Virus record (IMG/VR): IMGVR_UViG_2534681657_000015
Coordinates: 1 to 11,524 of that record
Reading direction: 5' to 3' (one strand)
DNA length: 11,524 nucleotides
Source: a virus
Lineage: Duplodnaviria > Heunggongvirae > Uroviricota > Caudoviricetes
Part shown: one piece after another, positions 1 through 11,524 of the stretch
How positions within the stretch are numbered: position 1 is the stretch's first letter
Layout: each line of letters opens with the position of its first letter
Made by a program: the position numbers and the translations under genes
The notes under the pieces: model-generated
What the model was told of the DNA's origin: nothing
Seen by the model: the letters and a program-made list of their open reading frames with translations, nothing else
The model's database searches: none

Positions 1-1284
1 TTACTTCTTCGCCTCTGCAACCACTTTACTACCCACGCCGCGGTTATTGTATTCCCACATGCGGTTGTAGTTAGTGTCATTCAGATTGCGCTGTATTTCG
101 TCGTTATCATCTACGCTGCCGGTATTACCCGCAAACGGACGATTAGAGATCACCGCATCGGCCCACGGTTTAGCCGTGTTAAAACCTTCGTTGATGGCGC
201 TATCACGGATCACCACCTGACCGTTGGTATTGGCATCAACATCCAGCGAGCGGCCCAGTTGCGCCACACCATCACCGAAAGCATTGAAACGGCTGTTTAC
301 GGCGAGGAAACCGTAGTAAATGTTGGACAGCGTAGCCGGTGCAAACACATACGCTTCTTGCTGAGTACGTGAGTTCACCACGCGGAATTCGGTGTTATCG
401 AACACCACTGCGCCGCGACCAGAAACGATATCCACATCCCCTTCAATGTAGCTGTTGGTCACCAGCGTACGCGGCTGACGGTTGGTTTCCAGACGGTTCT
501 GCACACCGCTGTTGGTGACAAAGAAGGTGTTCTGACGACCGAGAATGTTAACGTTGTTAATCTGTACCTGGTCACCATCAGTACGCAGTGCCACCGCCGG
601 ATGGTTACCTGCATCTACGCTATCGCCCAGCGTGTTTTCGATGGTCAGATTTTGCAGTTGCAGGCCATTGTTTTGTGACCAGAAGACCGCAGAGCAGAGA
701 ACACCGATACTGTCGCTGCGTTTGCTCTGGCAGCTATCGTACATATACCACGCTGGTTTACCTGGCATATATTTGCCGCGCGGGTTGACGTCGTGACGCC
801 AGTCGGCAGGGCTCATGCCACCATCAAGGGAAAGCCCAATCTTCACATCAATCGGTTTTTCACCTGTACCGTACAGAGTAATTCCACCCGGAGCGGCAGG
901 GACATATACCGTTCCCTGATACTCACCAGGCATCACGGCAATATACTGGCGCTTGTTGGTACGCTTGATAATTGCCGCATCTACCGCCGCCTGAATCGTG
1001 GTATGCGTTACACCTTGAGTGCCCGCCGGGCCGACAACAAAGTCAGGTTGCGCAGGCAGGGTAATCGGGGAAGGATTCCACGCTGCAGCACCTGGTGTCA
1101 GGGATGCAAAATAGTGTTGAGCATCGAAATTCTGCGCTTCTTTTGCCGACAGAATCGGGCGAGAAGAGGTACCAGGCGCGGTTTGATCAGAAGGACGTTG
1201 ATCGGGCGGGGTTGAGCTACAGGCGGTCAGCGTCACGCCAAAAGCCAATGCCAGCGCCAGACGGGAAACTGAAAATGTGTTCAC
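1..1284 (-). CDS. ybhC: Host outer-membrane lipoprotein of the pectinesterase-like family (YbhC-type), complete ORF with signal peptide and lipobox
   Basis: 427-aa ORF; N-terminus MNTFSVSRLALALAFGVTLTAC is a lipoprotein signal peptide with an L-T-A-C lipobox; the body is Gly/Asn-rich and beta-helix-like, typical of pectinesterase-fold proteins. ybhC is the gene I recall flanking E. coli attB-lambda on the gal side, consistent with the adjacent att core. Confidence 0.85.
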   Translation of the reverse strand: MNTFSVSRLALALAFGVTLTACSSTPPDQRPSDQTAPGTSSRPILSAKEAQNFDAQHYFASLTPGAAAWNPSPITLPAQPDFVVGPAGTQGVTHTTIQAAVDAAIIKRTNKRQYIAVMPGEYQGTVYVPAAPGGITLYGTGEKPIDVKIGLSLDGGMSPADWRHDVNPRGKYMPGKPAWYMYDSCQSKRSDSIGVLCSAVFWSQNNGLQLQNLTIENTLGDSVDAGNHPAVALRTDGDQVQINNVNILGRQNTFFVTNSGVQNRLETNRQPRTLVTNSYIEGDVDIVSGRGAVVFDNTEFRVVNSRTQQEAYVFAPATLSNIYYGFLAVNSRFNAFGDGVAQLGRSLDVDANTNGQVVIRDSAINEGFNTAKPWADAVISNRPFAGNTGSVDDNDEIQRNLNDTNYNRMWEYNNRGVGSKVVAEAKK

Positions 1285-1320
1285 AGGTTGCTCCGGGCTA
1301 TGAAATAGAAAAATGAATCC

Positions 1321-1428
1321 GTTGAAGCCTGCTTTTTTATACTAAGTTGGCATTATAAAAAAGCATTGCTTATCAATTTGTTGCAACGAACAGGTCACTA
1401 TCAGTCAAAATAAAATCATTATTTGATT
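1321..1428. other. attL: Prophage attL (B-O-P'): 15-bp lambda core GCTTTTTTATACTAA at 1331-1345 followed by the lambda P' arm with arm-type Int sites (AGGTCACTAT, CAGTCAAAAT)
   Basis: Direct read: gaagcctGCTTTTTTATACTAAgttggcattataaaaaagcattgcttatcaatttgttgcaacgaacaggtcactatcagtcaaaataaaatcattatttg matches the lambda attP P' arm from memory; the left side of the core is bacterial (B arm) sequence; the int stop codon lies inside the P' arm as in lambda. Confidence 0.85.
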
Positions 1429-2489
1429 TCAATTTTGTCCCACTCCCTGCCTCTGTCATCACGATACTGTGATGCCATGGTGTCCGACTTATGCCCGAGA
1501 AGATGTTGAGCAAACTTATCGCTTATCTGCTTCTCATAGAGTCTTGCAGACAAACTGCGCAACTCGTGAAAGGTAGGCGGATCCCCTTCGAAGGAAAGAC
1601 CTGATGCTTTTCGTGCGCGCATAAAATACCTTGATACTGTGCCGGATGAAAGCGGTTCGCGACGAGTAGATGCAATTATGGTTTCTCCGCCAAGAATCTC
1701 TTTGCATTTATCAAGTGTTTCCTTCATTGATATTCCGAGAGCATCAACATGCAATGCTGTTGGGATGGCAATTTTTACGCCTGTTTTGCTTTGCTCGACA
1801 TAAAGATATCCATCTACGATATCAGACCACTTCATTTCGCATAAATCACCAACTCGTTGCCCGGTAACAACAGCCAGTTCCATTGCAAGTCTGAGCCAAC
1901 ATGGTGATGATTCTGCTGCTTGATAAATTTTCAGGTATTCGTCAGCCGTAAGTCTTGATCTCCTTACCTCTGATTTTGCTGCGCGAGTGGCAGCGACAGG
2001 GTTTGTTGTTATATGGCCTTCAGCTATTGCCTCTCGGAATGCATCGCTCAGTGTTGATCTGATTAACTTGGCTGACGCCGCCTTGCCCTCGTCTATGTAT
2101 CCATTGAGCATTGCCGCAATTTCTTTTGTGGTGATGTCTTCAAGTGGAGCATCAGGCAGACCCCTCCTTATTGCTTTAATTTTGCTCATGTAATTTATGA
2201 GTGTCTTCTGCTTGATTCCTCTGCTGGCCAGGATTTTTTCGTAGCGATCAAGCCATGAATGTAACGTAACGGAATTATCACTGTTGATTCTCGCTGTCAG
2301 AGGCTTGTGTTTGTGTCCTGAAAATAACTCAATGTTGGCCTGTATAGCTTCAGTGATTGCGATTCGCCTGTCTCGGCCTAATCCAAACTCTTTACCCGTC
2401 CTTGGGTCCCTGTAGCAGTAATATCCATTGTTTCTTATATAAAGGTTAGGGGGTAAATCCCGGCGCTCATGACTTCGCCTTCTTCCCAT
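1419..2489 (-). CDS. int: Tyrosine site-specific integrase, lambda Int type
   Basis: 356-aa ORF beginning MGRRRSHERRDLPPNLYIRNNGYYCYRDPRTGKEFGLGRDRRIAITEAIQAN, matching lambda Int in length and sequence from memory; C-terminal catalytic region with HELRS...LGH...Y; sits immediately beside attL. Confidence 0.97.
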   Translation of the reverse strand: MGRRRSHERRDLPPNLYIRNNGYYCYRDPRTGKEFGLGRDRRIAITEAIQANIELFSGHKHKPLTARINSDNSVTLHSWLDRYEKILASRGIKQKTLINYMSKIKAIRRGLPDAPLEDITTKEIAAMLNGYIDEGKAASAKLIRSTLSDAFREAIAEGHITTNPVAATRAAKSEVRRSRLTADEYLKIYQAAESSPCWLRLAMELAVVTGQRVGDLCEMKWSDIVDGYLYVEQSKTGVKIAIPTALHVDALGISMKETLDKCKEILGGETIIASTRREPLSSGTVSRYFMRARKASGLSFEGDPPTFHELRSLSARLYEKQISDKFAQHLLGHKSDTMASQYRDDRGREWDKIEIK

Positions 2490-2685
2490 TTCTGATCCTC
2501 TTCAAAAGGCTACCTGTTACTGGTCGATTTAAGTCAACCTTTACCGCTGATTCGTGGAACAGATATTCTCTTCCATCCTTAACCGGAGGAGGGAATATCC
2601 TGCATTCGCGCACCCATCGACGAACTGTTTCAAGGCTTCTTGGGCGTCGCTGGCGAGCGTTCCACTCCTGAAGTGTCAAGTACAT
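2467..2685 (-). CDS. xis: Excisionase, lambda Xis type
   Basis: 72-aa ORF MYLTLQEWNARQRRPRSLETVRRWVRECRIFPPPVKDGREYLFHESAVKVDL; overlaps the int start by 23 nt as in lambda. Confidence 0.95.
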   Translation of the reverse strand: MYLTLQEWNARQRRPRSLETVRRWVRECRIFPPPVKDGREYLFHESAVKVDLNRPVTGSLLKRIRNGKKAKS

Positions 2686-2710
2686 CGCAAAGTCTCCGCA
2701 ATTACACGCA

Positions 2711-2732
2711 AGAAAAAACCGCCATCAGGCGG
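2711..2732 (-). terminator. Candidate intrinsic terminator on the minus strand (stem CCGCC / loop TGAT / GGCGG, then a TTTTTT run), overlapping the stop codon of the upstream 55-aa ORF
   Basis: Plus strand 2711-2732 agaaaaaaccgccatcaggcgg; its reverse complement gives a 5-bp GC stem followed by a U-run in the leftward transcript. Confidence 0.4.
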
Positions 2733-2892
2733 CTTGGTGTTCTTTCAGTTCTTCAATTCGAATATTGGTTACGTCTGCATGTGCTATCTGCGCCCACAGC
2801 ATCCAGTGGTCATAGCAGTCGCTGATGTTCTCGGCTTCGATAACTCTGTTGAATGGTTCTCCATTCCATTCACCTGTGACTCGGAAGTGCAT
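2725..2892 (-). CDS. Small hypothetical phage protein (55 aa), MHFRVTGEWNGEPFNRVIEAENISDCYDHWMLWAQIAHADVTNIRIEELKEHQAA
   Basis: Hand translation of the minus strand; ATG at 2892-2890 preceded by a GGGGA Shine-Dalgarno about 6 nt upstream; position corresponds to a small unnamed ORF I recall just upstream of xis in lambda. Not in the supplied ORF track (below its length cutoff); the overlapping 66-aa track ORF 2784-2984 is in another frame and has no comparable RBS. Confidence 0.45.
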   Translation of the reverse strand: MHFRVTGEWNGEPFNRVIEAENISDCYDHWMLWAQIAHADVTNIRIEELKEHQAA

Positions 2893-3134
2893 TTATCATC
2901 CCCATAAAACAAACCCCGCCGTAGCGAGTTCAGATAAAAGAAATCCTCGTCAGTGCGAGGATGCTGTTCATTGCTGCTATACACTTTTTTGCTCTCAACG
3001 TAAGCGGTAGCCCATTCTGTTGGGTTGGTGCAGTTGCTTTTAGGAAATGCTATTTACCCCTTAAATGTCGGCTGAAAGAGCTAAAATCCATGCAAAAAAT
3101 TTACGCAATTTTGTGTATTATTGTGCAGTAAGTA

Positions 3135-3737
3135 ATGAGCTATTTTCTGCGCAAAAAATGGATGGTAAATTTGTCCGGGTCAGGAAAAATTTTATGGGCG
3201 CTAAACATGAAAAAAGATTCGTATCCTTATTTGATTTGCATGACAGTTTCAGGGCTGATCTTTATTTTCCTTTTCTTCTGGTGGCGGGCAGATATCTACA
3301 GGGTCACGTTTCTTAATCAGAGTATATCCCACTATTACATTCTGTTTAGCATGGGAATAGCTTTTCTGTTATCTCTGTTTTGGGTTAAGAAGGGGATAGT
3401 AAAACAAAGCGGCTGGAAGAGTCTGTCAGCATACCTTAAGGTTTATGCAGGGATGTGCATATTTGCTGGATTTTTTCTGATTATACCCCTTACGACACTA
3501 ACTTATTTTTTGCCTGGAGAGACATCGTCTTATGTTGCACCGTATCGGTATACTTCCGGTAGTTCAAAAAGTTGTTCTGGAGCTGAGGTGGATGACCCCG
3601 ATCTACATGAGAATATTCGCATTTGCTATCCGTATGGCAATTATGAGTACGATAATATTATCTATGTTGAAAAGAAAATTAATATATTAGGTGCGGTAGT
3701 GACATATGCACAGACCGCGCGTGATGATACTGAATGA
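3135..3737 (+). CDS. Hypothetical integral membrane protein (about 177-200 aa) with three predicted TM helices and a Cys-containing soluble C-terminal domain; accessory (moron-like) gene, function unknown
   Basis: Long plus-strand ORF in a clearly AT-rich segment; hydrophobic stretches YLICMTVSGLIFIFLFFWW, YYILFSMGIAFLLSLFWV and GMCIFAGFFLIIPLTTLTYFL; C-terminal ~75 aa hydrophilic with three Cys. Start is uncertain: candidates are 3135 (longest), 3162 and 3207 (MKKDSY..., typical of a membrane protein N-terminus); none has a strong SD. Opposite orientation to the surrounding early-left operon. Confidence 0.6.
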   Translation: MSYFLRKKWMVNLSGSGKILWALNMKKDSYPYLICMTVSGLIFIFLFFWWRADIYRVTFLNQSISHYYILFSMGIAFLLSLFWVKKGIVKQSGWKSLSAYLKVYAGMCIFAGFFLIIPLTTLTYFLPGETSSYVAPYRYTSGSSKSCSGAEVDDPDLHENIRICYPYGNYEYDNIIYVEKKINILGAVVTYAQTARDDTE

Positions 3738-3781
3738 TATAGTATATAGCGGGCAAGTTTTAGTTAATTTATCGAGGTAAT

Positions 3782-3805
3782 ATAATTTACCTCGACTCGT
3801 TTGTT
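3782..3805 (+). terminator. Perfect 9-bp inverted repeat TCGAGGTAA-tataat-TTACCTCGA just downstream of the membrane-protein gene; possible terminator or operator-like palindrome
   Basis: Direct read of 3782-3805; followed by ctcgtttgttc (only moderately T-rich); the loop is the hexamer TATAAT. Confidence 0.3.
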
Positions 3806-3947
3806 CTGGTATTAATATTTCGCTTTACGACCGATTTTTATCTGATGATATCATGCGGTTTTCATATACTGACTTACTGTCTTTTCTCCGTTAGCGATTT
3901 TCTCCTGCTCAGCGATGATTTTATCTTTGGCTTCTAGTTAATTTCGC

Positions 3948-4169
3948 TCACTTCGAACCTCTCTGTTTACTGATAAGCTCCAGATCTTGCTGGCAACTGG
4001 CACAAGTCCGACAACCCTGAACGGCCAGTCGTCTTCGTTCATCTATCGGATCGCCACACTCACAACAATGAGTGGCAGATATAGCCTGGTGGTTCAGGCG
4101 GCGCATTTTTATTGCTGTGTTGCGCTGTAATTCTTCAATTTCTGATGCTGAATCAATTATGTCTGCCAT
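3948..4169 (-). CDS. DksA/TraR-family C4 zinc-finger protein (73 aa), likely RNA-polymerase secondary-channel binder
   Basis: MADIIDSASEIEELQRNTAIKMRRLNHQAISATHCCECGDPIDERRRLAVQGCRTCASCQQDLELISKQ: a CxxC-(17)-CxxC zinc-finger preceded by an acidic, probably coiled-coil N-terminus, the architecture of TraR/DksA-type proteins; size and position fit the lambda Orf73 TraR-like protein as I recall it. Confidence 0.7.
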   Translation of the reverse strand: MADIIDSASEIEELQRNTAIKMRRLNHQAISATHCCECGDPIDERRRLAVQGCRTCASCQQDLELISKQRGSK

Positions 4170-4220
4170 CTTTCATTAATCCCTGAATTGTTGGTTAATA
4201 CGCTTGAGGGTGAATGCGAA

Positions 4221-4247
4221 TAATAAAAAAGGAGCCTGTAGCTCCCT
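4221..4247 (-). terminator. Candidate intrinsic terminator on the minus strand (GGAGC / TACAG / GCTCC followed by TTTTTTATT)
   Basis: Plus strand taataaaaaaggagcctgtagctccct; the reverse complement gives a stem-loop plus U-run between the 71-aa ORF and the TraR-like gene. Confidence 0.35.
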
Positions 4248-4267
4248 GATGATTTTGCTTTTCATGT

Positions 4268-4483
4268 TCACCGTTCCTTAAAGACGCCGTTCAACATGCC
4301 GATCGCCAGGCTTAAATGAGTCGGTGTGAATCCCATCAGCGTTACCGTTTCGCGGTGCTTCTTTAGTACGCTACGGCAAATGTCATCGACGTTTTTATCC
4401 GGAAACTGCTGTCTGGCTTTTTTGATTTCAGAATTAGCCTGACGGGCAATGCTGCGAAGGGCGTTTTCTTGCTGAGGTGTCAT
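4268..4483 (-). CDS. Hypothetical small phage protein (71 aa from MTPQQENALRSIARQANSEIKKARQQ...; the track extends it to 93 aa from an ATG at 4549)
   Basis: Minus-strand ORF; the 4483 start forms an ATGA overlap with the stop of an upstream 27-aa micro-ORF, suggesting translational coupling; the 4549 start has no SD and is immediately preceded by an in-frame stop. Confidence 0.45.
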   Translation of the reverse strand: MTPQQENALRSIARQANSEIKKARQQFPDKNVDDICRSVLKKHRETVTLMGFTPTHLSLAIGMLNGVFKER

Positions 4484-4563
4484 TGAACAAGCCCCATGTC
4501 GGCAAGCATAAGCACACAGAATATGAAGCCCGCTGCCAGAAAAATGCATTCAGTGGTTGTCAT
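4480..4563 (-). CDS. Candidate 27-aa hydrophobic micro-ORF (MTTTECIFLAAGFIFCVLMLADMGLVQ), translationally coupled on both sides
   Basis: Hand translation; its ATG overlaps the orf63-like stop (ATGA at 4563-4560) and its stop overlaps the ATG of the 71-aa ORF (ATGA at 4483-4480). Too short for the ORF track. Confidence 0.25.
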   Translation of the reverse strand: MTTTECIFLAAGFIFCVLMLADMGLVQ

Positions 4564-4751
4564 ACCTGGTCTCTCTCATCTGCTTCTGCTTTCGCCACCA
4601 TCATTTCCAGCTTTTGTGAAAGGGATGCGGCTAACGTATGAAATTCTTCGTCTGTTTCTACTGGTATTGGCACAAACCTGACTCCAATTTGAGCGAGGCT
4701 ATGTGCCATCTCGATACTCGTTCTTAACTCAACGGGAGATGCTTTGTGCAT
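4560..4751 (-). CDS. Small early-left protein, lambda orf63-like (63 aa)
   Basis: [63 protein letters not shown]; size and position (second ORF upstream of exo) match lambda orf63 from memory. Confidence 0.65.
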   Translation of the reverse strand: MHKASPVELRTSIEMAHSLAQIGVRFVPIPVETDEEFHTLAASLSQKLEMMVAKAEADERDQV

Positions 4752-4906
4752 ACAGCTCCCCGTTTATTATTTATCTCCTCAGCCAGCCGCTGTGCTTTCA
4801 GGGGATTTCTGATAACAGAAAGGCCGGGAAATACCCAGCCTCGCTTTGTAACGGAGTAGACGAAAGTGATCGCACCTACCCGGATATTATCGTGAGGATG
4901 CTTCAT
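4724..4906 (-). CDS. Small early-left protein, lambda orf60a-like (60 aa from [17 protein letters not shown]...)
   Basis: The ATG at 4906-4904 forms an ATGA overlap with the exo stop (4903-4905); 60 aa matches lambda orf60a; the track's longer 62-aa version starts at 4912. Confidence 0.65.
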
Positions 4907-5583
4907 CGCCATTGCTCCCCAAATACAAAACCAATTTCAGCCAGTGCCTCGTCCATTTTTTCGATGAACTCCGGCACCATCTCGTCAAAACTCGCCATGT
5001 ACTTTTCATCCCGCTCAACCACGACATAATGCAGGCCTTCACGCTTCATACGCGGGTCATAGTTGGCAAAGTACCAGGCATCTTTTCGCGTCACCCACAT
5101 GCTGTACTGCACCTGGGCCATGTAAGCCGACTTTATGGCCTCGAAACCACCGAGCCGGAACTTCATGAAATCCCGGGAGGTAAACGGGCATTTCAGCTCA
5201 AGGCCATTGCCGTCACTGCATAAACCATCGGGAGAGCAGGCGGTACGCATACTTTCGTCGCGATAGATGATCGGGGATTCAGTAACATTCACGCCGGAAG
5301 TGAATTCAAACAGAGTTCTGGCGTCGTTCTCGTACTGTTTTCCCCATGCCAGCGCCTTAGCATTAACTTCCGGAGCCACACCGGTGCAAACCTCAGCCAG
5401 CAGGGTGTGGAAGTAGGACATTTTCATGTCAGGCCACTTTTTTCCGGAGCGGGGTTTTGCTATCACATTGTGAACTTCTGAAGCGGTGATGACGCCGAGC
5501 CGTAATTTGTGCCACGCATCATCCCCCTGTTCGACAGCTCTCACGTCGATTCCGGTACGCTGCAGGATAATGTCCGGTGTCAT
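4903..5583 (-). CDS. exo: Lambda exonuclease (Red-alpha), 5'-3' dsDNA exonuclease
   Basis: 226-aa [68 protein letters not shown]..., matching lambda Exo from memory in length and sequence; ATGA overlap with the bet stop. Confidence 0.97.
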
Positions 5584-6365
5584 GCAGCCACCTTCTGCTC
5601 AGTGGCTTTCTGTTTCAGGAATCCAAGAGCTTTCACTGCTTCGGCCTGTGTCAGTTCTGACGATGCGCGAATGTCGCGGCGAAATATCTGGGAACAGAGC
5701 GGCAATAAGTCGTCATCCCATGTTTTATCCAGGGCAATCAGCAGAGTGTTAATCTCCTGCATGGTTTCATCGTTAACCGGAGTGATGTCGCGTTCCGGCT
5801 GACGTTCTGCAGTGTATGCGGTATTTTCGACAATGCGCTCGGCTTCATCCTTGTCATAGATACCCGCAAATCCGAAGGCGAGACGGGCACACTGAATCAT
5901 GGCTTTATGCCGTAACATCCGTTTGGGATGCGACTGCCACGGTCCGGTGATTTCTCTGCCTTCGCGGGTTTTGAATGGTTCGCGGCGGCATTCATCCATC
6001 CACTCGGTAACGCAGATCGGATGATTGCGGTCCTTGCGGTAAATCCGGCATGTGCAGGATTCATTGTCCTGCTCAAAGTCCATGCCATCAAACTGCTGGT
6101 TTTCATTGATGATACGGGACCAGCCATCAACGCCCACCACCGGAACGATGCCGTTCTGCTTGTCAGGGAAGGCGTAAATTTCTTTCGTCCACGGATTAAG
6201 GCCGTACTGGTTGGCGACGATCAGCAATGCGATGAACTGCGCATCGCTGGCATCACCTTTAAATGCCGTCTGGCGAAGAGTGGTGATCAGTTCCTGTGGG
6301 TCGACAGAATCCATGCCGACGCGTTCAGCCAGCTTCCCAGCCAGCGTTGCGAGTGCTGTACTCAT
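5580..6365 (-). CDS. bet: Red-beta single-strand annealing protein (recombinase)
   Basis: 261-aa [75 protein letters not shown]..., lambda Bet. Confidence 0.97.
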
Positions 6366-6370
6366 CCGTT

Positions 6371-6787
6371 TTATACCTCTGAATCAATATCAACCTGGTG
6401 GTGAGCAATGGTTTCAACCATGTACCGGATGTGTTCTGCCATGCGCTCCTGAAACTCAACATCGTCATCAAACGCACGGGTAATGGCTTTTTTGCTGGCC
6501 CCGTGGCGTTGTAAATGATCGATGCAGAGTGATTCAAACAGGTGCTGGGGCAGACCTTTTTCCATGTCGTCTGCCAGTTCTGCCTCTTTCTCTTCACGGG
6601 CGATCTGCTGGTAGTGACGCGTCCAGCTCTGAGCCTCAAGACGATCCTGAATGTAATAAGCGTTCATGGCTGAACTCCTGAAATAGCTGTGAAAATATCG
6701 CCCGCGAAATGCCGGGCTGATTAGGAAAACAGGAAAGGGGGTTAGTGAATGCTTTTGCTTGATCTCAGTTTCAGTATTAATATCCAT
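6371..6787 (-). CDS. gam: Gam, RecBCD nuclease inhibitor (138-aa long form; the short form would start at the internal [13 protein letters not shown])
   Basis: 138-aa ORF ending ...[22 protein letters not shown], lambda Gam from memory; located immediately upstream of bet. Confidence 0.95.
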
Positions 6788-6885
6788 TTTTTATAAGCGT
6801 CGACGGCCTCACGAAACATCTTTTCATCGCCAATAAAAGTGGCGATAGTGAATTTAGTCTGGATAGCCATAAGTGTTTGATCCAT
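6742..6885 (-). CDS. kil: Kil (host cell-division inhibitor), 47 aa
   Basis: Internal Met of the 89-aa track ORF gives [47 protein letters not shown] (47 aa); the upstream part of the track ORF overlaps cIII in another frame. Confidence 0.8.
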
Positions 6886-7018
6886 TTTTTGGGACTCCTG
6901 GCTGATTAAGTATGTCGATAAGGCGTTTCCATCCGTCACGTAATTTACGGGTGATTCGTTCAAGTAAAGATTCGGAAGGGCAGCCAGCAACAGGCCACCC
7001 TGCAATGGCATATTGCAT
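6854..7018 (-). CDS. cIII: CIII, FtsH (HflB) protease inhibitor, 54 aa
   Basis: Hand translation [54 protein letters not shown], matching lambda CIII from memory; below the ORF-track length cutoff. Confidence 0.85.
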   Translation of the reverse strand: MQYAIAGWPVAGCPSESLLERITRKLRDGWKRLIDILNQPGVPKNGSNTYGYPD

Positions 7019-7090
7019 GGTGTGCTCCTTATTTATACATAACGAAAAACGCCTCGAGTGAAGCGTTATTGGTATGCGGTAACGCCGCGC

Positions 7091-7459
7091 TCAGGCGGCT
7101 TTGATAGTCATATCATCTGAATCAAATATTCCTGATGTATCGATATCGGTAATTCTTATTCCTTCGCTACCATCCATTGGAGGCCATCCTTCCTGACCAT
7201 TTCCATCATTCCAGTCGAACTCACACACAACACCATATGCATTTAAGTCGCTTGAAATTGCTATAAGCAGAGCATGTTGCGCCAGCATGATTAATACAGC
7301 ATTTAATACAGAGCCGTGTTTATTGAGTCGGTATTCAGAGTCTGACCAGAAATTATTAATCTGGTGAAGTTTTTCCTCTGTCATTACGTCATGGTCGATT
7401 TCAATTTCTATTGATGCTTTCCAGTCGTAATCAATGATATATTTTTTGATGTTTGACAT
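7091..7459 (-). CDS. ea10: Ea10-like early protein (122 aa), acidic; reported ssDNA-binding-like function in lambda
   Basis: 122-aa ORF MSNIKKYIIDYDWKASIEIEIDHDVMTEEKLHQINNFWSDSEYRLNKHG...; size and position (next gene upstream of cIII) match lambda ea10. Confidence 0.75.
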   Translation of the reverse strand: MSNIKKYIIDYDWKASIEIEIDHDVMTEEKLHQINNFWSDSEYRLNKHGSVLNAVLIMLAQHALLIAISSDLNAYGVVCEFDWNDGNGQEGWPPMDGSEGIRITDIDTSGIFDSDDMTIKAA

Positions 7460-7479
7460 CTATTCATATCCTCACAGAT

Positions 7480-7506
7480 AAAAAATCGCCCTCACATTGG
7501 AGGGCA
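7480..7506 (-). terminator. Candidate intrinsic terminator on the minus strand (GCCCTC / CAATGT / GAGGGC then GATTTTTTAT), just upstream of ea10
   Basis: Plus strand 7480-7506 taaaaaatcgccctcacattggagggc; the reverse complement gives a 6-bp GC-rich stem and a U-run; position is compatible with a tL-type terminator that N antitermination would read through. Confidence 0.4.
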
Positions 7507-7719
7507 AAGAAGATTTCCAATAATCAGAACAAGTCGGCTCCTGTTTAGTTACGAGCGACATTGCTCAGTGTATTCACTCGTTGGAATGAATACACAGTGC
7601 AGTGTTTATTAGTATGCCTGTCTTTTAACCACATCAGGCTCGGTGGTTCTCGTGTACCCCTACAGCGAGAAATCGGATAAACTCTATTCACCCCTACAGA
7701 GAGCAAAAGAGAAACGCCG

Positions 7720-8301
7720 ATGAACAACTCATGGTGGCAGGAACTAATGCATTTTTTCCTGCAAGGAATGACACTTAAACAGTTGATTCATATGCTAATC
7801 ATCCTGATCATATTGATTATTGTTATGCCTGTAAGCGTAAAAGAATGGATAAACCTGCATAATCCAGAAATCCTTCCTCATTACTGGATGTATTACATCC
7901 TGTTGTTTTGCGTTAGCTATGTGCTTAACGGCGTTGTTAATTCCGCTTATCACGCTGTGACTGAAAGAATTGAGATATTCGCTGCTCAGAAGCGCAAATC
8001 TAAAGAAGAGAAATACGTGCAAGATTTGTTTGATTCGTTAACTCTTGGAGAAAGAGCGTATTTGGCATTCGCTGTAGCCGCTAATAACCAGCTAAAGACA
8101 GAAAAGGGAAGCCCTGAAGCAATCTCATTGCTCGAAAAAGGGCTTCTTATTCGGGTACCTTCTGCTACTGGATATCCTGAAATCGACCGTTTTGTTATCC
8201 CGGAACGCTATAGAAATGAGTGCTACATTAGGTTTGCTGGGAAGAAAGACAGTCTTATGGATGAACTTATCGCTCAGGATAAGCATGGCAAAAACAAGTA
8301 A
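7720..8301 (+). CDS. sieB: Superinfection exclusion protein B (SieB-type), inner-membrane protein
   Basis: 193-aa plus-strand ORF with N-terminal TM segments (LIHMLIILIILIIVMPV, YWMYYILLFCVSYVLNGVV), transcribed opposite to the early-left operon between ea10 and N, as sieB is in lambda/P22. Confidence 0.8.
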   Translation: MNNSWWQELMHFFLQGMTLKQLIHMLIILIILIIVMPVSVKEWINLHNPEILPHYWMYYILLFCVSYVLNGVVNSAYHAVTERIEIFAAQKRKSKEEKYVQDLFDSLTLGERAYLAFAVAANNQLKTEKGSPEAISLLEKGLLIRVPSATGYPEIDRFVIPERYRNECYIRFAGKKDSLMDELIAQDKHGKNK

Positions 8302-8317
8302 TTAGCAAATTAATTTA

Positions 8318-8590
8318 TCATCTCGCCGTCAGTTGTTTTGATTTCCGGTAGCCTGCCGCGTAAATGGCTACGTTTGGCAGGCAAATACTTCCACTGCATT
8401 CATCTGCCTTCTTGCAGCGAAGGCTTCCGAGTGATGCTGCTTTGTCTGCTCTGACGCAACCAGAGAGCTTTAGCGCAATTTTTCGCGCCAGTCGCTGTTC
8501 TTGCATTGCCTGCTCACGTTGAGCCTGTCTGCGTGCTCTGCGGCGATTTCTGGCGTTATTGTCAGCCAGATATGTAATGACTACTGCCAT
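8318..8590 (-). CDS. N: N-family transcription antiterminator (90 aa) with an N-terminal arginine-rich motif (NARNRRRARRQAQREQ) and a P22 gp24/phage-21-type C-terminus
   Basis: First gene downstream of the PL/nutL region on the minus strand; N-terminal arginine-rich motif; the C-terminal tail LPNVAIYAAGYRKSKQLTAR resembles the end of P22-type N proteins as I recall them; clearly not lambda N. Confidence 0.7.
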   Translation of the reverse strand: MAVVITYLADNNARNRRRARRQAQREQAMQEQRLARKIALKLSGCVRADKAASLGSLRCKKADECSGSICLPNVAIYAAGYRKSKQLTAR

Positions 8591-8699
8591 GTTGACCTCC
8601 GATGATTAACTTTGGCGGTGACGCGCCGGGTGCTTATCTTCCGGTTGCCGTCGTGCAGCTGCACTTCACGTCACCCCAAAGCCAACTACTCTTTGGTTC

Positions 8700-8740
8700 C
8701 CGCATTTCGGCGGGACAATCCCATCAATGTTAAAGAGCCT
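8700..8740 (-). promoter_or_regulatory. nutL: nutL: boxA (GCTCTTTAACA, 8729-8739 on the minus strand) and boxB hairpin (UCCCGCCGAAAUGCGGGA, 8700-8717)
   Basis: Minus-strand read aggCTCTTTAACAttgatgggattgTCCCGCCGAAATGCGGGAacc between PL and N; the identical boxA/boxB pair recurs downstream of cro on the plus strand. Confidence 0.55.
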
Positions 8741-8770
8741 GCCAATCTGTTCCGTTTGGCTACCAGCGTC

Positions 8771-8850
8771 CTGCCGATGACTTAAATTTAAGATTTCTTT
8801 AACTATTGGTCAAGAGTGTTTTTGAAGAAAACTTAAATTTTGTTGCGAAG
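8771..8850 (-). promoter_or_regulatory. OL/PL region: leftward promoter (-35 TTGACC at 8798-8803, -10 TAAATT at 8775-8780, 17-bp spacer) overlapping P22-type TTAAG...CTTAA operator half-sites
   Basis: Direct read of the reverse complement TTGACCaatagttaaagaaatctTAAATT; operator-like atttaagatttctttaa resembles the OR site atttaagtgttctttaat. Confidence 0.5.
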
Positions 8851-8870
8851 CTTAAGTTTTGCTTTGATTT

Positions 8871-8895
8871 TTAAAGGAAAGAAAAAAAGGGGCGA
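8871..8895 (-). terminator. Intrinsic terminator downstream of the repressor gene (AAGGGGC / ATTC / GCCCCTT followed by a TTTTTTTC run on the minus strand)
   Basis: Plus strand gaaaaaaaggggcgaatgcccctt at 8871-8894, immediately 3' of the c2 stop (8903). Confidence 0.55.
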
Positions 8896-8902
8896 ATGCC
8901 CC

Positions 8903-9553
8903 TTATGGAAGGTTTGCTATTTTTGCATCGACAACTACACCGATGATTTTGCAGTTCCCGTTGATCTCAATCATCGGATATTGTGGGTTAAGTGGTTTTA
9001 GAAACCTTCTGCCAGCATCAATAACTAACTTCTTGAAAGTTGCCTCGTTTTCTCCTTCGAGCTTTGCCACTACCAGCTTCCCATTACGAGGTTCTACTTC
9101 AGGATCGACTAGTATTATCATCCCTTCCGGGATGCTAAGCCCGGCTGGAGCCGTCATCGAATCACCCTTTACGTCCAGCCAAAACGAATCTTCTGAACAA
9201 TCTACGGTTGTATCGTACCAGTTATCTATTGCACGCTTATGATATGGCTCTACAGCTTCCATCCAACATCCTGCGCTTACCCAACTAATTAGAGGATACG
9301 AACCTCTTGGATCATGCCTGCTGTGATAGGCAATGTTTGAAAGACTATCTTCTCCTTTCAACAAGTAATCAGGGGAGCACTGTAAAGCCTTGGCTAAAGC
9401 CAATAGGTTTTCGCCATTGGGCTCAGTTTCAGAACGCTCCCATTGGGAAATAGCAACATTAGACACGCCAACCATCTTGCCGAGGGCAGCCTGCCTAATC
9501 TTAAGTTCTTTTCTGCGAGCGCGAATACGCTCACCCATCAGTTGTGTATTCAT
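8903..9553 (-). CDS. c2: Phage repressor, P22 C2 type (lambda CI family): N-terminal HTH DNA-binding domain plus C-terminal LexA-like autocleavage domain
   Basis: 216-aa ORF MNTQLMGERIRARRKELKIRQAALGKMVGVSNVAISQWERSETEPNGENLLALAKALQCSPDYLL..., near-identical to P22 C2 from memory; Ala-Gly cleavage site (VSAGCW) and a Ser/Lys catalytic pair (GDSM ... K) are present. Confidence 0.95.
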   Translation of the reverse strand: MNTQLMGERIRARRKELKIRQAALGKMVGVSNVAISQWERSETEPNGENLLALAKALQCSPDYLLKGEDSLSNIAYHSRHDPRGSYPLISWVSAGCWMEAVEPYHKRAIDNWYDTTVDCSEDSFWLDVKGDSMTAPAGLSIPEGMIILVDPEVEPRNGKLVVAKLEGENEATFKKLVIDAGRRFLKPLNPQYPMIEINGNCKIIGVVVDAKIANLP

Positions 9554-9554
9554 A

Positions 9555-9621
9555 GTTAAGACATCTTAAATAAACTTGACTTAAGATTCCTTTGATAGAT
9601 AATTTAAGTGTTCTTTAATTT
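9555..9621. promoter_or_regulatory. OR operator cluster with divergent promoters: three P22-type operators (agTTAAGAcaTCTTAAat, acTTAAGAttcCTTTgat, atTTAAGTgtTCTTTAAt); PR -35 TTGACT (9576-9581) and -10 GATAAT (9598-9603)
   Basis: Direct read of the 80-bp intergenic region between the divergent c2 and cro genes. Confidence 0.6.
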
Positions 9622-9633
9622 CGGGGCGAGTCT

Positions 9634-9819
9634 ATGTACAAGAAAGATGTTATCGACCACTTCGGAACCCAGCGTGCGGTAGCTAAAGCGTTAGGCATTA
9701 GCGATGCAGCAGTCTCTCAGTGGAAGGAAGTCATCCCAGAGAAAGACGCCTATCGACTGGAAGTCGTTACAGCTGGCGCCCTGAAGTATCAAGAAAGTGC
9801 TTATCGCAAAGCGGCATAA
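9634..9819 (+). CDS. cro: Cro repressor, P22 type (61 aa)
   Basis: MYKKDVIDHFGTQRAVAKALGISDAAVSQWKEVIPEKDAYRLEVVTAGALKYQESAYRKAA, P22 Cro-like, with HTH QRAVAKALGISDAAVSQW. Confidence 0.9.
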   Translation: MYKKDVIDHFGTQRAVAKALGISDAAVSQWKEVIPEKDAYRLEVVTAGALKYQESAYRKAA

Positions 9820-9825
9820 GCAAAT

Positions 9826-9869
9826 TGCTCTTTAACAGTCATGGTCCTTATTCCCGCCGAAATGCGGGA
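9826..9869 (+). promoter_or_regulatory. nutR: nutR: boxA (GCTCTTTAACA, 9827-9837) and boxB hairpin (UCCCGCCGAAAUGCGGGA, 9852-9869)
   Basis: Plus strand ttGCTCTTTAACAgtcatggtccttatTCCCGCCGAAATGCGGGAat just downstream of cro; same elements as nutL in the opposite orientation. Confidence 0.55.
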
Positions 9870-9927
9870 ATACAACGCGCATCAGTTGGTGCGTATAACT
9901 TCTTATTTGTTAAGGAAATACTTACAT

Positions 9928-10206
9928 ATGCAACTTACAAGTACTCGCAAGAAAGCGAATGCAATCACAAGCAACATCCTGAATCGAATTGCTGTACGTG
10001 GTCAGCGAAAGGTTGCTGATGCATTAGGGATTAATGAATCGCAAATTTCGCGATGGAAAGACAGCTTTATCCCAAAGATGGCCATGCTTCTGGCTGTGCT
10101 GGAGTGGGGTGTTGAAGACGAGGAATTAGCAAAGCTAGCAAAGAAAGTAGCCATGGTGCTGACAAAAGAAAAGCCTCAAGACTGCTGCAACAGTTTTGAG
10201 GCCTGA
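9928..10206 (+). CDS. c1: CII-family transcriptional activator, P22 C1 type (92 aa)
   Basis: Internal start of the 121-aa track ORF: MQLTSTRKKANAITSNILNRIAVRGQRKVADALGINESQISRWKDSFIPKMAMLLAVLEWG..., preceded by an AAGGA SD at 9912-9916; the 9841 start would place nutR inside the coding region. Confidence 0.85.
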   Translation: MQLTSTRKKANAITSNILNRIAVRGQRKVADALGINESQISRWKDSFIPKMAMLLAVLEWGVEDEELAKLAKKVAMVLTKEKPQDCCNSFEA

Positions 10207-10240
10207 TGTAGAAAGACTGGATCAATCCACAGGAGTCATT

Positions 10241-10268
10241 ATGACAAATACAGCAAAAATACTCAACT
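10241..10268 (+). pseudogene. O: 5' fragment of the replication initiator gene O (MTNTAKILNL...), interrupted after about 9 codons by the IS insertion
   Basis: AGGAG SD at 10231-10235 then atgacaaatacagcaaaaatactcaacttg = MTNTAKILNL, the N-terminus of lambda O (MTNTAKILNFGR...) from memory; the reading frame is broken at 10269 where the IS terminal repeat (TGAACCGCCCCGGG...) begins. Confidence 0.7.
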
Positions 10269-10322
10269 TGAACCGCCCCGGGAATCCTGGAGACTAAACT
10301 TCCTGAGAAAGAGGTAAACAGG

Positions 10323-10649
10323 ATGACTAAAAATACTCGTTTTTCCCCCGAAGTCCGTCAACGGGCAGTCCGTATGGTTCTGGAAAGTCAGGGCGAATAT
10401 GACTCACAATGGGCGACAATTTGTTCCATTGCTCCAAAGACTGGCTGTACGCCGGAGACTCTGCGTGTCTGGGTTCGCCAGCATGAGCGGGATACCGGGG
10501 GCGGTGATGGAGGGCTCACCACCGCTGAACGTCAGCGTCTGAAAGAGCTGGAGCGTGAAAATCGTGAACTGCGCCGCAGTAACGATATTCTTCGCCAGGC
10601 TTCCGCTTATTTTGCGAAGGCGGAGTTCGACCGCCTCTGGAAAAAATGA
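10323..10649 (+). CDS. IS3-family transposase OrfA (HTH / leucine-zipper DNA-binding subunit), 108 aa
   Basis: [60 protein letters not shown]...[36 protein letters not shown]. Confidence 0.9.
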
Positions 10650-11524
10650 TGCCACTGCTGGATAAGCTGCGTGAGCAGTACGGGGTCGGACCGCTATGCA
10701 GCGAACTGCATATTGCCCCGTCAACGTATTACCACTGTCAGCAACAGCGACATCATCCGGATAAACGCAGTGCCCGTGCGCAGCGCGATAACTGGCTGAA
10801 GAAAGAGATACAGCGCGTATACGATGAAAATCACAAGGTATACGGTGTGCGTAAAGTCTGGCGTCAGTTGTTACGGGAAGGTATCAGAGTGGCCAGATGC
10901 ACTGTGGCACGTCTCATGGCGGTTATGGGACTTGCCGGTGTTCTCCGGGGTAAAAAGGTCCGTACGACCATCAGCCGGAAAGCCGTTGCCGCAGGCGACC
11001 GCGTAAACCGTCAGTTCGTGGCAGAACGACCTGACCAGCTGTGGGTGGCTGATTTTACTTACGTCAGCACATGGCGGGGCTTCGTCTATGTGGCGTTCAT
11101 CATTGATGTGTTTGCCGGATACATCGTGGGGTGGCGGGTCTCATCGTCCATGGAAACGACATTCGTGCTGGATGCACTGGAGCAGGCGTTATGGGCCCGT
11201 CGACCGTCCGGCACGGTCCATCACAGTGATAAAGGTTCTCAGTATGTATCGCTGGCCTACACACAGCGGCTTAAGGAAGCCGGATTACTGGCATCAACAG
11301 GAAGTACAGGCGACTCGTATGACAACGCGATGGCGGAGAGCATCAATGGTCTTTACAAAGCGGAGGTAATACACCGTAAGAGCTGGAAAAACCGTGCAGA
11401 AGTAGAACTGGCCACACTCACGTGGGTGGACTGGTATAACAATCGACGATTGCTGGAAAGGCTGGGCCATACTCCTCCGGCAGAAGCAGAAAAAGCTTAT
11501 TATGCTTCCATCGGAAACGATGAT
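10646..11524 (+). CDS. IS3-family transposase OrfB (DDE/RNase-H-fold catalytic domain), -1 frame relative to OrfA, 3' end off the window
   Basis: Hand translation from the ATG at 10646 gives [29 protein letters not shown]...[38 protein letters not shown]...[11 protein letters not shown]...[20 protein letters not shown]..., an open frame to the window end containing integrase-core motifs (D...D...E). Absent from the ORF track, presumably because no stop codon lies inside the window. Confidence 0.85.

What the first reader, a model, noticed from the sequence alone, without database searches (positions are those of the whole stretch)
2893..3947. AT-rich replacement segment encoding an uncharacterised three-TM membrane protein, anti-sense to the early-left operon
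Between the xis-proximal small ORF and the TraR-like gene, where I recall lambda carrying ea8.5 and ea22 on the minus strand, this prophage has about 1.05 kb of conspicuously AT-rich DNA. Its only substantial ORF (3135/3207-3737) is on the plus strand, opposite to every neighbouring early gene. The product has three strongly hydrophobic helices and a roughly 75-residue Cys-containing C-terminal domain that I cannot place in any family. A perfect 9-bp palindrome follows the gene. Low GC, opposite orientation and placement in a known lambdoid variable region are the signature of a moron, a gene expressed from the lysogen. By analogy with sieB, rexAB and other membrane-bound exclusion proteins it is a candidate superinfection-exclusion, abortive-infection or lysogenic-conversion factor, but the function is inference only.
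Basis: partly seen in the sequence, partly recalled or inferred. Interest (0 to 1): 0.78.

Follow-up and report, generated by a model that had tools for sequence, protein, structure and literature searches.

The report
Phage 434-type membrane-protein moron cassette
This is a real, self-contained accessory gene cassette, also present in classic phage 434 and about 18% of complete E. coli genomes. It encodes an uncharacterised inner-membrane protein with a small periplasmic domain. It recurs in known phage-defence hotspots, but no function has been shown.

Summary
Window 2963-3935 replaces lambda's ea8.5 and ea22 in a lambdoid prophage at att-lambda. It is the most AT-rich stretch of the window and carries one plus-strand gene followed by a perfect 9-bp-stem hairpin.

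The true start is 3207, not 3135, giving 176 aa. The protein has three TM helices in an N-in, C-out orientation, and a roughly 75-aa five-stranded OB-like barrel. Two Cys in that barrel are the only invariant residues across 38 homologues.

It matches no Pfam, NCBIfam or PADLOC family, and only PHROG 1416, which has no known function. It is not a homologue of P22 SieA.

The segment is 98.7-99.7% identical to phages 434, mEp332 and 2B8. The same promoter-gene-hairpin cassette (76% nt identity) lies in the gpA-gpQ defence hotspot of P2-like prophages. Rousset et al. 2022 listed a 52%-identical relative there as an untested '3 TM' system with 470 occurrences. More distant orthologues sit at a fixed chromosomal locus in Enterobacter.

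So "moron" is well supported. Superinfection exclusion at the DNA-entry step is the best guess, at about 0.4, and remains inference. Interest is moderate: this is a good candidate for experiment, not a surprise.

The parts
2943..2962 (-). Hairpin at the left junction, annotated as terminator tL4 in the phage 434 record M60848. It is the last stretch still shared with lambda.
   Evidence: Terminator-like site on the minus strand. M60848 annotation mapped by the match. Lambda homology ends at 2962.
2963..3935 (.). Replacement segment of 973 bp that stands where lambda has ea8.5 and ea22.
   Evidence: blastn against lambda NC_001416 with the lambda annotation. GC is about 38%.
3070..3827 (+). Mobile cassette (upstream region, gene and hairpin) shared with the copy in an E. 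coli P2-like prophage hotspot.
   Evidence: 76.3% nt identity over 761 nt to L021 5864-6619. L021 lies between the portal gene and gpA.
3101..3127 (+). Three direct heptamers at a 10-bp period (TTACGCA, TTGTGTA, TTGTGCA). Candidate regulator-binding array. Two of them are the 'CII site' in the 434 annotation.
   Evidence: Alignment with P2-borne copies, which carry 1-3 or more TTGTGCA units at the same place. 434 annotation. Function is inferred.
3163..3171 (+). Candidate extended -10 promoter element, TGGTAAATT.
   Evidence: TGnTAAnTT is conserved at the same distance from the ATG in the lambdoid, E. coli P2, Salmonella P2, Cedecea and Citrobacter copies. It is absent from the chromosomal Enterobacter, Klebsiella and Pseudescherichia copies. 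This is a consensus-level inference; no transcript data are available.
3207..3737 (+). Gene for a 176-aa inner-membrane protein: TM1 about residues 7-27, TM2 about 40-59, TM3 about 80-101, and a periplasmic beta domain at 102-176 with invariant C123 and C140.
   Evidence: ORF. Start fixed by homologues. AlphaFold2 pLDDT 85.3 for the full protein and 89.9 for the domain. Charge bias and exactly two Cys in all 38 members. dN/dS about 0.1.
3772..3795 (+). Perfect 9-bp-stem hairpin 35 nt after the stop codon. Candidate intrinsic terminator with a weak T tract.
   Evidence: The stem is kept in the P2-borne copy with one compensatory pair change.
3851..3951 (-). Relic of an ea22-like gene. The first five codons of lambda ea22 (VSEIN, 3937-3951) run into a stop. 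A 28-codon out-of-frame stretch resembles the Ea22-like ORF next to the P2-borne cassette.
   Evidence: Translations and comparison. RefSeq annotates an 'ead/Ea22-like family protein, incomplete' next to the P2 copy. The second part rests on a short match of 44 nt at 77%.

Best explanation
The segment is a moron: an independently transcribed accessory cassette that replaced ea8.5 and ea22 in a lambda/434-type prophage.

Its own extended -10 promoter (about 3163-3171), preceded by three phased TTGTGCA-like repeats, drives plus-strand transcription. Transcription proceeds to a hairpin at 3772-3795, antisense to the pL operon. This would let the gene be made in the lysogen while pL is repressed.

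The product is a 176-aa inner-membrane protein with N-in, C-out topology and three TM helices. It displays a small disulfide-stapled OB-like beta barrel in the periplasm. A conserved strand from the TM1-TM2 loop packs against that barrel.

The most likely role is superinfection exclusion at the envelope. In that model the periplasmic domain interferes with the incoming phage's DNA-delivery apparatus at the inner membrane, without killing the cell.

Shown here: the cassette structure, gene model, predicted topology and fold, purifying selection, and hotspot location.

Inferred: promoter activity, expression in the lysogen, the disulfide, and the exclusion function itself.
For: - Replacement at the ea8.5/ea22 position, with deviant GC.
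- The same cassette, including upstream DNA and the hairpin, lies in the P2 gpA-gpQ hotspot in E. coli, Salmonella and Klebsiella. This locus holds old/tin and many validated defence systems (PMC9122126).
- A 52%-identical relative is system 4 by abundance at that locus, with 470 occurrences.
- A conserved extended -10 element is found only in the mobile copies. The hairpin is more stable than shuffled controls.
- Loop 2 is net positive in 38 of 38 members. Each member has exactly two Cys in the C-domain, and these are the only invariant residues. The models are confident.
- dN/dS is about 0.1, and lowest in the C-domain.
- The Phytobacter copy sits next to DUF4062/TPR STAND-like genes.
- There are precedents for small prophage-expressed inner-membrane proteins that block DNA entry: HK97 gp15, which also has non-phage enterobacterial homologues (PMC3594210), and the 3-TM, 162-164-aa P22 SieA (PMC10883804).
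Against: - There is no experimental evidence of any kind.
- There is no sequence or profile similarity to SieA (hhalign probability 0.2%), SieB, Rex or any PADLOC model.
- The P2 hotspot also holds non-defence cargo such as partition systems and toxins.
- Orthologues are fixed at one chromosomal locus across the Enterobacter cloacae complex, which suggests a cellular role.
- The 78%-identical allele in E. coli P2-like prophages is mostly frameshifted.
- Strong purifying selection is not the signature of an arms-race gene.
- The T tract after the hairpin is weak.
Confidence: 0.4

Rival explanations
1. It is a lysogenic-conversion envelope factor unrelated to phage exclusion. The periplasmic domain would protect against, or sense, a periplasm-acting agent such as a colicin or bacteriocin, a T6SS effector or an antimicrobial peptide, or it would modify an envelope process. 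Phages would have captured a cellular gene that benefits the host.
For: - Orthologues are vertically inherited at a syntenic, non-prophage locus next to a LysR regulator across Enterobacter species. Stand-alone copies occur in Klebsiella, Phytobacter, Proteus, Providencia and Pseudomonas.
- Purifying selection is strong.
- The N-in, C-out 3-TM topology is that of ColE1-type immunity proteins (from memory).
- The best fold match is to DUF1093/YxeA-type small extracytoplasmic proteins.
- Morons such as lom and bor act on host fitness rather than on phages (PMC3594210).
Against: - No toxin gene lies next to any copy examined.
- The mobile copies are concentrated in two phage accessory hotspots, one of which is enriched in defence genes.
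Confidence: 0.3
2. It is an abortive-infection or membrane-effector protein. It would sense infection and depolarise or permeabilise the inner membrane, killing the infected cell.
For: Membrane proteins are common effectors in defence systems found in the same hotspots (PMC9122126). One family member has a marginal RexB hit at E = 0.09.
Against: - It is a single gene with no partner sensor in any context.
- The most conserved part is periplasmic, not the TM bundle.
- It is carried constitutively in 18% of complete E. coli genomes and in Enterobacter core chromosomes.
- The RexB hit is at noise level.
Confidence: 0.1
3. It serves the phage's own life cycle, for example as a CII-activated gene made during establishment of lysogeny whose transcript also acts as antisense RNA to the distal pL operon. 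Alternatively, it is a decaying passenger with no current function.
For: - The curated 434 genome annotates TTGT-N6-TTGT upstream as a CII-binding site.
- The transcript would be antisense to pL read-through towards xis and int.
- The related allele in E. coli P2-like prophages is usually frameshifted.
Against: - The repeat array is conserved in P2-borne copies. P2-like phages lack a lambda-type CII (from memory).
- The heptamer is TTGTGCA rather than TTGC.
- dN/dS of about 0.1 and intact ORFs in 915 complete genomes argue against decay of the lambdoid allele.
- Chromosomal orthologues exist outside phages.
Confidence: 0.1

Closest known systems
Phage 434 CPT_434_36 'putative membrane protein' (also in mEp332 and 2B8; RefSeq WP_000120065.1)
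   Same: The same gene: 98.5-100% amino-acid identity and the same position between orf55 and the TraR-like gene.
   Different: Nothing differs except the annotated start codons (TTG at window 3171 in 434, ATG at 3135 in RefSeq). No function is attached to any of these records.
'3 TM' single-gene system 4 of the E. coli P2 gpA-gpQ hotspot (Rousset et al. 2022, Table S5B)
   Same: Same family: 52% identity over 168 aa, E = 5e-57, with the same architecture. Closer alleles (55-78% identity) occupy the same hotspot in E. coli, Salmonella and Klebsiella.
   Different: It is carried by a myovirus at a different locus. No sequence match was found in the paper's Table S2 of systems evaluated for defence, so it gives no functional information.
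P22 SieA
   Same: It is a prophage-expressed inner-membrane protein of 162-164 aa with three predicted TM helices and no signal peptide. It is sufficient alone to block DNA injection (PMC10883804).
   Different: No homology: hhalign probability 0.2%. In SieA the soluble stretch lies between TM1 and TM2, and there is no C-terminal beta domain or Cys pair (sequence).
HK97 gp15 moron (YebO-like)
   Same: It is a moron with its own expression signals. It encodes a small inner-membrane protein that blocks genome entry, and its homologues are mostly non-phage enterobacterial genes (PMC3594210).
   Different: gp15 is smaller and, from memory, has a single TM helix. It sits in the tail operon. Sequence relatedness was not tested because no gp15 sequence was at hand.
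DUF1093/YxeA and other small OB or cold-shock-like barrels
   Different: The scores show fold-level resemblance only. There is no Pfam match. Identity is 10%, and no functional inference can be drawn.

Membership tests
Moron (Juhala/Hendrix definition as summarised in PMC3594210) | Extra or replacement DNA relative to closely related phages | tested here: met
   Window 2963-3935 has no counterpart in lambda, while both flanks are 97-99% identical to it.
Moron (Juhala/Hendrix definition as summarised in PMC3594210) | Nucleotide composition different from the surrounding genes | tested here: met
   GC is 38.7% against 45.5% for the prophage and 47-49% for the neighbours. The lowest-GC window of the whole sequence lies here.
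Moron (Juhala/Hendrix definition as summarised in PMC3594210) | Own promoter | tested here: inconclusive
   A conserved extended -10 element (TGnTAAnTT) lies 36-44 nt upstream of the ATG in all mobile copies. The generic two-hexamer scan found nothing convincing. No transcript data are available.
Moron (Juhala/Hendrix definition as summarised in PMC3594210) | Own terminator | tested here: inconclusive
   The hairpin folds at -12.9 kcal/mol with z = -3.3, and is conserved with a compensatory change in the P2 copy. The T tract (CTCGTTTGTT) is weak.
Moron (Juhala/Hendrix definition as summarised in PMC3594210) | Expression from the repressed prophage | not testable with these tools
   This needs RNA-seq or 5'-RACE in a lysogen.
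P22 SieA family | Sequence or profile homology to SieA types A-C | tested here: not met
   hhalign of the 38-sequence profile against P22 SieA gives probability 0.2%. tblastn against the phage collection finds only 434-type phages.
P22 SieA family | Blocks DNA injection when expressed alone | not testable with these tools
   An experiment is required.
SieB (PF14163) | Match to the Pfam SieB model | tested here: not met
   The target has no Pfam hit. The window's real SieB is a separate gene at 7720-8301.
Known defence systems (PADLOC-DB 2.0.0) | Match to any defence-protein model | tested here: not met
   The query has no hit at E up to 1. Among 38 family members there are only three single hits, with E between 0.09 and 0.46.
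PHROG 1416 (unknown function) | Match to the family profile | tested here: met
   E = 7e-51 over residues 113-200 of the 200-aa ORF, covering profile positions 1-88 of 90. The profile covers only TM3 and the C-domain, probably because it was built from truncated ORF calls.
P2-hotspot '3 TM' system 4 (Rousset 2022 Table S5B) | Homology and shared architecture | tested here: met
   BLASTP gives 52% identity over 168 aa, E = 5e-57.
NfeD-like short proteins (TM helices plus C-terminal OB domain, PF01957) | Match to the NfeD Pfam model, with a cytoplasmic OB domain | tested here: not met
DUF1093/YxeA | Match to the Pfam model, or a strong fold match | tested here: not met

The most novel reading that the evidence does not exclude
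The family is a previously unrecognised single-gene superinfection-exclusion or defence protein. It would be a 3-TM inner-membrane anchor presenting a disulfide-stapled OB-like periplasmic domain that blocks genome delivery by incoming phages. It would travel as a promoter-gene-terminator cassette between the lambdoid exo-xis region and the P2 gpA-gpQ hotspot, and would be controlled through the phased TTGTGCA repeat array by an unidentified regulator.
Probability: 0.3. Interest if true: 0.6.

Novelty: new member of a known kind. Interest (0 to 1): 0.4.

Why it matters
The gene is common. It is in 982 of 5,426 complete E. coli genomes, including O157:H7, O55:H7 and strain 042. It is also in the textbook phage 434 and in one of the most frequent cargoes of the P2 defence hotspot. 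Yet it has no family assignment and no tested function.

If it blocks phage DNA entry, it would add a new protein family and a new periplasmic fold to the few known injection-blocking proteins. It would also help explain resistance of clinical and STEC lineages to temperate or therapeutic phages.

If instead it has an envelope function, the Enterobacter orthologues offer a way to find it.

Either way the cassette is small (about 760 bp with native signals) and directly testable.

Tried and rejected
- Pfam, NCBIfam and PADLOC scans of the protein, and of all 38 aligned homologues for Pfam and PADLOC, gave nothing above noise.
- A PDB profile search gave only marginal TM-region matches with E of 0.1 or more.
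- Foldseek against viral structures gave nothing with E below 0.01. The afdb50 library was unavailable.
- P22 SieA homology is rejected.
- A 3,074-aa protein with eight weak matches (P0124) is a repetitive adhesin-like protein whose C-x-G-x-x-C motif matches by chance.
- The 200-aa ORF from 3135 and the 434 TTG start at 3171 are rejected in favour of 3207.
- The 56-aa ORF at 2961-3131, annotated in 434 as a second membrane protein, has no Pfam hit. It lies mostly outside the conserved cassette, so it is probably spurious.
- Rfam found no RNA family in 2850-4000.
- Literature searches found no study of the gene. It is absent from the supplements of Vassallo 2022 and DefensePredictor 2026.
- Brenes & Laub 2025 (Cell Host Microbe 33:1004) could not be read. 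It might contain a relevant test.

Full report
**Context**

The window is the left arm of a lambdoid prophage integrated at att-lambda in E. coli. In order it carries:
- ybhC (1-1284, minus strand), int, xis and a 55-aa ORF;
- the target segment;
- a TraR/DksA zinc-finger gene, DUF1382, DUF1317, exo, bet, gam, kil and cIII;
- DUF2528, sieB (plus strand), N, a cI-type repressor, cro and cII;
- an IS3-family element.

**Observation check**

- Composition: GC of 2893-3947 is 38.7%. The prophage as a whole is 45.5% and the immediate neighbours are 47-49%. The lowest-GC 300-bp window of the whole sequence (0.34) is 3601-3900.
- ORF: the only substantial ORF is on the plus strand.
- Hairpin: a perfect 9-bp inverted repeat with a 6-nt loop lies at 3772-3795. 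It folds at -12.9 kcal/mol, better than all 200 shuffles.
- Position relative to lambda: blastn against lambda gives exact junctions. Window 1331-2962 and 3936-5000 are 98.6% and 97.2% identical to lambda. The intervening 973 bp replace lambda 29356-30379, which is ea8.5 plus ea22.

**Gene model**

The start is 3207, not 3135.
- All 21 homologues aligned first begin at MKK(D/Y)SYP.
- Copies in P2-like prophages have in-frame stop codons just upstream (sequences).
- The candidate promoter lies downstream of 3135.

The product is 176 aa. dN/dS against copies that are 59-78% identical is 0.09-0.16. It is lower in the C-terminal domain (0.05-0.08) than in the membrane part (0.10-0.14). The gene is therefore real and under purifying selection.

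**Protein**

- Three TM segments are seen by Kyte-Doolittle analysis and three long helices (5-33, 38-61, 70-101) by AlphaFold2 (mean pLDDT 85.3).
- The C-terminal 75 residues form five strands. Modelled alone, this domain has pLDDT 89.9.
- A short strand from the TM1-TM2 loop (the invariant TFL) is modelled next to the domain.
- Across 38 homologues down to 17% identity, the only invariant residues are C123 and C140.
- Every member has exactly two Cys in the domain. The TM2-TM3 loop is net positive in 38 of 38 members.
- I infer N-in, C-out topology and a periplasmic, disulfide-bonded domain. The topology and the disulfide are inferences, not measurements.

**Family**

- The protein has no Pfam, NCBIfam or PADLOC hit. 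The same holds for all 38 members against Pfam and PADLOC.
- PHROG 1416 (unknown function) matches TM3 plus the domain.
- An exhaustive profile search of 1.84 billion cluster representatives found only 61 relatives. Nearly all are 166-189 aa with the same architecture, or fragments.
- They come from Enterobacterales and Pseudomonas, and all are annotated as hypothetical.
- Other structure and profile searches found nothing.

**Where it occurs**

- *Lambdoid phages.* The 1,055-bp segment is 98.7-99.7% identical to phages 434, mEp332 and 2B8. In 434 it is annotated only as a putative membrane protein.
- *E. coli genomes.* The CDS is in 982 of 5,426 complete E. coli genomes. Of these, 915 are at 95% identity or more, including O157:H7, O55:H7 and strain 042, always at the same prophage position.
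- *P2-like prophages.* Homologues of 55-78% identity in E. coli, Salmonella and Klebsiella lie in the variable gap between the portal gene Q and the replication gene A. Rousset et al. 2022 showed this locus to be a defence hotspot holding old and tin (PMC9122126). Their Table S5B lists a 52%-identical relative as system 4, with 470 occurrences, annotated only '3 TM'. No sequence match was found in their table of systems evaluated for defence.
- *Chromosomal copies.* More distant orthologues (33-48% identity) are not in prophages. Across the Enterobacter cloacae complex the gene sits at one syntenic locus directly after a LysR-type regulator gene. In Phytobacter it sits next to DUF4062/TPR STAND-like genes. 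In Cedecea it sits next to an integrase fragment.

**Cassette anatomy**

The lambdoid copy and an E. coli P2-borne copy share 76% nt identity over window 3070-3827. That span covers 137 nt upstream of the ATG and 90 nt downstream of the stop, including the hairpin. One stem pair of the hairpin changes in a compensatory way.

Upstream, all mobile copies keep an extended -10 element (TGnTAAnTT; window 3163-3171) 36-44 nt before the ATG. The chromosomal Enterobacter-type copies lack it.

Further upstream lie direct heptamers at a 10-bp period. In the window these are TTACGCA, TTGTGTA and TTGTGCA at 3101-3127. The P2 copies have one to three or more perfect TTGTGCA units. The 434 annotation calls two of these a CII site. 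Their conservation in P2-like phages makes a different, unidentified regulator more likely.

To the right of the hairpin, the first five codons of ea22 survive, together with a short coiled-coil-like relic. The P2-borne copy is flanked by an incomplete Ea22-like gene. This suggests a block containing both moved between the two phage types.

**Interpretation**

"Moron" is well supported. The segment is replacement DNA with deviant composition and its own conserved expression signals. It is oriented against the early operon and is mobile between unrelated phage backbones.

What it does is inference. I favour superinfection exclusion at the DNA-entry step, at about 0.4. The reasons are:
- the protein puts its most conserved part in the periplasm;
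- it is a single gene;
- it sits in two accessory hotspots, one of which is a documented defence locus;
- there are precedents, namely HK97 gp15, whose homologues are also mostly non-phage enterobacterial genes (PMC3594210), and P22 SieA, a 3-TM protein of 162-164 aa (PMC10883804).

It is not a SieA homologue (hhalign probability 0.2%).

The main rival, at about 0.3, is an envelope or immunity-type conversion factor. The fixed chromosomal orthologues and the strong purifying selection favour that reading. Abortive infection, and a life-cycle, CII-linked or decaying role, each get about 0.1.

**Novelty and limits**

The sequence is not new. It is part of phage 434, and a relative was catalogued in 2022. 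The family is uncharacterised and has no domain assignment.

I could not test transcription, topology or phenotype. I could not search AFDB or read Brenes & Laub 2025.

Noticed in passing
window 10323-11524 (ALIL pseudoknot at 10604-10720): An IS3-family element follows directly after cII. It has a transposase orfA with an HTH_Tnp_1 domain and the Rfam ALIL frameshift pseudoknot. The prophage's replication region is therefore interrupted, and the prophage may be defective.
   Followed up: partly
window 3948-4169 (-); lambda NC_001416 30392-30613: The 73-aa TraR/DksA zinc-finger ORF is intact and nearly identical in lambda. The lambda RefSeq record shown here has no CDS annotated at that position. 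From memory, this is 'orf73' of the exo-xis literature.
   Followed up: partly
window 3851-3951 (-); L021 6622-7004; L026 4634-5005: A relic of ea22 lies to the right of the cassette: five N-terminal codons plus an out-of-frame coiled-coil-like stretch. The copy in an E. coli P2-like prophage is flanked by an incomplete Ea22-like gene. This suggests joint transfer between lambdoid and P2-like phages.
   Followed up: partly
window 3101-3127; L019 5895-5921; L021 5895-5911: Direct TTGTGCA heptamers at an exact 10-bp period lie upstream of the candidate promoter. Copy number varies between cassettes. The binding factor is unknown, and two units were annotated as a CII site in phage 434.
   Followed up: partly
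L026 3956-4531; proteins P0186, P0188, P0193: The 78%-identical allele in E. coli P2-like prophages is usually frameshifted. This produces a 112-aa ORF seen on at least 1,000 contigs. The 90-position PHROG 1416 profile probably derives from such truncated calls.
   Followed up: partly
window 7720-8301 (+): sieB (PF14163, E = 1e-25) is a second plus-strand, AT-rich gene (40% GC) inside the minus-strand early-left region. This prophage therefore carries at least one recognised exclusion gene in addition to the target.
   Followed up: no
L027 (JARKOR010000073.1, 'Candidatus Nanosynbacter' MAG): A 3.5-kb contig assigned to a Nanosynbacter MAG carries the E. coli prophage gene at 99% identity, along with lambda exo. 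This is almost certainly a binning contaminant.
   Followed up: no
L007/L029-L032/L036/L037, gene at 6001-6510: In Enterobacter species the orthologue starts 17 nt after the stop of a same-strand LysR-type regulator gene and is followed by a HAMP-GGDEF protein gene. It lacks the extended -10 element of the mobile copies, so co-transcription with the regulator is possible.
   Followed up: partly
window 2961-3131 (+): A 56-aa ORF is annotated as a second 'putative membrane protein' in the curated 434 genome. It has no Pfam hit and lies mostly outside the DNA shared with the P2-borne cassette, so it is probably not a gene.
   Followed up: partly
L010 5227-5831; L018 5284-5888: Two small same-strand ORFs (81 and 119 aa, no Pfam hit) precede the homologue in several Salmonella P2-like prophages. 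They are absent from others, so they look like separate hotspot cargo.
   Followed up: no

Follow-up and report, generated by a model that had tools for sequence, protein, structure and literature searches.

Two known relatives of the gene analysed here are orf73 of phage lambda and traR of the F plasmid. Purified lambda Orf73 inhibits rrnB P1 with an IC50 of ~50 nM, like TraR and with no need for ppGpp (Gopalkrishnan et al. 2022, PMC9239242). Transcription from rpsT P2 is likewise inhibited in vitro. The protein competes with DksA for RNA polymerase (RNAP) in an Fe2+ cleavage assay at 0.65-1 µM, and its activity is abolished by D3N, by D6N or by the double substitution D3A+D6A (PMC9239242). 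When expressed from pL in a defective lambda prophage, Orf73 reduced precursor rRNA to 29% and rpsT mRNA to 45%, and expression from pL slowed host growth (PMC9239242). On induction with mitomycin C, phage yield was 3-4 fold lower with an in-frame deletion of orf73 or with the D3A+D6A allele, and the authors concluded that Orf73 redirects host transcription away from ribosome synthesis (PMC9239242). A position of lambda Orf73 within the RNAP secondary channel had already been modelled on the analogy of TraR (PMC8614690).

For TraR itself, contacts of R48/R49 with the rim helices and beta' Si3 have been described (PMC9239242), and a C-terminal helix with a conserved acidic residue contacting beta Si1 is given as a family hallmark, with no residue number attached (PMC8614690). 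Like lambda Orf73, the phage TraR homologs P2 Orf82, VP882 Orf61, VHML Orf8 and Xenorhabdus bovienii Gp34 bind RNAP and inhibit rrnB P1, at concentrations 5- to 16-fold higher than those needed of lambda Orf73 or TraR (PMC9239242). Some members of this group lack part of the DxxDxA motif, and we liken them to the present protein by their published description (PMC9239242).

We analysed a stretch of 11,524 nucleotides (hereafter the window) from IMG/VR virus record IMGVR_UViG_2534681657_000015. The window is the left end of a lambdoid prophage located next to the host gene ybhC, and only one prophage end lies within it. Positions 1-10269 are essentially identical to same-site prophages of several ETEC genomes (BLAST identity 100.0%, rounded; 3 mismatches against one of them). 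On the minus strand, the leftward order is a pL-like promoter, a nutL-like site, an N-like gene, ea10/DUF2528, cIII, kil, gam, bet and exo, continuing with orf60a (DUF1317), orf63 (DUF1382), orf61, orf73, orf55, xis and int. An earlier note on this DNA had placed orf73 in the early-left operon, and the gene layout is indeed that of the lambda pL operon. The landmarks of this region are as follows.

1..1284, minus strand: host gene ybhC
6973-7031: cIII thermoregulator (Rfam)
8318..8590, minus strand: N-family antiterminator gene, 90 aa, with the arginine-rich motif NARNRRRARRQAQ (Pfam PF25694)
8699..8739, minus strand: nutL-like site, a boxA-like GGCTCTTTAACA followed by a boxB-like hairpin CCCGC-CGAAAT-GCGGG (direct sequence reading)
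8785..8813, minus strand: pL-like promoter (TTGACC, 17-nt spacer, TAAATT) beside the repressor gene (consensus match only)
8903-9553: repressor gene, P22 c2-like, 216 aa
9634-9819: P22_Cro gene

Lambda has the same order exo-orf60a-orf63-orf61-orf73, and there too orf73 directly follows orf61 within the exo-xis part of the pL operon. The immunity region is different, being P22-like and not lambda-like. We also observed that 8318-9819 is a mosaic of a P22-type repressor and Cro and an N-family protein, standing beside lambda-type recombination and integration genes.

The gene orf73 and the motifs of its product were located as follows.

3948..4169, minus strand: orf73 coding sequence, ATG start, 73 aa, product MADIIDSASEIEELQRNTAIKMRRLNHQAISATHCCECGDPIDERRRLAVQGCRTCASCQQDLELISKQRGSK
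4146..4163, minus strand: DxxDxA motif (D3, D6, A8), codons 3-8, at the start of the N-terminal helix
4029..4034, minus strand: Arg-Arg pair, codons 46-47, equivalents of TraR R48/R49
3993..4067, minus strand: C4 zinc finger C35xxC38-17-C56xxC59, codons 35-59

The earlier note had described a 73-aa product with a CxxC-(17)-CxxC finger and an acidic, probably helical N-terminus, and both descriptions were borne out. The finger is made by C35, C38, C56 and C59, and the protein has two cysteines beyond these zinc ligands, C36 and C53. Residues 1-15 include five acidic and no basic residues, and a helix is predicted from residue 5 to 27. Two stop codons (TAA TGA) upstream of the ATG rule out a longer in-frame start; the 89-aa forms that occur in some database entries of homologs do not apply to orf73 of the window. 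A chance occurrence of the cysteine pattern is ruled out by homology (a Pfam match and 178 homologs, see below).

Like the window protein, lambda Orf73 has 73 residues, 71 of which are identical (97%). All six cysteines, the DxxDxA motif, the Arg-Arg pair and E64 are common to the two proteins, which differ by V49A and E61Q, both at non-motif positions. We aligned 47 full-length homologs, from which all conservation counts given here were taken. Position 49 is Ala in 41/47 homologs, which makes the Val of lambda the rarer residue, and position 61 varies (Q in 13, E in 19). D3 is found in 46/47 homologs, D6 and A8 in 47/47, R46 in 47/47 and R47 in 45/47, and E64 is invariant. Together with C35, C38, C56 and C59, these motif residues are invariant or nearly invariant. 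Since the motif positions are kept in this way while 49 and 61 differ, the two substitutions miss every residue of known or suspected importance, and the A49/Q61 variant of the window would be expected to act like the lambda protein. The earlier note had proposed checking the equivalents of the TraR residues that contact RNAP; D3, D6, R46 and R47 are all invariant or nearly so among the 47 homologs.

At the DNA level, the orf61-orf73 region is 96% identical to lambda, and homology ends a few bases past the orf73 stop. Over the 701 bases around orf73, identity is 100% with phage mEp332 and 97.7% with phage 434; 181 phage records, including many of Stx-converting phages, contain similar sequence. 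In ETEC prophages the orf73 DNA is 100% identical, and its product is named 'TraR/DksA family transcriptional regulator' in RefSeq (WP_000763365.1). Several other phage records call the ortholog 'hypothetical protein'. The lambda RefSeq entry NC_001416 carries no annotation between ea22 and orf61; this gap holds a 73-aa ORF at lambda 30392-30613, which is the published orf73. The lambda protein was reportedly named Orf2310 in a ribosome-profiling study. Sequence, motifs, predicted fold and gene position support the identification of the window ORF as the ortholog of lambda Orf73.

Two observations were made on the DNA just upstream. Here orf61 has a long form, a 93-aa ORF at 4268-4549 on the minus strand, which RefSeq calls as 72 aa. 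An A-run near 4420 has one A fewer than in lambda, and the lambda reference is frameshifted into a 61-aa and a 60-aa ORF. Lambda Orf61 has been said to look truncated (PMC8614690), which agrees with the lambda frameshift seen here. The second is a small ORF of 31 codons with a GTG start (VNMKSKIIRELQAPFLLFAFTLKRINQQFRD; 4176-4271, minus strand), which overlaps the orf61 stop, contains the t2 hairpin described below and is closed by TAA TGA, in frame with orf73 and immediately ahead of its start codon. The mEp332 annotation includes this ORF, which at the DNA level has only 2 differences from lambda.

Membership of the TraR family was examined with profiles, homologs and a predicted fold. Pfam PF01258 (zf-dskA_traR) matched residues 33-64 with 36.4 bits against a cutoff of 24.9 (E=5.1e-9), and PHROG 54, 'DksA-like zinc-finger protein', matched residues 1-71 (E=1.8e-25). 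The NCBIfam model TIGR02419 (C4_traR_proteo) aligned over its whole length (1-64 of 64) with 55.6 bits against a curated cutoff of 59.7 (E=5.7e-15). A search for homologs of the product gave 178, with E values down to 4e-40. In the PDB sequence search, the best match by E-value was YbiI (2KGO, E=1.1e-5), covering only the zinc finger at residues 29-65, and F-plasmid TraR (5W1S) aligned over residues 1-64. For the pairwise alignment with TraR, residues 1-66 were taken from the PDB match; the last seven TraR residues were left unused. This alignment places D3, D6 and A8 on the DxxDxA of TraR, R46/R47 on R48/R49 and E64 on E66. E64 would thus be the conserved acidic residue of the C-terminal helix that is a hallmark of TraR, an assignment made from the alignment.

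An AlphaFold2 model built from the 47-sequence alignment had a mean pLDDT of 81.5, with helices at 5-27, 44-49 and 57-69 and a zinc knuckle region. When this model was compared with the PDB by Foldseek, the top matches were RNAP-bound TraR structures (6N57_M and 5W1S_M; probability 1.00, TM 0.55-0.58, 67-69 columns), and YbiI and several DksA structures ranked after them. The rmsd to TraR was 4-5 Å, which we put down to differing helix angles in the free model. Structure prediction, which the earlier note had proposed as a check of its TraR/DksA-like assignment, thus retrieved the TraR-RNAP complexes first, alongside a full-length TraR alignment. Similarity to TraR goes beyond the four cysteines, as the DxxDxA motif, the Arg-Arg pair and the C-terminal glutamate are common to both.

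Like F-plasmid TraR (5W1S, 6N57), the window protein has a three-part architecture with a DxxDxA tip and a C4 finger with 17-residue spacing, and the two are of the same size. They also have in common the arginine pair (R48/R49 in TraR, R46/R47 here) and the glutamate of the C-terminal helix. Identity between them is ~32%, the window protein has two extra cysteines, and the TraR gene sits in the tra operon of a conjugative plasmid and not in a phage. DksA (1TJL, 5VSW, 7KHI) shares the zf-dskA_traR finger and, as predicted for the window protein, an acidic tip toward the RNAP active site and the same RNAP binding site, and the two would inhibit the same promoter class. In contrast, DksA has ~150 aa with the tip on a coiled-coil hairpin, is fully active only with ppGpp and is encoded by a chromosomal housekeeping gene. 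DksA proper was ruled out for the window protein, which has 73 aa, a single N-terminal helix and a TM normalised to DksA of ~0.31. YbiI is an 88-aa chromosomal protein of E. coli, of the DksA/TraR family, with a zinc-finger segment resembling that of the orf73 product; a YbiI equivalog was also ruled out (NF008243, 39.5 bits against a cutoff of 96; no full-length match). We therefore read the gene as the orf73 of a lambda-like prophage, encoding a TraR-family RNAP binder within the pL operon, and give this whole explanation a probability of roughly 93%.

Beyond orf73, the window departs from lambda, and the following features were found there and toward the other end of the window.

3951-3934, minus strand: ea22 relic, GTG AGC GAA ATT AAC TAG (MSEIN-stop), the first five codons of lambda ea22
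2961-3131, plus strand: ORF, 56 aa
3135-3737, plus strand: ORF, 200 aa, putative membrane protein, PHROG 1416
10323-10649: IS3-family OrfA, HTH_Tnp_1
10604-10720: ALIL frameshift pseudoknot (Rfam)

In lambda, orf73 is followed by ea22, whereas the window has the 5-codon relic and a convergent two-gene cassette on the plus strand. The relic overlaps the orf73 stop, as the GTG start of lambda ea22 does, and lambda homology ends exactly there. The cassette (2961-3795) replaces ea22 and ea8.5, in the same arrangement as in phages 434 and mEp332. A Pfam search of the 200-aa ORF gave no match, and neither Orf73 nor the plus-strand cassette was matched in a scan for defence systems with PADLOC. The cassette could represent a moron, or else an exclusion gene that the prophage expresses. 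Transcripts from pL that pass orf73 would run antisense through 2961-3795.

An IS3-family element starts after window position 10269, 29 nt past the ATG of an O-like replication gene (window 10241-11524). Its left end is TGAACCGCCCCGGGAATCCTGGAGAC, which we take to be IS629/IS1203-like. Essentially identical ETEC prophages are without this insertion. Because the element splits the O-like gene, the prophage of the window may be replication-defective, and a productive lytic cycle is perhaps impossible. The gene could then be an intact passenger, whose expression in an SOS response would only slow the host with no benefit to the phage. The match of the window to intact ETEC prophages up to 10269, followed directly by the IS3-family element in the O-like gene, speaks for this passenger role. 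However, orf73 is intact, as are the upstream operon, the repressor gene and the promoter-like site, the prophage is seen at one end only within the window, and the insertion may be recent and tells nothing on protein activity, so we regard the passenger role as rather unlikely. The insertion leaves the identity of the protein untouched and bears on whether a higher burst could be realised in this strain.

Another possibility is that the main role of such a protein, with the same RNAP biochemistry, lies in the lysis-lysogeny decision or in a block of host replication initiation (the 'bin' phenotype) and not in lytic yield. The Wegrzyn and Donaldson groups described orf73 and ea22 as pro-lysogenic by deletion phenotypes (PMC8614690), and in one earlier study, as cited in PMC9239242 and PMC8614690, orf73 lowered phage yield on infection and was called pro-lysogenic. 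Earlier work, as relayed in PMC9239242, tied orf73, ea22, ea8.5 and orf55 to the block of host replication initiation, and lambda Orf73 inhibits dnaA P2 and P1 in vitro at high concentration (IC50 ~0.4 and 1.7 µM; PMC9239242). With non-polar orf73 alleles, however, it was the yield that fell 3-4 fold, while dnaA mRNA in vivo was down weakly if at all, and the opposite yield result of the earlier study may stem from polar constructs or from infection versus induction (PMC9239242). The physiological role of orf73 is still debated, and we hold a main role outside lytic yield to be unlikely. The proposal of the earlier note, that a phage copy would reprogram host transcription in lytic growth, for example by down-regulating rRNA promoters, matches the published data on lambda Orf73 (PMC9239242).

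The expression of orf73 was considered from the terminators and promoters around it. The terminator-like sites are listed here.

7507-7486 and 7067-7048, minus strand: further upstream terminator-like hairpins
4820..4842, minus strand: terminator-like hairpin inside orf60a, sequence equal to the predicted 't1' of lambda/phi24B (PMC4195576)
4247..4229 (listed span 4219..4247), minus strand: t2-like intrinsic-terminator hairpin and T-run between orf61 and orf73
3772..3795, plus strand: terminator-like hairpin for the convergent cassette, downstream of orf73
2962-2915 and 2735-2716, minus strand: next terminator-like sites, ~1 kb beyond

The upstream hairpin and its T-run, AGGGAGCTACAGGCTCCTT TTTTATTATT, lie 60 nt before the orf73 ATG. 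The hairpin sequence is that of the predicted 't2' of lambda and phi24B (Table 4 of Bloch et al. 2014, PMC4195576), and it is 100% identical between lambda and the window. In lambda, the mRNA of orf73, ea22 and ea8.5, i.e. of genes downstream of t2, was below that of the upstream genes (PMC4195576). The earlier note had orf73 flanked on both sides by candidate terminators. This holds upstream, on the strand of orf73, and does not hold downstream, where the hairpin is best read as the terminator of the convergent plus-strand gene. The convergent 200-aa ORF is followed, 35 nt past its stop, by the hairpin at 3772..3795, which has a terminator score for the plus strand alone. On the minus strand it folds with -13.8 kcal/mol (z -4.7) and is then followed by AUAAAUUAACUAAAAC, with no U-run; as a same-strand terminator of orf73 it was ruled out, since only the plus strand carries the T-rich tail.

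The orf60a hairpin (t1) is probably lambda tL3; pKD46 (lambda 31088-33241) includes tL3. The hairpin at 4247-4229 had been considered as the classical lambda tL3 and was dropped, since it is published as t2 (PMC4195576) and the orf60a hairpin is the likelier tL3.

The N-like gene matched Pfam PF25694 (N_peptide) with 58.7 bits against a cutoff of 27.9 (E=8.8e-16). The nutL-like site is so called by analogy with lambdoid nut sites. Its boxA-like element is presumably close to rrn boxA. The loop of the boxB-like hairpin has 6 nt (CGAAAT), compared with the pentaloop of lambda. An Rfam scan found no RNA element at or beside orf73; its two matches in the window, the cIII thermoregulator and the IS3 ALIL pseudoknot, lie elsewhere. 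We infer, soundly in our judgement, that orf73 expression depends on N-mediated read-through, as the earlier note had it, because of the gene order, the N-family gene, the nutL-like site, the intervening terminators and textbook lambda biology.

Expression of orf73 mainly from a sigma-70 promoter of its own, overlapping the upstream hairpin, would be independent of N read-through. A BPROM promoter p1 (-35 TCATCA, -10 TTTTATTAT) has been predicted at the identical sequence, and it might explain why in phi24B the mRNA of orf73 and ea22 was above that of upstream orf61 (PMC4195576). Our consensus promoter scan, however, gave no minus-strand promoter-like site at the upstream hairpin, and the lower mRNA of orf73, ea22 and ea8.5 in lambda is as partial termination predicts (PMC4195576). 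Moreover, in defective lambda prophages the effects of orf73 were seen only with pL induced (PMC9239242), and we find a mainly N-independent expression quite unlikely. That the product is a generic zinc-ribbon protein, TraR/DksA-like in its four cysteines only and with a function unrelated to RNAP, is hardly credible: the top PDB match by E-value is indeed to the YbiI finger, and the TIGR02419 score is slightly under its cutoff, but the similarity to TraR is full-length (DxxDxA, Arg-Arg pair, glutamate of the C-terminal helix), RNAP-bound TraR heads the fold search with alignments of 67-69 of 73 columns, and the 97%-identical lambda protein binds RNAP (PMC9239242).

The earlier note had further supposed that the protein mimics the combined effect of DksA and ppGpp. 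This applies to inhibition, which lambda Orf73 exerts with no ppGpp, but activation was barely seen: thrABC, argI and rpoH P3 were activated by lambda Orf73 weakly if at all, whereas TraR activates several promoters (PMC9239242). Because lambda Orf73 barely activated the promoters examined, it does not reproduce the whole function of TraR or of DksA with ppGpp, and only the inhibitory half is documented. The authors of that work suspect the two extra cysteines behind the weak activation (PMC9239242). In our alignment 46/47 homologs have C53 and only 15/47 have C36, and C53 makes a second, overlapping CxxC (C53xxC56xxC59). Because C53 is near-invariant in the clade whereas C36 is variable, the pattern suggests that C53 is selected and not incidental. 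As a speculation to which we give little chance, C53 could serve, for instance, as an alternative zinc ligand or as a redox-sensitive switch reshaping the globular domain, and the Orf73 clade a stress-tuned variant of TraR. If this were true, C53 could explain why lambda Orf73 inhibits and does not activate, and also why exo-xis effects are strongest under oxidative induction, and the Orf73 clade would be functionally distinct from TraR.

The gene orf73 is already known, as the family, the TraR-RNAP structure and the function of the near-identical lambda protein have all been published. The value of the present analysis is in annotation: the gene should be labelled as orf73, encoding a TraR-family RNAP-binding regulator, and not as 'hypothetical protein' or omitted. 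Its function class could be inferred correctly from the raw sequence, as the first reading did. Read as the orf73 of a lambda-like prophage, the gene would be transcribed on prophage induction in the leftward early pL operon, past several intrinsic terminators, where the N-type antiterminator of the phage probably helps read-through. Its product is predicted to have a long N-terminal helix with the DxxDxA tip, a C4 zinc globular domain with the Arg-Arg pair, and a C-terminal helix. As a homolog of lambda Orf73 and TraR, it would bind the secondary channel of E. coli RNAP at the DksA site, binding no DNA and needing no ppGpp. The acidic tip, near the active site, would destabilise open complexes at kinetically sensitive promoters such as those of rRNA and ribosomal protein genes. 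Host transcription would in this way be diverted from ribosome synthesis, with slower host growth and a higher phage yield.

Follow-up and report, generated by a model that had tools for sequence, protein, structure and literature searches.

A probable HK620-type early antitermination module in the immunity region of a lambdoid prophage

Gene content and organization of the early control region

The window, i.e., the whole stretch of 11,524 nucleotides (11.5 kb) that was analyzed in the current study, represents the left arm and the immunity region of a lambdoid prophage. A pectinesterase-family host gene is located at its left end (positions 1-1284) and followed by lambda-type int, xis, exo (YqaJ), bet (RecT), gam and kil. 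Further right lie the gene for a DUF2528 protein, sieB on the opposite strand and the N open reading frame (ORF), and the rightmost part harbors a P22 c2-type repressor, a P22-type cro, a cII/c1-type activator and an IS3-family element. Near-identical DNA (99.9%) recurs in numerous complete genomes of E. coli, among them several ETEC isolates.

Lambda-type int and xis directly adjoin the pectinesterase-family host gene (window 1-2700). This gene, which we take to resemble ybhC, would fit an integration at the lambda attachment site; if that site was used, the left attachment site is presumably to be expected at about 1290-1420. A 200-aa ORF on the plus strand (3135-3737), which lies between xis and a dksA/traR-type zinc-finger gene, is without a Pfam match. 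Judged by eye, it is rich in hydrophobic stretches and may be a candidate prophage cargo (moron) membrane protein.

The early control region comprises the following genes and features:

7048-7067, minus strand: second candidate tL terminator (terminator scan)
7486-7507, minus strand: intrinsic-terminator-like hairpin with an 8-bp stem, five GC pairs and a TTTTTTAT tail, in the pL operon downstream of N (terminator scan)
8318-8590, minus strand: N antiterminator gene, 90 aa (ORF list, ATG start, Pfam match)
8596-8600, minus strand: Shine-Dalgarno sequence GGAGG, 5 nt upstream of the N start codon (read from the sequence)
8606-8686, minus strand: long, nearly perfect N-leader hairpin (MFE and centroid folds of 8575-8780, z = -2.1)
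8698-8715, minus strand: nutL boxB, UCCCGC-CGAAAU-GCGGGA (exact match, folds, same as in the annotated HK620 nutL)
8728-8738, minus strand: nutL boxA, GCUCUUUAACA, with a 12-nt spacer to boxB (identical in HK620 nutL)
8785-8813, minus strand: pL-like promoter, TTGACC, 17 nt, TAAATT (consensus scan 9/12, position as HK620 pL; a candidate by its consensus match)
8903-9553, minus strand: repressor of the P22 c2 type (HTH_3 and Peptidase_S24; Pfam, P22-like matches), located between both nut sites
9576-9603, plus strand: pR-like promoter before cro, TTGACT, 16 nt, GATAAT (consensus scan 10/12, the best match of the region)
9634-9819, plus strand: cro (P22_Cro family, Pfam E=8.7e-28)
9827-9837, plus strand: nutR boxA, GCUCUUUAACA, 8 nt past the cro stop codon, with a 14-nt spacer to boxB (as in HK620 nutR)
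9852-9869, plus strand: nutR boxB, same as nutL boxB, stem extendable to 9 bp (9849-9872)
9877-9894, plus strand: tR1-like hairpin with a 7-bp stem, followed by a U-rich tract (fold; HK620 annotates tR1 at the corresponding place)
9928-10206, plus strand: cII/P22 c1-type activator (Pfam Phage_CII, E=2.4e-44), the first gene past nutR and tR1

N is the first gene in the leftward early operon beside the immunity region, with the order pL-like promoter, nutL and N; the promoter-like sequence is located about 40-45 nt upstream of the nutL boxA. On the rightward transcript, the tR1-like hairpin at 9877-9894 was not called by the simple terminator scan and would represent the first candidate terminator for N to override.

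The hairpin at 8606-8686 sits between nutL and the ribosome-binding site of N. The N-leader stem of lambda is processed by RNase III and controls N translation, and the hairpin of the window may be its counterpart. An additional 200-470 bp separate nutL from the start of N in HK140, in CUS-3 and in about 14 loci of IMG/VR, which results in a variable nutL-to-N distance; in HK140 the extra DNA includes a small annotated ORF.

An intact module in a probably defective prophage

The IS3-family element starts at about 10270 (region 10241-11524), harbors orfA at 10323-10649 (HTH_Tnp_1) and shares 99.4% identity with elements labelled "IS3 family transposase" that occur on thousands of plasmids. The gene that it disrupts, located about 400 bp downstream of nutR, is a lambda-O-like replication gene, which is broken off after MTNTAKILN (codon 9-10), and the position of the element inside this gene indicates that the prophage is probably replication-defective, with an intact N/nut module. 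This interruption would fit a scenario in which the module is a relic that has remained intact yet does not act in a productive lytic cycle. We consider the scenario rather unlikely, because N has an intact ORF, the two nut sites and the two promoter-like sites are undamaged, as are cI, cro and cII, and because exactly the same N protein is found on 595 public contigs (491-member cluster), where it is mostly labelled "hypothetical protein". It concerns the prophage that carries the module and not the nature of the module itself, and is hence compatible with the HK620-type antitermination module proposed below.

A mosaic N protein

The N-like protein of the original prediction corresponds to the ORF at 8318-8590. 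Its translation matches the Pfam family PF25694 (N_peptide) over residues 11-90 with 58.7 bits (cut-off 27.9 bits, E=8.8e-16), thus confirming at the sequence level a genuine phage N antitermination gene and member of the N family. A PDB search with the protein retrieved no match from a library of chains of at least 20 residues; N proteins are intrinsically disordered until they are bound.

We aligned the N protein of the window with those of HK620, CUS-3, phage 21, HK629, P22 and lambda. Its arginine-rich motif (ARM) comprises residues 11-30 approximately (NNARNRRRARRQAQREQAMQ; residues 9-30, ADNNARNRRRARRQAQREQAMQ), contains seven arginines within residues 14-25 and is in register with the ARMs of phage 21, P22 and lambda. 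Identity over residues 11-30 amounts to 7/20 with lambda, 6/20 with P22 and 5/20 with phage 21 in the per-module alignment, and the claim that this motif differs from all three, for which the alignment had been proposed as a check, is thereby borne out. The middle part (residues 34-62) is completely identical to phage 21 N (29/29). In the tail (residues 63-90), 18 of 28 positions are identical to P22 and 8 of 28 to phage 21, and the last 22-24 residues match the N of numerous Stx phages at 92-96% identity. The former description of the tail as P22/21-like accordingly holds for P22, to which the Stx phages can be added, but not for phage 21, whose identity resides in the middle part. As judged from this alignment, the N protein is a three-module mosaic of an HK620-type ARM, a phage 21 middle and a P22/Stx-phage-like tail.

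Two identical nut sites

A nut site composed of boxA and boxB is present on both early transcripts, and boxA corresponds to the full consensus GCUCUUUAACA. The window contains exactly two copies of the boxB 18-mer TCCCGCCGAAATGCGGGA (8698-8715, minus strand; 9852-9869, plus strand) and exactly two copies of boxA GCTCTTTAACA (8728-8738, minus strand; 9827-9837, plus strand), just as had been proposed for nutL and nutR. Both predicted locations proved correct apart from the start of the nutL boxB, which is 8698 instead of 8700. None of 200 shuffled sequences contained any match to the 18-mer, even with up to two mismatches allowed. The chance level of boxA is higher, with a mean of 0.24 expected matches and at least two matches in 8 of the 200 shuffles.

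The proposed hairpin was recovered by folding. The 18-mer forms a 6-bp stem with the 6-nt loop CGAAAU (-9.7 kcal/mol, z = -2.9), and the hairpin is retained upon folding of the 206-nt pL leader (8575-8780) and of the 121-nt segment behind cro. The nutL context yields an unexceptional simple fold (z = -0.55). A search of Rfam retrieved no matching family (best E-value 0.09, an unrelated sRNA). Covariation in the boxB stem was looked for among the copies of the census described below and was absent, since every copy is identical; the invariance of the HK620-type boxB in all copies seen means that its stem lacks a compensatory change that would prove the pairing within this class.

Relationship to previously described N/boxB systems

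The closest equivalent is the module of phage HK620. The two N proteins are 96% identical and differ by four residues (A2T, N11D, L57I and D63E in HK620), the ARM is shared at 19/20 positions and boxB at 18/18 positions at both sites, and boxA and the layout are the same. The window thus belongs to the HK620-type N/nut set on account of its ARM and of the boxB shared by nutL and nutR. Differences reside in the surroundings: HK620 carries its own cI immunity, whereas the immunity region of the window is P22 c2-like and its prophage contains lambda int/xis and adjoins the pectinesterase-family gene at the left end of the window. The GenBank record of HK620 (AF335538/NC_002730, 2001) annotates N, nutL ("putative N-utilization leftward") and nutR, and its two nut sites contain the exact boxA of the window, a near-identical spacer and the same 18-nt boxB. 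The genome paper of HK620 is reportedly that of Clark et al. 2001 (J Mol Biol 311:657). Given this annotation, the set of N, nutL and nutR does not represent a new sequence class. The same 5' end of N together with nutL is also present in HK140, HK630, CUS-3, mEpX2, ECP1, JEP4, N7, HF4s, IME10, Gally and some Stx phages. We are therefore confident that the window harbors the early antitermination module of a lambdoid prophage of the HK620 type, a known and annotated element and not a new one.

The similarity to phage 21 is pronounced outside the ARM and the boxB sequence. In addition to the identical residues 34-62 of N, the length and register of the ARM and the boxA are the same, the leader DNA is about 74% identical, and the boxB loop also comprises 6 nt and starts with C. 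In contrast, phage 21 harbors a different ARM (GTAKSRYKARRAELIAERR, 5/20), the loop CUAACC instead of CGAAAU, another stem and another tail. The window accordingly falls outside the N/boxB specificity class of phage 21, for which Cilley and Williamson are said to have determined the NMR structure 1NYB in 2003.

The P22 protein gp24 (N) shares a similar N-terminus (MTVITY versus M(A/T)VVITY in the window type) and the related tail (18/28), and the repressor, cro and cII of the window are all of the P22 type. The P22 nutR boxB CCGC-CGACAAC-GCGG and the corresponding CCGC-CGAAAU-GCGG of the window agree in the stem and in the unpaired C before G. The P22 ARM (GNAKTRRHERRRKLAIER) is identical at 6/20 positions, its histidine is replaced by arginine in the window, and the GACAA pentaloop contains a looped-out C that is absent from the window loop. 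The P22 specificity class (NMR structure 1A4T, reportedly by Cai et al. 1998) is hence also distinct from the pair investigated here.

Lambda and the window have in common an arginine-rich helix with an RRR-x-RR core (RRRERR in lambda, RRRARR in the window and RRHERR in P22), a boxB loop beginning with GAAA and the same operon positions. They differ in the ARM (7/20 identical), in the position of lambda Trp18, which is Ala in the window, and in the rest of the protein, which is unrelated in sequence. In the lambda boxB, a U-A pair closes a pentaloop (GAAAA or GAAGA), and the lambda boxA is weaker (CGCTCTTA). Thus, the window does not belong to the lambda class either, whose N in complex with boxB is reportedly the subject of Legault et al. 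1998.

A further N class exhibits the ARM GTAASRRRARRANLQ; one of its loci is located on a 60,942-bp IMG/VR contig. It shares the RRRARR core and the tail with the window but has a different protein middle. Its boxB contains a GAAA tetraloop without an extra base that is closed by U-A, whereas the window loop is flanked by C and U. In this class, a G-C pair in the stem of the nutL boxB (GUGGCU-GAAA-AGCCAG) is replaced by a compensatory C-G pair in the nutR boxB (GUCGCU-GAAA-AGCGAG), which provides real covariation support for a boxB of the GAAA-loop kind. In this Stx-phage-like class, boxA is followed by two hairpins, the second of which is boxB.

The module of the window is thus set apart in sequence from the lambda, P22 and phage 21 modules, and the question of prior characterization that was raised in the original prediction is answered by the identical set already annotated in HK620.

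Coupling of ARM and boxB in natural recombinants

Natural recombinants that combine the modules of N in different ways are informative about the relationship between ARM and boxB. The N protein of CUS-3 exhibits the HK620-type ARM on a phage 21-type tail, and the HK620-type boxB is present at both nut sites. The reciprocal case is HK629, whose N protein comprises the ARM of phage 21 on the tail of the window N; it carries phage 21 boxBs (left CUCAAC-CUAACC-GUUGAG, right CACCU-CUAACA-GGGUG) behind the same boxA as the window.

Our census comprised 80 distinct IMG/VR loci that share the N body of the window, with the following composition:

HK620-type ARM, 73 loci: boxB of the window on both sides in 68
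HK620-type ARM: nutL only, within the DNA fetched, in 2
HK620-type ARM: neither nut site nearby in 3
Phage 21-type ARM, 7 loci: phage 21 boxBs on both sides in all 7

Not a single discordant pair of ARM and boxB was found among the 80 loci. A scan of species-representative genomes with one genome per species provided ten loci. Therein, a P22 ARM is combined with GACAA in E. albertii, a phage 21 ARM with CUAACC in the loci labelled Shimwellia and Oxalobacter (metagenome bin), and the HK620-type ARM pairs with CGAAAU. The HK620-type ARM is strictly coupled to its boxB in natural recombinants.

The two nut sites differ in what they reveal about this coupling. In most loci nutL is located about 110 nt from the ARM codons (a few hundred nt more in some, such as HK140 and CUS-3), and due to this proximity its co-segregation could simply reflect linkage. 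Only the result for nutR, which is located 1.1-1.7 kb away and continues to match in the presence of at least four unrelated types of repressor (238, 216, 235 and 213 aa), speaks for selection. The earlier view of real nut sites and a co-evolved N/boxB pair is thus supported by the co-segregation of ARM and boxB in natural recombinants as well as across at least four immunity modules.

A separate observation was made in mEp213 (IMG/VR copy, 2217-4273), which contains tandem N genes. The first one encodes a lambda-type N with lambda nutL and nutR. An intact HK620-type N is located about 1.15 kb downstream, and its own leader is present. A single boxB-like sequence is present in its vicinity (3625, GCCCTCCGAAATGCGGGA), the stem of which is broken by two changes, and the second N looks like an orphan that lacks a cognate nut site.

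Antitermination and recognition of the boxB loop

Based on homology with lambda, P22 and phage 21, the nascent RNAs would carry boxA and then the boxB hairpin once pL and pR have fired. The boxA sequence GCUCUUUAACA would recruit NusB and NusE-S10, the N-terminal arginine-rich helix of N would bind boxB on the nascent RNA, and the phage 21-identical middle together with the P22-like tail would engage NusA and the RNA polymerase. The polymerase modified in this way would read through tR1 and the tL terminators, for which 7486-7507 and 7048-7067 on the minus strand are the candidates.

The boxB structures of the relatives provide a guide to the loop. In phage 21, the CUAACC hexaloop forms a GNRA-like UMAC motif with a non-canonical C-C pair at its flanks, and in P22 the GACAA pentaloop adopts a GNRA fold, from which the C is looped out onto a His and an Arg of the peptide (PMC12550061). 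In the light of these loop structures, and with the same stem and unpaired C in the P22 nutR boxB, we read the window loop as C[GAAA]U, i.e., a putative true GNRA tetraloop that is flanked by a C·U pair and has no looped-out base. Such a loop would be comparable to the phage 21 hexaloop, C[UAAC]C, with its flanking C-C pair, and would represent a fourth variation on the GNRA-like boxB theme. The replacement of the P22 His by Arg and of lambda Trp18 by Ala in the N protein of the window would suit a loop in which the peptide finds no additional base.

The HK620-type pair appears to form a specificity class apart from lambda, P22 and phage 21. We tentatively regard it as quite possible that this pair represents a fourth, functionally orthogonal way in which an arginine-rich helix reads boxB, namely via a C·U-flanked GAAA tetraloop without a looped-out base.

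The alternative is that the same machinery operates without a separate specificity, i.e., that the GNRA-capable loop cross-reacts with the P22 or lambda set and that the differences reflect neutral drift in a tolerant interface. Such a cross-reaction would be in agreement with the identity of the boxB stem and the first loop base to the P22 nutR boxB, with the resemblance of the ARM core RRRARR to those of lambda and P22, and with the work of Cocozaki et al. 2008 (cited in PMC8022706), whose title states that the boxB requirements of P22 overlap with those of lambda. We nevertheless regard it as unlikely, because none of the 80 loci mixes the HK620-type ARM with another boxB, because the identity of the ARM to P22 and lambda is only 6-7/20, and because other residues occupy the positions of lambda Trp18 and of the P22 His in contact with the looped-out C, and the loop is without an extra base.

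It is very improbable that the repeated 18-mer is not the target of N but a recombination linker, an RNase III/Rho-related signal or a terminator whose pairing with the ARM results from linkage only: CUS-3 annotates the interval from N to cI as boundary sequence (feature bsq5, Clark and co-workers), so that the DNA of the nut region could stay constant for recombinational reasons, and the invariant 18-mer without covariation and the inconspicuous fold of the nutL context would agree with this notion, but the hairpin follows a consensus boxA by 12-14 nt on both early transcripts as in lambda, P22 and phage 21, lacks a T-run behind it, changes whenever the ARM changes while the neighboring boxA is constant, and is still matched at nutR across four immunity types.

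Implications for the diversity of N/boxB pairs

The value of the module as a discovery is small, given that the set has been annotated in HK620 since 2001 and is abundant in E. coli prophages. In the openly accessible literature we found no experimental work on the N/boxB specificity of the HK620 type, no paper that prints either the boxB or the ARM string and none that couples HK620 with nut sites. The boxB structure papers accessible there cover lambda, P22 and phage 21 only, and it is for these three N-boxB pairs that solved structures appear in them. Natural genomes contain more classes of ARM and boxB, including the HK620-type and the Stx-phage-like one, each of which exhibits a clean co-segregation of peptide and RNA.

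The looped-out base of the lambda boxB contributes to the engagement of NusA. If the proposed reading of the HK620-type loop is true, a boxB without a looped-out base would show whether the lambda-type NusA contact is dispensable, and an orthogonal peptide-RNA tether would be added to the toolkit of lambda, P22 and phage 21.

Follow-up and report, generated by a model that had tools for sequence, protein, structure and literature searches.

A lambdoid prophage that joins lambda-like integration and recombination genes to a P22-like repressor region raises the question of which immunity its lysogen would have, and of where the modules were joined. The initial annotation had described such a mosaic in an 11,524-nt stretch of DNA (hereafter the window), with one module junction between ea10 and sieB/N and another beyond c1. 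We aligned its modules to lambda and P22, as that annotation had proposed, and found lambda-type recombination genes together with a P22-type repressor and operators. Very probably, the window covers the left-hand half of a naturally occurring lambdoid prophage that sits in the E. coli lambda att site by ybhC, and this prophage is a recombinational mosaic of known modules. In this reading, a lambda-type integration module (att, int, xis) and a lambda-type early-left set (exo, bet, gam, kil, cIII, ea10) would be followed by a cassette of the P22 immC / phage 21 group, in the order PL/OL, terminator, repressor, OR/PRM/PR, cro, nutR and c1. Next to the cassette would lie a sieB of the P22 type and an N of the HK620 type whose nut sites match it, and lambda-type DNA would return at the oop/O boundary, where an IS3-family element then appears to break O after 29 nt.

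Integration and early-left modules

The window contains ybhC, the lambda att common core GCTTTTTTATACTAA (1331..1345, read directly from the sequence) and then the lambdoid prophage. The core lies directly after ybhC and represents the ybhC side of the prophage, with the lambda P' arm next to it. Lambda homology starts exactly at 1331, aligned by BLAST to the core annotated in lambda, and the DNA from 1331 to 2962 is 98.6% identical to lambda (BLAST). Two minus-strand genes follow: int (1419..2489), encoding a lambda-type tyrosine integrase identical to lambda Int at 354 of 356 residues (99.4%) with Pfam matches to Arm-DNA-bind_1 and Phage_integrase, and xis (2467..2685), encoding a lambda-type excisionase (71/72 identical to lambda Xis, 98.6%). 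Just upstream of xis, a search for TTGC-N6-TTGC found the lambda P_I activator site TTGCGTGTAATTGC (2698-2711). An att core in the ybhC-ybhB interval, an arm-binding Int and an Xis together constitute a lambda site-specific integration module.

Next to this module, a non-lambda substitution (2963..3935; GC content of about 39%) stands in place of lambda ea8.5/ea22, and BLAST gave no match between this segment and lambda, P22 or N7. It includes an ORF on the plus strand (3135-3737) for a 200-aa hydrophobic protein, which had no match in Pfam or PADLOC; its match in PHROGs, phrog_1416 (unknown function), covers only the C-terminal 88 aa.

The lambda-type early-left block (3936..7610, minus strand) is 97.6% identical to lambda DNA (BLAST). 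Reading along the window, the block holds a dksA/traR-like orf (3948-4169), then an orf61-like ORF, orf63 and orf60a in that order, exo (4903-5583; protein 98.7% identical to lambda), bet (5580-6365; 99.6%), gam (6371-6787; 97.8%), kil (6742-6885; 100%), cIII (6854-7018; 100%) and ea10 (7091-7459; 100%), all on the minus strand. With the exception of the frameshifted orf61-like ORF, proteins of the block are 95-100% identical to those of lambda, and the Rfam element Lambda_thermo, the cIII thermoregulator RNA element, was detected at 6973-7031 (88.5 bits). The exo-bet-gam-kil-cIII series, in lambda order and at high identity, identifies a lambda Red/early-left module. The initial assignment of int, xis, exo, bet, gam, kil, cIII and attL to lambda is therefore borne out by protein identities of 97.8-100% and by the att core.

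The repressor, its operators and the N-nut system

The repressor gene (8903..9553, minus strand) encodes a protein of the P22 C2 / phage 21 cI type, with a helix-turn-helix domain and an S24 autocleavage domain (Pfam HTH_3 and Peptidase_S24; best PDB matches 1ADR and 2R1J). It is identical to P22 C2 at 201 of 216 residues (93.1%) and shares only 31.6% identity with lambda cI. The repressor, cro and the cII-like gene had been called P22-type, and at 93%, 95% and 89% identity to P22 C2, Cro and C1 this stands as a statement of type, but the closest classical repressor is full-length phage 21 cI (213/216 identical, 98.6%) rather than C2. The repressor is also 96.8% identical to N7 C2 and 98.6% identical to the mEp235 repressor. 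Because 21 cI is the closest repressor and N7 and mEp235 are closest overall, 'P22/21-type' is the more accurate label. Relative to the P22 C2 DNA-binding domain that has been solved and crystallised, residues 1-67 carry two substitutions, K16E and S54A, and E16 and A54 are also found in 21 cI; residues 17-53, including the whole helix-turn-helix, are identical to both P22 C2 and 21 cI. P22 C2 contacts DNA through Arg14, Arg20, Val33 and Gln37 (PMC5175364), all of which are kept. In the C-terminal domain and linker, approximately 12 residues differ from those of P22 C2.

Divergently transcribed from the repressor is a P22-type cro (9634..9819, plus strand), whose product is identical to P22 Cro at 58 of 61 residues (95%), to 21 Cro at 59 and to N7 Cro at all 61, and matches Pfam P22_Cro (PF14549, 96 bits) and PDB 1RZS. 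The cII-like activator gene, a P22 C1-type c1 (9928..10206, plus strand), encodes a protein with a Pfam Phage_CII match that is 89% identical to P22 C1 (82/92), 45% identical to lambda cII and 23% identical to imm21 cII. We rejected a c1 start at 9841, which is merely the longest-ORF start; the start homologous to that of P22 c1 is 9928, which RefSeq also annotates in relatives, and the boxB hairpin of nutR falls inside the extra 5' stretch of the 9841 ORF. The PRE activator site TTGCGAGTACTTGT (9937-9950, given as minus-strand sequence) aligns with the annotated P22 C1 binding site, and TTGC-N6-TTGY sites are present at both PRE and lambda P_I.

The published P22 operator consensus is ATTTAAG-N4-CTTAAAT, 18 bp (PMC5175364), and the five window 18-mers that match it best are OR3, OL1, OR1, OL2 and OR2. 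A scan of the immunity region for lambda-type operators found none, in agreement with the initial description of TTAAG/CTTAA sites instead of lambda operators; two lambda-operator matches with three mismatches, both outside the immunity region, were treated as chance. OL1 (8786-8803), OL2 (8821-8838) and a weaker OL3 (approximately 8851-8868) span 8785..8868 on the minus strand together with the PL promoter (-35 at 8813-8808, -10 at 8790-8785); all were placed by scanning and by an alignment that follows the annotated P22 OL region column for column. OR3 (9554-9571), OR2 (9579-9596) and OR1 (9602-9619), spanning 9554..9619, and PR (-35 TTGACT at 9576-9581, -10 GATAAT at 9598-9603) were placed in the same way, and the OR alignment with P22, 21 and N7 is nearly invariant and free of gaps. 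The three predicted operators at OR and the three at OL overlap PR/PRM and PL, respectively. OR1 and OL2 are identical to their P22 counterparts and OR3 differs at one central base, whereas OR2, OL1 and OL3 differ at 3-4 positions each (three in OR2); the TTAAG/CTTAA half-sites are retained in the five strong operators. Across the window, 14 TTAAG-N4-CTTAA-like sites were observed against 5.2 expected, a count that none of 200 shuffles reached, and six of the 14 lie at OL and OR; there is a perfect site at 9556-9569.

An intrinsic terminator (8887..8904, minus strand), detected by scanning as a hairpin of seven pairs with a T-run, overlaps the stop codon of the repressor gene; its folding energy is -12.2 kcal/mol (z = -3.3), and it is conserved in P22, 21 and N7. 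Since the gap between the repressor and N is only 312 bp, there is no rexAB, and the claim of a terminator directly after a repressor without rexAB was correct. The region has no lambda cI, no lambda 17-bp operators and no rexAB, and does not qualify as imm-lambda.

On the left, the cassette is bordered by N and sieB. The sieB gene (7720..8301, plus strand) is a superinfection exclusion gene of the P22 type, with a product 84% identical to P22 SieB (162/193) and 20% identical to lambda SieB that matches Pfam SieB and phrog_1301. The N antiterminator gene (8318..8590, minus strand) is HK620-type: its product has a Pfam N_peptide match and shares 95.6-97.8% of its residues with N of HK620, HK630, mEp213 and JEP4, and identity is low to P22 gp24 (36%), 21 N (42%) and lambda N (13%). 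Its 3' end is P22-like and its middle 21-like, and when it was compared with lambda, 21, P22 and N7 alone, it could be taken for a new mosaic of three types, whose arginine-rich motif and boxB would be new as well; we rejected this idea because the full-length protein is so close to the HK620, HK630, mEp213 and JEP4 N proteins. NutL (8698..8738, minus strand) consists of a boxB hairpin (8698-8715) and boxA GCTCTTTAACA (8728-8738), aligned with the nutL sites of P22, 21 and N7, and nutR (9826..9869, plus strand), read from the sequence, consists of boxA TGCTCTTTAACA (9826-9837) and the boxB hairpin UCCCGCCGAAAUGCGGGA (9852-9869), with a folding energy of -13.7 kcal/mol (z = -2.2). The 18-nt boxB sequence is identical at nutL and nutR and also occurs in N7 and related prophages. 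N and both nut boxB sites form a matched HK620/N7-type set.

Module junctions and the interrupted O gene

Both proposed junctions exist. The left one, between ea10 and sieB/N, is a short stretch upstream of sieB (7615..7699) that is common to lambda (94%) and P22 (97-100%); lambda homology stops at approximately 7699, and neither BLAST nor the segment map found any in 7700-10215. On the right, beyond c1, it is back at approximately 10216, after the c1 stop (10206) and before O. However, they are not the only two. A deletion at 7610/7615 accounts for the absence of ral and orf28 (nothing in the window corresponds to lambda locus positions 7833-8172), and a segment map against lambda, lambda imm21, P22, N7 and mEp235 revealed a switch between related sequences inside N (8380-8399) and further switches within c2 and within c1. 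The immunity region is a patchwork whose closest E. coli phages are N7 (92% DNA identity over 8399-10269), mEp235 and 21.

An oop-like antisense unit (10165..10266, minus strand) spans the right junction, with a promoter found by scanning (-35 at 10266-10261, -10 at 10243-10238) and a terminator hairpin that overlaps the 3' end of c1 (-26.5 kcal/mol, z = -4.4); P22 has an annotated oop promoter and terminator at the aligned positions. Of the lambda-type replication gene O, the first 29 nt are present (10241..10269, plus strand) and are identical to the start of O in an IS-free relative (L005), in which O and P are 98.1% identical to lambda. At 10269/10270, O is interrupted by an IS3-family element (IS1203/IS629-like, a name taken from RefSeq annotations of matching copies; 10270..11524, plus strand) that continues past the window end and contains an OrfA with a Pfam HTH_Tnp_1 match and an Rfam ALIL frameshift pseudoknot (10604-10720). 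The exact c1-O-IS junction was found in no complete E. coli genome, nor in an exact 40-mer scan of species-representative genomes. The mosaic is older than the IS insertion. Because O is interrupted, this prophage can probably replicate only if the IS excises or if O is provided in trans; a replication defect in this copy is compatible with the natural mosaic that we favour.

The disrupted O gene invites two other readings. One, which we regard as speculative and rather unlikely, is that this copy is replication-dead but otherwise intact and is retained by the host for immunity and exclusion, as an island in which the IS in O locks the cassette in place. If this were true, the P22/21-type repressor, the P22-type SieB and the 200-aa membrane protein encoded at 3135-3737 would still be expressed: the repressor would protect against phages of an immunity group that is very common in E. 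coli, SieB would exclude other phages and the membrane protein might represent a new determinant of exclusion or defence. The other is that the prophage is a decaying remnant in which the regulatory genes no longer work together, the mosaic being an accident of decay. The IS3-family element in O, the deletion of ral and the further IS insertions and truncations seen in related prophages of other genomes are what such decay might leave behind, but we consider it very unlikely: the ORFs from int to c1 are all intact and 95-100% identical to functional homologues, the sole frameshift lying in the orf61-like gene; N still matches both of its boxB sites; promoters, operators and terminators are conserved; and IS-free copies with intact lambda O-P exist.

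Predicted immunity and relatives of the mosaic

How the recombinational mosaic would work as a prophage can be modelled on the well-studied switches of P22 and 21, from which we infer each step. Repressor dimers bound to three 18-bp ATTTAAG-N4-CTTAAAT-like operators at each of OR and OL would turn off PR and PL, and the repressor gene would be transcribed from PRM as far as the terminator that directly follows its stop codon. RecA-stimulated self-cleavage at an Ala-Gly site by the Ser/Lys S24 domain would induce the prophage, after which Cro would occupy the same operators, N would antiterminate at nutL and nutR and C1 would activate PRE. Because C1 and lambda cII share the TTGC-N6-TTGC motif, C1 would also be expected to activate lambda P_I. 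That the repressor binds these sites, which immunity it confers, that the prophage is inducible and that it is defective in replication are all predictions from sequence. On this basis, the lysogen should be immune to phages with P22 immC or 21 immunity and sensitive to phages with lambda immunity. The full immunity of P22 consists of immC together with immI (mnt, arc and ant), which is located in the P22 late region, a part of the genome to which the window does not extend. The P22 and 21 repressors probably share specificity, a cross-recognition to be expected from their near-identical operators and repressors. In the parts of the literature available to a search for a stated shared P22/21 specificity, only a citation of Poteete et al. 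was found.

Operator affinities could nevertheless differ from those of P22, because OR2, OL1 and OL3 vary at 3-4 positions and because of K16E and S54A. Taken further, these operator differences and the C-terminal and linker substitutions in the repressor could mean that the cassette, despite its P22/21 appearance, has acquired a new specificity by drift and is heteroimmune to both phages. We find this most improbable, as the recognition helix region matches P22 C2 and 21 cI throughout, OR1, OL2 and, but for one central base, OR3 are those of P22, the half-sites are kept in all five strong operators and Cro shares 95-97% of its residues with its P22 and 21 counterparts.

The cassette shares with P22 immC its gene order, operator number and spacing, the terminator after c2, the PRE site and the oop unit. 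However, DNA identity to P22 is only 82% over 8722-10248, N and boxB are different, c1 is followed here by lambda O rather than by the P22 replication genes orf48/18/12, and the backbone is lambda-type (Int, Red), whereas that of P22 has Erf and Abc. Phage 21, in the form of lambda imm21 and DE3, shows the same combination of lambda int/xis/red with a C2-like repressor and a P22-like Cro at att-lambda. In DNA, the window matches phage 21 at 92-100% identity in OR and the 5' half of the repressor gene, but at only 72-86% in OL and the 3' half of that gene. The two phages have unrelated cII genes and differ in the arginine-rich motif of N and in the nut sites, and the window has a P22-type sieB and no ral. 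The nearest sequenced phage immunity regions are those of N7 and IME10 (Lederbergvirus) and mEp235 (Hendrixvirinae). N7 has the same N amino-terminus and boxB as the window, but its backbone differs entirely, being that of a P22-like podovirus with Erf; so does that of mEp235, an HK022-like siphovirus with an HK022 int and a Rad52-type recombinase. The same repressor is found with several different integrase, recombination and replication modules, the closely matching one of mEp235 included, and therefore the cassette moves as a module.

The closest matches are prophages at the same site. Over positions 1-10269, the ybhC prophages of the enterotoxigenic E. coli (ETEC) strains 120899, 602354 and TW10722 are 99.97-100% identical to the window and that of ETEC H10407 is 98.7% identical; these prophages have no IS3-family element in O, and an uninterrupted lambda-type O is followed by P and ren of the same type. 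More generally, RefSeq-annotated ybhC prophages in sequenced E. coli have the same genes, order and att site, and the arrangement is shared by 64 genomes of wild E. coli of human, animal and bird origin. The idea that the sequence is, or descends from, a laboratory construct, whether a hybrid lysogen (lambda imm21 or lambda immP22) or the DE3 prophage of BL21(DE3), has practically no chance of being correct: DE3 and lambda imm21 are the top phage-database matches by coverage (59%) and have in common with the window the att site, the int/red genes of lambda and a repressor resembling C2, but the alignments refute near-identity to lambda PaPa outside and to 21 inside the immunity region, because the lambda-type blocks are 1.4-2.4% diverged from lambda, sieB is P22-type where lambda imm21 has none annotated, N is HK620-type and c1 P22-type; moreover, the immunity region is only 86% identical to lambda imm21 in a match that ends at 9849, ral is absent, int is intact where that of DE3 carries the lacI/T7 RNA polymerase insert, and the wild genomes carry the arrangement.

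Mosaics of this type are already known, and module swapping is textbook for lambda-like phages. Lambda backbones with 21- or P22-type immunity have been known since classical hybrid-phage work, and examples of module exchange number in the dozens among sequenced phages and in the thousands among prophage contigs. The main worth of the analysis lies in a correct annotation and in the prediction of lysogen immunity. The fine map also illustrates recombination at short conserved linkers, namely upstream of sieB, within N and the repressor gene, and where oop meets O.

Lambda-type arm and module junctions

The open reading frame list, together with BLAST against phage and E. coli collections, identified E. 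coli ybhC at 1-1284 (-) and, beyond it, a lambdoid prophage. At 1331-1345 lies the 15-bp lambda att core, GCTTTTTTATACTAA, with host DNA on one side and the lambda P' arm on the other; this is the attL of a prophage inserted at the classical lambda attachment site. For the segment map, the window was compared with lambda, lambda imm21 (a hybrid with phage 21 immunity), P22, E. coli N7 and mEp235, using local BLAST and a 50-bp identity profile. Two blocks matched lambda: 1331-2962 (98.6%; att, int, xis and orf55) and 3936-7610 (97.6%; from a dksA-like open reading frame through exo, bet, gam, kil, cIII and ea10). At the protein level, Int, Xis, Exo, Bet, Gam, Kil, cIII and Ea10 were 97.8-100% identical to their lambda counterparts. 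Independently of the alignments, the Rfam Lambda_thermo family (the cIII thermoregulator RNA element) matched at 6973-7031 with 88.5 bits, confirming a lambda-type cIII leader. The lambda-type integration and recombination genes and attL proposed in the initial annotation are thus confirmed.

Between these blocks, 2963-3935 had no kin among the five reference phages; this substitution is low in GC (about 39%) and stands in place of lambda ea8.5/ea22. On the opposite strand, ORF 3135-3737 (+) encodes a 200-amino-acid protein with hydrophobic N-terminal segments. Pfam and PADLOC searches with this protein returned no match, and its sole PHROGs match was phrog_1416, a family of unknown function, over the C-terminal 88 amino acids. 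The ORF, which occurs too in phage mEp332 and in the ETEC prophages, resembles a moron. At 4268-4549, the orf61 homologue encodes 93 amino acids (61 in the lambda reference), and one indel accounts for its changed C terminus; because the 93-residue form matches phrog_303 end to end, the lambda reference version may be truncated.

At 7610/7615, 340 bp with ral and orf28 are deleted relative to lambda, and the flanks are otherwise lambda-like. A short stretch upstream of sieB (7615-7699) is common to lambda (94%) and P22 (97-100%), and P22 similarity extends over 7615-8380 (87% overall), covering sieB and the final codons of the N homologue. Further right, N7 matched 8399-10269 (92%; N up to the first bases of O), imm21 8399-9849 (86%; N to cro), P22 8722-10248 (82%; from OL through c1) and lambda 10216 onward (96%; oop promoter and start of O). 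In this alignment the lambda match ends at about 7699 and returns at about 10216. One junction thus falls between ea10 and sieB and the other just past c1, where they had been predicted.

A P22/21-type immunity region

The repressor (8903-9553, -; 216 amino acids) contains HTH_3 and Peptidase_S24 domains and is 98.6% identical to the mEp235 repressor, 96.8% to N7 C2, 93.1% to P22 C2 and 31.6% to lambda cI. Across residues 1-67, K16E and S54A are its only differences from the P22 C2 DNA-binding domain of known structure (1ADR, 2R1J), and Arg14, Arg20, Val33 and Gln37, for which PMC5175364 describes DNA contacts, are all kept. Cro (9634-9819) is identical to P22 Cro at 58 of 61 positions and matches Pfam P22_Cro and PDB 1RZS. 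The cII-like protein is of the P22 C1 type (82/92 identical), with 45% identity to lambda cII and only 23% to imm21 cII. Its homologous start is 9928, as in the RefSeq annotation of relatives; the alternative at 9841 is only the start of the long ORF, whose extra 5' part contains the nutR boxB hairpin. In the lambda imm21 record OM418625.1 (8757-9407), cI is annotated from an internal Met as 190 amino acids; read from an in-frame upstream ATG it has 216, is collinear with P22 C2 and matches the window repressor at 213/216 positions, so the annotation is probably a start-site error.

Each 18-mer of the window was scored for its fit to the P22 operator consensus ATTTAAGATATCTTAAAT published in PMC5175364. 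The five best were OR3 (start 9554, 16/18), OL1 (8786, 15/18), OR1 (9602, 14/18), OL2 (8821, 14/18) and OR2 (9579, 13/18). A looser TTAAG-N4-CTTAA scan gave 14 matches against 5.2 expected, a count reached by 0 of 200 shuffles, and a scan for lambda operators found none in the immunity region. In a gap-free alignment with P22, 21 and N7, the OR region is nearly invariant, differing from P22 by 0 bases in OR1, 1 in OR3 and 3 in OR2; the OL alignment is just as good. A promoter scan detected PL and PR (TTGACT-16-GATAAT). A strong hairpin with a T-run, kept in P22, 21 and N7, overlaps the repressor stop codon, and the space after the repressor is too small to hold rexAB.

The initial annotation was therefore correct both in its observations, including TTAAG/CTTAA operators, a terminator directly after the repressor and no rexAB, and in its mosaic interpretation. 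Six refinements are added. By repressor, the closest classical phage is coliphage 21, and P22/21-type is the better label; the immunity region is itself a fine patchwork, nearest to N7 and mEp235; and the other four are the HK620-type N, the loss of ral with the replacement of ea8.5/ea22, the 9928 start of c1 and the IS element in O. A laboratory lambda imm21 or DE3 (BL21(DE3) prophage) construct was ruled out as the identity of the window. From sequence, we infer that immunity specificity is of the P22/21 type and that the prophage may be inducible.

Activator sites and N antitermination

PRE keeps the P22 C1 site (9937-9950), and the lambda P_I site TTGCGTGTAATTGC is intact (2698-2711). Because TTGC-N6-TTGC is common to both, the P22-type C1 could plausibly still activate the lambda-type int promoter. 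Chance alone would give about 1.6 such motifs per window; a second perfect copy, TTGCTTGTGATTGC (-), lies inside c1 at 9961-9974, 24 bp downstream of the PRE site.

The arginine-rich motif of N (8318-8590) is not of the lambda, 21 or P22 type. Its identity to N of HK620, HK630, mEp213 and JEP4 is 95.6-97.8%, which identifies the protein by homology as a known HK620-type antiterminator. An identical 18-nt boxB, UCCCGCCGAAAUGCGGGA, is present at nutL (8698-8715) and nutR (9852-9869), as in N7 and related prophages, and N and boxB form a matched, functional-looking set. This N/nut pair is a fourth type, apart from those of lambda, 21 and P22, and is already represented in sequenced phages.

Distribution and right end

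At least 80% of the window is present in one place in 64 complete E. coli genomes, and several ETEC isolates are 99.97-100% identical over 1-10269. The assembly collection contains 8,843 blocks with an identical repressor protein. In the sampled contigs it is found alongside integrases of at least four types, recombination genes of the Red or Rad52/Abc2 type, and replication genes of the lambda O/P or O/DnaB type. The repressor and cro also occur in mEp235, whose genome is HK022-like, and in N7, a P22-like podovirus. The immunity cassette is a freely exchanged module, and the prophage fits well-known lambdoid mosaicism throughout, with no departure.

In near-identical IS-free relatives, the prophage runs on into intact O and P genes, which share 98.1% identity with lambda. 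Here an IS3-family element cuts off the lambda-type O after 29 nt, at 10269/10270; the O fragment and the element together occupy 10241-11524. This prophage would be predicted to be defective in replication. The exact O-IS junction was absent from all complete E. coli genomes and GTDB species-representative genomes searched. The element is IS1203/IS629-like, judging from how RefSeq names matching copies, and contains an ALIL frameshift pseudoknot (10604-10720). An oop-like promoter and terminator lie at 10165-10266.

Follow-up and report, generated by a model that had tools for sequence, protein, structure and literature searches.

An IS629-group element interrupting replication gene O near its start in a lambda-like prophage of Escherichia coli

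An insertion sequence (IS) of the IS629 group appears to have transposed into the replication gene O of a lambda-like prophage residing at att-lambda, leaving an O-null allele and a prophage which would no longer be able to initiate replication from its own ori-lambda. To this reading, which is drawn from a stretch of DNA of 11,524 nt (hereafter referred to as the window), we assign a probability of about 0.85. The window was annotated by means of an ORF listing and Pfam scans, with Rfam being used for RNA, and the features recognised are collected in Table 1. Downstream of cII, the stop codon of which lies at 10206, an AGGAG motif (10231-10235) precedes an ATG at 10241 that opens the peptide MTNTAKILN, followed by L. 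The O remnant comprises 28 nt (nine codons and one nucleotide) and is identical to the intact O of loci L002-L031 and to O of lambda up to 10268/10269, the T at 10269 being assignable either to O or to the IS. Twenty-two related prophage loci were gathered by exact-protein look-up, and every alignment between them and the window ends exactly at 10269: the related loci go on as intact O with AAC TTC GGC AGA GGT, whereas the window proceeds with AAC T and then directly TGAACCGCCCCGGG. The remnant can be called O because it and the region ahead of it are exactly colinear with the corresponding DNA of intact O genes. The preliminary description had recognised a Shine-Dalgarno sequence, an ATG and the peptide MTNTAKILNL as the start of a lambda-type O interrupted after nine codons. 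The 22 aligned loci and a 99.97% identical relative with an intact O are in full agreement with this, the break point requiring correction to nine codons plus 1 nt.

The relative in question is a prophage of E. coli 103605 (locus L026, NZ_CP025920.1), the closest one to the window, which differs from it at three of 10,269 positions over window positions 1-10269. Its O is intact and codes for a protein of 299 aa, 298 of which are identical in lambda O, and it is followed by P (231/233). The four iterons of ori-lambda are found inside this O at nt 349-435, in the positions annotated in lambda, the insertion point of the window lying ∼320 bp to their left, as was to be expected from the earlier statement that ori-lambda lies within O. 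Judged by the alignment, L026 effectively represents the empty site of the insertion. On these grounds, and because a synteny of 10.3 kb continues up to the IS and stops precisely there, a coincidental match of the peptide MTNTAKILN, a possibility which the preliminary description had itself raised, was ruled out. Since the flanking 10.3 kb and a prophage in which O is intact differ at only three positions, the insertion is probably recent on an evolutionary scale.

The O frame reads on into the IS as a fusion ORF of 18 codons, nine of them native, and stops at 10295-10297. The origin-binding domain Phage_rep_O (PF04492) is absent from the window, in which just these nine codons of O are left. 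Because the reading frame ends after 18 codons, no O protein with an origin-binding domain is predicted to be made from the normal start, and the allele is regarded as null. For annotation, we recommend treating the ORF at 10241 as a pseudogene fragment of O and the genes that follow it as a transposase of the IS629 group.

Table 1. Features of the window, with positions counted from its first nucleotide.
Feature	Position	Strand	Remarks
ybhC (host gene)	1-1284	-	From the ORF listing; contiguous with attL
attL core, equal to the lambda att common core GCTTTTTTATACTAA	1331-1345	+	Exact match; between ybhC and int
int and xis, intact	int 1419-2489, xis 2467-2685 (span 1419-2685)	-	Pfam Phage_integrase, Arm-DNA-bind_1
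Orphan gene for a 200-aa protein	3135-3737	+	Opposite to the pL operon, in place of lambda ea8.5/ea22
Prophage repressor, P22 c2-like (HTH and S24 peptidase), intact	8903-9553	-	Peptidase_S24 E=6e-31, HTH_3 E=6e-17
cro, intact	9634-9819	+	Pfam P22_Cro E=9e-28; upstream of O
cII/c1, intact	9928-10206	+	Pfam Phage_CII E=2e-44; upstream of O
pO promoter and OOP-like antisense RNA with terminator hairpin	10158-10266	-	Retained; -35 at 10261-10266, -10 at 10238-10243
Remnant of replication initiator gene O	10241-10268	+	ATG, 8 codons and 1 nt; same as intact O
IS629/IS1203-group element of the IS3 family (assigned)	10269-11524	+	Same orientation as O; first 1256 of 1310 bp; left inverted repeat (IRL) about 10269-10293
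IS orfA, intact	10323-10649	+	108 aa; HTH_Tnp_1 E=8e-13
-1 frameshift region	10604-10720	+	A6 run at 10641-10646 and ALIL pseudoknot
IS orfB (DDE/rve domain), -1 frame	10646-11524	+	Last 4 codons and stop past the window end

The inserted DNA is gaplessly colinear with full copies of 1310 bp, to which it is 99.4-99.8% identical and which are annotated in complete genomes (PGAP) as 'IS3 family transposase, programmed frameshift'; copies of 95-99.8% identity number in the thousands in E. coli chromosomes and plasmids. The left end at 10269 begins with TG and is mirrored by CCCGGGGCGGTTCA, the right end of full copies (L001, L044 and L045; 99.4-99.5%), with ∼23 of 25 positions of the inverted repeats matching. 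By comparison with L001 and other full 1310-bp copies, the window's own right IS end lies 54 nt outside. The -1 frame is free of stop codons from 10601 to 11524 and matches the Pfam families rve (E=8e-28), HTH_21 and rve_3, while the full-length ALIL model (RF01497) is matched with 120.2 bits (gathering score 50; E=2e-31). The hallmarks of the IS3 family are thus present, namely an HTH-containing orfA and a DDE (rve) orfB in frames 0 and -1, and an A-run with a structured frameshift signal, and the element can be assigned to the IS629/IS1203/IS3411 group of this family. The preliminary description, too, had proposed an IS3-family element with a terminal repeat at 10269, a complete orfA and an orfB in the -1 frame. 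The family is upheld by the transposase domains, the pseudoknot and the colinear 1310-bp copies, the terminal repeat coincides with the end of full copies, and both the intactness of orfA and the frame of orfB stand, but orfB is cut short by the end of the window, 12 nt ahead of its stop codon.

The element resembles the isoforms IS629, IS1203 and IS3411 in its TG left end, two reading frames and ALIL pseudoknot and, by extrapolation from full copies, in a length of 1310 bp and a CA right end with imperfect inverted repeats, and it is ∼96% identical to copies annotated as IS1203 in O157:H7 and other strains. IS629 sub-types are known to differ by 4-5%, IS1203 and IS3411 being isoforms (Rump et al., PMC3271280), and IS629 generates target duplications of 3-4 bp (PMC3271280). 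What distinguishes the present copy from those of IS629, IS1203 and IS3411 is a private substitution in OrfA, I40T, and at least 2 nt of difference from every copy found. A previously undescribed IS was considered as well and ruled out, given the 99.8% identity to known copies. The exact OrfA with I40T occurs in 157 collection blocks only, none of them on a contig longer than 200 kb and most of them plasmids with enterotoxin or dispersin/aat genes. The nearest copies at the nucleotide level (2-3 differences in 1256 nt) are carried by the IncFIA/FIC plasmids NZ_CP025921.1, CP025908.1 and CP025968.1, which come from isolates from human diarrhoea or diarrhoeal stool in Gambia, Mali and Chile. The first of these is a plasmid of strain 103605, the chromosome of which holds the empty-site prophage. 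Taken together, these sequence relationships suggest that the prophage strain belongs to the 103605 lineage and that the IS derives from that plasmid, and a plausible history would be transposition from a plasmid of this kind to the prophage in a close relative of 103605.

The remainder of the window is assigned to the left arm of a mosaic lambda/P22-hybrid prophage integrated at att-lambda of E. coli. The chance expectation for the attL core is 0 (200 shuffles), and the alignment with lambda begins at 1331. Int and Xis share 354 of 356 and 71 of 72 residues, respectively, with the lambda proteins, and the exo/bet/gam/kil/cIII block is ∼98% identical to lambda DNA. A full-length cIII thermoregulator RNA (RF01804; 88.5 bits) was detected on the minus strand at 6973-7031 and is consistent with a lambda-derived left arm. 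The cIII region is followed by a DUF2528 gene, sieB and a gene for an N-family antiterminator, the latter two being full length according to Pfam scans; a PADLOC search returned no match for SieB. The immunity region is P22-like, not lambda-like, sharing 83% identity with P22 immC and 91% with phage N7. Hence, at the sequence level, the earlier claims that int, xis and attL are intact and that immunity and exclusion genes have been retained hold true, the latter by virtue of the S24 repressor, sieB and N. The orphan 200-aa protein found no match in either Pfam or PADLOC, and its C-terminal 88 aa match PHROG 1416, a family of unknown function. The exact protein is present in 4,685 collection blocks, with a prophage at ybhC in all 10 places shown, and its gene is a putative moron-like accessory gene.

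One feature absent from the preliminary description is located at the break point itself. The sole promoter-like site on the minus strand of this region has TTGAGT at 10266-10261 and, 17 nt further on, a CATAAT that ends at 10238 and is accompanied by an extended TG. An RNA transcribed on this strand from about 10231 would form a strong hairpin followed by UUUUCUUUU (z=-2.9) and would overlap the 3' end of cII. Both the site and the RNA correspond in position to lambda pO/oop, and the RNA matched no Rfam family, even at E<=1. The IS stops 2 nt short of the -35 hexamer on its upstream side, leaving the core promoter in place with its upstream DNA swapped for IS sequence. The activity of pO modulates transcription from pR and lambda replication (PMC3985674); any effect of the altered upstream DNA would be moot if O is null.

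As to the arrangement to the right of the IS, no copy of the left junction was found by megablast in 5,426 complete E. coli genomes, nor by exact-pattern scans of genome, metagenome and viral contig collections, and in the same three kinds of collection there was no instance of the right junction of a simple insertion, with a duplication of 0-5 nt allowed. Since the insertion looks recent, we are somewhat inclined to favour a simple insertion with a 3-bp duplication, ACT, and the rest of O after the IS. Such an insertion would read ...CTGGCAGCCTGA...CCCGGGGCGGTTCA, ACT and then TCGGCAGAGGTAACTTT, O to its stop codon, and P; the resumption of O at nt 29 after the 3-bp duplication would read CCCGGGGCGGTTCA, ACT, TCGGCAGAGGTAAC.

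It is instructive to compare the seven cases of an IS629-type element in a lambda-type O that surfaced in the junction megablast of complete genomes, a sample which favours the same orientation and positions near the start of O. Three are simple insertions, found at O nt 230 of O157:H7 F6294 (duplication TAG), nt 242 of strain 124 (GTT) and nt 435 of O103:H2 FWSEC0007 (GAC). In the other four, DNA to the right of the IS has been lost, the deletion taking away ori, P or more: O145:H28 RM12761 (L001, 4026-5622), with the IS at nt 230, lacks O nt 231-838; at nt 351 of L049 the adjacent DNA is gone and the IS runs into unrelated sequence; and the elements at nt 444 of L044 and nt 552 of L045 run into the upstream region of quuD and into ninX', respectively. 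The loss of DNA in these four complete-genome lineages makes it quite conceivable, at somewhat less than even odds, that the IS of the window likewise marks the edge of a deletion or inversion, with the rest of O, ori-lambda and maybe also P, nin, the right arm and attR missing or relocated, in which case the remnant would neither replicate nor excise. This is countered by the recent look of the insertion, the empty-site prophage being different at three positions in 10.3 kb, by the IS features, all of which are intact, and by the three simple insertions, according to which that outcome is also common. The proposal of the preliminary description, a prophage that excises but cannot replicate, would require attR and the right arm, both of which are situated beyond the window.

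According to the mechanism proposed here, the IS would have moved by copy-out-paste-in transposition, its OrfAB transposase being produced by the programmed -1 frameshift, and would have landed between nt 28 and 29 of O, in the orientation of O and of pR transcription and between pR and the downstream genes. After inactivation of the repressor, pL and pR would still be transcribed, and N antitermination should allow transcription from pR to traverse the IS and reach P and the genes behind it. The polarity of an insertion of this kind on P and its relief by N belong to textbook knowledge. In the course of lambda replication, which requires both proteins, O binds to the four iterons of ori-lambda within the O gene and DnaB is delivered by P; survivors obtained by selection for the loss of lambda replication include insertions in O (Hayes et al. 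2018, PMC6022878). Given this known requirement (PMC6022878), ori-lambda could not be fired by the prophage on its own in the absence of O, and the outcome would be a replication-dead prophage still providing immunity and SieB exclusion. If a defective prophage is taken to be one that has lost at least one function essential for lytic growth and is retained in the chromosome, then the present one, with O cut to 18 codons and attL contiguous with ybhC, would qualify, its replication defect being deduced from the published role of O (PMC6022878).

Replication competence in the native host is conceivable insofar as co-resident lambdoid prophages can sometimes complement the defects of others, and defective prophages of O157 were replicated and packaged with such help (PMC2669165). 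Genomes that contain two prophages of the same immunity together with O/P modules do exist, L013 and L014 in one chromosome being an example, so that O might be supplied in trans by another lambdoid prophage. Translation might also restart in O downstream of the IS, as codon 22 of the intact gene is an in-frame GTG with AGGAG ahead of it, GGACAGGAGCGTAATGTG. We nevertheless consider it improbable that the prophage stays competent by either route: O complements poorly in trans, and co-expression of the N-terminal part of P blocks this complementation (PMC6022878), and the product of a restart would miss 21 N-terminal residues of the origin-binding domain. For judging this product, a search for a solved structure of O found none. 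Unless evidence to that effect is available, the prophage should be left out of counts of inducible or replication-competent prophages. Finally, a misjoined contig, or one ending at a repeated IS, with O intact in the real genome, is very hard to credit even though the window ends within a multi-copy repeat and its exact junction is found in no public collection searched, because the junction sits precisely at the canonical TG terminus of the IS, as in real insertions, independent O insertions of the same IS type are present in several finished genomes, and a contig break caused by a repeat makes no junction of unique DNA with an IS.

The O-null prophage may not have been fully functional to begin with. 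The full-length prophage of the relative (L032, NZ_CP025920.1, 612000-652000) has a tail gene split by ISCro1 of the IS66 family, an IS100 next to rha and a frameshifted ren, and because of these existing lesions its lineage would appear to have been decaying already. The O insertion may therefore be one more lesion in a decaying prophage, not the event that made the prophage cryptic. The prophage of L032 also carries ompC- and TagO-like cargo genes.

A second prophage of the same lineage has lost O in a different way. Over 10,269 nt, locus L006 (CP050215.1, 10314-10632) shares 99.94% identity with the window, and a different element interrupts its O near codon 70; the sequence at the end of this element, GGTAATGACTCCAACTTACTGATAGTG, is presumably an IS1 end. 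The remainder of L006 is stored as N; both L006 and L029 consist partly of runs of N, and they carry different lesions. L006 represents an independent IS insertion into O within one prophage lineage. Among the differences between the two prophages is a run of five T in the window versus four in L006 at 8819, in the intergenic region between N and cI (pL/operator); others are located at 2901, 2914, 9140 and 9482 (both of the latter within cI) and 9625.

In addition to this IS1-like insertion, which hints at recurrence, elements of the type described here occupy at least seven separate sites between O nt 28 and 552 in different lineages, and in O145:H28 RM12761 and O157:H7 F6294 two IS subtypes that are only 96% identical have entered O at exactly the same point, nt 230. 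The target of the window (10259-10272), ATACTCAACT followed across the insertion point by TCGGCAGA (starting with TCGG), and that at nt 230, ATTCTCAACTTAG followed by CGAGA (L026 17321-17338; O nt 215-232), form a direct repeat of 78%. This resemblance might point to a weak target preference, with the insertion registers differing by 3 nt and the sample being tiny. One may speculate that the 5' half of O is a preferred landing zone of IS629-group elements, or that knock-outs of O are selected because they spare the host a lethal replication of the prophage, either of which would make the acquisition of an IS by O a recurrent, convergent step of domestication. We regard this as unlikely on present numbers, since the survey, which favoured same-orientation insertions near the start of O, is too small to show an excess.

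The other insertions in O of lambdoid prophages are like the one described here in IS type, gene and orientation, with O annotated as split or as a partial pseudogene (PGAP). Their carriers are O145:H28 RM12761/RM13516, O157:H7 F6294, O103:H2 FWSEC0007, 124, FY26, NCTC11151, FDAARGOS_1301 and 2020N21-246. In contrast to the insertion at nt 28 of the window, which occurs in 0 of 5,426 complete genomes, theirs are located at O nt 230, 242, 351, 435, 444 and 552. Lambda r32, the classical IS2 insertion, is not counted as evidence here. The defective prophages of E. coli O157 Sakai (Asadulghani et al. 2009, PMC2669165) are similar in having been inactivated piecemeal by IS elements and deletions with immunity and other genes kept, and Sp3 of this strain, which is without replication genes, neither circularizes nor replicates (PMC2669165). 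Unlike the Sakai pool, the window comes from another host lineage and shows a single identifiable IS in an otherwise lambda-identical O/P module. Laboratory O-null or 'replicative-killing-defective' mutants of lambda (Hayes et al. 2018, PMC6022878) offer a further parallel, as insertions or deletions in O abolish initiation at ori-lambda and survive induction, with polar effects on P possible (PMC6022878). Those mutants, however, were selected in engineered non-excisable prophage fragments, whereas the event in the window is natural. As for the element, 62% of the IS629 copies of O157 sit in prophages (PMC3271280), and Stx2a phages vary mainly in the position of IS629 (PMC4587872).

The IS, the gene that it entered and the phenomenon itself have all been described before, and the allele at O nt 28 is a new instance, not a new kind. 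Its importance beyond annotation is slight, although as a marker it could help to type strains of the lineage to which E. coli 103605 and its sister isolates are related. Insertion of IS elements into prophage genes, O included, is a commonplace and well-known route of decay; if the recurrence in O exceeded chance, it would inform how hosts disarm lambdoid prophages.
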